Assembly: GCA_038891095.1 (NCBI GenBank)
Contig: JAWAEV010000003.1
Coordinates: 31,629-95,628, forward strand
DNA length: 64,000 bases
Direction of reading: 5' to 3'
From: Candidatus Altiarchaeota archaeon
GTDB lineage: Archaea > Altiarchaeota > Altiarchaeia > IMC4 > QMZM01
Shown here one piece after another: positions 1 to 64,000 of this stretch (its first letter is position 1; every line of letters starts with the position of its first letter). Below the pieces are notes generated by a model. It worked only from the letters and a program-made list of their open reading frames with translations, did not search any database and was not told the DNA's origin. The translations under genes and the position numbers were made by a program.

Positions 1-399
1 TTCAAGCATCTTCTTTAATAACTCTTTAGCTCTTTCGACTATCTGCTTCCTTTTTGCAACTCTAGCATCCTCTATTTTATTGACTGTAATTTTAGCATTA
101 CATGGGCCTACACGATCAACACTTTCAATAGCCGCAGCAATAATTGATGTTTCAACCATATCCAAACTTGATGGCACAATAATTGTTCCACTTGATTTTC
201 CAACTTTTGCTTCTAATTCAACTTCAATTCTACCAACTCTTCCTGTCTTTTGCAATTCTCTAAGTTCTAAATCCTCACCTAATAAACCTTCAGATTGACC
301 AAATATGGCACCAACCACATCTGGCTTTTCAACTATTCCGTCAACCACTATATTTGCATAAATATTGTACTTTATAGTATCTGCTGGCGCTTTTGCCAT
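1..399 (-). CDS. dnaG: Archaeal DnaG (primase-like exosome subunit), N-terminal part; truncated by window edge
   Basis: Manual translation from ATG at 399: [60 protein letters not shown]..., the hallmark archaeal DnaG N-terminus; SD GAGGTGA just upstream; not in ORF track. Confidence 0.95.
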
Positions 400-403
400 T
401 TTA

Positions 404-411
404 ATCACCTC
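404..411 (-). promoter_or_regulatory. Shine-Dalgarno site of dnaG
   Basis: Plus strand atcacctc = GAGGTGAT on minus, 4 nt before the ATG. Confidence 0.75.
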
Positions 412-419
412 AAAATTTA

Positions 420-540
420 GAAATAACAAAAATCAACACATCAGTCAAGATAACTAAAACTTACAAAATTTGAAGTAATACCCAAATCTAAAATACGAAC
501 ATGATATGATTCTTGACGATGAGATTGATTTTGTTATTTC
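420..540 (-). other. Long imperfect inverted repeat / stem-loop in putative dnaG 5' leader
   Basis: Arm 420-450 GAAATAACAAAAATCAACACATCAGTCAAGA vs reverse complement of 511-540 GAAATAACAAAATCAATCTCATCGTCAAGA. Confidence 0.75.
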
Positions 541-651
541 AATAATATTCTTAAATTGAATGTTAATAAATCAAATAGAAATTTATATAAAAATGTAGTG
601 CCTAACTCTAATTAAATAAAACTCACATTAGTTAAAAACCAATGTCATATA

Positions 652-807
652 TTATGGCCCAATAAAACCACATTCATTGCATTTATACTTAACACCTAAA
701 ATTCTACATGAGTTGCATCTTATAAAATTTGTTTTTCCACAATTAGGGCATTTGAACTCAACATAATTTTTTACAATTCCTTTACCACATGTTGAACAAT
801 TTATCAT
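652..807 (-). CDS. Small zinc-finger protein, COG2888/HVO_2753-like (51 aa)
   Basis: Manual translation MINCSTCGKGIVKNYVEFKCPNCGKTNFIRCNSCRILGVKYKCNECGFIGP; four CxxC motifs and the family C-terminal CGFxGP; not in ORF track. Confidence 0.92.
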   Translation of the reverse strand: MINCSTCGKGIVKNYVEFKCPNCGKTNFIRCNSCRILGVKYKCNECGFIGP

Positions 808-877
808 TTTATATGAATAAGGAATATATAGCTTTTAGTATTTAAATTAGATATACCATTAGGCTAATAAATGAAAA

Positions 878-1399
878 ATGACAGAAATTATAATAAAGAA
901 AGGTAATATAATCCAAGAAAGAGTTGATGCAATTGTTAATCCTGCAAATTCCTATGGCTTTATGTCTGGAGGAGTCGCTTATGTTATAAAAAATTTTGGA
1001 GGTAAAGAAATCGAAGAGGAAGCTATCAAAAAAGCACCAATAAAAATTGGCGATGCAATTATAACAACTGCAGGAAAGCTTCAAGCAAAATTTATAATTC
1101 ATGCTCCAACGATGGAAAAACCTGCAATGAAAACTTTAGTTGAAAATGTCATAAAAGCTACTTATGCTGCATTAAAATGCGCTGATAAGAATAAATTAAA
1201 TTCGATTGCATTTCCAGGCATGGGTACTGGTGTTGGTTGTGTTAGAGCTGAAGATGCAGCTATAGCAATGATATCAACAATAAGAAAATTTCTAAAAGAA
1301 AGAAAAGACACGACTTTGAAGAGAATTTTACTAATTGCCTATGAAAATAAATTATTTAATGAATTTGAAAAAGCATTAAGGAAAAATGAAGCAAATTGA
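878..1399 (+). CDS. Macro domain (ADP-ribose-binding/hydrolase) protein
   Basis: GNI..E.VDAIVNPANS..MSGGVA, IIHAPTM, IAFPGMGTGVG motifs. Confidence 0.93.
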   Translation: MTEIIIKKGNIIQERVDAIVNPANSYGFMSGGVAYVIKNFGGKEIEEEAIKKAPIKIGDAIITTAGKLQAKFIIHAPTMEKPAMKTLVENVIKATYAALKCADKNKLNSIAFPGMGTGVGCVRAEDAAIAMISTIRKFLKERKDTTLKRILLIAYENKLFNEFEKALRKNEAN

Positions 1400-2696
1400 A
1401 AACATAATTGAGCCAGGGAATATTGTTGAAGTTAAAACAAAAGATAGCATATACAAGGGTATAATAATGGAAAGACCAAAATTAGCTGAAGATAGTTTTT
1501 TAGTAATAAAATTAGAAAATGGTTATGATATTGGTCTAAGGAAAGAAGAAATTGAAGAAATAAAACTAATTGGTAAAGTTGTAAAAAAGGAAAAAAAGAA
1601 AAAAATTGAAATTACTGAGTCAGATTCTAAAAATATAAGAGTTGCAATAATATCTACAGGAGGTACAATTTCTTCAAGAGTTGACTACTATACAGGTGGA
1701 GTTTATGCAAGTTTCTCAGCAGAAGAACTTCTTGAAAGTTATCCTGAGCTAAGAAATTTTGCAAATATAAAAACAATTGATTTAATGCGAGTAATGTCAG
1801 AAGATATGAATCCAAAACTATGGATAAAGATAGCAGAAGCAGTTACAAATGAGTTGAGTTCAGATGATATAAAAGGAGTTGTAATTGCGCATGGTACTGA
1901 TACAATGCACTATACATCAGCAGCACTTTCTTTTATGCTTCAAGATATAGGCAAGCCAATTGCTCTTACTGGTAGCCAAAGATCTCCTGATAGAGGTTCA
2001 GCAGACGCATTCATAAATTTGCTTTGTAGTGTTATATGGGCTTCAAGTAAATATTCTAATGTAGCAGTTGTGATGCACGGTTCTATGGAAGATACTTTTT
2101 GTTTTGCTCACTTAGGAACAAAAGTCAGAAAAATGCACACATCAGCAAGAGATGCATTTCAATCAATAAATACTAAACCACTTGCTAAAATTTTTCCTAA
2201 TGGGAAAATTGAAGAAATTAGCGAAGATATAAAAAAGCGCTCTGATACAAAAATAAAATTAATGAAAGAAATTGAAGAAAGAGTTGCTTTAATAAAAATT
2301 TATCCCGGGATAGACCCAGAAATAGTTAATTTCTATATAGAAAAAAAATTTAAAGGTATAGTCTTTGAAGGTACTGGCTTAGGACATTTACCAACAATAT
2401 TTAAAGAGAAAAGTTTTTTAGAATATATCAAAAAGGCAGTTGATTCTGGAATGAGCATAGCAATGACTTCACAATGTATTTATGGTAGAGTGAACCCCTA
2501 TGTTTACACCAATCTAAGAAAATTAAGTTCCATAGGTGTTATCTACTGTGAAGATATGCTTCCAGAAACGGCTTATGTAAAATTAATGTGGGTTCTCGGC
2601 CAAACAAAAGAGCAAGGGAAAGTCAAAGATTTAATGCTAAAAAATTTTGCAGGAGAAATTTCTGAAAGGAGTGTCATCAATAAAAAAGTTAGTTGA
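1386..2696 (+). CDS. gatD: Glu-tRNA(Gln) amidotransferase subunit D
   Basis: N-terminal KLENGYDIG domain plus asparaginase motifs STGGTISS, HGTDT, GSQRSPDR. Confidence 0.96.
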   Translation: MKQIENIIEPGNIVEVKTKDSIYKGIIMERPKLAEDSFLVIKLENGYDIGLRKEEIEEIKLIGKVVKKEKKKKIEITESDSKNIRVAIISTGGTISSRVDYYTGGVYASFSAEELLESYPELRNFANIKTIDLMRVMSEDMNPKLWIKIAEAVTNELSSDDIKGVVIAHGTDTMHYTSAALSFMLQDIGKPIALTGSQRSPDRGSADAFINLLCSVIWASSKYSNVAVVMHGSMEDTFCFAHLGTKVRKMHTSARDAFQSINTKPLAKIFPNGKIEEISEDIKKRSDTKIKLMKEIEERVALIKIYPGIDPEIVNFYIEKKFKGIVFEGTGLGHLPTIFKEKSFLEYIKKAVDSGMSIAMTSQCIYGRVNPYVYTNLRKLSSIGVIYCEDMLPETAYVKLMWVLGQTKEQGKVKDLMLKNFAGEISERSVINKKVS

Positions 2697-2746
2697 TACT
2701 CTCCCAGTGAATCTAAAAATATAGAGCAGTCTTAAGAATCATAAAT

Positions 2747-3448
2747 TCAAACTGAAAATTCAATTTCTTTTTGCGTTTTACCAAAATCTGTTTCTATAAT
2801 CCTTCTTATTATACCTTCCCTTTTTGCTTTAATTCTTGCTTCTTTGAAATTATCTTTAAGGCCTTCTGGCACAATGAGTTTTTTTATAAAATAAATATGA
2901 GAAATTTTAACCTTATTAAATTTATCAAAACTCTCGACATCAAATGCTATTTCTTCAGAAACTTTACTTTGAGCATTGATCCCAAGCGTAGCATTAAAAA
3001 AATTTTCATCAAATTTTCCAGGTTTTGGTAAATTCTTTTTTGTTTTCATGGAAAATTCTTTATTATCAGATTTTAAATCAAAAAGAAAATAAGCATCAAA
3101 AAAGTTATCATAAAGTTTTAAGAGGTCATCTTTTAAATAAGAACCTTTGATTTCATAGCATTGGAGCCTAGATTTTTTTACTTTTATTATATCAACAATT
3201 TCTCTCAGACTTTTTTCTATATCTGCCTTTGAGATAATCTTTCCAGAGCATTTGCATTGGTTTGAAAATTCTGAAATTATTCTACCAACAATATTAACAT
3301 AGTCAACACTTCCACTAAGCTTTATCTTCTTATTATCTTTTTCTATGAGAATAACTGGTCCAGGAAATTCTCCTCTCCCATATCTTATAAATTTTTCATG
3401 GATACTCGCATTAAATTCCTTAAGAAAAATTGCTTTTATAAAGTGCAT
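2747..3448 (-). CDS. Hypothetical protein (233 aa) downstream of Topo VI
   Basis: Long ORF starting 3 nt after the top6A stop, with host-like composition; no family recognised. Confidence 0.75.
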   Translation of the reverse strand: MHFIKAIFLKEFNASIHEKFIRYGRGEFPGPVILIEKDNKKIKLSGSVDYVNIVGRIISEFSNQCKCSGKIISKADIEKSLREIVDIIKVKKSRLQCYEIKGSYLKDDLLKLYDNFFDAYFLFDLKSDNKEFSMKTKKNLPKPGKFDENFFNATLGINAQSKVSEEIAFDVESFDKFNKVKISHIYFIKKLIVPEGLKDNFKEARIKAKREGIIRRIIETDFGKTQKEIEFSV

Positions 3449-3451
3449 TTT

Positions 3452-4540
3452 TTATGGCAACAAATCGCCAGCTTTGATTTTCTCTGGTAAGTATTTCTCA
3501 GAAACGAATTCTAATGACTTAGAAGCTAGAGCTTGTTGTTCAATTCTAACACCTTTTTCTTGCATTAACTTCAATTCTTTTTTCCATTCTTTGCTCTGAA
3601 ACCAAGGATATTGCAACAATTCATTAATTCTTTTTTTATCAACATCCTTAAGTTTCTCAGTAACTTTTTCTAAGCCATATCTATCAATATCAGTCATTGT
3701 CATCCCAACAAATTTCATTCCTGGAGTACCAAGCCTCTTAGATTCATGTGCTAAAGCCATTGAACCAGCTTTCATTACAGAGTAGATATAAAAACCCCAA
3801 GGATCGCCATCTGTGAACATTATAACAGGTAATTTTAATTCATTATGCATTCTGTGCACAAGTCTCCTACAACCTCTTGCAGCTTGCCCTTTTGTTGCAA
3901 CCATAATACAATTATTCTTGAGATGATATTTTTCTTCAACGAGCCTGTCAAACATTGCACCAGTTTCTATAACTAAAATGTAGTCAGCTTCAACTTCCTT
4001 GAATTTATATTGTTCTACAATCGAAGGTATTGCTAAACCTGATCTGCCAAGTTTTGAGCAATCAATTCTATCACCAGAATCTTCAATTACGATCTTCCCT
4101 ATAAGTGTTCCCTTATCATCTGCTTTTAAATGAAGTTCCTCTCTTAAAACTGAGAGCATTGTCTCTAAATCAACAATTAGCGGATCGCTTTCACTTTGGT
4201 CTTCAAATGTATTCTCTTTTGTGTCAGCAATTGTGTGTTTTAATTGATAATAAAGTTCTCTTATTGATGCTGTTTTATCTCTTGATATAAGCTCTTTGCA
4301 TTTGTTTGCAATTAAGATAGTCTGCATAAATTTCTTTGAGTGCGCAACATTTAGAAATGACCTAACAGATTTTTTATCACCAAGTTCAAGAATATTTTTC
4401 TCTTTATTAAAATGAACATTACTAAAACTTCTAACAGGAACATGCATCTTTGGGCTTTCATGCTTCTCTATATTCTCCCTTATATCCTTAGCTAAATTTA
4501 ATATACTCTCTATTACTTCTTTACTTCTTTCATTTTTCAT
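3452..4540 (-). CDS. top6A: DNA topoisomerase VI subunit A
   Basis: RELYY catalytic Tyr, TF..Q.ESD, TOPRIM ET.AMF and DGDPWG, EQQAL. Confidence 0.97.
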   Translation of the reverse strand: MKNERSKEVIESILNLAKDIRENIEKHESPKMHVPVRSFSNVHFNKEKNILELGDKKSVRSFLNVAHSKKFMQTILIANKCKELISRDKTASIRELYYQLKHTIADTKENTFEDQSESDPLIVDLETMLSVLREELHLKADDKGTLIGKIVIEDSGDRIDCSKLGRSGLAIPSIVEQYKFKEVEADYILVIETGAMFDRLVEEKYHLKNNCIMVATKGQAARGCRRLVHRMHNELKLPVIMFTDGDPWGFYIYSVMKAGSMALAHESKRLGTPGMKFVGMTMTDIDRYGLEKVTEKLKDVDKKRINELLQYPWFQSKEWKKELKLMQEKGVRIEQQALASKSLEFVSEKYLPEKIKAGDLLP

Positions 4541-6219
4541 TCTTCCAATACCCCCTCATCAACTTTTTCATATTCAACTTCTTCAGAGTCATATTCGTCC
4601 TCAAGCGGTAATTCTTCCTCAGATTTGGCTTCTTCTTCAGTTTCAAGAGCTTCTTCAAGTTTTAATTTTTCCTCAATTAATTTTTCTAATTCTGAAAGAA
4701 GTTTCTTTTCATCTGAGTTTGTAATTGATGCAATCGCATAAGCAAGTTCTGTGCTATATTTCATTAAAATTTGTTTTTTTGCTTCTTTTTCAAATGCTCT
4801 TCTCTTTCTTGAATAGAAAATCTGAAATTTTCTTCCTACATCCATTAATGCAGCTCTTAGTTCTTTAAGTATCTCTCTATCCTCTGCAATAGATTGTTTT
4901 CCTGCTGATGTATATGGCACATAAGTTGACACAATGTTAATAAATATCGTAATCGGAGAATTTTCAAAGTCTTTTATACCATATCTTTTCCAATCTATTG
5001 AATTTACAGCCTTTGTTATCACACAACCACCAGCATCAAATAGCAAAGGAGCCCTGTTTGCAAATCTCATTATCTCACTTTTTCTTCCAGTTTCACTTTC
5101 ATTTGATGCTTTACCAGCATGGCCGCCATAGGCAATTGCAACCTCAACTTGAAATGCAACTCCTCCTGAATGAGTTTTTGGCGGTCTTGTAATAACTGCC
5201 TCAAACTCAGGATCAAGGATATTAAGTAAAGAGTTCCTTATATGTTCTTCATCAATTGTTATCAAGCCTTCAGTTGGTGGGGCTAAAAATTTAATCTTCT
5301 TGAATGCATTCACTATTTCTTCACATTCTTGCCATGTTAATCTTTGAGGACTTTTGTTTAGGTCAAAACTAACAAGGCTTTGCACTTCTCTTACTTTTGC
5401 ATTTGAAATTCTTGAGAATGAGTTAACTAAGAATGACGAAACTCTTCTCGCGTTTGTTCTCTTAGCCATGTTTATTAGATCGTCAACGCCAATACCATTA
5501 GGGTGCGGTTTAACATCAATAGGTGTTTTTGGAATTTTATCTGAAGATCTCTCAAAAACTGTTTTTCTACCTTCAGGATCAATAAAGGTTATTCTAGCAT
5601 GAGGATTTGCTAATGCCGTCCTTCTCAAATATTCGAAAGGACCATTTTCAGTAAGTTTAAATTTTACCCCCTTTACTTCACCTTGAATTTCTGTCCCACG
5701 CCAATATTGAGAAAACTCATTCTGTGAAACTATTTCTGGTTTATTCTTTGTTACATCTATCATAATCTCAAATTCATGAACTTTTCCATTACCTGTAGAA
5801 GTTCTAACAAATAATGGTTTACCAGTTGTAATTTGTGAGAATAATGTCACTCCAGAAACACCAATTCCTTGTTGGCCTCTTAATTGTATATTCCTATGAA
5901 ATTTAGTTCCTGCCAACATCTTACCAAAGACATCTGCAATGTGTTTCATTGGAATTCCTGGACCATTGTCTTTCCCAATAAATTTATAGTGCTCTTCACC
6001 AAGCTCTTTAATTTCAAATTCAATATCTGGCAAAATTCCTGCTTCTTCGGCTGCATCTAAGGAATTTGTTACGATTTCATGAACAATTGTAGTTAATGAT
6101 CTTACTTGGCCAGAATAGCCAAGATGTGCCTTATTCTTTCTAAAAAATTCAGTTATTGAAACCTCTTTGAATTCTCTGAATAGTTCATCAGCTGTTTTTT
6201 CTTTTAGTGCAACTTCCAT
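4537..6219 (-). CDS. top6B: DNA topoisomerase VI subunit B
   Basis: GHKL motifs EIVTNSLDA, DNGPGI, RGQQGIG; RFANRAPL; acidic tail; ATG at 6219 preferred over TTG at 6237. Confidence 0.97.
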   Translation of the reverse strand: MEVALKEKTADELFREFKEVSITEFFRKNKAHLGYSGQVRSLTTIVHEIVTNSLDAAEEAGILPDIEFEIKELGEEHYKFIGKDNGPGIPMKHIADVFGKMLAGTKFHRNIQLRGQQGIGVSGVTLFSQITTGKPLFVRTSTGNGKVHEFEIMIDVTKNKPEIVSQNEFSQYWRGTEIQGEVKGVKFKLTENGPFEYLRRTALANPHARITFIDPEGRKTVFERSSDKIPKTPIDVKPHPNGIGVDDLINMAKRTNARRVSSFLVNSFSRISNAKVREVQSLVSFDLNKSPQRLTWQECEEIVNAFKKIKFLAPPTEGLITIDEEHIRNSLLNILDPEFEAVITRPPKTHSGGVAFQVEVAIAYGGHAGKASNESETGRKSEIMRFANRAPLLFDAGGCVITKAVNSIDWKRYGIKDFENSPITIFINIVSTYVPYTSAGKQSIAEDREILKELRAALMDVGRKFQIFYSRKRRAFEKEAKKQILMKYSTELAYAIASITNSDEKKLLSELEKLIEEKLKLEEALETEEEAKSEEELPLEDEYDSEEVEYEKVDEGVLEE

Positions 6220-6331
6220 TTTTGCTAAAAATACCAAGAACCAACCAATTCTCAGATATTAAAACAAAATTACGTATCTCTGAGAACAAAAATTTCACAT
6301 TAGATAATAATTAATACTCCAAATTAAAATA

Positions 6332-6844
6332 CTAAATTATAACTTCTCTTTTAAATCTCAATTTCTTTTCTAAAAATTTATAAACAGATCTATGAGAAGC
6401 ACCATTTAGTAGCTTTATAATAGCCTCTTTTGCAATTTCTGCATCTTCATATCTTCCAATGATACTTATTGTTTTCCCATAGATTGAAATGTAAGTGTCT
6501 GTAGATTCTTCAATTTTCTCTCTTGCTCTTCCGTGTTCGCCTATAACACGGGCTTTTTTTCTTATCAGCTCTTTTTCAGTATTCGCGAAATCTTTTAACC
6601 TTATAATTTCAAAACTGTAATTTTCATCTAAAAGTTTTAGTGCTTTTTCAGGGCTAAAACCACGAGCAATAGCTTTAACAATATCCTTAGCAATCCACTC
6701 ATCCATCGGTTGGCCTTCAATTGAAACCTCGCAATTATCTACTTTAATTTTAGTCCTTGTTTTTCTTTCAATCTCTCTTTTTATAGAACCATTTTCTCCT
6801 AATAAAATCCCTACCCTTTCCTCTGGAATTTTTATGTATTGCAT
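6332..6844 (-). CDS. KH-domain pre-rRNA processing protein (Dim2/Pno1-like)
   Basis: IP.ERVG.L.G..G, AIARGFSPEKA, RVIG..G..R..IE, G..H..VY; usual neighbour of top6B. Confidence 0.93.
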   Translation of the reverse strand: MQYIKIPEERVGILLGENGSIKREIERKTRTKIKVDNCEVSIEGQPMDEWIAKDIVKAIARGFSPEKALKLLDENYSFEIIRLKDFANTEKELIRKKARVIGEHGRAREKIEESTDTYISIYGKTISIIGRYEDAEIAKEAIIKLLNGASHRSVYKFLEKKLRFKREVII

Positions 6845-6893
6845 CTTTTAAGATTTTGTATTCTATAAAGAAATTTAATTAATTAATGTTCTC

Positions 6894-7484
6894 CTAGCGT
6901 TTTAATTTTAAAATAATCAAGAAAACTAATATGATAAAAAACCCTAAACCTAGAATGGTTAAATATTTTTCTATCTCTTTCATAGGTGTTATACAATCAT
7001 GGGGACAATTTTGATAATTCTCGTTTTTATCGCAAATCCCATCTCCGCATTTCTCTAAAGAAAAATTTGAAATGTCTATTGAAATAATCAGAGCACCGGT
7101 TTGATTATAAATGTTTATTTTTTTTCCATTTGAAAAGTAAGGGACGATTAGCGTGAAATTTACTTTTTCCAGCTCGATTACACCACCAGAGAGTTCTCCT
7201 GTTTTTTTATCTAAATAATCATAAAACCATTTCATAGGTAAATTAAATTTAAAAGAATACAACTCTTTATCATCGAAAGATATTACTTCACATCTATAGC
7301 CCAAGTCAGGCTGTATTTTTCTCCCTGGCGGATAGCCACTTTTAACATACACATCATTAACTAAAGAAATAACTCCTCTTTCGTATTTTAGATTTACAAC
7401 ATAAATTTTTCCAATATCTGCACCAACAAATGACAATATCACTAAAAACAAAATTAAATTTGTAATTATTTTTGTACTTTTCAT
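6894..7484 (-). CDS. Secreted/membrane-anchored protein with CGDGIC..E....CP.DC motif and C-terminal TM helix
   Basis: N-terminal signal peptide, CGDGICDKNENYQNCPHDC, hydrophobic C-terminus followed by KLKR. Confidence 0.8.
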   Translation of the reverse strand: MKSTKIITNLILFLVILSFVGADIGKIYVVNLKYERGVISLVNDVYVKSGYPPGRKIQPDLGYRCEVISFDDKELYSFKFNLPMKWFYDYLDKKTGELSGGVIELEKVNFTLIVPYFSNGKKINIYNQTGALIISIDISNFSLEKCGDGICDKNENYQNCPHDCITPMKEIEKYLTILGLGFFIILVFLIILKLKR

Positions 7485-7490
7485 TTTTAA

Positions 7491-8645
7491 TCAATTATAA
7501 TTATTCAAAATCGAAATTATTTGTCTTTGGCATACTGGGCAGAAATGCCAAATAGAACGTGTTCTCATAAGACAGTTATTCTCTGTTGCCCTATATAGAT
7601 TTCTATAACTGCAAATGGGATAGCATCCAGTTCCAGGAGTTCCTACCCATTTTGAGCATGAAGGTTCAGTATCACAATTTGCACCTGAGTAATACAAAGA
7701 ACCCATTTCACCATAATCATACTCATCCATCAACAAGCCAATATGATGGCCACCGCATTCATGAATACTCAACCAAGGATATGCATGAGATGAAACACAG
7801 TAAGGTGAAGATGACATACTTTCTCCACCTGCGCCAGCCCATTCATTACTTTTGAATAGCACAACTATGTTATCGTGAGGACATTCAGATGCCAAGGTTA
7901 TCACCTTAGCACTATTACAAAGAATTGACCTATCATATGCAAGGTGGCACTCAAGGTCCTCAAATTTATTTACGTAATGTACGTTAATCTTATTCCTATA
8001 AGAGCTATAAGGTGCAGTGTTCAAGAGAGCATTCATATGTTCTTGTACCTTAGAAATAAAAATCCCTAATTCTGAGGAATCATAATCATCGCCAACAAAA
8101 ACAATATCTAATTTATTTGAAGGATCACCATTATTTAAGATAGTAACGCAGTGAGTTGTAAAAATTGTAGTTGTTGAACTTAGGGGAGGAGTTGATGTAA
8201 CTATTGTTGAGCTTGTTGATATAGGTGTGCTAGTTGTGGCATAACTTGTTGTAGTTGTTGACCAAGTCAATGCAGTTGTCCAAAGAATCGTAGTGGTTGT
8301 AGATTTTGGTGGTGGTGGGCAATTACATTTAAACTCCTTGACATCTCCGCCTTCAATCAGAAAATTTACTAATGGGCAGGCAATTAAAATGAAAATCAAT
8401 ACAACTATAGCATATTTGATTCTTTTTTTCGCTTCTTCTCTTTCATACATATCCTCGTTTGTAAACAGTTTAACTCCAGAGAGAATAATTATCAAGGCAA
8501 CAATTCCAGCAATAATGAACATAATCAAGCAATAACATACAAGAATCCAATAATTCAAATGCGAAGAAATTTTTTCTTCAGGACTTTGAGCAAAAGCTAA
8601 ACTTGAAATTACAAAGATAAATAAAATTAAATTTTTATTTTCCAT
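7491..8645 (-). CDS. Pilin-like (TrbC/VirB2-type) membrane domain + Thr/Ser stalk + peptidase M64 domain
   Basis: Two-TM hairpin IAGIVALIIILSG..F......REEAKKRI.YAIV.LI; Thr-rich linker; NNGDPSNKLDIVFVGDDY, HECGGH..GL.DEY, CLMR, FCPVC; ATG at 8645 preferred. Confidence 0.82.
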   Translation of the reverse strand: MENKNLILFIFVISSLAFAQSPEEKISSHLNYWILVCYCLIMFIIAGIVALIIILSGVKLFTNEDMYEREEAKKRIKYAIVVLIFILIACPLVNFLIEGGDVKEFKCNCPPPPKSTTTTILWTTALTWSTTTTSYATTSTPISTSSTIVTSTPPLSSTTTIFTTHCVTILNNGDPSNKLDIVFVGDDYDSSELGIFISKVQEHMNALLNTAPYSSYRNKINVHYVNKFEDLECHLAYDRSILCNSAKVITLASECPHDNIVVLFKSNEWAGAGGESMSSSPYCVSSHAYPWLSIHECGGHHIGLLMDEYDYGEMGSLYYSGANCDTEPSCSKWVGTPGTGCYPICSYRNLYRATENNCLMRTRSIWHFCPVCQRQIISILNNYN

Positions 8646-9879
8646 AGGTTTCATCAAAAATCCTCAAAAGTTGATTGTATTTTGCTGTTCTTTCACCTCT
8701 GCAAGGAGCACCTGCCTTTATAAATTTTGCCCCTAGGCCAACACAAAAGTCAGCTATGAATGAATCTTCAGTTTCACCAGAGCGATGCGAAACCATAACT
8801 TGCCAATTATTTTCTTTAGCAATTTTAAATGCTCTAATAGCTTCAGAAATTGTTCCAATTTGATTTATCTTCAAAAGCAAAGAGTTGCAAGCTTTCATAT
8901 GAATTGCTTTTTCTATTCTCGAAACATTTGTAACAAGAAGGTCATCTCCAATAATGTTGATTTCTTTACCAAATTTTTTATTAAATTCAATCCAACTTTG
9001 CCAGTCATCTTGCGCAAATGGATCTTCAAATGAAATTATACAATATTGATCAAGCAAAAGTCTATACTTCTCTATTAATTCTTGCGGCCATAGTGAATTT
9101 CCTTCAACAAGGTACTTACCTTCATTAAAAAATTCTGATGCTGCACAATCCAACCCAAGTTTTATCTTATCCTCATAACCTAAGTCTTCTAAAACATGCG
9201 TTATTAACTCTAAAGGTTCATCAATCTTCCTCATTGGAGGAGCAAAACCACCTTCATCACCAACATTTATTGCTGTTTTACCATAACGTTCTACTATAAA
9301 CTCTTTCAGATTTTGATAAGCTTCGACACAAATTCTTATTCTTTCCCTAAAATTTTCCTCCTCAATTGGAATTATCATATATTCTTGAAAATCTAAGCTG
9401 TTACCAGCATGTTTGCCGCCATTGATAATATTCATTGCTGGAATTGGTAGTGAGAAAATTTCATTATTTGCTAATGCACCAATATATTTGTATAGGGGCA
9501 CTCCTTGTTCAATTGCTGCAATTTTTACAGTAGCAGTACTCACGCTAAGAATAGCATTTGCTCCTAAATTTGATTTATTTTCAGTTCCATCAAGTTCTAT
9601 AAGCAACTTATCAATTTCTTCTTGGTTTCTACAATCTAAACCAACAATTTTTTTTGCAATGACATCATTTACATTTTTTACAGCTTTTAAAACACCTCTA
9701 CCATTAAATCTATCATCTTTGTCTCTTAACTCAACTGCTTCATGTATTCCAGTTGAGGCACCAGATGGAACATCCGCTATTGCAAAATTTTTTTCTGTTC
9801 GAATTTCAACCTCTACTGTTGGATTACCACGAGAATCAAGTATCTCTCTAGCTTTTATTTTTTTAATTTGAAAATCCAC
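8635..9879 (-). CDS. eno: Enolase
   Basis: EILDSRGNPTVE, VPSGASTG, GDEGGFAP, LLKINQIGT, SHRSGET, RTAKYNQL. Confidence 0.98.
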   Translation of the reverse strand: MDFQIKKIKAREILDSRGNPTVEVEIRTEKNFAIADVPSGASTGIHEAVELRDKDDRFNGRGVLKAVKNVNDVIAKKIVGLDCRNQEEIDKLLIELDGTENKSNLGANAILSVSTATVKIAAIEQGVPLYKYIGALANNEIFSLPIPAMNIINGGKHAGNSLDFQEYMIIPIEEENFRERIRICVEAYQNLKEFIVERYGKTAINVGDEGGFAPPMRKIDEPLELITHVLEDLGYEDKIKLGLDCAASEFFNEGKYLVEGNSLWPQELIEKYRLLLDQYCIISFEDPFAQDDWQSWIEFNKKFGKEINIIGDDLLVTNVSRIEKAIHMKACNSLLLKINQIGTISEAIRAFKIAKENNWQVMVSHRSGETEDSFIADFCVGLGAKFIKAGAPCRGERTAKYNQLLRIFDETYGK

Positions 9880-9962
9880 TTTGAATTTTATATTTATTCA
9901 TTTATCAAATGAATTTATAAATCTTTTTTAGTTTTATAGTTATAATGCATTAAATATTAATT

Positions 9963-10039
9963 ACCCCCTCATAGGGTCACCTATGCTGAGAGATGACATA
10001 GTTATATAGATCAATGAAACTTGGAGTTAATGAGGGGGT
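9963..10039. ncRNA. Candidate structured ncRNA of unassigned class
   Basis: Perfect 10-bp closing stem ACCCCCTCAT/ATGAGGGGGT with internal hairpins, in an otherwise very AT-rich intergenic region. Confidence 0.45.
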
Positions 10040-10277
10040 CATAATAGCTCTATATTCTTAAAATTCAAGAGTACTATGAAAACTTTTTTCTAATAACATT
10101 TTGTTTATCTTTTTAGAAATACACAAATGAAAAAGCATAGTGATAATACAACTGGTCAACCTAATGAAAAATAATATGGAAACCAAGAATAGTAAAATTC
10201 AAATAATCAAAATGAAAATGAAATATAATAAGTAATTAAGAAGATTGGAAAATTATAAACTTAACTCTAAATTTAAA

Positions 10278-11507
10278 ATGTTCATTGGTATTGATGATAC
10301 TGATTCAAGAAAAGGTGGTTGCACAACATATATTGCTGCTTTACTATGTGAAAAACTTAAAGTTGTTGGTTATCCAAAGCTGATTCGTTTAAATCCAAAT
10401 ATCCCTTTTAAAACTCGTGGCAATGGTGCCATCTCTCTTAAAATTTTTAATGATGATAAAAAGGCCAAAGAAATTGTTCTTGAAACAGTTGAGAAATTTT
10501 CAAAATTTCCAGATGATGACACAAATCCAGGAGTTGTTTTTCTTTCTGATATAAATTTCAGAAAAAATAAAAAAACCTTAGAAAAATTTTACTTGAAAGC
10601 AGTTTCAGAATTAGTAACAATGAAAGAAGCAGAGAAAATTGCAAAAAAAATAAATGCTGAAGTTTACAAATTCAAGAATGGCAGAGGTATTATTGGAGCA
10701 TTAGCTGCAATAGGTTCAGAATTAGAAAATGATAAAACTTACGAGCTTTTATCTTATAGAATTCCTGAAAATTATGGAAAAAAAAGAAAAATTTTTAATA
10801 ACTCTATTTTTGAGATGAATGAAAGGACATTTCCTGAAACTTTTGACAATATTGATTTTGAGACAGGAGAGATAAGAATATTACCTCATGGCTATGATCC
10901 TGTTTTCTGTGGCATAAGAGGTGAAACTCCAAATGCAGTTGAAAGTGCTTGGAAAATTTTAAAACCTTTGGAGAAAATTGAGAGGATTCAAATTTTCGAA
11001 ACAAATCAAGCAACTGATGCTCATCTAAGAGAAAAAAAAATTTCAAATATAAAGCCTTATGATTGCGTTGTCATTGATGCAATAGTAAGAAAAAAACCAA
11101 AGAAAATCTCTGGAGGTCATGTTATCTTCGAAATTGATGATGGCACCGGAAAAATTGATTGTGCAGCATATAAAAAAACTGGTAATTTTAGGGATTTAGT
11201 AATGAAATTAACTTCTGGAGACAAAATAAGAGTTTTTGGAGGAGTTGCAAAATACATAAAAACAATAAATTTAGAAAAACTTAAAATTTTAAAATTGAAA
11301 AAAATTTTCAAAAAAGAAAAACCATATTGCTGCGGGAGGGTTATGACATCTGCTGGAAAAAACAAAGGTTATAAATGTAGAAAATGTGGTAAACGAGCAA
11401 TTAAAGATAAAATTTTAGAGCTTAAGAGAGATTTAAATCTTGGCTTTTATGAAGTCGCAGTTAGAGCAAGAAGACATATAGCAAAACCTCTTATTAGAAT
11501 GAAGTGA
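10278..11507 (+). CDS. tiaS: tRNA(Ile2) agmatinylcytidine synthetase
   Basis: IGIDDTDS.KGGCTTY, LIRLNPNIPFKTRGNGA, GRGIIGALAA, TNQATD, OB fold, C-terminal zinc ribbon; ATG at 10278 preferred. Confidence 0.96.
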   Translation: MFIGIDDTDSRKGGCTTYIAALLCEKLKVVGYPKLIRLNPNIPFKTRGNGAISLKIFNDDKKAKEIVLETVEKFSKFPDDDTNPGVVFLSDINFRKNKKTLEKFYLKAVSELVTMKEAEKIAKKINAEVYKFKNGRGIIGALAAIGSELENDKTYELLSYRIPENYGKKRKIFNNSIFEMNERTFPETFDNIDFETGEIRILPHGYDPVFCGIRGETPNAVESAWKILKPLEKIERIQIFETNQATDAHLREKKISNIKPYDCVVIDAIVRKKPKKISGGHVIFEIDDGTGKIDCAAYKKTGNFRDLVMKLTSGDKIRVFGGVAKYIKTINLEKLKILKLKKIFKKEKPYCCGRVMTSAGKNKGYKCRKCGKRAIKDKILELKRDLNLGFYEVAVRARRHIAKPLIRMK

Positions 11508-11592
11508 ATCTTAAATAAAATTAATTCGCAGTTCGCTTGGAATTTAGCTGAATCTAAGCTGATGGCTAAGAAGCCTCAAAATTTACTGATAT

Positions 11593-11701
11593 CGGACCCG
11601 GCGGGATTTGAACCCGCGACCTCCGGATTTCTTCCATATTTCTTCTAAAAGAAAATTTTAGCTAGAAGTCCGGTGCCCCGTCCAGGCTAGGCTACGGGCC
11701 C
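11593..11701 (-). tRNA. tRNA-Arg(TCT) with 34-nt intron (11629-11662) at position 37/38
   Basis: GGGCCCG acceptor stem, anticodon arm CCGGA-CT-TCT-A[intron]A-TCCGG, T arm GCGGGTTCAAATCCCGC; intron GAAG pairs with CTTC (BHB). Confidence 0.95.
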
Positions 11702-11732
11702 TTAATATATTATTAGATTTAAGAAAATTATA

Positions 11733-12317
11733 TCAGAAAAGAAAAATTATGGAAATTATTGTTAAACTAAATGGGACTAAAAAGTTATCATCTATCTTAG
11801 GCAACAACTCTACTAAGCCTCCAATTATCGCAAATGTTATTGCTCTTGAAAAATCAACAAAAATTATTGCACCAAAAAAACTTGAAAAAATAAATGCTAA
11901 GAAACCTTCAATTGTTTTTTCTCCAATATTGTGCTTTCCATAAAATTTTCCAATTAGAGTTGAGAATGCATCACCAGTGCTAATAACAATTATAATTGCA
12001 CATGCAACATTTATTGAATTTATAAAAAGAATTGGAAATAAAATTCCAAGACCATACCAAAAAGCACCTTTAAATGGGAAATTAATTATGTTTTCATCCC
12101 TTTCAAAATGGTAAAGAATATGATTAATAATCTTTATTTCAGGAAAAAATTTTGGAATGAGTAGCATTAATATCAAGGCTATTATCAGCGGAATTGCTGT
12201 AATTATTTGACCTATAATAGGCCTTAGAAAATAAACTGCAAAAGTTATCGATAAACCTAAAATTAAATGAAACATCTGCCTTTTAAATTCCAAATTATTG
12301 CTGTTTTTTTTAGACAT
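11733..12317 (-). CDS. Polyprenol/dolichol (phytol) kinase family membrane protein
   Basis: E.KRQ.FH, GD.FSTLIGK.YG, KT.EG, E.....DDN..VP motifs. Confidence 0.88.
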   Translation of the reverse strand: MSKKNSNNLEFKRQMFHLILGLSITFAVYFLRPIIGQIITAIPLIIALILMLLIPKFFPEIKIINHILYHFERDENIINFPFKGAFWYGLGILFPILFINSINVACAIIIVISTGDAFSTLIGKFYGKHNIGEKTIEGFLAFIFSSFFGAIIFVDFSRAITFAIIGGLVELLPKIDDNFLVPFSLTIISIIFLF

Positions 12318-12322
12318 TCTTA

Positions 12323-13570
12323 CTATTCAACTTTTTCCCATCTATTATATGCTTTTCCTTTTAAAAAATCATAAAATGCCGGAAATGTGTGTAATGATGA
12401 AACGAATATTGTATATGGAAAGTAAAAGAATAAAGCAAATAAATTTCTCATATCATATTTGAATCTTATTAACATCATGAATGTATAGAGTAGATATAAA
12501 ACAAATAAAGTAAAAGCAGCTATAAAATATAGATCCATTCTGTAAAAACCAGTAAAAACCCTATAAGCATACTCTATCATACCATAGGCAGAAAGCCATG
12601 AAAAAAAATATCTAAAAACATCAATGCTTATAACATTATTTTTAGAGAAGAAGTATGTAAAATAGCCAGATATCATCGAAAATAAAATTGATGGTATGTA
12701 AACGCTGCAATGAATATACCAATAAAATTGGGTACCCATACCATATAAAAATCTAAAATTTTTGAAGAATAACTTTTTATGTTTCTTCAAAACTTGTAAT
12801 CCTCCGCGACCCCATCTTATCCTTTGCTTAATTAATCCATTTATACTATCCGGAACTTTTGTCCTTATTGTTGCATCCGACATTGCTACTCTATATCCAT
12901 TGGCTCTGAGTTTCAATCCAACATCCACATCTTCAGAAAGAGTATCTGTTGAAAATCCACCTACTTTCCATAGAGCTTCTCTTCTAAAGGCCGCAAATCC
13001 TGGTAGCATATATCCTGCATCAATCTTATCACAAATGTATCTCCAACTTGATGAAATCACATAATCTAAATCCTGAAACCATGTTAGAGGATTCCTACTC
13101 AACTTTGCTCTTATAACTCCTCCAACTGCCATGACATCCTTATCTGAAAACGGACTGCAAATTTTAGTTAGGCCATCTTTTTCAATTTCTGAATCTGCAT
13201 CTAGGATCAGTAGAATTTCATTTTTTGCTTTTTTAATTCCAAAATTTAATGCTTTTGCCTTTCCAAGATGTGGAGTATTGAAAAATTTAACCTCATTATG
13301 GTTTTTGCAAATTCTCATCAAAATATTTTCAGTGTTATCTGTTGAACCATCATTAATCACTATGACCTCCTTCTCTTTAGGATATACTGCTTCTAAAATA
13401 CTTTTTATAGTTCTCTCTATACTCTTTTCTTCATTATGAGCAGGAATTACAATTGAGACATCATAAAATTTCTTCTCATACTGCCTTTTTGGTAATAGAT
13501 AAATTATTATCCAAGATATGTAGAGCCCAGATAAAAAGAAAAATAACAATGTTAGGATTGTGTTATACAT
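12323..13570 (-). CDS. Processive GT2 glycosyltransferase (PgaC/IcaA-like), multi-TM
   Basis: IPAHNEE, NDGSTD, GKA.ALN, DADS, SED, QRIRW; C-terminal TMs; ATG at 13570 preferred. Confidence 0.92.
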   Translation of the reverse strand: MYNTILTLLFFFLSGLYISWIIIYLLPKRQYEKKFYDVSIVIPAHNEEKSIERTIKSILEAVYPKEKEVIVINDGSTDNTENILMRICKNHNEVKFFNTPHLGKAKALNFGIKKAKNEILLILDADSEIEKDGLTKICSPFSDKDVMAVGGVIRAKLSRNPLTWFQDLDYVISSSWRYICDKIDAGYMLPGFAAFRREALWKVGGFSTDTLSEDVDVGLKLRANGYRVAMSDATIRTKVPDSINGLIKQRIRWGRGGLQVLKKHKKLFFKNFRFLYGMGTQFYWYIHCSVYIPSILFSMISGYFTYFFSKNNVISIDVFRYFFSWLSAYGMIEYAYRVFTGFYRMDLYFIAAFTLFVLYLLYTFMMLIRFKYDMRNLFALFFYFPYTIFVSSLHTFPAFYDFLKGKAYNRWEKVE

Positions 13571-13615
13571 TTTGCATTTAATTAATGTTTTTTTATTAAT
13601 TATAGTTAGATAGCA

Positions 13616-14113
13616 ATGGAGAATGAACAAAAAAAGATAGAGTATGCAACTTTAAGGCAAAGAATTTATGCATTACTTATTGATCTATTCTTACTGATGC
13701 TTCCAATTTATTTAGTAACAGTTGTTGTTTGGGATTTTGCTCTTATAATATCAGAGAAAAATTTTCCAGAAATTTATAATGAAATGCAAAGATCTATGAC
13801 ATCGCCAACACCATATATATTACCAGAACTTAGCATTATCTACTATATCCAAACAATTGCTGCATTTTTACTAATCGTTTTATACTTTTCCATATCTGAA
13901 GTAAAAATGGATGGCCAATCTGTTGGGAAGATAATAACTAACATAAAAGTAATTTCTGAAAATTCAAGACGATATAACTTCAAAACTGCATTAACTAGAA
14001 ATTTTCTTAGAATTTTTGATTTTCCTTTTGGTTTTCTCTTAATTTTAAAATCAAAAAAAAGACAGAGACCAGGTGATATATTCACAAAAACAGTAGTTAT
14101 TGTTGATAAGTAA
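13616..14113 (+). CDS. RDD family membrane protein
   Basis: A...QR..A.LID, GQS.GK, RN..R.FD, QR.GD...KT.VI. Confidence 0.92.
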   Translation: MENEQKKIEYATLRQRIYALLIDLFLLMLPIYLVTVVVWDFALIISEKNFPEIYNEMQRSMTSPTPYILPELSIIYYIQTIAAFLLIVLYFSISEVKMDGQSVGKIITNIKVISENSRRYNFKTALTRNFLRIFDFPFGFLLILKSKKRQRPGDIFTKTVVIVDK

Positions 14114-15353
14114 AACTTTTTGGTGTTCTATGCCACCACATACTCTTGTTTAGAGTTGCTTTTATAGTAGCAACACTAAGTGCAATAACCATTGTAATCC
14201 CAATGATGAATATAGCCAAAAAAGATGATGGAAAATTTTTCAAAGATTTTTCTTTTAACATTGCTATAAGCATAGAGAATGCAAAACCCATTGTTATTAA
14301 AAGTGTTGTTAGAAATCTTATTATATCTTCAAATTGAATCTGTTTATGTCCACCAGTGATCCAACCCATTATCCCAAAAAAAGTCATTCCAACTATGAAA
14401 AATGAGAAATAGCTACCTAAGGTTATAAAGCCAATTGGAATTCTCTGTCTAAATGAAAAATTTTTTGAAAATATTTTCTCACTATTTTCTATGAAGGCTC
14501 TAACCATTCCATAGCTCCAACGCATTTGTTGTCTTAAAAATCCTCTAAGTGTATTAGGAACTTCACCAGGATTTACTAAATCTTTTAAAAATTTTATTTT
14601 ATATTTTTTATGCATAAGTTTAATGCTTAAATCAGCATCTTCTGTTATTGAATTTTCATTCCATCCATTAAATTCTTCCAAAACATTTCGCCTTATAGCT
14701 AAACCTGTTCCTCCAAGGAATGTAACTCCCATATTCGAGCTTATATTCATTACAATGTTATAGTATATCATCAATATGGACGAAGCATACTTTGTTATTA
14801 TATTTTGTGTGGCATTCAAAAAACCCATTTTTGACTGAACTGCAGCAATCTCTTCATCATGGATTAATGGATCAATTAATTTTCTTAAAAAATTTCTACT
14901 TGGTGCGAAGTCAGAATCAAATACAACAATAATCTCCCCTTTCGCATATTTCATAGCAGCATTTAAAGCACCAGGTTTAAAGCCATTTCTTGTGCTTCTC
15001 CTGATAATGCTAATATTGCTTCTACTTCTACAATTTTTTACAACTGCATCAATCAATTCAATTGTTCTTTTGTCATCACTATCATCAACAACTTGAATCT
15101 CATATTTATTTTTTGGATAGTTAAAATTTATACAATGCTCAATACATCTTACCACAATAGGATCATTATAAACAGGTATTTGTATTGTTACCATCGGTAA
15201 TCTATTTTTCTTTAATTTCATATTCTTTTCATTTTCTATTCTTTCTCGTGGTAGAATTTCTGCTAATGCTGCAATATAGAAAACAAGTGAGAGAAATACA
15301 ACTGGCAATAAAAAAGTGTGATACAATACTAAGGTCAGTGAATGTATGTCCAT
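14097..15353 (-). CDS. Processive GT2 glycosyltransferase (cellulose/mannan-synthase-like)
   Basis: QIPVYND, DDSDD, GFKPGALN, FDSD, TED, QQMRW, C-terminal RTPK; no PilZ domain evident. Confidence 0.92.
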   Translation of the reverse strand: MDIHSLTLVLYHTFLLPVVFLSLVFYIAALAEILPRERIENEKNMKLKKNRLPMVTIQIPVYNDPIVVRCIEHCINFNYPKNKYEIQVVDDSDDKRTIELIDAVVKNCRSRSNISIIRRSTRNGFKPGALNAAMKYAKGEIIVVFDSDFAPSRNFLRKLIDPLIHDEEIAAVQSKMGFLNATQNIITKYASSILMIYYNIVMNISSNMGVTFLGGTGLAIRRNVLEEFNGWNENSITEDADLSIKLMHKKYKIKFLKDLVNPGEVPNTLRGFLRQQMRWSYGMVRAFIENSEKIFSKNFSFRQRIPIGFITLGSYFSFFIVGMTFFGIMGWITGGHKQIQFEDIIRFLTTLLITMGFAFSMLIAMLKEKSLKNFPSSFLAIFIIGITMVIALSVATIKATLNKSMWWHRTPKSFTYQQ

Positions 15354-15410
15354 TTTATTATTTATTTCTATAATATCAATATATCAACCTAAGTTTAAAA
15401 TATCTATGAT

Positions 15411-16079
15411 ATGAAAAAAGTATATATTGTAGCAGCAGTTCTTTCAATATTTTTTTATCTAATAGGACTATTTTCCGGTTTGTTTATAGAAAGATCAATT
15501 TTTAGCTATACTGAAGATAAAATAGGTATTCTCCAGAAGGAAATAAAGCAATCTGATGAAATTTATTCATCTCTAAATAGAAGGCTTTTAAGCTTGCAGT
15601 TAGAACATGCTTATCTAAGTATAATTGGCAAAGATTTACAATGTAGCTCTTTATCTACATTAGTCCAAGATACAACAAAAAAAGTTTGGGAATTAGGAAA
15701 AGAACTCAATGAAGAAAATCCAAAATTTGATGAGTTGAGAAGAGATTATGCTTTACTTTCAATAAGAGCATGGATTCTTAATAATTATGTGAAGGAGAAA
15801 TGCAGGAATAATGTTACAATAATTCTTTATTTTTACTCAGTTCCATGTGAAGATTGTATTAAACAAGGAGAAATATTAGATAAGTTAAGAGAGGAAAAAT
15901 TCAAAGATAAAATTTTGATTTTTGTTTTAAATTCCGATTTAGACGAGCCAATTGTAAATACATTAAAAACAGCATACTCAATTAAAAAAACACCAAGTTT
16001 GGTTATTGGTGAAAAAACCTATTCTAATCTAATTTCAGAAGAAAATTTAACTAAGATAATTTCTGGAGAATTAGGATGA
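15411..16079 (+). CDS. Membrane-anchored protein with helical region and C-terminal thioredoxin-like fold
   Basis: N-terminal TM; ILYFYS.PCEDC..QG..LD; TPSLVI (cis-Pro position). Confidence 0.8.
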   Translation: MKKVYIVAAVLSIFFYLIGLFSGLFIERSIFSYTEDKIGILQKEIKQSDEIYSSLNRRLLSLQLEHAYLSIIGKDLQCSSLSTLVQDTTKKVWELGKELNEENPKFDELRRDYALLSIRAWILNNYVKEKCRNNVTIILYFYSVPCEDCIKQGEILDKLREEKFKDKILIFVLNSDLDEPIVNTLKTAYSIKKTPSLVIGEKTYSNLISEENLTKIISGELG

Positions 16080-16225
16080 ATCTAAAGGAATTTTTTAAAC
16101 TGAATAAACAAGATATTTTGTTATCAACAGTTTTATCTTCAGTTATGTTAGAGTTACCTCGTATAATGCTAAAAAGTCAAGACATTTTTCTATATTCTTT
16201 TTGGTGCGATTTATATAAATTATAA
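16076..16225 (+). pseudogene. Possible short or decayed membrane-protein gene (MNLKEFFKLNK..., 49 aa)
   Basis: ATGA overlap with upstream stop; hydrophobic coding-like sequence continues in other frames to about 16310. Confidence 0.3.
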
Positions 16226-16402
16226 AAATGGAAATACTATCCTCAAATTCTTCCTTATCTTTTTCAGAATTTAGATTTTTATATGTTTTTAGTCGTTGTG
16301 AGGATATAAAAAATGATCGTTCTCCGCATCTCGAAATAAATATACTGAAATTCAAAGTACAAGTATCAACATATACACAGAATAAAAAAGATTTAATTTA
16401 AA

Positions 16403-17713
16403 ATGGCTTTTGAAAATCTAAGCGAAGGTTTAAGAAATGCAATAAACTCTCTTAGGAAAGCTGTAGTACTTGATAAAAAAACTGTTAAGGAATACACTAA
16501 GGAGATACAGAAAACTTTACTTTCTGCAGATGTAAATGTAAAACTTGTTTTTGAATTAACTAAGAGGATTGAAGAGCGTGGTCTTTTGGAAAAGCCACCT
16601 GGAGCATTAACAAAAAAGGAAAATTTGATAAGAATAACCTATGAAGAACTGGTAAATTTACTTGGCGAAAATGTCTCTTTAGAGCTTAAAGATGGTCAGA
16701 AAATTTTACTTGTTGGAACTCAGGGTTCTGGAAAAACAACTACAGTTGCAAAATTGGCAAAATTTTTAAAAAAGCATGGTTTTAACCCAAAGATAATTTG
16801 TGCAGATACTTTTAGAGCGGCAGCATATGAGCAGTTAAAGCAATTGAGCCAAGAAATAGATGTTTCATTTTATGGAAATCCAAATGAAAAAAATGCTATA
16901 AAAATAATAAATGATGGTTTAAAAGAGCTGAAGAGTGGAATTTTTTTAATTGATTCTGAAGGTAGACATAGTTTAGATAATAAACTTATGAATGATATTA
17001 AAGAAATTTGCAAAAATATAAAAATCGACAAAACATTTCTTGTTTTAGATGCAACAATTGGTCAAGCAGCTGGAGAGCAAGCAAAGGCATTCAAAAATGT
17101 TTGTAATGTTGATGGCATCATCCTAACAAAACTTGATGGAACTGCAAAGGGAGGTGGTGCGTTATCAGCATGTAAAGAAACTAATACATATGTTTATTTT
17201 ATTGGTACGGGAGAACATATTGATGACTTTGAGGAATTTAATGCTAAGAGATTTGTATCAAAGTTATTGGGTTTTGGAGACATTCAGGGGTTATTAGAAA
17301 AAGCTAAAGAAGTTAAAATTGATGAAGAATCTGCTGAAAGATTTATTAGCGGTGAATTTACCTTAGTTGATCTGCAACAACAAATTGAACAGATAAGTAA
17401 ATTAGGGCCATTGAAAAAAGTTATGGAGATGATGCCTTTTGGCTTTAACATACCTAAAAATTTGCTTGAAATTCAGGAAGAAAAACTTAAAAAATTTAAG
17501 GTTGCAATGCAATCAATGACTAAGGAAGAAAAGGAAAATCCGGAAATTATAAGAGGTTCAAGAATAGAAAGAATTGCAAAAGGTTCAGGTATTAAACAAG
17601 AAGAAGTTCGAGAATTATTAAGCTATTATAAAAAAATGAAAAAACTCACAAAGATGATGAGCAATGAAAGAAAGATGAAAATGCTAATGCAAAAGTTTGG
17701 TATGGGTACTTAA
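16403..17713 (+). CDS. srp54: Signal recognition particle protein SRP54
   Basis: GTQGSGKTTT, DTFRAAA, TKLDGTAKGGGA, M domain SMT.EE..NP, SRI.RIA.GSG. Confidence 0.97.
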   Translation: MAFENLSEGLRNAINSLRKAVVLDKKTVKEYTKEIQKTLLSADVNVKLVFELTKRIEERGLLEKPPGALTKKENLIRITYEELVNLLGENVSLELKDGQKILLVGTQGSGKTTTVAKLAKFLKKHGFNPKIICADTFRAAAYEQLKQLSQEIDVSFYGNPNEKNAIKIINDGLKELKSGIFLIDSEGRHSLDNKLMNDIKEICKNIKIDKTFLVLDATIGQAAGEQAKAFKNVCNVDGIILTKLDGTAKGGGALSACKETNTYVYFIGTGEHIDDFEEFNAKRFVSKLLGFGDIQGLLEKAKEVKIDEESAERFISGEFTLVDLQQQIEQISKLGPLKKVMEMMPFGFNIPKNLLEIQEEKLKKFKVAMQSMTKEEKENPEIIRGSRIERIAKGSGIKQEEVRELLSYYKKMKKLTKMMSNERKMKMLMQKFGMGT

Positions 17714-17758
17714 AGCATTTAAATACTAAATTAATAATAATAATTAATAATAAACGAA

Positions 17759-18622
17759 ATGGAACTATCAACGAGCAATATTTTAGGCGTTGTAAATACT
17801 GTTCTTATGTCCATATTGTTACTCTCATTTATTGTATATATCATCACTACTGAAAAAACTACTCCTGCCAAGATAACTACCACAACTTCTGTTGAAACTT
17901 TTCTAAAGTTGTATCTTTGCCCGGATGGAGAAACTATTATATATGATAAATCAAAATGTCCTGAAACTGATATAGAAATAGCTAACTGCGAGAAGCTTTT
18001 CGTCGGAGACTATTCTAATAGTAGAGATAGCTGCTTCTCGTACCTTGCTCAAATTAGAAATGATAGCTCATTATGTAATAGAATTATATCACCATATACT
18101 AGGGAAGAATGTTTCTTCGATTTAGCTCAATACAATAATGACATTACTTTATGCAATAGAATAACAACAAGTTCTAAAAAGGGCGAATGTTTTGCTAATA
18201 TAGCTGTTACATTAGATGAACTCAAAACTTGTAACCTAGCTGGAGCTGCACGAGACTATTGTTATAAATACTATGCCTCTAAAACAATAAATCCCTCTGC
18301 TTGTGACTTTATGACATCATACTATGAGAGAGATAATTGTTATTCCTCTATGGTTTATTACTTAAAAAATATTTCGCTTTGTGATAAGATAACTACAATT
18401 TCGAGTAGGGATTCTTGTTATTCAGACTATGCGACCTCTAACTACGATGTAAAAGGTTGTGATAAACTAACAAACAACTATATAAGAGATAATTGTTATC
18501 GAACTTTGGCAAGATATCTATCAAATCCAACAATTTGTGAGAAGATAAGCACAGAAGCAGGAATAAAAATCTGTAAAGAATACATTAGTATGCCAACTAC
18601 TACTTATATGTACTACAGATAA
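17759..18622 (+). CDS. Membrane-anchored Cys-rich repeat protein (about 8 repeats of ~26 aa)
   Basis: N-terminal TM, Thr tract, YLCPDG mini-motif, repeats C..I......D.C[YF]...A. Confidence 0.82.
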   Translation: MELSTSNILGVVNTVLMSILLLSFIVYIITTEKTTPAKITTTTSVETFLKLYLCPDGETIIYDKSKCPETDIEIANCEKLFVGDYSNSRDSCFSYLAQIRNDSSLCNRIISPYTREECFFDLAQYNNDITLCNRITTSSKKGECFANIAVTLDELKTCNLAGAARDYCYKYYASKTINPSACDFMTSYYERDNCYSSMVYYLKNISLCDKITTISSRDSCYSDYATSNYDVKGCDKLTNNYIRDNCYRTLARYLSNPTICEKISTEAGIKICKEYISMPTTTYMYYR

Positions 18623-18661
18623 TGGACTAATTTTTCTATATACTCTGCTAAGTGTGATCAA

Positions 18662-19036
18662 TTAATCATAAAATTCAACTTCATCACCTTCTTTAATATC
18701 ATTGCATACTTTTTTATTTCCTAACTCAAGAGCATATTTTGCTTTTTCTTTTGGTTTATAAACTTTCCAAGTTGAAATTTTAAATATAGAAGATGGTGAT
18801 ATAGCTCTCTTTATATTCACAATTTTTCTCTTAGAATTAATCCAAATTACATCAATAGGAAATCTCATAAAAAACATGTGTATTGCTGCAGTATTTATGC
18901 CCTCTCTTGGAAATTTTATCAAGATGTTTCTCTTTTCTGATGAGAACATTAAACCAAGAAATCTTGAGAAAAAATTATCTGCTAGTAGAGCGTCATCACA
19001 TATAATCTTCTTAGCAGTTTTATCAAAAATTTTCAA
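18662..19036 (-). CDS. DUF192 family protein
   Basis: A..F.SR..GLMF, IHMFFMRFPIDVIW, A.Y.LEL. Confidence 0.9.
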   Translation of the reverse strand: MKIFDKTAKKIICDDALLADNFFSRFLGLMFSSEKRNILIKFPREGINTAAIHMFFMRFPIDVIWINSKRKIVNIKRAISPSSIFKISTWKVYKPKEKAKYALELGNKKVCNDIKEGDEVEFYD

Positions 19037-19792
19037 TTAAATTCTGAAAAATGCTTTAATTTTATCGATTAAACTTTCCCTCTCTTTAATTGGTTCTCTG
19101 CCAAGAATTCTAGCAGCAATTTTTTTCAATTCATAGCTTATCCTATGGTTAGGATATTCTAAAACAATAGGATTTTTCTTCTCAATTGATTTTCTAACTC
19201 TATGGTCCTCAGGAATTACTCCTAAAATTGGTAAATCAAAAAATGTTGAAAGATTGTCTTTTTTAATTTCATCATCTCTTGTTACTCTGTTAAGAACTAT
19301 TCCTAAAACATTCTTTGAAAATTTTTTCGCAACAGATTTTGTGCGTAGAGCATCTGAAATTGTGGGAAGCTCAGGATGCGTAACTATAATTAATTCATCA
19401 CACATCTCCATTGCTTTTAATGTTTCTCTATCTAAACCTGTTGCAGCATCAATCAAAATTATATCTTTTCCTAAAGCCTCTAATTTATCTCTCAAATTTT
19501 TTGGTTCTGTCTCAAGAACTTCTTCAAATGATAGTGATGCAGGAACAATATCAACTCCTGATTTGTGCTTATAAACTGCCTCTTTTATTGCTGCTCTATC
19601 CTTTATAACATCATGAATTGATGTTGGATATGAAATCAAACCATAATGTAAACCTAAATTTGCTCCTGTTAAATTTGCATCAACAACAGCAACATCTAAA
19701 CCTTCTTGAGCGAGTAAAACACCTAAATTTGAAACAAGAGTAGTTTTTCCTACACCTCCCTTACCTGAGAAAACACCTATAATTCTTGCCAT
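19037..19792 (-). CDS. minD: MinD/ParA family ATPase
   Basis: SGKGGVGKTT, VDA.L..ANL, IDAATG, GVIPED..VR. Confidence 0.9.
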   Translation of the reverse strand: MARIIGVFSGKGGVGKTTLVSNLGVLLAQEGLDVAVVDANLTGANLGLHYGLISYPTSIHDVIKDRAAIKEAVYKHKSGVDIVPASLSFEEVLETEPKNLRDKLEALGKDIILIDAATGLDRETLKAMEMCDELIIVTHPELPTISDALRTKSVAKKFSKNVLGIVLNRVTRDDEIKKDNLSTFFDLPILGVIPEDHRVRKSIEKKNPIVLEYPNHRISYELKKIAARILGREPIKERESLIDKIKAFFRI

Positions 19793-19833
19793 GTTAGTAT
19801 ATTAGAGTATTAATTTAAAAATCTTTCTCTTAG

Positions 19834-19992
19834 CTATGATGCACCCTTTGCTGTCTTCTTCTTGTGTTTTCTTCTTATTTTACCAACTTTACCGCATTTC
19901 CTACACTTTGTTGCATTTATTGGATTTCTAGCATTGCAATTCATGCAAACTCCTTTAAATAAGCGAACTTCAGCTTCAGGAAACCTTGCCAT
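19834..19992 (-). CDS. rpl40e: 50S ribosomal protein L40e (52 aa)
   Basis: Manual translation [52 protein letters not shown]; not in ORF track. Confidence 0.95.
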
Positions 19993-20050
19993 TTTTACTT
20001 AGAATTTAATAATTGTATTGTAAGTTAAAATTTAAATTTAATACTAAATT

Positions 20051-20064
20051 AAAAAGTTTAATAA
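20051..20064 (+). promoter_or_regulatory. BRE/TATA box of tRNA-iMet
   Basis: AAAAAG-TTTAATAA ending 23 nt before the tRNA 5' end. Confidence 0.55.
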
Positions 20065-20086
20065 CAAATAACATAATAACTATAAA

Positions 20087-20161
20087 AGCGGGGTAGAGCA
20101 GTCAGGAGTGCTCGTCGGGCTCATAACCCGAAGGTCCGTGGTTCAAATCCACGCCCCGCTA
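20087..20161 (+). tRNA. Initiator tRNA-Met(CAT)
   Basis: AGCGGGG...CCCCGCT-A (A1-U72); anticodon arm TCGGG-CT-CAT-AA-CCCGA with three G-C pairs; T loop TTCAAAT. Confidence 0.97.
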
Positions 20162-20964
20162 TTTTGTAACACAAAAAATCCAATTAGGAAACCAACTACT
20201 AAGCCAGTAGCAATAGGCGGTAAAGCAGGTAGTGCGACTTTTTCTCTTTTTAAAATATAAGAAAAAAGCGATAATAAACCTATAAAACCACCAATTAAAG
20301 CAAATAGTGAATGTAATATAGAGAATTCATGCAATATTGAAACTACAAACATTGAAGGAATTGCTAAGTCACCAGTACCAATACTCAAAAATCTTTCTCT
20401 CACTGGAATGGAAAACATTGGCACATTATCTTTTGCTTTTGTTGCAATAGCTACCATATGTTTTGTGAAAAAAACAGCGACAATATCATAAATTGAAAGT
20501 GATAAAAGTAAGAGAAGTGAAGGTATAAAATGTAGTGATGCTCCTAAATAACCACCAATTCCAGCAATTGTTAAAATTAGAATTCCATTTGAAATGATAA
20601 AATTTCTTCTTTTTAGAATGAATAGAGCATATAAGAATATTAAAATGTAAAACCAGATATCTGGAAAAAAACTCCAGAGAGTTATTGACATTCCAGTAAA
20701 AACTGCTAATAACATAAGAAATTTTATAAAACTCCCAAGTTTGAATTTTATTAAAAGTAGTATCACAAATGTTATGAGAATTATATAAAGAAAAATTTCC
20801 CCAGATGTCTCAGCCTTTTCTGGATCTTGAACAGCAGGAGGAATCTCTCCTGAAGAAATTTTTGGCATTAGTGCTAACCCAATATTTAGTGCAATTCCAT
20901 GAACAAGAAAATACATCAGTGTAAGAAAAATTAAAGATTTAAGAATCTCTTTCAATTTTATCAT
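20143..20964 (-). CDS. Presenilin-like (GxGD) intramembrane aspartyl protease
   Basis: Multi-TM; YD..AV..TKHM, IGTGD, LPALP motifs. Confidence 0.92.
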   Translation of the reverse strand: MIKLKEILKSLIFLTLMYFLVHGIALNIGLALMPKISSGEIPPAVQDPEKAETSGEIFLYIILITFVILLLIKFKLGSFIKFLMLLAVFTGMSITLWSFFPDIWFYILIFLYALFILKRRNFIISNGILILTIAGIGGYLGASLHFIPSLLLLLSLSIYDIVAVFFTKHMVAIATKAKDNVPMFSIPVRERFLSIGTGDLAIPSMFVVSILHEFSILHSLFALIGGFIGLLSLFSYILKREKVALPALPPIATGLVVGFLIGFFVLQNSGAWI

Positions 20965-22991
20965 CCCTCAGTAAACATAAATTTACCTTGTTTTGGTTCA
21001 AATATAACCCCCTTTCTTTTAAGCTCTTCAATAAGTCTTTCAGCAGTGAATTTATCTATACCCTTTGCAGAGGCTTCATTTAGAATATCATCATAAGATG
21101 CCGTTTTATCGACGCTTTCATCAATTAAAGATTGAATTATTTCTTCTATACTCCTAACTTTTTCTCTCATTGCTTGTGGGTGCTCGGTTGCAATTCTATC
21201 AATATCTATTCTTCCAGTTTCATCAGTTGCAACTTCTCTCAAGACAAACTCCGTTAGTTTTATTGCCCTTTCTGCATCACTAATTGTAACAATATCAGAA
21301 AGTCTTACTTTTGCTGATGCCTCAGCAAGCCGTATTAGAGCTTCTAACTGTCTTGGAGTTGAACTTACCGTTTCTTTGCTTCTTGACCTTAACTCAACAT
21401 AATAGCTTCCAAGTTTTTCTGCTGCCTCATCAGTAAGAACAGGAAAGATATTTTTTCTAGCATATGCAATATATTTCCTAAATAATTCAGGCTCAATTGC
21501 TGGTTGAATTCCTTCCATATCCTCTTTTTTTCCTTTATGCATTTTGAGTATATGCTCTGCAATTTTTTTGTCCATCTCTTTATCAAGAATATCTCTTATA
21601 GGGAAAATTAGATCAAACCTAGAAACTAATGTTGCTGGGATATCAAACTGCTCATGTAATGGCTTAAATGGATCAAATCTCGAAAATTTTGGATTAGATG
21701 CTGCTAAAACAGAAGTATTTGCTTTAAATCTTGCAACAATTCCAGCTTTTGCTATTGATATTGTTTGCTGTTCTAAAGCTTCATGCATCGCAGCTCTATC
21801 TTCTTTCTCCATTTTATCAAATTCATCAATTGCTGCAATTCCACCACTAGCAAGAACTAATGCACCAGCTTTTAATGTCCATGCACCTTCTGCAAATTCA
21901 TCTTTTTCTGCTGTTGCAGTGAGTCCTGCACCAGTAGTGCCTTTTCCTGTAACATAAATACTTTTTGGAGCAATTTCATTTACATATTGTAAAATTCTTG
22001 ATTTTGCAACGCCTGGATCTCCAATCAGAAGTATGTGGATGTCTGGCCTAACTGATGTTTGATCAGGCAATTTTTTACCTGGTCTGCCACCAAAAAGTTG
22101 TAGTGCTATTGCTTCCTTTATTTCACGATAGCCATAAATTGAAGGAGCAATTGAGTCAATAATCTTATCATGAATTTTAGGATCTTTTGATAATTTTTTT
22201 ATTTCTTTCTCTTCTTCTTCAGAAATTTCAATCTCTTCAAATTCCATTCTAATGGCTTCTATCCAATTGGCTTCTATAAATTTTTGATAAACTGCTCCTC
22301 TCCTTTGTGGTGGCCTCAAGCGAACTATTCCATTTATGATCACATTATCACCTGGCTTAACTAAATCAACAATATCATCTTCAAGCCATATCTCAATTCT
22401 CCTTGCTTCTTCACCACCTCTTAAAAGTTCTAACGGCTCTTGAATCTCTAGTCTTTGAACATCAGTCCACTCAGAATTATCAGGATCAAACCTAAAATCA
22501 CGCTTTCTGCAATTTTTACATTGTAATGGTTCAGAAAGCCATCTTGTTGTTTGAATCTCATAATGCTCTTGTTTACATCTATTGCAAATAAATTTTGCTC
22601 TATAAACCTTCGGTAAAACATCACTGCTTTTATTGACAACACCTTCAACAGCAATAAATTTGTTTACATATTCAGATGTTATATCCCTTACCATGATGGT
22701 ATAACCCTTTTCTTTTGGTAAGTTTTTAAATCTTACATGAAATCTTGGATTTTCAACTAAGGTTTTTATATCTTTCTCAGAAAAATATTTTTCAAAGAGA
22801 GAAATTATCTCATCAGGATTTTTTATAAGTTCATCAGAAAGCTCTGGACTAAAGCTCTCTAACTCTTCATAATCGATAATTAATGATTTTTTTTCTGGAT
22901 AAAGCTCAGCTAATTTATTTATTTCTTTTGATTTTTTCTTCAAAAATTTTTCTATTAACTCTGAAAAGTTTTCATTAGCGTTTTCTTCCAT
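20961..22991 (-). CDS. mcm: Replicative helicase MCM
   Basis: Zinc finger, GDPGVAKS, IDEFDKM, SRFDLIF, PRQLEALIRL, C-terminal wH; intein-free length. Confidence 0.98.
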   Translation of the reverse strand: MEENANENFSELIEKFLKKKSKEINKLAELYPEKKSLIIDYEELESFSPELSDELIKNPDEIISLFEKYFSEKDIKTLVENPRFHVRFKNLPKEKGYTIMVRDITSEYVNKFIAVEGVVNKSSDVLPKVYRAKFICNRCKQEHYEIQTTRWLSEPLQCKNCRKRDFRFDPDNSEWTDVQRLEIQEPLELLRGGEEARRIEIWLEDDIVDLVKPGDNVIINGIVRLRPPQRRGAVYQKFIEANWIEAIRMEFEEIEISEEEEKEIKKLSKDPKIHDKIIDSIAPSIYGYREIKEAIALQLFGGRPGKKLPDQTSVRPDIHILLIGDPGVAKSRILQYVNEIAPKSIYVTGKGTTGAGLTATAEKDEFAEGAWTLKAGALVLASGGIAAIDEFDKMEKEDRAAMHEALEQQTISIAKAGIVARFKANTSVLAASNPKFSRFDPFKPLHEQFDIPATLVSRFDLIFPIRDILDKEMDKKIAEHILKMHKGKKEDMEGIQPAIEPELFRKYIAYARKNIFPVLTDEAAEKLGSYYVELRSRSKETVSSTPRQLEALIRLAEASAKVRLSDIVTISDAERAIKLTEFVLREVATDETGRIDIDRIATEHPQAMREKVRSIEEIIQSLIDESVDKTASYDDILNEASAKGIDKFTAERLIEELKRKGVIFEPKQGKFMFTEG

Positions 22992-23055
22992 CTTAAAAAT
23001 TTAGAGGGTTAATATCTTAGAAAAAAAATTTAAAAGGTGATAAGTTTAATTATGT

Positions 23056-23092
23056 TAGACAATTGTCTATTTAAATTAGGATAATTTAAATA
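23056..23092. promoter_or_regulatory. Two adjacent palindromes (putative operators) between mcm and the HTH regulator
   Basis: TAGACAATTGTCTA (23056-23069, perfect) and TATTTAAATTA-GGA-TAATTTAAATA (23068-23092). Confidence 0.55.
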
Positions 23093-23127
23093 TACAATAA
23101 GAGAAATAAAAAGAAAGATAAATAAAA

Positions 23128-23826
23128 ATGAGTAAAGAACTCTTAGCTAGGTCAATAGCTAGCGAGATTGTACTTTCTAAAAATCCTGGGAATGTTATGA
23201 GAAAGTGGAGAGAAATTCTTGGAATAAAACAAAATCAGATAGCTGCACATCTTGGAATTTCAGCATCTGTAATTTCAGATTATGAAGCAAATAGAAGGTC
23301 TCCTGGTGTGGTATTTGTAAAAAAATTTATCGATGCCCTCATATCCTTGGAAAATAAAAACAGAGTTGAGATGTCCTTTTTTGAAAAATTTTTTTCTGGT
23401 AAAGAGCATGCAATTCTCAGCATTAGAGAATTTCTTGTTCCAATGAAAATTTCAAAGTTTGTAAAAATTGTCAAAGGTAAAGTTCTCTCAAATAATAAAT
23501 TAATTGAGAAGAAGATTTATGGTTATACAGCAATTGATTCAATAAGGGCAATTCTTGAGTTAAATGAGGATGAATTCTCAAAAATTTATGGTTTAAATAC
23601 AGAAAGAGCATTGATATTCACAAAGGTAAAAACAGGTAGATCACCAATGATTGCAATTAAAGTAACTCCTCTGAAGCCAAGTGTTGTTATCTTGCATGGA
23701 TTGTCTTGGAGAGAGGTTGATAAATTAGCAATAAAAATTTCAGAAGTTGAAAAAATTCCATTAGTTGTTTCAACGGAAAAAGATGAAGAATCATTAATAA
23801 AAAACATTAATATGATAGAAAATTAA
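23128..23826 (+). CDS. XRE-type HTH transcriptional regulator (COG1709-like)
   Basis: [44 protein letters not shown]. Confidence 0.9.
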
Positions 23827-23827
23827 A

Positions 23828-24874
23828 ATGAATTCTGGCATAGTTGGTTATGGTTGTTACATACCAAAATATAGAATAAAGGTTGAGGAGATTGCAAGAG
23901 TATGGAATGATAATAGTGAAAAAATTAAAGAATCATTAGAAATTTATGAAAAGTCTGTTCCTGCTATTGATGAAGATTCAGTGACTATCTCAGTTGAAGC
24001 AGCAAGAAATGCTGTTAATCACGCAAAGATAAATCCAAAGGAAATTGGTGCAATTTATTGTGGCTCAGAATCAAAGCCATATGCAGTAAAACCAACTGCT
24101 ACAATTGTTGCTGAAGCCATAGAGGCAACTCCAAATTTAACTGCTGCAGATTTTGAGTTTGCATGCAAAGCTGGAACAGCAGCAATTCAAGCTTGCTTAG
24201 GTTTAGTTGAAAGTAAAATTATAAAATATGGTTTGGCAATTGGTGCTGACACCTCCCAAGGCAGACCAGGAGATGCTTTAGAGTATACAGCATCAGCAGG
24301 AGGAGCAGCATTTATCATAGGTAAGGAAAATTTAATCGCTAAAATTTTAGATACTTTTTCATATACAACAGATACATTAGATTTTTGGCGGAGAGAAGGT
24401 CAGGAGTTCCCATCTCATGGAGCAAGATTCACTGGAACACCAGCATATTTTAAGCATGTAATATCTGCATCAAAACATATAATAGAGAAAAACAGAATGA
24501 AACCACAAGATTTCAAATATGTTGTTTTTCATCAACCAAATGGTGCTTTTCCGATGAAAGCTGCAAAAATTCTTGGTTTTAAGGAAGAGCAACTTAAAAC
24601 AGGTTTACTAACTCCTCTTATAGGTAACACATATTCCGGCTCTAGTTTACTTGGTTTATGTGCAGTTTTAGATGAAGCAATTGAAGATGATCTAATTTTG
24701 ATGACTTCATATGGTTCAGGTGCTGGCTCTGACTCATTTATCATAAAAGTTCTAAAAGAGAATGAGAGAAGGAGAAATAAAAAAACAGTAAAATATTATA
24801 TCCAAAATAAAGAATATCTTGATTATGCTTTATATGCAAAATTTAAAAAGAAAATTAAGAGTTTAGAAAAATGA
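23828..24874 (+). CDS. Hydroxymethylglutaryl-CoA synthase (archaeal)
   Basis: [40 protein letters not shown]. Confidence 0.96.
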
Positions 24875-26025
24875 AAGTTGCTATTGTTGGTGCAGGTATG
24901 ACAAAATTTGGGGAGTTGTGGGAGTACTCATGTAGAGATCTTATCACATTAGCAGGAATAGAGGCAATTCAGAGTGCAGGAATTGAAGGAAAAGATATAC
25001 AAGAAATTTATGGTGGTTCTATGAGCCCAGGCTTATTTGCTGGTCAAGAGCATATATCAGCAATGTTTGCAGATTATGCTGGTTTAAAGGGAATACCATC
25101 AACAAGAGTCGAGGCAGCTTGCGCATCTGGGGGTTTAGCTCTAAGGCAAGCATATCTTTCAATAAAGTCAGGTAGAAATGACTTGGTTATTGCAGGCGGT
25201 GTTGAAAAAATGACAGATGTACCAACACAATCGGCAGTTGTTACTCTCATGGGCGCAGGTGATGAAGAATGGGAATCCTTTCAAGGATTAACTTTCCCTG
25301 GTTTATATGCTCTAATGGCAAGACGCCATATGTTTGAATATGGCACAACAATTGAACAAATGTCTTTAGTTTCAGTAAAAAATCACTACAATGCGAGTTT
25401 GAATGAAAAAGCACAATTTAACTTTAAAGTTACTTTAGATGATGTTATGAATTCACCAATGGTTGCTGATCCTTTAAGGCTTTTACATTGCTCACCAATA
25501 ACTGATGGTGCTGCTGCAGTTGTTTTAGCAAGTGAAAAAAAAGCAAGAGAAATAACTGATACGCCTATATGGATTCTTGGGAGTGGACTTGCAACTGACA
25601 CAATTGCATTACATGACAGAGAAAGCCTTTCTCAGTTAAGATCAGCAAAATTAGCAGCAGAAGTTGCTTATAAAAATGCTGGAATAAAAGCAAAAGATGT
25701 TAGTTTTGCTGAAGTTCATGATTGTTTTGCAATTGCTGAAATTTTAGCTATTGAAGCTTTAGGATTTTGCAAATTTGGAGAAGGTGGAAAATTAACTGAA
25801 GCTGGAGAGACAGCATTAAATGGTTCTATACCAATAAATCCAAGTGGTGGTTTGAAAGCTAAGGGGCATCCTGTTGGTGCTACAGGCATAGCACAAGCAG
25901 TTGAGTGTTTCCTCCAGCTTACAGGAAAGGCAGGAAAACGCCAAATAAAAGATGCAGAAATAGCTCTTGCACAGAATGTTGGCGGGTCAGGAGCAACATG
26001 CGTTGTGCATATATTTAGTAAGTGA
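24871..26025 (+). CDS. Acetoacetyl-CoA thiolase (archaeal)
   Basis: [32 protein letters not shown]; lies between HMGCS and DUF35. Confidence 0.96.
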
Positions 26026-26028
26026 AAA

Positions 26029-26427
26029 ATGGTTAAAGGATTACCATCATATTGGAGGTTAATTCCCCATAGATATAATTTAATTGGCACAGAATGCGAA
26101 AATTGTAAGGAGAAATTTTTTCCTCCAAGAAAGTTATGTCCTAATTGCAGAAGGTTAGGAAAGATTAAGGAATTTAAATTTTCAGGTGAGGGGAAAATTT
26201 ATTCCTATACTATAATTCACTCTCCTCCTGAAGGTTTTGAGTATCTTAAACCATATGTTGTTGCTATTATAAAACTTAATGAAGGACCAATGATAACCTC
26301 CCAAGTAGTTGATTGTAAGCCAGAAGATGTTGCTATAGGCAAAAAAGTGGAAATGGTTTTTCGTAGGATTTCAGCTGCTGGTAAAGAAGGGAGTATAAGA
26401 TATGGATATAAATTTAAGTTATGCTAA
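26029..26427 (+). CDS. DUF35 Zn-ribbon/OB-fold scaffold of the thiolase-HMGCS complex
   Basis: C..C...FFPPR..CP.C, G.IYSYT, I.YGYKF. Confidence 0.95.
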   Translation: MVKGLPSYWRLIPHRYNLIGTECENCKEKFFPPRKLCPNCRRLGKIKEFKFSGEGKIYSYTIIHSPPEGFEYLKPYVVAIIKLNEGPMITSQVVDCKPEDVAIGKKVEMVFRRISAAGKEGSIRYGYKFKLC

Positions 26428-26460
26428 AAGAATGCAATGAACAATTTAACTGAGATATTG

Positions 26461-27618
26461 CTATAAGCCTGCTGCTTTTCTTAGTTCATCAACCATATCT
26501 AATTTTTCCCAAGTAAATTCTGGTTCATCTCTACCAAAGTGTCCATAGCATGCGGTTTTTCTATATATTGGCCTTCTTAGCTTTAATTTTTCAATTATTC
26601 CATTTGGTGTGAAGTCAAAATTTTTCTTTACAATCTCCAAAATTTTTTCTTCCTGAATTTTTGAAGTTTTGAAAGTATCTATAAAAATTGAAATAGGTTC
26701 AGGAACGCCAATAACATAAGCAACTTGTAATAAACATTTTTCTGCAAGACCTGCTGCGACAATATTCTTTGCAACATACCTTGCCATATAAGCTGCTGAG
26801 CGATCAACTTTTGTTGGGTCTTTTCCTGAAAATGCACCACCACCATGAGGAACAGTTCCACCATAGGTATCAACAATTACTTTTCTACCAGTCATTCCAG
26901 TATCAGATTGTGGGCCACCTATCACAAATTTTCCAGTTTCATTTACAAAAAATTTTGTTTTTTTATCAATAAACTCAGAAAGCACAGGCTTTGCAATAAC
27001 TTCTATAATCTCCTCTCTTGCTTTCTTACTAAGCATATCTGTTTTTTTATCGACAACTTCTTCAGTATGCTGGCATGCCAAAACAACATTTTCTACTCGT
27101 ATGTTATTAGCATCATTATACTCAATAGTAACTTGAGATTTACCATCTGGACCGATATAGCTAAGTATATTTTTCTTTCTTACCTCTGCCATCCTTTTTG
27201 TTAATTTATGAGCAAGAACTATTGGTAATGGCATTAATTCTTTTGTTTCATTGCATGCATAACCAATCATCATCCCTTGATCACCTGCTCCGCCTTTATC
27301 AACACCTTTTGCTATGTCTGGAGATTGAGTATGAATTGCATTGAGTATAGCACATGTTTTGTAGTCAAAACCATATTTTTGATCATCATAACCAATATCC
27401 TTTAATAAATTTCTACATATCTTATGTATGTCTGCATATGCATTTGTTGTGATTTCACCACCAATTATCACAAGACCCATTGTTATATATGTTTCACAAG
27501 CAACTCTCCCATATGGATCTTGTCTTAAAATTTCATCTAAAACAGCATCTGAAATCTGGTCGCAAACTTTATCAGGATGTCCTTCAGCAACACTTTCTGA
27601 TGTGATATATCTCTTCAT
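26461..27618 (-). CDS. metK: S-adenosylmethionine synthetase, bacterial/eukaryotic type
   Basis: [55 protein letters not shown]. Confidence 0.97.
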
Positions 27619-27632
27619 TTTAATTTTCTAAA

Positions 27633-28565
27633 TTAATCGGTTATTCCATTGCTTGTTACCTGAAAAACACATTCACCTTCAGGCATTGATGGTGAGTCTA
27701 TAAGCCTAGCAATTCTTTTATCACCTTTACTTTTTCTTAAATAAATTCTATATGTTGCAGTATGCCCAACAACATGTCCTCCAATAGGTTCAGTAGGATC
27801 ACCAAAGAGAATATCAGGTCTTGCCATCACTTGATTTGTTACAACAACTGCTATATTATATGGATCAGCTAATTTTCTGAGAAGTAAATGTAGTAGTCTG
27901 TTCAACTTTTGTTGTCTATCAGCCAATGTTCCTCTGCCAACATATTCTGCTCTAAAGTGAGCAGTTAATGAATCCATAACAACAAGTTTTGTGTTATATT
28001 CCTTTGCTACTTCAGCAGCCTTTTCAACAAGCAAAAATTGATGGTCAGAATTATATGCTCTTGCAATATGCACATTTTTTAGAACCTCTTTTGGATCTAA
28101 GCCAAGATAATTTGCCATGCTCTCTATCCTCTCAGGTCTAAATGTATTCTCAGTATCAATAAAAATTGCACTTCCTTCTAGGCCACCTCTTTTTTTTGGC
28201 AACTGAACATTTACAGAAAGCTGTAGTGCTAATTGTGTTTTTCCAGAGCCATACCTACCAAAAAGTTCTGTTATCGCTTGAGTTTCAATTCCCCCGCCAA
28301 TTAAATTATCTAATTCTTTGCTACCTGTGGTTATCTTTCCCACCTCTTTTCTTCTTTCTAAGTACTCTAAGCCAGTTTCAAAGCGCATCTTCTTAACAAT
28401 TTTTGTTGCAGATTCAATAATTTTTTTTGCATTTGATTCTGAAAGCCCTATATCCTTTAAACTGCCGATTGAAGCTGCTGCTACTGATTCAACTGTTTCA
28501 AAGCCAGCTTCCCTTAGTTTTTCAGCGACTGCTTTTCCAACACCATCAAGCTCTTCTAATTCCAT
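27633..28565 (-). CDS. radA: DNA repair and recombination protein RadA
   Basis: N-terminal HhH, F.TG polymerisation motif, [23 protein letters not shown]. Confidence 0.97.
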
Positions 28566-28610
28566 TTTTGCTTATATATTGGATAGAGAAATAAAAAGCA
28601 ATAAAAACCG

Positions 28611-30548
28611 TTAAATTTTAAATTCTTTTGAAACTTTTTTACCATCGACTAAAGCATATCTAAGAACATCACTAAGTGTTTCTGCAGTTAGAATTTCAAT
28701 TTTACCTTCATATTTCTTATCAAGAAGAACATCACTTTCATTACTTTTTGGAATAACAACTTTTTTTAGACCAGCATCTATTGCTGCCTCAATTTTCTGA
28801 GTTACACCGCCAACAGGGAGAACTTCGCCCCTTATTGTTAGTGATCCTGTCATTCCAACAGATTGGTCAATTTCTATGTTTTTCAAAGCAGAAATTACTG
28901 CGACTGCTACAGAAATACTTGCTGAATCACCTTCAACACCCTCATAAGTTTGCAAGAATTGGACAAATATATCATACTTCTCTTTTATATCCTCACCATA
29001 GGCTTTCATAATAACAGCAGAAACATTTTTGATAGCTTCTTTTGCAATTTCTCCAAGTTTACCAGTTGCAATAATCTCAGATTTTTTACCACCAGGTGCA
29101 ACTTCTGCTTCAATTGGCATCACTATACCAGATTCACCTAAAACAGCTAAGCCATTGACTCTGCCAATTCTTCTACCTGAAGTTACTAAAACCTTGTACT
29201 CCTTTCTTCTTTCAATATAGATGTCACCTATTTGATGTTCTAATGTCCTTGCAGATTTTTTACCCTCAATAACATCCTCAAGAGTCACATATCTATGGCC
29301 TTTCTCCTTTGCTATATCCCCAGAAGCCCTAATAAGGCCCCCCATTTCTCTAAATTTTAAACTAAGTTTACCCTTCATACCTGCCTTTCTTTTAAATTCT
29401 TGTATAATCTCTTCAACAGCCTCTTTTGTGAAGTGTGGTATTTTTCTATCTTTTTCAACTTCTTGAGCAACAAATTGCACAATTTTCTTTCTTGTTTCAT
29501 TTGTGTCTGGAGCTACATCTTCCATATAAATTTCATAGCCATAACCCCTTATTCTTGATCTAAGAGCTGGATGCATTTGCTCAATAACATGGTAATTACC
29601 TGCAGCAACTAAAATGAAATCACATGGCACAGGCTCCGTGATTACCATTGCTCCTGAGCTCATTTCACTTCTACCGGTTATAGCAAGTTTCTTATCTTGC
29701 ATAGCTGTCAATAAATCTTGTTGTGATTTCCCAAGAGTTCCAATTTCATCAATAAACAAAACACCTTTATGTGCTTTATGTATCATCCCAGCAACAACTC
29801 TTAAGTGTGCAGGAGTTCCTAAACCACCTGTTTGTAATGGGTCGTGTTTAATATCTCCTAATAATGCTCCAGCGTGGGCACCAGTTGCATCATAAAATGG
29901 TGCAGTTTTTCTGTCCGAGTTATCGACTATAAGTAATGGTACATTTGTTTTAAATGCTCCAATCATCATTGTTCTGATGTTTAAATTTGAAAATAAAAGG
30001 AAGAAGAAACCCAATGCCATAACTACCAAAAAGGGCATTTCAGAAACTTGTACTCCTTGAAGAACTAAATAGAAATATGCAATCAAGGGAAATATAAAAA
30101 AAAGCAATACATAGAACATAGGATTAGGTCTTTTTCCTTTTTCATTTGATAATTCTTTATTTCTTTCAGCTTTGATAATTTTCCTACCTTCACCAGCAGG
30201 CACAACCCTTATCTTTGGGTTATTTTCATCTTCAAAATTTGGATAAGCAAGAATATCAACTAAATCCTCAGATGGTAGAAGCTCAGCCATCGCATTTGCG
30301 AGCATGCTCTTACCAGTTCCCGGCTCTCCAATAAGAAGAACATTTCTCCTCTGTTTTGCAGCTTTTTTTATAATTTCAACTGCTTTATCCTGGCCTATAA
30401 CTTGGTCTATCAATTTTCTTGGGATTTCAATTTCATCTGTTGTCTCGAAATCATCCCAAGATTTCATATCTTCAACTTTCTTCTTTTGTTTCTTAACCTG
30501 CTCAGTTGTTGTATCTGCTTTTACAGCCTCTTTCTTTCCAGAATCCAT
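28611..30548 (-). CDS. lonB: Archaeal membrane-bound ATP-dependent protease LonB
   Basis: GEPGTGKS, two TM inserts, HDP.Q.GG, EGDSAS, K dyad. Confidence 0.96.
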   Translation of the reverse strand: MDSGKKEAVKADTTTEQVKKQKKKVEDMKSWDDFETTDEIEIPRKLIDQVIGQDKAVEIIKKAAKQRRNVLLIGEPGTGKSMLANAMAELLPSEDLVDILAYPNFEDENNPKIRVVPAGEGRKIIKAERNKELSNEKGKRPNPMFYVLLFFIFPLIAYFYLVLQGVQVSEMPFLVVMALGFFFLLFSNLNIRTMMIGAFKTNVPLLIVDNSDRKTAPFYDATGAHAGALLGDIKHDPLQTGGLGTPAHLRVVAGMIHKAHKGVLFIDEIGTLGKSQQDLLTAMQDKKLAITGRSEMSSGAMVITEPVPCDFILVAAGNYHVIEQMHPALRSRIRGYGYEIYMEDVAPDTNETRKKIVQFVAQEVEKDRKIPHFTKEAVEEIIQEFKRKAGMKGKLSLKFREMGGLIRASGDIAKEKGHRYVTLEDVIEGKKSARTLEHQIGDIYIERRKEYKVLVTSGRRIGRVNGLAVLGESGIVMPIEAEVAPGGKKSEIIATGKLGEIAKEAIKNVSAVIMKAYGEDIKEKYDIFVQFLQTYEGVEGDSASISVAVAVISALKNIEIDQSVGMTGSLTIRGEVLPVGGVTQKIEAAIDAGLKKVVIPKSNESDVLLDKKYEGKIEILTAETLSDVLRYALVDGKKVSKEFKI

Positions 30549-30607
30549 CTCATCTTATAATAAAAATTGTAAAAAGAAAAATTAGATATTTAGTAGACGA
30601 TAAAATT

Positions 30608-31579
30608 TTACCAAACTATTTTTACTTCGTCTGCTCTAAAATTTTGCTTTACTACCGTTTCTTCTATCCTTTGTTTTACTCCTGCAGAATACATTTTTGA
30701 GCCAAGTATTGCGATCATAACACCATTATCGCTACAATACCCTTTTGGAAAAGAGAATTTTGCTTTGTGCTCTTTTACCATAGTACTTAACATCTCTTGA
30801 AGTCTTAAATTATTTGCAACTCCTCCAACAAGAAGAAGTTCATTCACTTTCAAGTGAGCCAATGCTCTTTCAGTAACTTCAGCAAGCATTGCAAAGGAAG
30901 TTTCTTGTAATGAGAAGCAGACATCCTCTAAAGGAAAAAATTTTGCTTTTTCTATAGCAGATGTTAAAACTCCAGAAAATGATAGGTCTGTACCTTTAAC
31001 TACATATGGTAACTCAATATATTTTTTACCTTTTTTTGCGAGTTCTTCTATTTTTGGACCAGCAGGATGTTCTAAACCTAATTCTCTACCAAATTTATCG
31101 AGCATATTACCTATTCCAATATCAATAGTCTCACCGAAAATTCTATAATAGCCATGATTTAACTTTAAAATTTGTGTATTGCCACCAGAAACATACAAGC
31201 ACAAAGGATCTAAAAATTTGCTAAAAAATTTTCCAATTTCAATATGAGCTATGCAATGGTTTACCCCTAACAAAGGAATTTTATGATGTAAAGCCAAAGC
31301 TCTTGCTCCTGTAGCAATAGTTCTTAGACAAGGTCCCATTCCAGGTCCTTGAGAAAATGCAATAAGGTCAATTTCATTAAAATTTAAATTTGCTTGAGAT
31401 AGTGCTAAATTTATTGCTGTGCTATAGTTATCACCTAAGAACTGTGCAGCTTCTCTTGGATGAATTCCATATCTTGCTTTGTAAATCTTTCTAACATCTG
31501 CTAAAATTTTTTCTTTTTCTGAATCAAAAATTCCTACGCCGAGAGTGTGGGCAGTTCCTTCAATACCAAGAGTTATCAT
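30608..31579 (-). CDS. kae1: KEOPS t6A synthase Kae1
   Basis: GIEGTAHT, HPREAA, VNHCIAHIE, VSGGNT, DNGVMIA, FRAD.V...W. Confidence 0.96.
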   Translation of the reverse strand: MITLGIEGTAHTLGVGIFDSEKEKILADVRKIYKARYGIHPREAAQFLGDNYSTAINLALSQANLNFNEIDLIAFSQGPGMGPCLRTIATGARALALHHKIPLLGVNHCIAHIEIGKFFSKFLDPLCLYVSGGNTQILKLNHGYYRIFGETIDIGIGNMLDKFGRELGLEHPAGPKIEELAKKGKKYIELPYVVKGTDLSFSGVLTSAIEKAKFFPLEDVCFSLQETSFAMLAEVTERALAHLKVNELLLVGGVANNLRLQEMLSTMVKEHKAKFSFPKGYCSDNGVMIAILGSKMYSAGVKQRIEETVVKQNFRADEVKIVW

Positions 31580-31636
31580 TTTATCCTAAAATTACAATAA
31601 TAAATTTGTTTTTAATTTTTATTACTTGAAAATAAT

Positions 31637-31656
31637 ATATTGATGTTCATCAATAT
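31637..31656. promoter_or_regulatory. Putative ArsR/SmtB operator
   Basis: ATATTGATG-TT-CATCAATAT perfect 9-2-9 inverted repeat 6 nt upstream of the arsR ATG. Confidence 0.75.
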
Positions 31657-31662
31657 TTTATA

Positions 31663-31968
31663 ATGAAAGAGGCTCTAAAAATTTTAAATGCATTAGCAGA
31701 TGAAACAAGGTTAAAAATATTAGAATTCTTGTTAGATGGTGAGAAATGCGTCTGTGAAATATTTCCTTATGTTAAAAGGAAACAATCAACAGTTTCAATC
31801 CAACTAAAAAAACTTGAAAATCTTGGTGTTGTGAAATCTAAAAGAAAAGGCAGAAAAACTTTTTATAGTATCAAAGATTTTAGGGTTTTTGATGTTTTCA
31901 GAGCGTTAGGATATGCAAAAGGAAAAATTTTTAAATTTTATGAAAATGACTTAAAGCAAAAATCGTAG
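31663..31968 (+). CDS. arsR: ArsR/SmtB family transcriptional repressor
   Basis: ALAD.TRL.IL, E.CVCE metal-binding motif, QS.VS.QL..L...G.V. Confidence 0.9.
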   Translation: MKEALKILNALADETRLKILEFLLDGEKCVCEIFPYVKRKQSTVSIQLKKLENLGVVKSKRKGRKTFYSIKDFRVFDVFRALGYAKGKIFKFYENDLKQKS

Positions 31969-31995
31969 AAAGACCGGAATTAAAATTTAAAGAAA

Positions 31996-32547
31996 ATGGA
32001 AAATAAAAAAATTTTGGCAGGGATTTTTACACTTTTGTTTTTAATTTCTTGCTGTATTGATAGCAAAAAAGAAAATTTGCAAGAAGTGAAAACGACAGAG
32101 ATAACAGAGTTAACTATGGTAACATCAACTCAAGAAACAACATCTACTATAGCAACAACGACAAAATTACTTACTACAAAAATTTTAACTACAATAACAT
32201 ATACTAAAATTCCTTTTGCCAATCTTGTGAAGTTATCATTCTCAACAGACAAAGAAATTTATCATTCAAATGAAATAATGAAAATTAAAGTCCTTATTAA
32301 TGCAGAAGAAGAAATGAATAATGTTCCTGTTAAGATATATGGAATTATGTCAGGATACTACAGACTACAGATAGAAGACAAAAAAAATCTGAAAAAAGGT
32401 CTTAATGAAATTAATTTTGAATATAGAACTCCTCCCTGCACTGGATGTGCAGGAATTCGCCCAGGAAGTTATGAAGTTAATGTTGAATTACTCTATGATA
32501 ATGAGACAATTGCAAAGGAAACTAAAAATGTCAATATAAAGCAATAA
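31996..32547 (+). CDS. Putative lipoprotein with Thr stalk and beta-rich domain carrying CxxC
   Basis: Lipobox-like LISCC, Thr tract, PPCTGCAGI.PG.Y. Confidence 0.75.
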   Translation: MENKKILAGIFTLLFLISCCIDSKKENLQEVKTTEITELTMVTSTQETTSTIATTTKLLTTKILTTITYTKIPFANLVKLSFSTDKEIYHSNEIMKIKVLINAEEEMNNVPVKIYGIMSGYYRLQIEDKKNLKKGLNEINFEYRTPPCTGCAGIRPGSYEVNVELLYDNETIAKETKNVNIKQ

Positions 32548-32550
32548 AAA

Positions 32551-34140
32551 ATGAAAAATAAATTAGTTATACTAACTATAGTAATTTTCCTCTTCAGCTT
32601 AATGAACTTTACAATAGGTGCAGAAGAAAATAAAGTTGTTATTTATTTTTTCTGGGGTGAAGGATGCCCACATTGCGCTGCAGAAAAAATTTTTTTAGAT
32701 GGATTAAAAGTGAAGTATCCCCAAATAGAAATTAAATCTTTTGAGACTTGGCACAATCAAGAAAATGCAGCCCTTTTTGTTAAAATTGCAGAAGCTTATG
32801 GCACAAAAGCATCTGGAGTTCCAACAACATTCATTGGTGATAATTATATTGTGGGTTACAGAGGCGATGAAACAACAGGTAGAGAAATAGAAAATTTAAT
32901 CAAAGAGTGCATTGACAAAGGTGGTTGTATTAATCCTGAAGAAAAACTCTTTCCAAAAGAGAACATATGCATTCATATTTTCATTAAAAGCACATGCCCT
33001 CAATGTCAGGAATTAATGCCATACCTTAATTATGTTAAAGACAAATATGGTGTTATCATAAAGATTCATGACATTCTTAATGAGTCAAATAGAGAACTAT
33101 ACGAAAAATTTAAAGAAATTTATAATTTAGAAGGTGTTGGATATCCAACAGCATTCATAGGTGAGAAATATTTCATTGGTAACAATTTAATTAAAACTTA
33201 TTTAGAAAATGAAATTGAAAATTGTCTGAAAGATGGATGTGAATGTCCAATTGAGAAAATAGATGGTAAAACGCCGCATCTTCCTGGTTATAACGAAACA
33301 ACTCCTGAAGAAGGTAACATAATTGATTTACCATTTTTTGGAAAAATTAACACATCAGAAATTTCTTTACCTGTTTTCACAATAATAATTGCTTCTTTGG
33401 ATAGTTTTAATCCATGTGCTTTCTTTGTGCTTTTCTTTTTACTTAGCATGCTCATACATGCGAGATCAAGAGCAAGAATGCTGCTTATTGGAGGGGTGTT
33501 TGTTTTCTTTTCCGGATTTATGTATTTTCTATTTATGGCTGCATGGCTCAATCTCTTTCTTTTCATCGGAGAGCTACCTATAATAACAAAAATTGCGGGA
33601 ATTATTGCTTTAATTATTGCTTTAATAAATATCAAAGATTTTTTCTTTTTTGAGAAGGGAATTTCTTTGGTTATTCCTGAAAGTGCTAAGCCCAAATTAT
33701 TCAAAAAAATGAGAAATTTGCTTGGAGTAACATCTCTACCTTCAATTGTATTAAGTACAATTATTTTAGCAATAGCAGCAAACACTTATGAGCTTCTTTG
33801 CACAGCAGGATTTCCAATGGTTTTTACGAGAGTTTTAACTTTACATGAAATTCCAACAATGCAATACTACATATACCTTGCTTTTTATAATCTTGTTTAT
33901 GTAATACCTCTTATACTAATTGTTTTGGCATTTACACTAACTCTTGGAGCAAGAAAACTTACTGAATGGCAAGGGCAGGTATTAAAATTAATTTCAGGGA
34001 TGATGATGCTTTGCTTAGGGCTCGTTTTGCTTACAAATCCCGCACTTTTGAATAACATTTTTGCTTCTTTTGGAATATTGGCAATAGCTCTACTAATGGC
34101 AATGATTATAATTTTTGTTACAAAAAAAATCAAAAAATGA
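32551..34140 (+). CDS. Double glutaredoxin-like domain + CcdA/DsbD-like TM redox protein
   Basis: Signal peptide, CPHC and CPQC, TM domain with DSFNPC and ELLCTAG. Confidence 0.85.
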   Translation: MKNKLVILTIVIFLFSLMNFTIGAEENKVVIYFFWGEGCPHCAAEKIFLDGLKVKYPQIEIKSFETWHNQENAALFVKIAEAYGTKASGVPTTFIGDNYIVGYRGDETTGREIENLIKECIDKGGCINPEEKLFPKENICIHIFIKSTCPQCQELMPYLNYVKDKYGVIIKIHDILNESNRELYEKFKEIYNLEGVGYPTAFIGEKYFIGNNLIKTYLENEIENCLKDGCECPIEKIDGKTPHLPGYNETTPEEGNIIDLPFFGKINTSEISLPVFTIIIASLDSFNPCAFFVLFFLLSMLIHARSRARMLLIGGVFVFFSGFMYFLFMAAWLNLFLFIGELPIITKIAGIIALIIALINIKDFFFFEKGISLVIPESAKPKLFKKMRNLLGVTSLPSIVLSTIILAIAANTYELLCTAGFPMVFTRVLTLHEIPTMQYYIYLAFYNLVYVIPLILIVLAFTLTLGARKLTEWQGQVLKLISGMMMLCLGLVLLTNPALLNNIFASFGILAIALLMAMIIIFVTKKIKK

Positions 34141-34370
34141 AAATTGAAATTTTAGGTATGGGTTGTGAGAAATGCAAAAAACTTGAGGAAAATGCGAGAA
34201 AAGCATCAGAAGAATTAAAAATTGATGTAAAGATTGAGAAAGTTACAGATATCTCAAAGATAGTTGAGAAAGTTACATTGACACCAGCGATTGTTATAAA
34301 TGGAAAAGTTATGGCAGAAGGTAGAATTCCAGAAGTTGAAGAGATAAAAAGGTGGCTAAAAAAAGATTAA
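34137..34370 (+). CDS. Small thioredoxin-like protein (MTH895 type)
   Basis: MKIEILG.GC.KC..L, TPA.VING.V...GRIP. Confidence 0.92.
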   Translation: MKIEILGMGCEKCKKLEENARKASEELKIDVKIEKVTDISKIVEKVTLTPAIVINGKVMAEGRIPEVEEIKRWLKKD

Positions 34371-34393
34371 TAAATTAAGGAGAAAGTATTGTT

Positions 34394-37126
34394 ATGATAA
34401 GTAATGAAATAATAAAACAGGAAATAAGGAAACTTGTAGAAAAGTATAACAGAGTTGTGGAAGAAAAAAGAGTCATAACATACAATGAGGAGATGACTAA
34501 GAAGGATTTTATTCTTCCTCTCTTTCGTGCTTTGGGCTGGAATATTGAAGATTCAAACGAGGTTACTGCTGAAGAAAAAATTTCCAAAAAAAGAGTTGAT
34601 TATGGTTTCAGAATTAATGGTATTCCAAAATTTTTCTTGGAAGTCAAACCACTAAGAGGAGATTTAGACAATCCTAAATTTATTGAACAGGCGATAAATT
34701 ACGCTTGGCATAAAGGCTGCACTTGGGCAGTTCTTACTAACTTTGAAAGCGTAAAAATATTTAATGCTGAATGGAAAACATCTAATCCATTGCAAAACCA
34801 TCTTAAAACAATCCCATGTCAAGAATTTTTAGATAGGTTCGATGAGTTGTGGCTTTTATCCAAAGAAAGTTTTGAAAAAGGATTAATTGATAAAGAAGCT
34901 GAAAAATGGGGAAAGAAAACAAAAAAAATTACTGTTGATAAGCAGCTTTTACAAGATTTCACAAGATTTAGGGAATTATTATCAAAAAATATAACAAAGC
35001 TGAACCAAAGCAAAAACCTAACTGAAGAGGAATTAGACGAAGCCGTTCAAAGAATTTTAGACAGATTAATCCTAATAAGAAATTGCGAAGACAGAGAACT
35101 TGAAGCAAAAACATTAATTTCCAGCTTTAGGGAATGGGAAAGCAGAGGTAAAGGGCAATTGATAAAAAGTTTGAGAGAGGTTTTTGCTTATTTTGACAAG
35201 CAATACAACAGCAAGATATTTGCTAATCACTTGTGCGACAGTTTAGACATAGATAATGAGGTTTTACACGAGATCATTGAAGGCCTTTACTATACAAAAG
35301 ACAAATCTGTTTCTTATGATTTTTCAGCTATTGAGGCAGATGTATTGGGTAATATTTACGAGCAGTATTTAGGGCATATCTTAAAGAAAAGCGAGAAAAG
35401 AGCAAAGCTTACAGAAAACCACGCTCACAGAAAAGAGCAAGGAATTTATTACACACCAACGTATATTGTTGATTATATTGTAAGGAATACTCTAGGAGAA
35501 TTACTTAAAAACAAAAAGCCAGAAGATGTTGAGAAAATAAGGGTTTTAGATCCTGCTTGTGGTTCCGGCTCATTTTTGATTAAAGCTTTTGATGTTTTGA
35601 ATGAATATTATGCAAAACACGATAAAAACTACTCACAAACACAAATAGACTTCAAAACAGGTCTGCCATTTACATCAAAAGTAAAGATTCTTAAAAACAA
35701 TATCTTTGGTGTAGATTTAGACAAACAAGCTGTTGAGATAGCACAGCTTAATCTTTTGCTGAAAATTGCAGAAAAAGGACATCGCCTTCCATTACTTCAA
35801 GAAAATATAAAGTGCGGAAACTCCTTAATTGACGACCCAGCAATAGCCGGAGACAAAGCCTTCAAATGGGAAGAAGAATTTTCAGATGTTATGAAAGAAG
35901 GCGGGTTTGATGTTGTGATCGGGAATCCGCCTTACGAAAGGACTTTATACTTGGAAAACGAAAAGGAGTATTATTCACGAGCCTATGTGTCTGCATATGG
36001 TGCATATGACATACTTGTTCTATTTATTGAAAAAGCAATAAAATTACTGAAGAGTGAGGGGTATTTGGGGTTTATAGTTTCAAATAAATTTTTAGTTTCA
36101 GATTATGGAAAAAAATTAAGGGAATTCCTCCTTTCAAATTGTAAAATAATAAAAATTATTGATTTAGCAGATGCAAAAAGAGTTTTTCCTGATGCGTTAG
36201 TTTCAACAGTTATAATAATAGTACAAAAAACAACTAAAAATAAGTCTAAATATAGAGTTAATTGTTTTATTTCAAATGAAAATACTACTATTTTTGACGA
36301 AGAAAAATTTGAAAAAGTTCCAATTGATAAATTTGTTGCAGATAATGGAACATTTAATGTAAGATACAATGTTAAGAAAGACACCATATATAAAAAAATT
36401 AATTCTCTAAAGAAAATTGGCGAGGTTTTTGATATTAGAACTGGAGTGATGGGATTTGAATATTGGAAAATGGAGCCGTATATACACGAAGGAAAGCAAG
36501 ACACTAAAGACATTAGAATTGCAACCAATAGTTATTTAGATAGATATCGTTTTTTGTGGGGCAAAGAAATCAATCTTTATAAAAAGAAATTTAAAGAACC
36601 CTATGTCAATATAGAAAAAATACCTGTTAATGAACAGACAAAAAAATTATTTCTCACAAAAAATAAATTGATTGTGCGTGGCGTTTCTAAAAGATTAACT
36701 GCTATGATAGATGAAGAGGGAATAGGGTTTCTTGTTGCAGTTCACTCTATTTTAACTAACGAAGAACATAACATAAAATTGATACTTGGAATACTAAACT
36801 CTAAATTATTTGACTGGATACATAAGGATAGGTTCTATCTGGGAAGAATACCTGAAGGTTCTCTAAAATATCCTGTCTCTTTCCTTAAAGAACTACCTCT
36901 TTACCCAAATGTTGATAAGACAAAAAAAGAAAGAATTATCACCCTCGTAGACAAAATGCTCGCCCTCAACAAACGTCTCAATGAAATTGGAGACAAGAAG
37001 ACAGATGAAAGAGCTAAAATTGAAGAAGAAATCAAAAAGACAGATGCTGAAATTGATGAGCTTGTCTATAAGATTTATGCAATAACCGAAGAGGAAAAGA
37101 AAATTATTGAAGAAAGTTTGAAATAA
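34394..37126 (+). CDS. Single-polypeptide restriction-modification enzyme (Type IIG/IIL-like: nuclease + N6-MTase + TRD)
   Basis: NE..T...FI.P.F.ALGW, VDY, E.K, QA.NYA; QGIYYTP, DPACGSG, GNPPY; TaqI-C-like TRD; ID.LVY.IY tail. Confidence 0.93.
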   Translation: MISNEIIKQEIRKLVEKYNRVVEEKRVITYNEEMTKKDFILPLFRALGWNIEDSNEVTAEEKISKKRVDYGFRINGIPKFFLEVKPLRGDLDNPKFIEQAINYAWHKGCTWAVLTNFESVKIFNAEWKTSNPLQNHLKTIPCQEFLDRFDELWLLSKESFEKGLIDKEAEKWGKKTKKITVDKQLLQDFTRFRELLSKNITKLNQSKNLTEEELDEAVQRILDRLILIRNCEDRELEAKTLISSFREWESRGKGQLIKSLREVFAYFDKQYNSKIFANHLCDSLDIDNEVLHEIIEGLYYTKDKSVSYDFSAIEADVLGNIYEQYLGHILKKSEKRAKLTENHAHRKEQGIYYTPTYIVDYIVRNTLGELLKNKKPEDVEKIRVLDPACGSGSFLIKAFDVLNEYYAKHDKNYSQTQIDFKTGLPFTSKVKILKNNIFGVDLDKQAVEIAQLNLLLKIAEKGHRLPLLQENIKCGNSLIDDPAIAGDKAFKWEEEFSDVMKEGGFDVVIGNPPYERTLYLENEKEYYSRAYVSAYGAYDILVLFIEKAIKLLKSEGYLGFIVSNKFLVSDYGKKLREFLLSNCKIIKIIDLADAKRVFPDALVSTVIIIVQKTTKNKSKYRVNCFISNENTTIFDEEKFEKVPIDKFVADNGTFNVRYNVKKDTIYKKINSLKKIGEVFDIRTGVMGFEYWKMEPYIHEGKQDTKDIRIATNSYLDRYRFLWGKEINLYKKKFKEPYVNIEKIPVNEQTKKLFLTKNKLIVRGVSKRLTAMIDEEGIGFLVAVHSILTNEEHNIKLILGILNSKLFDWIHKDRFYLGRIPEGSLKYPVSFLKELPLYPNVDKTKKERIITLVDKMLALNKRLNEIGDKKTDERAKIEEEIKKTDAEIDELVYKIYAITEEEKKIIEESLK

Positions 37127-37137
37127 AAAACAAAAAA

Positions 37138-38196
37138 TTGGAGGTAAAAATTAAATTGAAAAGAATACATTTTGGTATCTTACTTATTATAATTCTTTTA
37201 GGTAGTTTAGTTTGTTATGAATGGTATAGTGCATTCAAGAAAAGTGAACTTATAAAACAAGGGATTTATCCTAAAGAGCCGTTTCCAATTTCTTTAGAAA
37301 CTCCAGCATGGAAAATACCTTTCCTAACATTATTAAGTTATGGCGAAAAAGCATGGTTTTGTTTGCTTATAGCTTTTTTAGTGGCAGGAGCATTTCAGAC
37401 TTTCATTCCAAAGGAATTAGTAATTAAGCATTTGGGAAAAAGAAATTCTAAAGCATACTTTATTGCTGCTTTTGGCGGGCCTCTACTTTCTGTTTGTTCT
37501 TGTTCAATAATTCCTTTATTTGCTGCAATTAAAAAGAGAGGTGCAGGTTTAGGACCGGCAATTACTTTTTTGTTAGCTACACCAGCTATTAATCCAGCAG
37601 CAGTTATTCTAACATTTAGTCTTATTGGTTGGCAGTTTACCATAGGGAGAATTATCCTTGCTTTAAGTGCAGCAATTATTACTGGTTACACTGTTGAAAA
37701 AATTTGGTCTAAACAAGAATTGGATGGAACTTCAGAACTAAAGATTGAATATCAGGAAAAAGAATTTTCCTTTATTCCTGATTTAAAAGAATGGCTTAGA
37801 AATGTTTGGGATTTTGTTAAAAGAATTTTGCCTTTAGTTTTGCTTGGAATTTTTATTATCGGAATTATAAAAATCTTCTTGACAACAGAAGTCATTTCTG
37901 CTTATCTAGGTCAAGGATTAGCTCAAACTGCGTTTGCTTCTATCATAGGAATAGTTATATACACACCAACATTAGTTGAAATACCATTTGTAAAAGAACT
38001 ATTAGTTTTGGGTATGGGTACAGGGCCTGCATTGGCTTTTTTGCTAACAGGTCCTGCTCTCAGTTTGCCTTCAATATTAGGGATTTCAAGAGTTATTAAA
38101 TGGAAAATAGTCTTGAGTTATGCTGTGATTATGTGGATTTTAGGCATTATTGGTGGACTTATTTTTTCTTATTTTGTGCCAGAAATATTGCTTTAA
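37138..38196 (+). CDS. ArsP/DUF318 family permease
   Basis: Multi-TM; SVCSCSIIP, FLLA.PAIN, G.ALAFLL.GPALSLP. Confidence 0.9.
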   Translation: MEVKIKLKRIHFGILLIIILLGSLVCYEWYSAFKKSELIKQGIYPKEPFPISLETPAWKIPFLTLLSYGEKAWFCLLIAFLVAGAFQTFIPKELVIKHLGKRNSKAYFIAAFGGPLLSVCSCSIIPLFAAIKKRGAGLGPAITFLLATPAINPAAVILTFSLIGWQFTIGRIILALSAAIITGYTVEKIWSKQELDGTSELKIEYQEKEFSFIPDLKEWLRNVWDFVKRILPLVLLGIFIIGIIKIFLTTEVISAYLGQGLAQTAFASIIGIVIYTPTLVEIPFVKELLVLGMGTGPALAFLLTGPALSLPSILGISRVIKWKIVLSYAVIMWILGIIGGLIFSYFVPEILL

Positions 38197-38244
38197 ATAA
38201 AAATTTAGATTTTTTATATCACTATTCCAATATTAGATGATAAA

Positions 38245-39465
38245 TTGAAATCTCAACCTATACAATCAGAGCTAAATATTGGTTTAGTAGGCCATGTAGA
38301 TCATGGAAAAACAACTTTAACAAAAGCATTGTCAGGAGTTTGGACTGACAGGCATTCAGAAGAAATTAAAAGGGGCATATCAATAAGACTTGGTTATGCT
38401 GATTGCACATTCTATAAATGTCCTAAGTGTAATGAGCCAGAGTGTTATTGTACATCTGAGAGATGTCCAAATTGTAATGAGAAAACAGAATTTTTGAGGA
38501 GAGTTAGTTTTGTTGATTCTCCTGGTCATGAGAGTTTAATGGCAGTTATGCTTTCAGGAGCAGCAATAATGGATGGTGCTTTGTTAGTGATTGCTGCAAA
38601 TGAGCAGTGCCCTCAACCTCAAACAGAAGAGCATTTACTTGCTTTAACAATATTAAATGTAAAAAACATTGTTGTTGTGCAGAATAAAATAGATTTAGTT
38701 TCAAAAGAAAAGGCTATTGAAAATTATGAACAAATAAAAAATTTTCTCAAAGGAACAATTGCTGAGGATGCGCCAATTATACCAATAGCAGCTAATTGTA
38801 ATGCAAATATAGACCTTTTAATAAAAACAATTCAGGATAGAATTCCAACTCCTAAAAGAGATCCTAATAGCAGACCTTTAATGTATATAGCAAGATCATT
38901 TGATATAAATAAACCAGGGGTGAAAATTGATGAACTTAAGGGCGGTGTGGTTGGTGGTTCTCTTTTAAGAGGAAAACTTAAAGTTGGAGATGAAATAGAA
39001 TTAAGGCCAGGGGTAAAGAAAACAAATAACTATAGACCAATAACAACAAAAATAGTCTCGTTAAATGCATGTAACCAGAATGTTAAGGAGGTTTATCCTG
39101 GAGGATTAATTGGAATAGGAACAAATTTAGATCCTGCACTTACAAAGTCAGATGGAATGTGCGGAAATGTTTTAGGCTTGAAAGGTCAGCTACCAGAGGT
39201 CTATGAAAAAATAAAAATTGATTTTCATTTATTCGAAAAAACTGTTGGGGATAGAAATAAGGAACAAATAAAATCTTTAGAGAGGAATGAAGCACTAATG
39301 CTATCTGTTGGCTCTGCAGTTACTATAGGAATTTTAACTGATCCAAAAAGCAAGGAATTTACATTAAAAATTCCTGTATGTGCTGAAATTGGCCAAAGAG
39401 TTGCAATAAGCAGAAGATTTGGAGCAAGGTGGCGTTTAATTGGATATGGTGCTGTTGTAGAATGA
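38245..39465 (+). CDS. eif2g: Translation initiation factor 2 subunit gamma
   Basis: [41 protein letters not shown]; TTG start. Confidence 0.97.
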
Positions 39466-39839
39466 TAAAAATTTTTATAGATACTAATTTTTGGCTTTTA
39501 CCCTATATTAAAAAGATTGACATTTTTTCTGAGATAGAAAGACTTGTTCCCGAGAAATATGAAATTTTAGTTTCTGAAAGTGTTATAGAAGAGTTAAAAA
39601 AAATTCAAAAAAAAGGTAATGGTAAGGAGAAAATAGCTGCGGAAATAGCCCTTATTTTAATTGAAAAGAAAGCAAAGAAAATTCCAAATGGAAAAAATAC
39701 TGATAAATTAATATTAAAAATTTCTGAAAAAGAGAATATGATTATTTGCACAAATGATAAAAATCTCAGAAAAAAACTAAAAGAAAAAAGTTTGAGGGTT
39801 ATAGGAATGAGAGGAAAAGAAAAATTAAGTTTTATATGA
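39462..39839 (+). CDS. PIN-domain ribonuclease (Fcf1/Utp24-like)
   Basis: DTNF, V..EL, TD, TND..L; ATGA-coupled to eif2g, its usual neighbour. Confidence 0.9.
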
Positions 39840-41808
39840 AAAGTGGAGCAAAAACTAAGGAGACAACAGACATTAACTTTATAAGAATGTTTAATGATGG
39901 TCCTGCAGTGTCCTTAAACGGATCACCAACAGTATCACCTATAACAGCAGCTTTATGGGTTTCAGAGCCTTTACCACCAAAGTTTCCTTGTTCAATGAAT
40001 TTTTTTGCATTATCCCAAGAAGCTCCTGAATTTGCCATCATTACAGCTAATAAAAATCCTGTAGAAGTTGCACCAATCAATAAACCTCCAAGAGCCTCAG
40101 CACCTAATGTAAAACCAATTAAAATTGGAGCTAAGATAGCCATAGAACCTGGAATCAGCATCTCTTTTACTGCTGTTTTTGTACTTATATCAACGCATTT
40201 TGCGTAATCTGCTTTTGTTTTTCCCTCCATCAGGCCATTTATCTCTTTGAATTGTCTTCTAACCTCATTGACAACTTGAAAAGCTGCTTTTCCAACAGCA
40301 TCCATTGTGAATGAGCAAAATAAAAATGGTAACATTCCACCAATAAATAATCCGGCAATTACATTAGCATCAGAAATATTTATAACTTTTAAACCAGTTA
40401 CAGAGCAATATGCTGAAATTAGTGCTAATGCAGTTAGTGCCGCTGATGCTATTGCAAAGCCTTTGCCTGTTGCAGCAGTTGTATTTCCAAGAGCATCTAA
40501 TGCATCTGTCATCTTCCTTATTTTTTCTCCTAATTTCGCCATTTCTGCTATACCGCCAGCGTTATCAGCTATTGGTCCATATGCATCTGTTGACATTGTA
40601 ATCCCAAGAGTTGAGAGCATTCCAACAGCTGCTATAGCAACCCCATAAATTCCAGCAATTTTATATGTAAGTACAATTGCTAAAGAAATAATTAAAATTG
40701 GAAAAAAAGTACTTTTCATACCAACAGAAAGTCCTTTTATTATCGTTGTTCCAGCACCAGTTTTAGAAGCTTCTGCAACTTTTTTTGTTGGCCCATATGA
40801 AGATGATGTATAATACTCTGTTAATAAACCAATAGCCACTCCTGAAATTAAACCTACTAAAACAGAATAGAAAATTTCAATTTTTCCGATTAGGAATTCA
40901 ATTAAAAAATAACTTGCAATTACTATAAATAAAGCAGTTATGAAAATCCCTTTTCTCAATGCAAAAAGAAGTTCTGCAATTTCAGCATCTTCTTTTGTTG
41001 ATACAAAAAATGTACCAAGAATTGACGCTAAAACTCCTAAGGAAGCAATTAACAAAGGCAAAAGAATTATTTCATCTCCATAAATTTTTGTGACAGTTAA
41101 AGAAAGAATCATAGCAGCAATTATTGAATTCACATAGCTTTCAAAAAGATCAGCACCCATACCACAGACATCACCAACATTGTCCCCAACATTATCAGCA
41201 ATAACTGCTGGATTACGAGGATCATCTTCAGGAATTCCCTTTTCAACTTTACCAACTAAATCAGCACCAACATCAGCACCTTTAGTGTAAATGCCACCAC
41301 CAACTCTTGCAAATAATGCTATAGAGGAAGCACCTAATCCAAAACCATTTATAAAATTTGGATCTTTTAAAATTTCATAAAAGAAGTATATACCTAAGAT
41401 ACCTAAACCAACAACTGAGAGCCCCATAATAGTACCGCCAGAAAATGCAACTTTTAATGCTTTATCAATGCTGACCTTTGCTGCTTCAGCAGTTCTTGAA
41501 TTAGAACGAACTGCAATACTTAAACCTAAAAATCCAGCCATTGCTGAGCAAGTAGCTCCACCAATGTATGCAAGTGCTGTATTTAGATTTATAAAAATTC
41601 CTAAAATTGTTGTCATAACAATAGCGAAAATTAGAATTATAGAATATTCTCTCTTTAAAAAAGCCATTGCACCTGCCTTTATAGCATCTGAAATTTCCTG
41701 CATTTTCTCATCTCCAGGATTTTCTTTCAAAATTTTAAAAATCAGATAAGCAACAAATAACATCGCAAAAATTCCGGAGGCCAATGGTAAAATCTCTAAG
41801 TTTGTCAT
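39832..41808 (-). CDS. hppA: Membrane ion-translocating pyrophosphatase (K+-dependent type, probably Na+-pumping)
   Basis: [34 protein letters not shown] (Ala = K+-dependent), [10 protein letters not shown]. Confidence 0.96.
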
Positions 41809-41876
41809 TTTCAAACATAAAAATTTAAAACTTTAATGAATTAGTTTTTATATTAAAAAAATAAAAATAAGATTGG

Positions 41877-41994
41877 GCCCATGTGGGGTAGTTCGGATTA
41901 TCCTAGAGGACTGCGGTAACATTTCTTTCTTTCAAAGAAAGAAGTGTAATTTTGCAGAAATCCTCTGACCCGGGTTCAAATCCCGGCATGGGCA
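41877..41994 (+). tRNA. tRNA-Arg(GCG) with 43-nt intron (41917-41959) at position 37/38
   Basis: GCCCATG/CATGGGC acceptor stem; GAGGA-CT-GCG-G[intron]A-TCCTC; CCGGGTTCAAATCCCGG; intron GCAG pairs with CTGC (BHB). Confidence 0.93.
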
Positions 41995-42025
41995 ATTTTT
42001 TATCCATAAAGTAAATATAATAAAG

Positions 42026-42256
42026 ATGGCAATTGACAAAGAAAAAATTCAGAAAGAGGGAATAAAAATTTTGGAGGAATTTTCAGAGCAATTGAAAAAT
42101 TTGCCTGAAACTAAGGAAACCCATTATGTTCTTGATATAAAAAATATCCTTAGAGAAGATAAAGAATGCGTATTAAAGAAAAATTTTAGAGAGAAGTTGA
42201 AGAGAATTGCTCCAAGAGTTGAAGAAAATTATATTGTTGCTGAGAAAGGAATTTAG
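42026..42256 (+). CDS. gatC: Asp-tRNA(Asn) amidotransferase subunit C (archaeal)
   Basis: I..E...I..EFS..L, ET.YV....N.LRED, AP.....YI.AEKG. Confidence 0.8.
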   Translation: MAIDKEKIQKEGIKILEEFSEQLKNLPETKETHYVLDIKNILREDKECVLKKNFREKLKRIAPRVEENYIVAEKGI

Positions 42257-42257
42257 G

Positions 42258-43472
42258 ATGGATGCTGTAATTTTAGCTGCGGGTGAGGGCACAAGGTTAA
42301 GACCATTGACATTAACTCGGCCAAAACCAATGCTACCAATAGCAGGAAAACCAATTTTGCAGTGGGATTTAGAGGCATTAAAAAAATTTTTCAAAAAAGT
42401 AATTATAGTTGTTGGTTATAAGAAGGAGAGGATAATTGAGCATTTTGGAAAAAAATTTAAAAATTTAAAGTTGGAGTATATCGAGCAAAAAGAACAACTT
42501 GGGACTGGGCATGCAGTCTCTCTTCTGAAGGATCATGTTAGCAAGGAATTTTTTCTAATGAATGGCGACATTATTATTTCAGAGGAAACTATAAAAAATT
42601 TTATCAAAGATTTTTTGGAATTTAGAGCCAATATGTTAGCTGTTATTAAAGTTGAAAATCCTTCAGACTTTGGGATAGTAAAGCTCAAAGGAAATAGAAT
42701 TCAAAACATAATTGAAAAGCCATCTTTTTCAAAAGAAAATTTAGCAAATTCAGGCATATATTTTTTTAATGAAGAAATTTTCAAAGCAATAGAAAAAACT
42801 GAAAGGTCTCCGAGAGGCGAGTATGAAATTACAGATGCTATAAAAATTTTAATTCCAGAATTTTATGTTAGCTATTGCAAAGGTCGGTTGATCAATATAA
42901 GTAAGCCGTGGGACCTATTAGATGCAAATGAAATTTTGTTGAAAGAGTTAAAATTAGAGAGAGAGAAAAATGTTAAAATTGAGAAATTTTCTGTTTTAAA
43001 AGGAAAGATTCATATTGGGAAAAATTCAATTATACGTTCTGGTGCATATATTGAAGGCCCTTGTTGGATTGGAGAAAACTGTATTATAGGTCCAAATTGC
43101 TTTATAAGACCAGCAACGACAATAATGAACAACTGTAGAATTGGAAATGCAGTCGAAATAAAAAATTCTATAATTATGAACAATACAAATATATGTCATC
43201 TGAGCTATGTTGGTGACTCAATCATAGGTGAGAATTGTAATTTTGGTGCAGGCACAAAAATTGCAAATTTGAGAAATGATAGTGAAGAGGTTAGAGTTGA
43301 AATAAAAAACAAGATTGTTAGCTCAGGAAGAAGAAAATTTGGTTGCATCATGGGCGATAATGTCAAAACTGGAATAAATGTATCAATTATGCCTGGTAGA
43401 GCAATTTATCCCGACTCAATAGTTGAAGCCGGTAGCATTGTTCGCAATACTATAATGCCAACAACAGAATAA
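42258..43472 (+). CDS. glmU: Bifunctional sugar-1-phosphate nucleotidylyltransferase/acetyltransferase (GlmU-like)
   Basis: ILAAGEGTRLRPLT..RPKP, hexapeptide repeats, HLSYVGDS; ATG at 42258 preferred. Confidence 0.92.
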   Translation: MDAVILAAGEGTRLRPLTLTRPKPMLPIAGKPILQWDLEALKKFFKKVIIVVGYKKERIIEHFGKKFKNLKLEYIEQKEQLGTGHAVSLLKDHVSKEFFLMNGDIIISEETIKNFIKDFLEFRANMLAVIKVENPSDFGIVKLKGNRIQNIIEKPSFSKENLANSGIYFFNEEIFKAIEKTERSPRGEYEITDAIKILIPEFYVSYCKGRLINISKPWDLLDANEILLKELKLEREKNVKIEKFSVLKGKIHIGKNSIIRSGAYIEGPCWIGENCIIGPNCFIRPATTIMNNCRIGNAVEIKNSIIMNNTNICHLSYVGDSIIGENCNFGAGTKIANLRNDSEEVRVEIKNKIVSSGRRKFGCIMGDNVKTGINVSIMPGRAIYPDSIVEAGSIVRNTIMPTTE

Positions 43473-43574
43473 CTGAAAAAAAGAAAAATCAAGCTGAGAA
43501 TCGCTAACTAAATAATAAATTAAATTTTCATATCGTTTAACTTTAAGACTATCTGCAGAGTCATTAAACTACAG

Positions 43575-45611
43575 CTAACACTCAAATGAATTGCTAATGC
43601 ATTTTCCTAAGAAACAAGAAAATGCATTACAATCATTTGTGCAATAACTCCATGAGTCTAATGGAGCAGCTCTTTTACACCAGTTGCATCCATTATCTAT
43701 ACAAGACTTACAATCTTTGAAATCTCCACAATTTTGAGTTGGTGTTACCGGAATTGTTGTAGTTGTTTGCTGTGGTGCTGCTATGCAAGCACCATTTTGA
43801 CAACCATATAAACAATCAGTTAAATCAGAATTCTTTTTACCTTTTTCATCGCAGTAGTACTCCCAAACTTTTTTATTGCCTGAAGCGCATTCATCATAAT
43901 AATACTTGCCTTTGTAGATAACATAACCAAAAGTATAAGGATTCTTATCATCTGAATCATAACATGTTGGAGTAGTGGTTGTTGTTGCTGGTAATATACA
44001 AGCACCATTTTCGCAGCCATATTGACATTCTACATAATCATAATCTTTTTTACCTTTTGAATTGCAGTAATATTCTTTAAGTGTATTTTTTGAAATGCAA
44101 TGATCGCAATCTACCTTTTTATCATAGGTAACACATCCCGGAGTGAATTCATCTAAGGCATTATCTGTTTCAGTGCATTTGCTAATTTGTATTGTTGTTG
44201 TAGTTGTTTGTCCTGGAGCAGGTGTTGTTGTCGTGGTAGTTTGCTGTGGTGCTGCTATACAAGCACCATTTTGACATGTGTAACCTGAAGGACACTGAAT
44301 TGTTTCAGTTTGTAGAGCTTGTCCATTAGCACATGTTGGGTCTAACCAGAATTCAACAAGATAGTTTTGATATGGTGGCTGAGCACAAATATCTTTACCA
44401 GACACAGCAGACTGACCAGTTTCTTTTACTGTGTATTTTAACTCACCATAGGTATAATAAGATTTACCACAATCGCTATCTTCCCATATTAAAGTATAAC
44501 CAGTGTCCGTTTTTTGCTCAACTTTACATGAAGTTCCAGAACATTTTTTCTGTGATGGAGTTGTCGTGGTAGTTTGCTGTGGTGCTGCTATGCAAGCACC
44601 ATTTTGACAACCATATTGGCAAGTATATTGTTTAGTTCCTAACGGAACATTACCATAAGCAGAGCTACTTGTACAGTAATACTCAACCAATACATTACCG
44701 GAGCATAAATCTTTAAATTCTGCTTTCCAGCTTGGAGCGTGTGGTGTTGTTCCAGTAACTATACCATATACATAAGGACTATCCCCACCATCACTATCAC
44801 TGCAGTAATATATATACTGCTGTGATGTTGTCGTGGTAGTTTGCTGTGGTGCTGCTATGCAAGCACCATTTTGACAACCATAGGGACAAGTATATCCTAC
44901 ACTATATGGAACATTACCTGAACATCCTTGTTCACGTATAACATTACCCTCACAGTAATCATACCAATATTGCCCGGCTTGATCTTTTACGTAACCGTAT
45001 GTATAATAATTTAATCCATCAGAGTCATAACATTGTCCTGATGTAGTGGTAGTAGTTGTCACTGTACTACTAGCACAATAACCTATGCCTTGATTTGTTG
45101 TTTGACAACCATAGGGACAAGTATAATAATCGTAAGTTTTTGTGTCAGCATCTTTGCAGTAATATTCTTTAACTTTTGTGCCTGAATAACATTCATCATA
45201 GTAAAATGTTGTTCCTCCGCTTGAAGAAGTTATTGTAACATAACCTGGGGTATAAGGATAAGGCCCGCCATCGGAATCTGCGCATTGGTTTGTGGCAGCG
45301 GCAACATCTATAAATTTTCCAACTACTAAGCCAGTGTCACTGATGCATTTTCCAGATTTGCATTTTCCTGGAGAGCACCAAATATACTGAGATTTTATTT
45401 CTCCATTTGAGCAGTAGTATTCTTTTACCATTTTATCTCCGTTATAACATTCGTCAAATTTATAAACAGAATCCTTTTTCACAAACCCTTGTTCATAAAT
45501 ATTTATTCCATTATCAGAATCAACACAAGAAAATGCAGATACATTCAAAATTAAAGAAACCATAATACCTAAAGCCCCGAAAAGAAAAAATTTTTCATTT
45601 TTCATTTTCAT
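43575..45611 (-). CDS. Secreted Cys-rich modular protein (about 7 C.DSD.G modules, Thr linkers, C-terminal PSI-like domain)
   Basis: Signal peptide; repeated C.DSD.G.....G.V...D.C....EY.C...C.YGC.NGAC; QQTTTT linkers. Confidence 0.88.
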   Translation of the reverse strand: MKMKNEKFFLFGALGIMVSLILNVSAFSCVDSDNGINIYEQGFVKKDSVYKFDECYNGDKMVKEYYCSNGEIKSQYIWCSPGKCKSGKCISDTGLVVGKFIDVAAATNQCADSDGGPYPYTPGYVTITSSSGGTTFYYDECYSGTKVKEYYCKDADTKTYDYYTCPYGCQTTNQGIGYCASSTVTTTTTTSGQCYDSDGLNYYTYGYVKDQAGQYWYDYCEGNVIREQGCSGNVPYSVGYTCPYGCQNGACIAAPQQTTTTTSQQYIYYCSDSDGGDSPYVYGIVTGTTPHAPSWKAEFKDLCSGNVLVEYYCTSSSAYGNVPLGTKQYTCQYGCQNGACIAAPQQTTTTTPSQKKCSGTSCKVEQKTDTGYTLIWEDSDCGKSYYTYGELKYTVKETGQSAVSGKDICAQPPYQNYLVEFWLDPTCANGQALQTETIQCPSGYTCQNGACIAAPQQTTTTTTPAPGQTTTTTIQISKCTETDNALDEFTPGCVTYDKKVDCDHCISKNTLKEYYCNSKGKKDYDYVECQYGCENGACILPATTTTTPTCYDSDDKNPYTFGYVIYKGKYYYDECASGNKKVWEYYCDEKGKKNSDLTDCLYGCQNGACIAAPQQTTTTIPVTPTQNCGDFKDCKSCIDNGCNWCKRAAPLDSWSYCTNDCNAFSCFLGKCISNSFEC
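43765..45125. repeat. Intragenic direct repeats encoding (YG)CQNGACIAAPQQTTTT
   Basis: Copies at 43765-43809, 44227-44276, 44560-44615 and 44827-44882 (last two identical over 56 nt); partial copies near 43995-44024 and at 45101-45125. Confidence 0.92.
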
Positions 45612-45664
45612 ACTCACAAATAATAATTTTTTTTTAAACTATAAAATACTTTATTTTGAACTCT

Positions 45665-47770
45665 CTAAATAACTCTCTTTCTCAATAAAACACCAATTGC
45701 TATGAAAATAAGAATTCCGATAATAACTCCTAAGTATATAAGTCCAGTGCCTACTCCCATCCCTTCTAATTTTTTTAGGAGCTCATCTACTTTTTTAATC
45801 CCTTCCTCATTTTTTAATTCCTCAAAAATTTCCTTTGCTTTTTTTGCATTTTCACTTGCATTTTTATATTTACCTTCATTGAAAAATTTCACTGCATTTT
45901 CATAATATTCATTAGCTTCTTTATATCTTTTTACTTGAGATATAAGCGCATTACATTCTTCAATTTTTTTATCGTTTTTTGTAGCTAAGTAAATTTTTTT
46001 TGCCATTTCAGCATATTTCGAAGTATCCTCAAAATTCATAAATTCAAAATTCTTTTTTGCTTCTTCAAGATAACTTTCTGCTAACATTTCGTTTCTCCTT
46101 TTACTTATTTCTGAGAGAAGAGAGTTTGCACTTGAAATTCCACTCTCTGAGTCCATATCAGCGTAAATCTGCAATGCTTTATTTGCGTAAATTGTTGCAT
46201 TGTCCAGATCCCCATTGTTTAAAAGATCAACTGCTTTAAGATAGAACTCTCTTGCTTTTACTTCACCTTCCACAAAAATTTTTTTATTTATCTCATTTAG
46301 AAGCATGTCACACTTTATTGTCTCATCTTTATAGCCCCATTTTGCATAAATATCCATAGCTTTTGTGGCATACTCTTTCGCTTTTTTAAATTCTTCAGAA
46401 GAGTAATATTCCTGAGCAATAGCAAAATATTCATTAGCTCTTTTTATTTCTTCCTCAACTTCAGGGGATGGTAAACAATGCAATAAAATTCTGTCACATT
46501 CAATGAGACCATCAACATTATCTATGCTATGAAAAATTTTCTTTGCTTTTTCAGCCAAGTTAATTGCTTTGTCACAGTTATCCTCAAGATAAAAATTTTT
46601 TGCATCTTCAAGATATTGAAAAGCCAATTCATTTTTAATAGAATTTTCATCTAAGGAAAAGCTATAGAGTTTTTTTCCTGATACGAGAACTTCATTTTCA
46701 TTTGTTGTATATATCACATTTGATGGTTCTAAAATTTCATATTTCCATTTTTCTTTACCATCAAAATTAATAGCATGAATTTCATTATTAGCAAGAACCA
46801 ACAATTCATGCTTTCCATCATTATCCACATCAAGCTTTGCAATTCCTTCTATATCAGAAATTTCTTTTTTCCATTTTTCATTTCCTTGTGCATCTAAGCA
46901 GTAAAGAGAATTTTTACTTGCTCCAATAATGAGAGTCCCATTTTTACTTTCTAAAACTTCAACATCAAAAATCCTTTCATTAGTTTTGAAATCCCATATA
47001 AGAGCATAATTTTTAATTGCGGAAATCCCAGAAAAATGGCCTGCTATCAACTCAATTTTTTTATCATTTTCAATATCATATGCTGCAATATCCCAAACAC
47101 TTCCATTAAGCTGAATTTCTCTCTTTAATTTTCCATCTGATGTAAACACATAGATTGATGAATCTAAAGAGGAAAATATAATATCTTTTATACCATCTGA
47201 ATCAATATCCTCAAAAATACCACTTGTTATAAGTTCTGCCTTATCATAGAACCACTTTCCCTTATTTTCAATAACTTTTGAAGCTTCGTTAAATTCTCTT
47301 TCAAATGCGTATAATATATATGAGGTCACACCACCACCAGTTGCTTCACAGCTTGCAAAAATATCTAAATTTCCATCTAAGTCAGTATCTGAAACAAATA
47401 AAAATTTAACTTCTCCTGGAAATTTTGAAGTTTTCCCAAACCATTCATAGCACTTACCTGTTGCATTAGGCTCTTGACAAGGAACTTGTTTCTTATAGAT
47501 AGCAGCAGTTACCATATAACCTTTAATCCATGTGTCTAAGATGAGTTCACCTCTCTTATTCAAAACTTTAATAAGACCTTTTTCTTCTGGCTTATAATAA
47601 ATACAAGCATATATCTCTTCAGATGATGCATTCAAACTAAATGAATAAATTTTGTTTGCAGCTATTGGCCACTCCCAATTTTTTTTCAATGGCTGATAAA
47701 TTTTTGCAGTTGCATTGAAAATTCCAAATAATAAAAGACAAAATAAAACAAAAATGAAAATCTTTTTCAT
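45665..47770 (-). CDS. Membrane-anchored FG-GAP/VCBS-like beta-propeller + TPR-like helical repeat protein
   Basis: Signal peptide; DTDLDG, DIDSDG, DIENDK, DVDNDG loops with W motifs; A..Y...A..A..IY repeats; C-terminal TM + RKR. Confidence 0.85.
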   Translation of the reverse strand: MKKIFIFVLFCLLLFGIFNATAKIYQPLKKNWEWPIAANKIYSFSLNASSEEIYACIYYKPEEKGLIKVLNKRGELILDTWIKGYMVTAAIYKKQVPCQEPNATGKCYEWFGKTSKFPGEVKFLFVSDTDLDGNLDIFASCEATGGGVTSYILYAFEREFNEASKVIENKGKWFYDKAELITSGIFEDIDSDGIKDIIFSSLDSSIYVFTSDGKLKREIQLNGSVWDIAAYDIENDKKIELIAGHFSGISAIKNYALIWDFKTNERIFDVEVLESKNGTLIIGASKNSLYCLDAQGNEKWKKEISDIEGIAKLDVDNDGKHELLVLANNEIHAINFDGKEKWKYEILEPSNVIYTTNENEVLVSGKKLYSFSLDENSIKNELAFQYLEDAKNFYLEDNCDKAINLAEKAKKIFHSIDNVDGLIECDRILLHCLPSPEVEEEIKRANEYFAIAQEYYSSEEFKKAKEYATKAMDIYAKWGYKDETIKCDMLLNEINKKIFVEGEVKAREFYLKAVDLLNNGDLDNATIYANKALQIYADMDSESGISSANSLLSEISKRRNEMLAESYLEEAKKNFEFMNFEDTSKYAEMAKKIYLATKNDKKIEECNALISQVKRYKEANEYYENAVKFFNEGKYKNASENAKKAKEIFEELKNEEGIKKVDELLKKLEGMGVGTGLIYLGVIIGILIFIAIGVLLRKRVI

Positions 47771-47808
47771 CTTACTTATATTAGCAAAATTTTAAATAAA
47801 TCTCTAAG

Positions 47809-48591
47809 ATGAGAAAAATTTACATAGCTATAGCATTAATATCTTATATCATTGTTTTCATTTTAGGATTTATTTTTCACTATCTTATTTACAGTTTCTC
47901 AGAAATAGAAAAACAAAATGAAATAGAGGGATATAGCATTAATAACAATACCCAAAAATATGAAAGTTTTAATGGCCAGAGAAATTCCTTAGCTAATATA
48001 GTGGCGGTTACAAACTATGGTGAGGGTATTTTAGGAAAAGTAAATGTTGAAATTAGAGAAGGGAGAGGTAGAGTTCTGATAGAAACAAATCCATTCACGG
48101 AGCCAGATATACAATTCTCAGTTGAAACTGCATCAAAAGTTGCACAAGATTTTACAAAAATTTCGATCAAAGATAAAGATATAATCCTCTCTTTTGATGT
48201 CAGAGGAAAATTAATTGGTGGTGGCAGTGCTGGAGCAGCAATAACATCAGCGATAATTGCAGCAATCCAAAATAGAAAGGTTAGAGATGATGTTGTGATT
48301 ACTGGCACAATAGAGGCGAATGGTAATATAGGTAAAGTCTCCGGAATTCTCGAGAAAATGCAAGCAGCTTCAGAAAATAACATAAAATTTTTTCTCTTAC
48401 CAAAGGGCCAAAGATACCTTACTGTTTATGAATTGAAAACAAAAACAGAAAGGAGAGGAAATTTTATATTTGAAAGGAGATATTACTCACCAGTAGAAAT
48501 TGATCTTAAGGAATTTGCAGAAGAAGAGTTAAACATGACTGTCATTGAGATTTCCAACATAAAAGAGGCAGTTAAATACCTTCTTCTTTAG
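47809..48591 (+). CDS. Membrane-anchored S16 (Lon-like) protease domain protein lacking the ATPase
   Basis: N-terminal TM; IGGGSAGAA, ITGTI...G.IG.V.GI.EK. Confidence 0.88.
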   Translation: MRKIYIAIALISYIIVFILGFIFHYLIYSFSEIEKQNEIEGYSINNNTQKYESFNGQRNSLANIVAVTNYGEGILGKVNVEIREGRGRVLIETNPFTEPDIQFSVETASKVAQDFTKISIKDKDIILSFDVRGKLIGGGSAGAAITSAIIAAIQNRKVRDDVVITGTIEANGNIGKVSGILEKMQAASENNIKFFLLPKGQRYLTVYELKTKTERRGNFIFERRYYSPVEIDLKEFAEEELNMTVIEISNIKEAVKYLLL

Positions 48592-48595
48592 AAAA

Positions 48596-49927
48596 TTACT
48601 TGAAAATTTCACTAAGGAAAATAAAAAATTCCATGTTTTTAAAGCTTAAAATTTTTTTATCTTCAAAAATTTTAACTTTTGAGTTCTTAAGATCTTTCCC
48701 AAATCCCTCCTTTTTTTTACATATTTCGTCTAAAAGCTTTATTGCATCAGAAAATTTTCTCTCTTTATCAACTACAAATCTATCTCCTTCAATATACGCA
48801 TTTTTATACTTTTTTAAAAATTTTTCTTGGTCCTTTTCATTTGAGAATATCTTTGGGCCAAAATGGTGCTCAACATTTGGCAATTTCCATACTGAGAATT
48901 CAAAAATTAAGCAAGAACTGTTTTTTTCATCACTCCATTCATAAGCGCGAAAAATTTTAAATTCATTTTCAGATAAATTTTTCTCAATGAATTTTTTAGT
49001 TTTCCTTAGTTGTGAATAAAGAACATTCGGATTTATTCTTTTATGTTTGAAAAGGAGCATTGCAACTTTTGTTCCTCTTGCTCTTATAATATTCAATATT
49101 TTTTCTTTTTTCAAAGGTTTTTTTTCCTTAGGAAAGAAAAATTCTTTCTTAGGGTTCTGTAAGAAGTTTCTTGCTGCGAATACAAATTCAGATAATTTTT
49201 GTTTTGATATCGCAGCTGCGACATTTCTATCTTTGTCAACAGGATCAACAACAATCAGAGTAGCACCAGAAAAAAAATACTTTAGGTCCTTAGAATTCTT
49301 CCAGTGATGCTCAATATCTATGACTTCTTGCTCTTTCCAATTTGCAACATTTCTTAATGTTTTCTCAAATGAGCCATAATATAAAATTAAGAGTTCTGTT
49401 AAATACCCTGAAAAGCCTTGAATTTTTGCTTCAGCACCATAAACATTAATTCCTTTCATAAATTTCTTAAGCAATCGAATTTCATTCCTTAGAATTTCGT
49501 TATTTGCAACTTTTTCTTTTATATAGCTTGTATGTAATGGCGTACGATCAACTGCAGATTGTGGTTTTAGAACATCATAGCATGGCACTAATTCAACTCT
49601 ATACCCCTTATAAGAACCAATAACATATGGATGTTCAGCATAATCTATTTCATATCTTGCCTTCAACTTTTTGAAAATTTTTTTACCAATTTCAATGGCT
49701 TTTTGCTCTAACTCTTTCCTTGGAACATCTTTATGGAATTTTATGAAGATATCAATATCCTTCTCACTTCTTAAATCAGTTTTCTTAGCTAAAGAGCCAA
49801 CTAAAATTGGTTCTAACTTAAATTTTTTTATCTCTGAAAAAATTTTTTCAATTATTTTTGTTTCCTTTTCCTGTTCTTCCTTCGTAGGAGTTATCTCATT
49901 TAAAACTTCTTTAAGTAGTTTTTCCAT
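48596..49927 (-). CDS. cca: CCA-adding enzyme (class I)
   Basis: VGS.AK.TDL....DIDIF, YAEHPY, SAVDRTP.H, GFSGYL.ELL, DPVD..RNVAAA. Confidence 0.96.
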   Translation of the reverse strand: MEKLLKEVLNEITPTKEEQEKETKIIEKIFSEIKKFKLEPILVGSLAKKTDLRSEKDIDIFIKFHKDVPRKELEQKAIEIGKKIFKKLKARYEIDYAEHPYVIGSYKGYRVELVPCYDVLKPQSAVDRTPLHTSYIKEKVANNEILRNEIRLLKKFMKGINVYGAEAKIQGFSGYLTELLILYYGSFEKTLRNVANWKEQEVIDIEHHWKNSKDLKYFFSGATLIVVDPVDKDRNVAAAISKQKLSEFVFAARNFLQNPKKEFFFPKEKKPLKKEKILNIIRARGTKVAMLLFKHKRINPNVLYSQLRKTKKFIEKNLSENEFKIFRAYEWSDEKNSSCLIFEFSVWKLPNVEHHFGPKIFSNEKDQEKFLKKYKNAYIEGDRFVVDKERKFSDAIKLLDEICKKKEGFGKDLKNSKVKIFEDKKILSFKNMEFFIFLSEIFK

Positions 49928-50033
49928 ATCAGATGATTTCAGTATTATGTAATAATTCTATAAGGAGAAGAGTAAATAAAATATGAAATTTTATCTGTAA
50001 TGATCAAAATGCTAAATTGTTATAGAATGCCTG

Positions 50034-51050
50034 TTAGATGAAAACCCCATCAATCTTGGCTCCACAATTTGGGCATTTCCCTTTTTCAATTTTATTTTCT
50101 AGAACATCAAAAATGAATCTCTTTATTAACAATTCCTTGCAATTATAGCAATAGGTATTTTCTCCAACATCGCCAGGAATGTTTCCTGAGTATACATATC
50201 TTAACCCGGAATCTAAGCCAATCTCCCTTGCTCTATGAATTTTTTCTATTGGTGTTGGTGGGAGGTCTAACAGTTTATAGTCAGGATGAAATCTTGATAT
50301 ATGCCATGGAGTTTCTTCTCCTAATTCATCTTTAATAAAATTTGAAATTTCTTTTAGTTCCTCTTCAGAGTCATTTAGTGTTGGTATTAATAATGTTGTG
50401 ATTTCAACCCATACTCCCATTTTTTTCATTAATTTTAAAGAGGATAAAACAGGCTCCAAATGAGCTCCACATATCTTCTGATAAAATTTTTCAGAAAAAC
50501 TTTTAAGGTCAACATTTGCAGCATCTATGAACCCTTCAGAGTAACGAAGCATTTCTTCTGTCATATAACCATTTGTCACAAAATTGTTGTACAAATTTTC
50601 TCTCTTTGCGAGTTTTGAAACATCAAGGGCATATTCAAAAAAAATAGTAGGTTCTGTGTAAGTGTAGGAAATACTTTCACACTTATATTTTTTTGCTAAA
50701 TTTACAATTTCTTCTGGCATTAAATCTTGACCTAAAATTTTAGCACCTTTTCCTTTTGATGCTTGACTTATATCAAAATTTTGACAATTTTTACAAGAGA
50801 AGTTACAGCCAACAGTTGCTATAGAATAGGACATTGTGCCTGGTAGGAAATGGTAAAGTGGCTTTTTTTCTATCGGGTCTATATGAGAAGCAATAACTTT
50901 TCCATAAACTAAGGAATAGAGTTTACCATCTATGTTCTCTCTAACACTGCAAATACCTCTTTTACCTTTCTGTATTTTGCACCTATGTGAACATAGGTTA
51001 CATCTCACAGTATCATCTCCAACTTTCTCATATAACAAAGCTTCTTTCAT
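50034..51050 (-). CDS. AmmeMemoRadiSam system radical SAM enzyme
   Basis: C.LC.H.C, DPIEKKPLYHF.PG, GCNF.C.NCQN..ISQ, YTY.EP, SRFHP, C-terminal Zn ribbon. Confidence 0.93.
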   Translation of the reverse strand: MKEALLYEKVGDDTVRCNLCSHRCKIQKGKRGICSVRENIDGKLYSLVYGKVIASHIDPIEKKPLYHFLPGTMSYSIATVGCNFSCKNCQNFDISQASKGKGAKILGQDLMPEEIVNLAKKYKCESISYTYTEPTIFFEYALDVSKLAKRENLYNNFVTNGYMTEEMLRYSEGFIDAANVDLKSFSEKFYQKICGAHLEPVLSSLKLMKKMGVWVEITTLLIPTLNDSEEELKEISNFIKDELGEETPWHISRFHPDYKLLDLPPTPIEKIHRAREIGLDSGLRYVYSGNIPGDVGENTYCYNCKELLIKRFIFDVLENKIEKGKCPNCGAKIDGVFI

Positions 51051-51092
51051 TCTTTCATTATATCTTTATTCTTTGTTTATATATAATTGAAA

Positions 51093-51635
51093 ATGGAATT
51101 TGAGAGATTAAATTTCTTTTCTCTATTCTTGAGCATAATAGCGGTTGCAGGGCTAAGAGTTTTAATGGCATCATTACCAAATGTTGAGCCAATAATGCTT
51201 TTTACTTTATCGATTGCACTTGTTTTTGGGCCTATCACAGGATTTATTTTTGGTTTAGGAGCAATGTTTATTTCAGATTTTTTTATTATTGCTGGACCTT
51301 GGACATTATATACTTCAGTTTCTTATGGTATAGTTGGTTTAATCTCTGGATTTTTAGGAATTTTTAAAAAGAGTTGGAATAGAAAGGAGTTAACTTTCTT
51401 ATCTTTTGCTATGACAATATTCTATGATTTTATAACTGCAACATTTTTCTCATTTGAATTTTTCATTCCTTTAAAAGCTGTGTTGATAGCCCAAATTCCA
51501 TTTACATTGCTCCACTTAAGTAATTCAATATTTGTATTCTTCTTTGCGCCTTATCTAATGAAATTTTACTCAGAAACAAAAGATTTCTCTTTAATGATTT
51601 TTCTAAGGGAAATTAAAAAATTTTATATAAAATGA
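51093..51635 (+). CDS. ECF transporter S component (CbrT-like, possibly cobalamin)
   Basis: R.....LPNVEP, G...MF.SD....GPWT, YD..T, PF..LH..N. Confidence 0.8.
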   Translation: MEFERLNFFSLFLSIIAVAGLRVLMASLPNVEPIMLFTLSIALVFGPITGFIFGLGAMFISDFFIIAGPWTLYTSVSYGIVGLISGFLGIFKKSWNRKELTFLSFAMTIFYDFITATFFSFEFFIPLKAVLIAQIPFTLLHLSNSIFVFFFAPYLMKFYSETKDFSLMIFLREIKKFYIK

Positions 51636-52210
51636 AAAAGTCTTCATTGTTTTCGTTGTTATTTTTTATCCTCATAATTACTTTTGTATCTGCAGATGTC
51701 GGATTAGTTGTTGAGTTTCCAGATGGCAATGTCCATACTAGTTGTGTTAATATAACTAAGAGTGAAAATGGTAGAGCAATTCTTGAAATTGCGAATTTAA
51801 GTCCTTCTGGAACAATGCATAAACAATACGGCTTCTTCTTGAAATGTATAAAAAATTTTTGTGATGGTAATGGAAAATTCTGGAGTTTTAGTTTAATTCT
51901 TCCAGAGAAAAATGAATGGATACATTCACCTGTTGGTATCGGTCCTGGCGGAGATTTAAACAATTTTTGCTGGAATCGGAATTTAGACTCATTTGATGGA
52001 CATTATTGCTCTCACGATGGTGATGTTATTGGATTTTCTCTGAATGAAAAATTCCCAAAAAAATTTTCATTTACCGAGCTATGTGGCGAGAAAAAAAGTA
52101 AAGAGGAGATATTAAGAGATGATAGAGAAAACAGAGATGTCCTGTCATTTTTGATATCCTCAATTATAAATTTATTTTCATCAATTGTGAGAAATCTAAC
52201 AAATTTTTAG
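51632..52210 (+). CDS. Secreted DUF4430/transcobalamin-C-like domain protein
   Basis: Signal peptide; GLVV.F.DG, YG.F...I, FW.F, W..S.VG, DGDVIG; ATGA-coupled to the S component. Confidence 0.6.
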   Translation: MKKSSLFSLLFFILIITFVSADVGLVVEFPDGNVHTSCVNITKSENGRAILEIANLSPSGTMHKQYGFFLKCIKNFCDGNGKFWSFSLILPEKNEWIHSPVGIGPGGDLNNFCWNRNLDSFDGHYCSHDGDVIGFSLNEKFPKKFSFTELCGEKKSKEEILRDDRENRDVLSFLISSIINLFSSIVRNLTNF

Positions 52211-52244
52211 CAACTTATTAAAATTTATTCTAATCTTTAAGATA

Positions 52245-53654
52245 ATGGAGAAAGTTTCTATCTTAGTTGTTAGCTATGGATCAAGAGAAGTTGCAATTGT
52301 TGATGCACTTGCAAGAAGCAGAAATTATGATGTGAAATTTTATATTGCAGATAAACAGAAAAATCCTTTCAATTTTAAAATTGCTGAAGAGCATATTGTT
52401 ATACCTGATTTAGATGTTGAGAAAATTTTTGATTTTGCAAAAAAATTTAAGGAGAAGATTGACTTTTGCATAGTTAGTTCAGAAGCTCCAATAATCTCTG
52501 GTATAAGAGATAGAATTGAAACTCTTAGGATTCCAGTAATATGTCCAAAAAAAGAATTTGCTTTAGAGGAAAGTAAAGTAAAGCAGAGAATTTTATTGCA
52601 AGAAATATGTCCAGAGGTAAATCCAGAATTTAAAGTTTTTGATCCTGAAAAAGATGGAAAAACTGATGAAGTAAAGAAGAAGGTTTTTTCATGGCTTGAT
52701 GAACTTAATAATGAGGTTGCTGTTAAGCCAGATAAACCTGGCTATGGCAAGGGTGTTGGTGTATGGGGTGATCACTTCAATTCAAGAGAAGAAATTTTCA
52801 GGCATTTTCTCTCAATTTATGAAAATAAAGGCAAGGTTATAATTGAAAGGAAGATAGATGGTGAGGAATCATCATTTCAGGCATTTTGTGATGGTAAAAG
52901 AATTTTACCTTTACCAGAAACAAGAGATTATAAAAGGGCATTTGAAAATGATTTAGGCCCAAATACAGGTGGTATGGGATGCTATAAAGATAGTGAAGAA
53001 TTTTTACCATTTATGACAGAGAGGGATAGAGAAAAAGAAATTGAAATTGCTGAAAGAATTTTCAAGAAATTTCTTATCAAAGGAAAGAATGATGCTCTCC
53101 GTGGTTTGCCTTTTTATATTGCGTTTATGCATAGCTCCGATGGCTTAAAAATTCTTGAGATCAATTCAAGACCCGGAGATCCTGAGATAATAAGTATACT
53201 GCCTATAATAAAAGACGATTTTGTTGATATTTGTTTTAAAATGATTTATGGCAATTTAAGAAAAATTGAAATTGAAAAAAAGGCAACAGTTGTTACTTAT
53301 AAAGTTCCACCAAGCTATGGTGGATTCTCAGAAAAATTTCCTGAAAAGGTTTTTAGAGATGATATTTGTAAGCCTATAAATTTAGAGGACGCCTATGAGC
53401 TTACAAAAAAGGAAAATTTGAGAATATATCCTGGCTCATTGGAGCTTAGAGATGATGGAAAATTTTATGCTTTAAGTTCAAGAACTGTTGCAAGTGTTGG
53501 CATTTCTGATACAATAGAAGAAGCAAGAGAAATTTCATTAAAAGGAATTAATGCAATAAAAGGAGGGGCTTTATGGTTTAGGAGCGATATTGCATCAAAA
53601 GAGCATATAGAAAGAAGTATCAAACATATGAGAAAATTGAGAAAATGTCATTAA
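52245..53654 (+). CDS. purD: Phosphoribosylamine-glycine ligase
   Basis: G.RE.AI, LE.SK, GKGV, E...GEE.S, DYKRA...D.GPNTGGMG, E.NSRPGDPE, RSDI. Confidence 0.93.
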   Translation: MEKVSILVVSYGSREVAIVDALARSRNYDVKFYIADKQKNPFNFKIAEEHIVIPDLDVEKIFDFAKKFKEKIDFCIVSSEAPIISGIRDRIETLRIPVICPKKEFALEESKVKQRILLQEICPEVNPEFKVFDPEKDGKTDEVKKKVFSWLDELNNEVAVKPDKPGYGKGVGVWGDHFNSREEIFRHFLSIYENKGKVIIERKIDGEESSFQAFCDGKRILPLPETRDYKRAFENDLGPNTGGMGCYKDSEEFLPFMTERDREKEIEIAERIFKKFLIKGKNDALRGLPFYIAFMHSSDGLKILEINSRPGDPEIISILPIIKDDFVDICFKMIYGNLRKIEIEKKATVVTYKVPPSYGGFSEKFPEKVFRDDICKPINLEDAYELTKKENLRIYPGSLELRDDGKFYALSSRTVASVGISDTIEEAREISLKGINAIKGGALWFRSDIASKEHIERSIKHMRKLRKCH

Positions 53655-54382
53655 TAAAAGAACTTTTGGAAGAAAGGAAAAGGGCATTGCATTTTACCTT
53701 AATTGACCCTGAAGACCAAAGTATAGAGGAAGCTGGGAAGAGAGCGAAATTATGTGAGGATTTTGGTACAGATGCAATAATGGTTGGTGGTTCTACAATA
53801 AAAGAAAGTAAGATAGTTGATGAAACTATAAAGGAAATAAAGGAAAATTCTTCCTTACCAGTAATTCTTTTTCCAAATTCCGCAACAGCAGTTTCGCAAT
53901 ATGCAGATTATATTTTTTTTATGTCAATGCTCAACTCAAAAGAAAGAAAATATCTATTAGAGGAGCAACTAAAAGGTGCATTGTTAGTAAAAAAATTTAA
54001 GTTGAAAGTTATCCCTTTAGCATATCTTGTCATAAGCACGAGTGTTATGAAAACAGAAGTTGAGAGAGCATCTGAGCTTGATATTATAAAAATTTATGAT
54101 ATACCCAAAGCATTGAATTATGCACTTATTGCAAAATATTTTGGATTTAGTTGCATTTATCTTGAGGCAGGCTCAGGAGCAGAGCATCCGATTGCAAATG
54201 AAATGATCTACGAAATTAAAAAAGAGGTCAGGATTCCAATAATTGTTGGTGGGGGTATAAGAAATGCCAGAGTTGCAAGAGAAAAAGTAAAAGCTGGTGC
54301 AGATGTTATTGTCACTGGTACAATGGCTGAGGAAAATTTAGAGAAAGTTAAAGAAATAATTCAAGCAATTAAGAAATTTTAA
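53645..54382 (+). CDS. Geranylgeranylglyceryl phosphate synthase
   Basis: HFTLIDP, DAIMVGGS, PVILFP, YLEAGSGA, VGGGIR, GAD.IVTGT. Confidence 0.94.
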   Translation: MSLIKELLEERKRALHFTLIDPEDQSIEEAGKRAKLCEDFGTDAIMVGGSTIKESKIVDETIKEIKENSSLPVILFPNSATAVSQYADYIFFMSMLNSKERKYLLEEQLKGALLVKKFKLKVIPLAYLVISTSVMKTEVERASELDIIKIYDIPKALNYALIAKYFGFSCIYLEAGSGAEHPIANEMIYEIKKEVRIPIIVGGGIRNARVAREKVKAGADVIVTGTMAEENLEKVKEIIQAIKKF

Positions 54383-55035
54383 TAAGGTGGTTTACAAGTT
54401 CCACAAGCAGTATAGTTTTTTGATTTCGCGTCTTCTACACTTGAAAAGCATATTATATTCTCAGCTTTTATATTTTTTGCATATCTACACCAACAGTAAT
54501 GATATTTATCAGAACTTTTAGAACCAACAAATTTAGTTCCTTCTGGGCAACCAAATAATGAAACGCATAGATTTTCTTCTAAGGTAGTTGTTGTTATAAC
54601 TTTTGTTGTTGTGGTTTGAGTTGTTGTAGTAGTTTCAATTTGTGTAGTTATACTTGTTGTGGTTGTCATTGTAGTTACTCTTGTGGTAGTTAATTCCTTA
54701 GTTGTTTTTATTTTTGTTGTAGTAACTCTTTCAATTGGCGGAGTAGTTGGAATGTCATTTCTTGTAAGGTTTTGAGTTATAATACCTGAGGTTCTTATCG
54801 TAGTGGTTAAAATTTTGTTAATAGTTCTGCATTCCTCAGCAGCATTAACAATTTCTCCATCATAACAAATGTATTTTGTTATATTAATTATTTTCTTTTC
54901 AATTATTGGACATTCTCTTGGGTTGGATACTATACTGCTGTCATGACAAACATACATCAGCTTTATTTTTTCTTTTTCTATAATGCAAGAACTAAGAAGA
55001 ATAAAAACAAAAATAATGGCAAAAATTTTATTCAT
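54379..55035 (-). CDS. Putative lipoprotein: two YxCxD mini-modules, Thr stalk, C-terminal Ada-like Zn-binding domain
   Basis: LLSSC lipobox; FVGSKSSDKYH...C..A..I...N...F.S..DA....Y..C..C.P; ATG at 55035 preferred. Confidence 0.82.
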   Translation of the reverse strand: MNKIFAIIFVFILLSSCIIEKEKIKLMYVCHDSSIVSNPRECPIIEKKIINITKYICYDGEIVNAAEECRTINKILTTTIRTSGIITQNLTRNDIPTTPPIERVTTTKIKTTKELTTTRVTTMTTTTSITTQIETTTTTQTTTTKVITTTTLEENLCVSLFGCPEGTKFVGSKSSDKYHYCWCRYAKNIKAENIICFSSVEDAKSKNYTACGTCKPPY

Positions 55036-55036
55036 G

Positions 55037-55747
55037 TTAAAAATTAAATGGTAAAAAATAAAAGAAAACAATGGAGAAAATTCCACCAAGAAGAGTTGCA
55101 ATGAAATTTGTCATATGTTTATCAATTAGATTTCTTTCTATTGTTGCCCCTATCAAACTATCAATCATACATCCAATAATGCCAGATAGAGTGCCATACA
55201 TCAGAAATGATTTTTCATTAGAGAAAATAAAAGAGATAAGTGAAATTAAGAAAGATCCAATTATTGCAGCAAAAATTCCTTGCAGAGAAATAGCTCCTGG
55301 AGTGCCAACGTTTACCTTTTTTAAATTTGTTATAAGTTTTGGATTTTTTTCATGAGCTTGTCCTATCTCTGTTGCAAATGTATCAGAGGTTGCAGTTGCC
55401 ATTGCACCAATGAAAGCAATCTGAAAAATCTGCGCTTTTGTTATGTAATAAAAAATTGAGAAGATTGTTGCAGCAGCACCATTACCAAAAACATTCTTAA
55501 ATGTCCTAACACCTTCAGAAACACCTTCAGATTCTTTTATTTTTTGTTTATATATCGTAGCTAAATTTCCCAAAATGAAAAATGAAATCATAAGTAAAAG
55601 GTAAGAAATTTCAATTGTAAAAACAACAATTAAGCCTATAATTGCACTTGCAAAAACTGCGCTTAGATCTATCTTCTTTTTTATATAAGCATAAATTAAA
55701 ATAAAAGTTGCTAAGAAAATAACTACTATATAAGTAAAAAGATCCAT
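55037..55747 (-). CDS. DUF92 (TMEM19/VTE6-like) membrane protein
   Basis: R...NV.GNG, A.ATSDTFATEIG, V..GT.GA.S..G, DSL.GAT.E, NF.AT. Confidence 0.93.
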   Translation of the reverse strand: MDLFTYIVVIFLATFILIYAYIKKKIDLSAVFASAIIGLIVVFTIEISYLLLMISFFILGNLATIYKQKIKESEGVSEGVRTFKNVFGNGAAATIFSIFYYITKAQIFQIAFIGAMATATSDTFATEIGQAHEKNPKLITNLKKVNVGTPGAISLQGIFAAIIGSFLISLISFIFSNEKSFLMYGTLSGIIGCMIDSLIGATIERNLIDKHMTNFIATLLGGIFSIVFFYFLPFNF

Positions 55748-55777
55748 TATTCTAAACTTTGGATTTTTTAGATAAAT

Positions 55778-57199
55778 TTAGATACTAGAAAACAAATTTT
55801 CATCTTGTATGTAATTTTTCCCCAATTTTAGAGCAATTTCAGCTTTTGCAAGCTCTTTACCAAGATATGCAGCATGCTCAATGCTCTTAACGAGATTTTT
55901 TGATAAAATTTCTTGATAAAGAGGAATCGCTTCTTTACCAATAAATCTCATCTTTGGAATTCTTTTAAGGTTTTCATATAAAAGCACATTTATTTTTGAG
56001 TCATATATAAAAATTCTGAAAAATTTTTTTTCAAGTTTTTCTTTTTTCTTTTTCTTTACTACTATTGTTTGAACTTTTTCCAAATCATCAAATTTAAACT
56101 CTAATTTTTCTTTGTCCTTTAAGATAAGCAGATCAATTCCTAAGTCTTTTGGTGCTTGTGAGAGAATTTTTGCAGCTTGCATCATTTTCACAGCTTTAGA
56201 AACTTCACTTACAGAATTTTTTGTTTTGTTGCTTGCTTCAGTTGTGAGTAAAAATTCAATATTTAGCTCTGAAGCAATTCCAACAAGAAGTGCATTAATT
56301 CCAACGGAATCTGCATCAATTAGTTCAGTTACATTCCCTATACCCATCATCATCCTAACATTTGGATATTTTTCCCTGAATAAAATGAAAGCTTTTAGTG
56401 ATTCTGAAAAGTTAACTCCTAAAGGATCAAGAATTAGATCAACAATAAAATTTTTATTAATCTGCTTAAGTTTTTCCATAAGTCTCTCAACTATTGTTAT
56501 TCTGTCAATAGCTTTTTTTGCTATAAAACCCTTTTCATCTCTTGGTATTATAACAAATGGAACTTTCAGATTTTTAGCAATTTTATAGTTCGAAATATCC
56601 AAGCTTATAATAAGATCAATCCCGGACTCTGAAGCAGATAATATTTCATTTTCATTTAGAGTGTCAATACTTAACTTAAGCTTTGTGTTTTTTCTTAAAA
56701 TCTTAATTATTTTTTCAATTTTTTCTGAGTTGTCTTCATTTGCAACCATTCCAATGTCAATAATATCTGCACCACTTGCTTCATAGTATTTTGCCCTTTC
56801 TATTAACTCTTTTTCAGTTAATTTTGGTGCATCGACAATTTCTGCAATAATATGCGAAAATTTATAAAAATTTAAAGGTTTTCCAATTTGCTTTTTTTTC
56901 ATAAATCTTGGAATTTCAAGAAATGATTCTGGTCCTTTTACAACTTTTATTTTGAACTTTTTTTCAATAACAGAAAAGTCACCTTTTACCTTACCTGGAA
57001 GAATAATTTTGTTGAAATTACTAAGATTTTTCTCAGAGAATTCTTTCATTAAAATTTCTGGGGTTATAAATGATGCTACCTCAATATCGCAAACATGAAT
57101 ATCTGCAAAAATTTTATTCTCCCTCAAAATTTCTCTCAGACCCTTTTCAGCATTTTTACCAGTAACTAAAAGAATTTTATTTTTTTTCATCATCGTCAT
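55778..57199 (-). CDS. Archaeal dihydropteroate-synthase-like protein (pterin-binding barrel + DUF4346)
   Basis: LLVTG..A, AEIVDAP, GADIIDIG, SIDT, G.GNVTEL.DADS.G.N, TTE.S.K, HAAYLG.EL.KA. Confidence 0.9.
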   Translation of the reverse strand: MTMMKKNKILLVTGKNAEKGLREILRENKIFADIHVCDIEVASFITPEILMKEFSEKNLSNFNKIILPGKVKGDFSVIEKKFKIKVVKGPESFLEIPRFMKKKQIGKPLNFYKFSHIIAEIVDAPKLTEKELIERAKYYEASGADIIDIGMVANEDNSEKIEKIIKILRKNTKLKLSIDTLNENEILSASESGIDLIISLDISNYKIAKNLKVPFVIIPRDEKGFIAKKAIDRITIVERLMEKLKQINKNFIVDLILDPLGVNFSESLKAFILFREKYPNVRMMMGIGNVTELIDADSVGINALLVGIASELNIEFLLTTEASNKTKNSVSEVSKAVKMMQAAKILSQAPKDLGIDLLILKDKEKLEFKFDDLEKVQTIVVKKKKKEKLEKKFFRIFIYDSKINVLLYENLKRIPKMRFIGKEAIPLYQEILSKNLVKSIEHAAYLGKELAKAEIALKLGKNYIQDENLFSSI

Positions 57200-57226
57200 T
57201 ATTTATATTCAAATTTAATATCTAAT

Positions 57227-57523
57227 TTGAATCAAATGATAGAAATTCAGGAAAACTCTTTGGATGGAAGGATTTTAAAAATTCTCCTCAGAAAGTATCC
57301 TATAAGTTTCGATGAGTTGCACAAGAATCTAAAAATAAAAAAGCCTTTGCTTAAATTTGCAATCAGGAAATTACAACGGCAGGGTCTTGTGCATTTAGAG
57401 ATTTTACCTGAAAAAAGTTATATACGACTAAGAAGAACGAGTATAAGGTTTAAAAGCTTCAAAAGATCTAATAAAAAAATTGTAAAGCATAAATTGCGAA
57501 GAAAAGTTAGAATTTCTAAATAA
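57227..57523 (+). CDS. Small basic winged-helix protein
   Basis: IL..L...YPI...EL...L.I........+L...G.V.LE.LP. Confidence 0.65.
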   Translation: MNQMIEIQENSLDGRILKILLRKYPISFDELHKNLKIKKPLLKFAIRKLQRQGLVHLEILPEKSYIRLRRTSIRFKSFKRSNKKIVKHKLRRKVRISK

Positions 57524-57608
57524 ATTTTTAAATATATAACTCAGCAACTTATAAATTTATCCTTCAATATCATCTTATACCCAGTTTAATATAACTCTTG
57601 AACTTAAA

Positions 57609-59186
57609 ATGGCTAAATCAAAAATTAATGCAAGTGCGGCAACACTTTCTAAGAACAGAACACCTGGATCAGTATCTGCACTTAGTGGAATGTGTGCGAC
57701 ATGTATTGAAGGCTGCATAGGTATGTGTGAAATCGGTAAATCTGCATACCGTGGGCATGAAGTACTTTATCCACAACCATTTGGTGTGATAACTGCTGCC
57801 TCTGAAAAGGAATACCCAGTTGATTTTTCTCATTTCAATATAATGGGCACAACTGTGGGGGCATATGGAATAGAAGCTGATAGCAACAAAGCAATATTTT
57901 CAAATGTTAAAATTGAAACAAAAATTGGTAAAGAAAAGGACATAAAGCTGAGGATGCCCTTAATAATCCCTGCTTTGGGCTCAACAGAAATTGCAAAAAA
58001 TAACTGGGAGGGATTAGCAATAGGAGCAGCTTTGGCTGGAGTTCCTTTGACAATTGGTGAAAACGTTTGTGGTATGGATGAAAATGCTGAAATTGAAAAT
58101 GGAAAAGTTATCTCATCCAAGGACTTGGAATGGCGTGTAAATCTCTATAAAAAATGGCAGATTGATGGTTATGGTGCAATTGTTGTGCAAGCAAATATTG
58201 AAGATACAATGCTTGGAGTTCATGAATATGCAATTAAAAAATTGAATATTGATGCTGTCGAGCTTAAATGGGGTCAAGGAGCAAAAGACATTGGAGGAGA
58301 AGTAAAAATTAAAAATTTAAAAAAGGCACAGTTGCTAAAGAAAAGGGGATATATAGTCCTACCTGATCCATTTAATCCTGAAGTCATAAACGCATTTGAG
58401 AGAGGAGCATTTAAAGAATTTGAGAGGCATTCAAGAGTTGGCATGGTTGACAAGGACTCATTTATAAAAAGAGTTAATGAGCTTAGAGATGTCGGAGCTA
58501 AACATGTTTTTTTAAAAACTGGGGCATATCGCCCTGCAGACTTAGCAAGAGCAATTAAATTTTCTTCTCTTGCAGAGATTGATTTACTGACAGTAGATGC
58601 TGCTGGTGGTGGAACAGGAATGAGTCCATGGAGAATGATGAATGAATGGGGAGTTCCTCCAATAGAGTTGTTTTCACTGCTTTATAGATATGCTAAAAAA
58701 CTTGCAAGTAATAATTGTTATGTGCCTGATATCGCAATTGCAGGTGGGTTCTCATTTGAGGATCAAATTTTTAAGGGTCTTGCTTTGGGTGCTCCATATT
58801 TTAAATTAATCGGCATGGCAAGAGCACCTTTAGCAGCAGTTATGGTAGGAAAAACAATTGGTAAGAGCATTAGGGAAGGACAGATTCCTGGAGATATAAA
58901 AAATTTTGGAAGTAGCATAGAAGAGATTTTTGTTACTTCTACTGAACTTAAAGAAAAAGTAGGTAACAAATTTAAAGATATTCCTGCTAGTGCTCTTGGG
59001 CTTTATACTTATTTTGAAAGACTTTCTCAGGGCTTAAAACAGTTAATGTGTGGGAGCAGAAAGTTTTCCCTTAGTTATATATCAAGAGATGATATTGCAG
59101 CACTAACAAAAGAGGCATCTGAGATAAGTGGTATACCCTACATTATGGATATAGATAAGAAAGAAGTTGAAAAGATATTAAAGTAA
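57609..59186 (+). CDS. FMN-binding glutamate synthase family protein (stand-alone GltB FMN domain)
   Basis: N-terminal CxxCxxxCxxxC, ELKWGQGAK..GGE, LKTGAY, DAAGGGTGMSP, AGG. Confidence 0.9.
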   Translation: MAKSKINASAATLSKNRTPGSVSALSGMCATCIEGCIGMCEIGKSAYRGHEVLYPQPFGVITAASEKEYPVDFSHFNIMGTTVGAYGIEADSNKAIFSNVKIETKIGKEKDIKLRMPLIIPALGSTEIAKNNWEGLAIGAALAGVPLTIGENVCGMDENAEIENGKVISSKDLEWRVNLYKKWQIDGYGAIVVQANIEDTMLGVHEYAIKKLNIDAVELKWGQGAKDIGGEVKIKNLKKAQLLKKRGYIVLPDPFNPEVINAFERGAFKEFERHSRVGMVDKDSFIKRVNELRDVGAKHVFLKTGAYRPADLARAIKFSSLAEIDLLTVDAAGGGTGMSPWRMMNEWGVPPIELFSLLYRYAKKLASNNCYVPDIAIAGGFSFEDQIFKGLALGAPYFKLIGMARAPLAAVMVGKTIGKSIREGQIPGDIKNFGSSIEEIFVTSTELKEKVGNKFKDIPASALGLYTYFERLSQGLKQLMCGSRKFSLSYISRDDIAALTKEASEISGIPYIMDIDKKEVEKILK

Positions 59187-59195
59187 ATTAGCATG

Positions 59196-60551
59196 TTATA
59201 ACATCTCCAAATATCTCTCTATTTCCCAACTACTAACTTGAATGCGATAGTTATTCCATTCTTCTTCTTTTGCTTTTATTAAAAATTTATATACATGCTC
59301 ACCAATAGTCTCTTTCATAAGAGGGTCTTTTTTGAACTCACACATAGCGGCAATTAAATTCTCTGGTAAAGTATCAATTTTTAATTCATCTATCCTTTTA
59401 TCATCGAAATTATATACATCCTCCTCAACAGGTTCTGGAAGAGTAAATTTTTTCTTTATTCCATCTAAACCAGAAGATAACATAACTGAGAATGCGAGAT
59501 ATGGATTACAACTTGGGTCTGGACTTCTCAGTTCTATTCTTGTTGATTTCTCCCTTCCAGGGGAGCAACGAGGAATTCTTATCAATGCAGAGCGATTTAT
59601 TTGAGCCCAGCAAATGTAAACAGGAGCTTCAAATCCAGAGACTAATCTTTTATATGAATTTACTATCGGATTCAAAATAAATGTCATTGCCTTTATATGA
59701 TGTATTTGACCTGCCATGAAATTATATGCTAATTCAGATAGTTTGTATTTATCTTTTTTTTCATAGAATACATTTTCATCCCTCAAATTGAATAGAGATT
59801 GATGTATATGCATTCCAGAGCCAGGTTTACCAAATATTGGTTTTGGCATAAATGATGCATACAAGCCATACATTGATGAAATTGCCTTAACAGTGTACTT
59901 AAAGGTAATTGCTTTATCTGCCATTTTTAATGCTTCATCATATCTTATATCAATTTCATGCTGACCAGGACCAACTTCATGATGAGCCATCTCAACTTCT
60001 ATACCAAGATCATTAAGTGCAAGAGAAATATCCCTCCTTACATCTGATGCTAAATCTAAAGGAGAGAAATCAAAATATGAACCAGTATCATGTGGTACTG
60101 ATGCAATATTTGAATTTTCTTTTCTGAATAGATAAAACTCAATTTCAGGTCCGACATTATAGATAAAGCCAATTTTTTTTGCTTTTTCAATTGTTCTCTT
60201 GAGAATAAATCTAGGATCTCCTTCAAATTGCTTTCCTGAATTATCATAGATATCACATATAATCCTTGCAACAGCATTCTCTTTTGATCTCCATGGAAGT
60301 AAAGCGAATGTTGATAAATCAGGTTTTAAATACATATCTGACTCATAAATTCTTGCAAAACCCTGTATCGAAGAGCCATCAAACCATACTCCTTTCTCAA
60401 TAGCTTCAGATAATTCTTTTACTGGAATAGTAACGGATTTTACAGTTCCGAGGATATCTGTAAATTGCAGTTTTACAAACTTTACACCCATCTTCTTTAT
60501 CAGCTCAAAAACATTTGCCTTCTTTCTTTCATTATACTCTTCTTTTTCCAT
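59196..60551 (-). CDS. glnA: Glutamine synthetase type I
   Basis: FDGSSI.GF, HHEV.PGQHEI, FMPKP..G..GSGMH.HQS, NRSALIR, E.RSPD...NPY. Confidence 0.97.
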   Translation of the reverse strand: MEKEEYNERKKANVFELIKKMGVKFVKLQFTDILGTVKSVTIPVKELSEAIEKGVWFDGSSIQGFARIYESDMYLKPDLSTFALLPWRSKENAVARIICDIYDNSGKQFEGDPRFILKRTIEKAKKIGFIYNVGPEIEFYLFRKENSNIASVPHDTGSYFDFSPLDLASDVRRDISLALNDLGIEVEMAHHEVGPGQHEIDIRYDEALKMADKAITFKYTVKAISSMYGLYASFMPKPIFGKPGSGMHIHQSLFNLRDENVFYEKKDKYKLSELAYNFMAGQIHHIKAMTFILNPIVNSYKRLVSGFEAPVYICWAQINRSALIRIPRCSPGREKSTRIELRSPDPSCNPYLAFSVMLSSGLDGIKKKFTLPEPVEEDVYNFDDKRIDELKIDTLPENLIAAMCEFKKDPLMKETIGEHVYKFLIKAKEEEWNNYRIQVSSWEIERYLEML

Positions 60552-60709
60552 TTTATTTTAAATGTTTATAAAAAAATATTTTATATATCTAAATTTATAA
60601 TTAAAATTAAATAAAATAAATAAATAAAAATTGATTATTTATAAAATTTTTTATATAAATATTAAATAAAATATCTCTATGATTTAGAAATAAAAGGCAA
60701 TTTATAAAT
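60552..60709. promoter_or_regulatory. Divergent glnA / Lrp promoter region, extremely AT-rich
   Basis: About 10 G/C in 158 nt by my count; several TTTATA/TATAAA boxes on both strands. Confidence 0.55.
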
Positions 60710-61162
60710 ATGAAAATGAAAATTGACGAGCTTGATATAAAGATTTTGCGTGAGTTGAAAAAGGATGCACGACAAAGCTTTTATGATTTAGCTTCAAAGC
60801 TTAATGTCTCAGAAGGAACAATTTACAATAGAGTCAGTAAACTTCAGGATGCAAAAATCATTAGCAACTATTCTGCAATGATTGATTTTTCAAAATTAGG
60901 TTATGATATCTCAGTAGTCATTGGAATTTCTGTTGAAGGCAATCATCTTGTTGATGTTGAGAAAAAAATTGCAAAAGAAAAAAATGTCTCTGCTGTTTAT
61001 GATGTCACAGGTGAGTATGATGCTTTAGTTATAGCAAAATTTAAAACGAGGGCCGAATTGGATAAATTTATAAAAAAATTACTAAGCACAAAACATGTAA
61101 AAAGAACTTACACAATGCTAATTCTAAATGTTGTAAAAGATATTAATGGAGTTGAATTTTAA
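60710..61162 (+). CDS. Lrp/AsnC family transcriptional regulator
   Basis: DELD.KIL.EL..DAR.S...LA..L.VS..T...RV..L, YDVTGEYD RAM domain. Confidence 0.95.
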   Translation: MKMKIDELDIKILRELKKDARQSFYDLASKLNVSEGTIYNRVSKLQDAKIISNYSAMIDFSKLGYDISVVIGISVEGNHLVDVEKKIAKEKNVSAVYDVTGEYDALVIAKFKTRAELDKFIKKLLSTKHVKRTYTMLILNVVKDINGVEF

Positions 61163-61166
61163 TTAT

Positions 61167-62036
61167 ATGGCTAAAAAAATTGAAGAAGAGCTACTTGAGC
61201 TTATTGAAAGCTCTGTGAAACTCTCTTGCAGAAATGAAAAGAAAATTGGAGTTGTTTTTTCTGCTGGTTTAGATTCGACAATAATTGCCTTTCTTGCAAG
61301 TAAATTTGCAGAAGTTAATGCATATACTGTTGGAGAGAAAAATTCAGAAGATATTAAGTATGCAAATGAAATAAAGAAAATAAATCCAAATGTAAATTTA
61401 AATTTTATCATAAAGGAAATTAAAACAGAAGATGTTAAGGAAATTCTGCCAAAAATTTTAAATTTAATTAATGAACCCAAACCATTACAAATTAGTTGTG
61501 CCATACCTGTTTATATCGCAGCAAATGAGGCAAAAAAAGATGGTATAAATTTAATGCTCAGTGGTCAAGGTGGAGATGAACTTTTTTTAGGATATTACAG
61601 ATATCTGCAATACATAAATGATAAAGAAAAAATCTTTGATGTTATGAGAAGAGACATAGAGTGTGCTTATGCTGATAACTTAAATAGGGATATAACAATG
61701 TGTAAACTGAATGGAGTTGAATTAGCATTCCCTTATATGAACAAAAAACTTGTTGAATTTGCAATGAAAATCCCAGTTGAATTAAAAATAAAAGAACTTT
61801 TTGCTGATGAAGCTTATGAAGAGTTTTCATGCGTTGATAACCTAAATGGAAAAAAATTTATTAGGAAGTATATACTGAGAAAAATTGCAAAGGAGATTGG
61901 TATCCCTAAATTTATAATAAACAGAAAGAAAAAAGCATTGCAGTATGGCTCTAAATCAATGAAAATTCTAAAAATTATAGCAAAAGAGAACGGTTATTCC
62001 ACTATATATGACTATCTTAACTCTATCAAGAGTTAA
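61167..62036 (+). CDS. Asparagine synthetase C-terminal (synthetase) domain only
   Basis: FSAGLDS PP-loop, SGQGGDELF.GY, NL.RD, K.ILR, K.ALQYGS; no N-terminal glutaminase domain; start 61167 or 61146. Confidence 0.88.
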   Translation: MAKKIEEELLELIESSVKLSCRNEKKIGVVFSAGLDSTIIAFLASKFAEVNAYTVGEKNSEDIKYANEIKKINPNVNLNFIIKEIKTEDVKEILPKILNLINEPKPLQISCAIPVYIAANEAKKDGINLMLSGQGGDELFLGYYRYLQYINDKEKIFDVMRRDIECAYADNLNRDITMCKLNGVELAFPYMNKKLVEFAMKIPVELKIKELFADEAYEEFSCVDNLNGKKFIRKYILRKIAKEIGIPKFIINRKKKALQYGSKSMKILKIIAKENGYSTIYDYLNSIKS

Positions 62037-63156
62037 TTTCAACTTTTAAAATTCCTTTATCAAAATTCTTTATAGTTACATTATCAACTTTAACTCCAAT
62101 TAGAGTTTCTTTATTCTTTGTTTTTTTTGCTAATTCTAAAATTTTTTCTATCGAAGTTAAATTTTGGTATATAGCATTTGCAATCTTTACTTTTTCTTCC
62201 ACTTTTTTTTCTGTTGTGCTAAGTGCTATTTCCTGCTCTTCTTTTATTCTCTGTAATCTCTTTAGCTCTGAAATTAATTTCTCTTTAAGATCCATCTTTA
62301 CTTTTTCTTCATTTAATTTTGCAAAGTATTCATCGACTGCTTCATTAAAATTTTCAAAATATTTCTTTTCATAATTTCTGTAAATTTCCATATCGAATGG
62401 AACTACATCTATAAAATTTTCTTTATCGAGAACTATGGATGGTTTTTTCTTTTCTATACCAGTTTTAATGATCTCCATCATTTTTTCATAAATTTTTTTC
62501 CGTTTATTCTCGTCAATTTCATTAGCAATAACCTCTTTATCTATATTAGAAGTAAGACAAACTTCTTCTGCGATATTGTTACCTAAATTCACTTCACTTA
62601 CTAATGTTGCAACTATTGTTTTTTTCGAAACAGATAATATCTTTTCAAATTCTTGAAAATTTAAATTGAAAGGATTTAAAGTTTTTGGCGGATATTCGTA
62701 AGTTAAGTTAATATCCAGAGTTCTATCTCTCCATCTCCGCTTTTCAAAAAGAGAGACAATTTTTTTATTTTCATCACAAAGGATAAAATTACCTTTTGAA
62801 AATAATTCAGCAACCAATATATACTTCTCCTTCTTTTGAATTATGAATTCTAAAATTCTGTCAAAATTGTGTTGTTTAATTTCTTTTATAGTAGTGCCCT
62901 TAAGTTTTTTTCTGAGTTGTAAAATAAAAGGTGATTGCTCAGGAAATTTTTCAGAGTAAAATTTTCTTTTTGTCTTTGTAATACAAAAGTAGTTTGGCAT
63001 CAGTATTAATTCACCAGAATTTTTTTTTGAGTACACTTTTAATTTTAAACCTCTTTCATCTAAACATTGAATTTTTTGTATTTTTGACCCTGGCAGAAAA
63101 TCTCTTAATTCATTAACTAAGGTATAGATATCAAATGCAGAAAGTTGAGTTTTCAT
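62026..63156 (-). CDS. NFACT/RqcH (Rqc2)-like protein, N-terminal half only
   Basis: SAFD, F...LRK.L.G, Q..FDRI, ELFS.GN.IL.D, R.....Y.YP, LG...AEEVC, F.EA.DEYF; no NFACT-R domain. Confidence 0.88.
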   Translation of the reverse strand: MKTQLSAFDIYTLVNELRDFLPGSKIQKIQCLDERGLKLKVYSKKNSGELILMPNYFCITKTKRKFYSEKFPEQSPFILQLRKKLKGTTIKEIKQHNFDRILEFIIQKKEKYILVAELFSKGNFILCDENKKIVSLFEKRRWRDRTLDINLTYEYPPKTLNPFNLNFQEFEKILSVSKKTIVATLVSEVNLGNNIAEEVCLTSNIDKEVIANEIDENKRKKIYEKMMEIIKTGIEKKKPSIVLDKENFIDVVPFDMEIYRNYEKKYFENFNEAVDEYFAKLNEEKVKMDLKEKLISELKRLQRIKEEQEIALSTTEKKVEEKVKIANAIYQNLTSIEKILELAKKTKNKETLIGVKVDNVTIKNFDKGILKVEINS

Positions 63157-63160
63157 CTCA

Positions 63161-64000
63161 TTATTGTTGCTCAAATTTTCTTGTTATCATCTCCTCAAGC
63201 TTTCTCTCTAATTCACTTTTCCTTTTTGCTACCTCTTCTAAAGCCTTCTTTAAGTTCTCTTCTTTTATGATTAGTCCCTCTTTTTTTCTTTCCATCCTTA
63301 TTTTCAATTCCTTACTTTTCTCCTCAGTAACTTTCTTCTCATCATCTATCTCTGCTATCTTCTCTTCTAAATTTTTTATTTCTTCATTAATTGATAAAAT
63401 TTCCGGTCTCAGATCTTGAATTTCTTTGTTTGATAATAGAAAGTCATTATCTAATTCAGTTAATAACTTTTCCAGTTTATTTTCTTCTTCAATTAGGGAG
63501 TTTAGATTTCGTGTTAATTCTTCCTTCTGTTTATCCATAGAAACTATTTTTTCATTTAGTTCATTTTTCTGTTCTAATAATTTTTTCTTTTTCAACTCAA
63601 ATTTTTCTTTTTGCTCTTTCAACTTCTCAATTTCTCCTTCATGAGCTTTCTTAGCATTTTCAATCTCCTTCTCCCTTTCTAACAAAGAAGAAATCTCCTT
63701 CTCGACATTAGAAAGCTTCATATCAAGTTTTTCAACTTCTTCTCTAGCACTTTGAGATTCTTTCTCAAGTTCCTTAAGTTCTGAATTTAAAGATAAATAA
63801 GCCTTATTTAACTCAGAAAAGCTCTCTTTTATCTCTGCCCTTCTTTCATTTACTTCCTTCACTTTTTGCTGTACCTCTTGTTGTTTCTTAAGCAACTCCT
63901 CTCTCTTCTTGTTTAGCATTAACTTTTGCTCTTTCAACTTCTCAATTTCTCCTTCATGAGCTTTCTTAGCATTTTCAATCTCCTTCTCCCTTTCTAACAA
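63161..64000 (-). CDS. Long coiled-coil protein, C-terminal part; truncated by window edge
   Basis: Continuous E/K/L heptad-like ORF open to the window end. Confidence 0.8.
   Translation of the reverse strand: MLEREKEIENAKKAHEGEIEKLKEQKLMLNKKREELLKKQQEVQQKVKEVNERRAEIKESFSELNKAYLSLNSELKELEKESQSAREEVEKLDMKLSNVEKEISSLLEREKEIENAKKAHEGEIEKLKEQKEKFELKKKKLLEQKNELNEKIVSMDKQKEELTRNLNSLIEEENKLEKLLTELDNDFLLSNKEIQDLRPEILSINEEIKNLEEKIAEIDDEKKVTEEKSKELKIRMERKKEGLIIKEENLKKALEEVAKRKSELERKLEEMITRKFEQQ
63609..64000. repeat. Exact 77-nt intragenic direct repeat, period 315 nt
   Basis: 63609-63685 is identical to 63924-64000 (LLEREKEIENAKKAHEGEIEKLKEQK). Confidence 0.92.

Follow-up and report, generated by a model that had tools for sequence, protein, structure and literature searches.

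A conserved small RNA beside the enolase gene of an Altiarchaeota genome, a probable box H/ACA guide for helix 69 of 23S rRNA

The locus and its small RNA gene

The window, the whole 64,000-nt stretch of DNA analysed here, carries an enolase gene on the minus strand (8635-9879) and an open reading frame (ORF) on the plus strand (10245-11507). Between the enolase start and this ORF lies a perfect 10-bp stem, 9963-9972 paired with 10030-10039, inside AT-rich DNA. An earlier note made from the sequence letters had placed an orphan structured element here, between eno and tiaS. The enolase identity is backed by similarity to relatives, the downstream ORF is present, and the sequence features listed in the note can all be found in the window. 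The 10-bp stem forms the lower stem of an RNA gene of ~80 nt on the plus strand, which extends over 9963-10046 according to covariance-model matches, its ends being approximate. One copy of the element was found when the 0.96-Mb host genome, which is 93.65% complete, was searched with it. Four DNA metagenome runs of one study also contain the element DNA, and no RNA run is listed with it.

The conservation of the element is sharply delimited. When the intergenic region was compared by BLAST with 40 relatives, the matches were confined to the element and showed 73-79% identity in several genera. Two covariance models were used, R1, which was built from nine copies, and R2, a second model with the full structure; they score the window at 9962-10045 (+) with 85 bits and 74.6 bits, respectively. 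R1 identified one copy each in 18 of the 22 family genomes and in 38 of the 49 order genomes, among them 13 of 13 high-quality ones. With R2, one copy per genome was found in 48 of the 61 genomes of the class, and in all 13 that are of high quality. The lower stem is 9-10 bp long in relatives and co-varies strongly: across 31 aligned copies 95% of its cells are paired, and seven of nine pairs show compensatory changes on both sides. This covariation score was reached in none of 500 shuffles, and the signal vanishes when the partners are slid by 1-3 columns. The fold-energy z-score is only modestly unusual (-2.0 on the plus strand and -3.0 on the minus strand). The non-chance nature of the element is shown by its conservation, not by its folding energy. 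The small RNA suggested in the earlier note is therefore upheld as a structured RNA gene rather than a coding or DNA-level feature, and the homologue search and covariation analysis proposed there find the stem conserved in relatives.

A reading as a repeat or mobile element was rejected, the element being single-copy in its own genome. A second, partial copy was seen in one relative, ~300 nt downstream of the full copy (G010:C5:9605-9682, equivalent to L046:1805-1882). Only the 3' half agrees with the full copy; with an unrelated sequence in the 5' half, the lower stem cannot form. This partial copy could stem from a truncated duplication or from faulty assembly. A tRNA-like reading was also discarded, as ARAGORN finds no tRNA at the element. 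Farther along the window, Rfam calls a 109-nt tRNA at 11593-11701 (-) with 53 bits, which is absent from the ARAGORN output and probably carries an intron.

The G-U and U-G pairs of the lower stem would be A-C mismatches if read on the other strand; therefore the RNA is read from the plus strand. The strand, which had been left unresolved before, is fixed as plus by these stem G-U pairs together with the 3' ACA and the upstream TATA-like box. In the window this box is TTTTATA at 9932-9938. The aligned upstream flanks of 29 copies give the consensus ATATTTA for it, ~25-31 nt upstream of the lower stem, and it presumably serves as a promoter. The flanks of the element are otherwise unconserved. 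A run of six Ts at 10084-10089 could act as an archaeal terminator, and T-runs are found downstream of the element in several relatives.

Architecture of the hairpin

The alignments show four conserved blocks inside the lower stem. The two strands of this stem, P1a (9963-9972) and P1b (10030-10039), enclose two short single strands, PS1 (AGGGUCA, 9973-9979) and PS2 (GUUA, 10026-10029), which face each other as an internal loop. The upper stem is built from P2a (9980-9987) and P2b (10018-10025). It is irregular, with 69% of cells paired and changes on both sides at four of eight pairs in the 31 copies, and it is weak in the window, where standard pairs occur at five of eight positions only.

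A kink-turn (K-turn) tops the upper stem. Its non-bulged strand is the GA at 9988-9989 (positions 2n and 1n), and its other strand, 10013-10017, consists of the 3-nt bulge AAU followed by GA (1b and 2b) and belongs to the conserved block (U)C-N-R-U-G-A. Of 49 copies, 38 have GA opposite GA with a 3-nt bulge on the 3' strand; the GA of that strand is present in all 49, and a single copy lacks the A at 1n. The distal (C) helix and the apical hairpin follow at 9990-10012, beginning with the pairs G9990-C10012 and A9991-U10011; this C-stem is GA/UC in 33 of 49 copies. Between the conserved blocks of the distal region, both sequence and length vary. The more distant genera have just a plain hairpin in this part, and hence the GA/GA K-turn of 9988-9989 and 10016-10017 is the universal one. 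The earlier note had seen a K-loop elsewhere, in CTGA-GAG-ATGA, but the CUGA is unconserved and the kink-turn that is conserved pairs the two GAs across the 3-nt bulge.

The 3' end carries an ANA box at 10041-10043. The aligned place is occupied by ACA in 42 of 49 copies and by AUA in three, the window among them; the four copies without an ANA there (L105, L108, L109 and L113) are distant ones. The distance from the first PS2 base to the box is 15 nt in the window and 14 nt in most relatives.

These parts can be compared with the archaeal box H/ACA guide RNAs as described in portions of two papers, PMC2377435 and PMC7075261. The lower stem of such RNAs has at least 7 bp (PMC2377435), and that of the window has 10 bp. 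The ANA box lies 15 +/- 1 residues from the target U (PMC7075261), and the ACA box spacing in archaea is given as 14-15 nt (PMC2377435); the boxes of the window (15 nt) and of most relatives (14 nt) fall within 14-16 nt of the pocket top. Variants of the form ANA are counted as ACA boxes (PMC7075261). The upper stem of archaeal H/ACA RNAs holds a K-turn or K-loop, the distal G:A pair of which stands 9-10 positions from the P2 base (PMC7075261), as does the distal K-turn G:A pair in the window. Finally, pairing between guide and target requires at least 8 bp (PMC7075261), and the pocket formed by PS2 (4 bp) and PS1 (7 bp) can make 11 bp with helix 69 of 23S rRNA around an unpaired U-N. The element, as judged at the level of sequence, thus shows every feature of an archaeal H/ACA guide. 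It is very probably an unannotated, ordinary archaeal box H/ACA guide RNA, most likely for the pseudouridylation of a helix 69 uridine. Several points speak against this assignment: the upper stem of the window copy is weak, the PS2 pairing with the target is just 4 bp, the box of the window is AUA rather than ACA and stands one nucleotide further out, Rfam scores for the copy are low, Gar1 was not found in the host genome, and four distant copies have no ANA at the aligned place. The weak upper stem and the AUA box could affect the activity of this copy; typical single-hairpin guides are reported not to need an ACA box, and AUA serves in sR-h45 (PMC7075261). The description of the element as an orphan fitting no family must accordingly be given up. 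Among the family echoes heard in it, the one of H/ACA RNAs, including the 3' ATA at 10041-10043, has proved sound, and those of TPP and hammerhead elements find no Rfam support.

Rfam was scanned at E <= 10 with both strands of 9700-10400, and at gathering scores with the window in full. The scans gave no clean match for the window, whose copy lies below the threshold of every family; the best overlapping match, to SNORD25 (14.3 bits, E = 6.8), is unrelated. A box C/D sRNA, in which terminal C (RUGAUGA) and D (CUGA) boxes flank guides of 12 nt, was rejected as a candidate, since SNORD25 is the only C/D-family match and the position of the window CUGA varies in relatives. A riboswitch (TPP, fluoride or others) and a hammerhead were rejected likewise, there being no Rfam match to them in either scan.

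Predicted target, partner proteins and alternative readings

The target was sought with a pattern of 13 nt in window coordinates, made of the reverse complement of PS2, a U, any base and the reverse complement of PS1. In the 0.96-Mb genome, both strands counted, it has a single exact site, C1:65488 (-), where 0.10 is expected by base composition. The site lies inside the 23S rRNA (C1:64455-67373, -), and the chance expectation for the 4.4 kb of rRNA is 2.3e-4. It is the loop of helix 69, recognizable from the succession of a G-run, UAAC, U-A-U-G and ACCC. PS2 is complementary to the 4 nt directly 5' of the target U; after the unpaired U-N come the 7 nt complementary to PS1. Where the upper stem starts, the loop U-A-U-G keeps two residues free of pairing, its first U and the A next to it. 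Its second U finds a partner in the A that ends PS1, and therefore the geometry is that of a typical guide with a single target. The most likely target, to judge from the complementarity, is a helix 69 uridine that is universally conserved in the large ribosomal RNA. U1940 of Haloferax volcanii, which we take to be U1915 of Escherichia coli, provides the reference position. In H. volcanii, UAUG occupies 1940-1943, with GGG at 1932-1934 and CCC at 1945-1947 (PMC7075261); because the helix 69 layout of the host matches this arrangement, the unpaired target U is the counterpart of U1940.

The helix 69 stretch could be recovered from 28 of the 30 genomes that match a 23S probe, and 26 of these 28 relatives have the identical stretch. 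The guide strands are preserved along with it. Full pairing of PS1 and PS2 with helix 69, over 7 + 4 positions, is seen in 32 of 49 copies, and in 47 of 49 at least 10 of the 11 positions pair. Taken singly, PS1 pairs at 6-7 of its 7 positions in 47 of 49 copies and PS2 at all four in 45 of 49. In some copies a U replaces a C in PS1, producing a G-U pair beside the second loop U.

In two genomes, G032 (L096) and G048 (L091), the target U of the 23S rRNA helix 69 is replaced by C. Neither gives a match to the guide model, even at E <= 10 with lax filters. Among the genomes that keep the target U, the guide is found in 24 of 26, G011 and G022 being without a match. The co-absence of guide and target U in G032 and G048, two incomplete genomes (85% and 82% complete), is suggestive only; guide and target U may have disappeared jointly in two lineages. 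That these genomes had lost the machinery altogether was rejected as an explanation, since Cbf5 was found in both and Nop10 in G048; Nop10 was not found in G032, nor Gar1 in either. A separate observation concerns the 23S rRNA genes of two other relatives, in which the match is split just 3' of helix 69 (G007:C83:6804-7270 and G008:C170:16447-17343), with gaps of ~258 and ~690 nt. These splits are probably rRNA introns.

Of the four core proteins with which such a guide would act (Cbf5, Nop10, L7Ae and Gar1), three are encoded in the host genome. It has Nop10 (63 bits), a Cbf5-type protein (DKCLD domain, in a 326-aa frame) and two proteins of the L7Ae family, and the Cbf5, Nop10 and L7Ae matches are above the Pfam cut-offs. 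Gar1 (PF04410) was not found in the host genome even at E <= 10. It was detected in 46 of the 61 class genomes, in 22 of them above the cut-off; the host may have a gene that escaped detection through divergence, or one that falls in the ~6% of the genome missing from the assembly. An H/ACA guide will not surprise the specialist, because one is expected wherever Cbf5, Nop10 and L7Ae are present.

In the mechanism we propose, a single-hairpin sRNA would be transcribed on the plus strand from its own TATA-box promoter. To go by the solved archaeal RNP as presented in parts of PMC7075261, Cbf5 would bind the lower stem and the ANA box and L7Ae the kink-turn of the upper stem, and Nop10 would bridge the two. 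By sequence, the target U would be flanked by two guide-target duplexes, one of 4 bp with GUUA on its 5' side and one of 7 bp with AGGGUCA on its 3' side. Cbf5 would then convert the unpaired U to pseudouridine.

The element could instead be an H/ACA RNA with another output, modifying the second U of U-A-U-G, both Us, or a different RNA substrate. Stem-loop 2 of sR-h45 is a precedent in that it makes both Psi1940 and Psi1942 from one pocket (PMC7075261). The class copies with U for C in PS1, moreover, have a G-U pair next to the second U, and as many as 52 genome sites fit the pocket when wobble pairs are allowed. On the other hand, the second U is paired with the last PS1 A and only U-A is left unpaired, as is typical, and an engineered "1940 guide" of the same single-target geometry gave only Psi1940 (PMC7075261). 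Helix 69 is also the sole exact match in the genome, and we regard a different output as quite unlikely.

A cis-regulatory role, as a riboswitch or leader for enolase or the downstream gene, would use alternative hairpins as the switch. The element is indeed intergenic between two divergent genes, and enolase is the divergent neighbour of the guide in 16 of 30 relatives' loci, which belong to several families. The switch-like pairings of the earlier note also exist in the window, as CATAGG-GTCA-CCTATG (9970-9985) and as CTATG (9981-9985) with CATAG (9997-10001), but neither helix shows covariation. In the 31 copies CATAGG/CCTATG is 62.5% paired and CTATG/CATAG 29.1%, values at least equalled in 448 and 399 of 500 shuffles, respectively. 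Two further proposals fared similarly: the TGAC needed for a pseudoknot with GTCA is present at 9994-9997 and the weak TCAA/TTGG hairpin at 10011-10024, yet both are peculiar to the host genome and do not covary. No riboswitch family matches, the RNA has its own TATA-like box and 3' ACA, and the counterpart of the downstream ORF (10245-11507) adjoins the guide in none of the 30 relatives' loci. With the RNA strand opposite to enolase, the linkage does not look like that of a leader; it suggests instead a gene order that has been retained, or a promoter region shared by two divergent genes. Regulation of a neighbouring gene in cis is thus very improbable. We give as little credence to a DNA-level element. 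The perfect 10-bp inverted repeat, set in AT-rich DNA, would suit a recombination site, a palindrome bound by a protein or the inverted repeats of a mobile element; however, there is one occurrence per genome, the stems with their G-U pairs hold on one strand only, and the interior is conserved and complementary to rRNA while the flanks, except for the promoter box, are not conserved.

The distal part of the presumed H/ACA guide contains a second GA...GA motif, which is found in 28 of 49 copies and is absent from the more distant genera with their plain hairpin. In the window, GA at 9995-9996 faces GA at 10009-10010, with a 3-nt bulge at 9992-9994. The order of parts is the C-stem (G9990-A9991 / U10011-C10012), the bulge, the GA...GA and then a short capped helix. 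The motif may be a second K-turn, oppositely oriented, or a helix with tandem mismatches. We know of no H/ACA RNA with two back-to-back kink-turns. That two of them, sharing a 2-bp helix, are present in this guide, and, as a separate matter, that guide and target U were co-lost in two lineages, we consider rather doubtful. If both K-turns do form, they could offer a second L7Ae site, or represent mutually exclusive folds that tune RNP assembly.

Relation to known helix 69 guides

RNA-guided pseudouridylation of the conserved helix 69 loop is known from H/ACA snoRNAs of yeast and human, for example snR191. These snoRNAs have two hairpins with H and ACA boxes, use Nhp2 instead of L7Ae and lack a K-turn. 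The window RNA would share with them the guided pseudouridylation of the same loop but differs in having one hairpin with a K-turn.

Closer counterparts exist in archaea. When seventeen short loci with distant copies were scanned with Rfam, six matches to RF00064 HgcG (Pab40) were obtained, all sub-threshold at 14-23 bits against a gathering score of 77 bits. The matches cover the third hairpin of HgcG (model positions ~200-268) or hairpins 2-3. The Rfam scan recommended in the earlier note thus returned no clean match for the window, which has no HgcG match at E <= 10, and led to a known family through its distant relatives. The window RNA itself stands outside RF00064, being one hairpin as opposed to a three-hairpin architecture and below the gathering threshold. 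In the P. abyssi 23S rRNA, stem-loop 69 has two highly conserved pseudouridines; one of them, Psi2016, is guided by motif 3 of Pab40, and the same target was proposed for motif 3 of Afu4 and Pf7 (PMC2377435). The window RNA therefore has the same predicted target as motif 3 of Pab40, Pf7 and Afu-4 (RF00064; Pyrococcus, Archaeoglobus). The likeness extends to the HgcG consensus, which has near-identical pocket strands (GGGUUA, seen in some class copies, and GUUA), a GA...GAUGA kink-turn and a 3' ACA. There are also differences: the window RNA is a stand-alone hairpin with its own promoter, whereas Pab40 motif 3 is the last unit of a three-hairpin RNA, and most class copies have the extra GA...GA in the apical stem. 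The likeness may reflect common descent or convergence, which are not separable here because the shared target constrains the sequence.

The other counterpart is stem-loop 2 of H. volcanii sR-h45, which likewise combines a K-turn and an ACA box in one H/ACA hairpin and acts on the helix 69 U-A-U-G at 1940-1943 (PMC7075261). sR-h45 differs in being a double hairpin, and its stem-loop 2 leaves UNUN unpaired and yields two pseudouridines, Psi1940 and Psi1942, from a single pocket (PMC7075261). The geometry of the window RNA resembles that of the engineered "1940 guide" from the same paper instead.

The window RNA is thus predicted to be a stand-alone, single-hairpin counterpart of a known guide. 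It would follow that a helix 69 guide, which forms a unit of a multi-hairpin RNA in Pyrococcus and Haloferax, can also exist as a hairpin on its own. The "orphan" structured island can now be named as a gene, and its predicted product, a helix 69 pseudouridine, can be tested for. The covariance model covers an H/ACA guide family that current Rfam thresholds miss, and since this family spans a whole class of small-genome uncultured archaea, the model improves the annotation of those genomes. Literature searches gave no match joining Altiarchaeota, ACA and pseudouridine, nor one jointly for H/ACA, helix 69, archaea and 23S rRNA. The available portion of PMC4652768 mentions Nanoarchaeum twice and contains no mention of helix 69, H69, DPANN or 1915.

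A possible variation on the stand-alone form concerns one family of the class, f9. In four of its loci (L105, L108, L109 and L114) the HgcG alignments extend 5' of the hairpin, over model positions 109-276, and in L109 an ACA directly precedes the hairpin. The helix 69 guide of this family may be the last unit of a multi-hairpin RNA.
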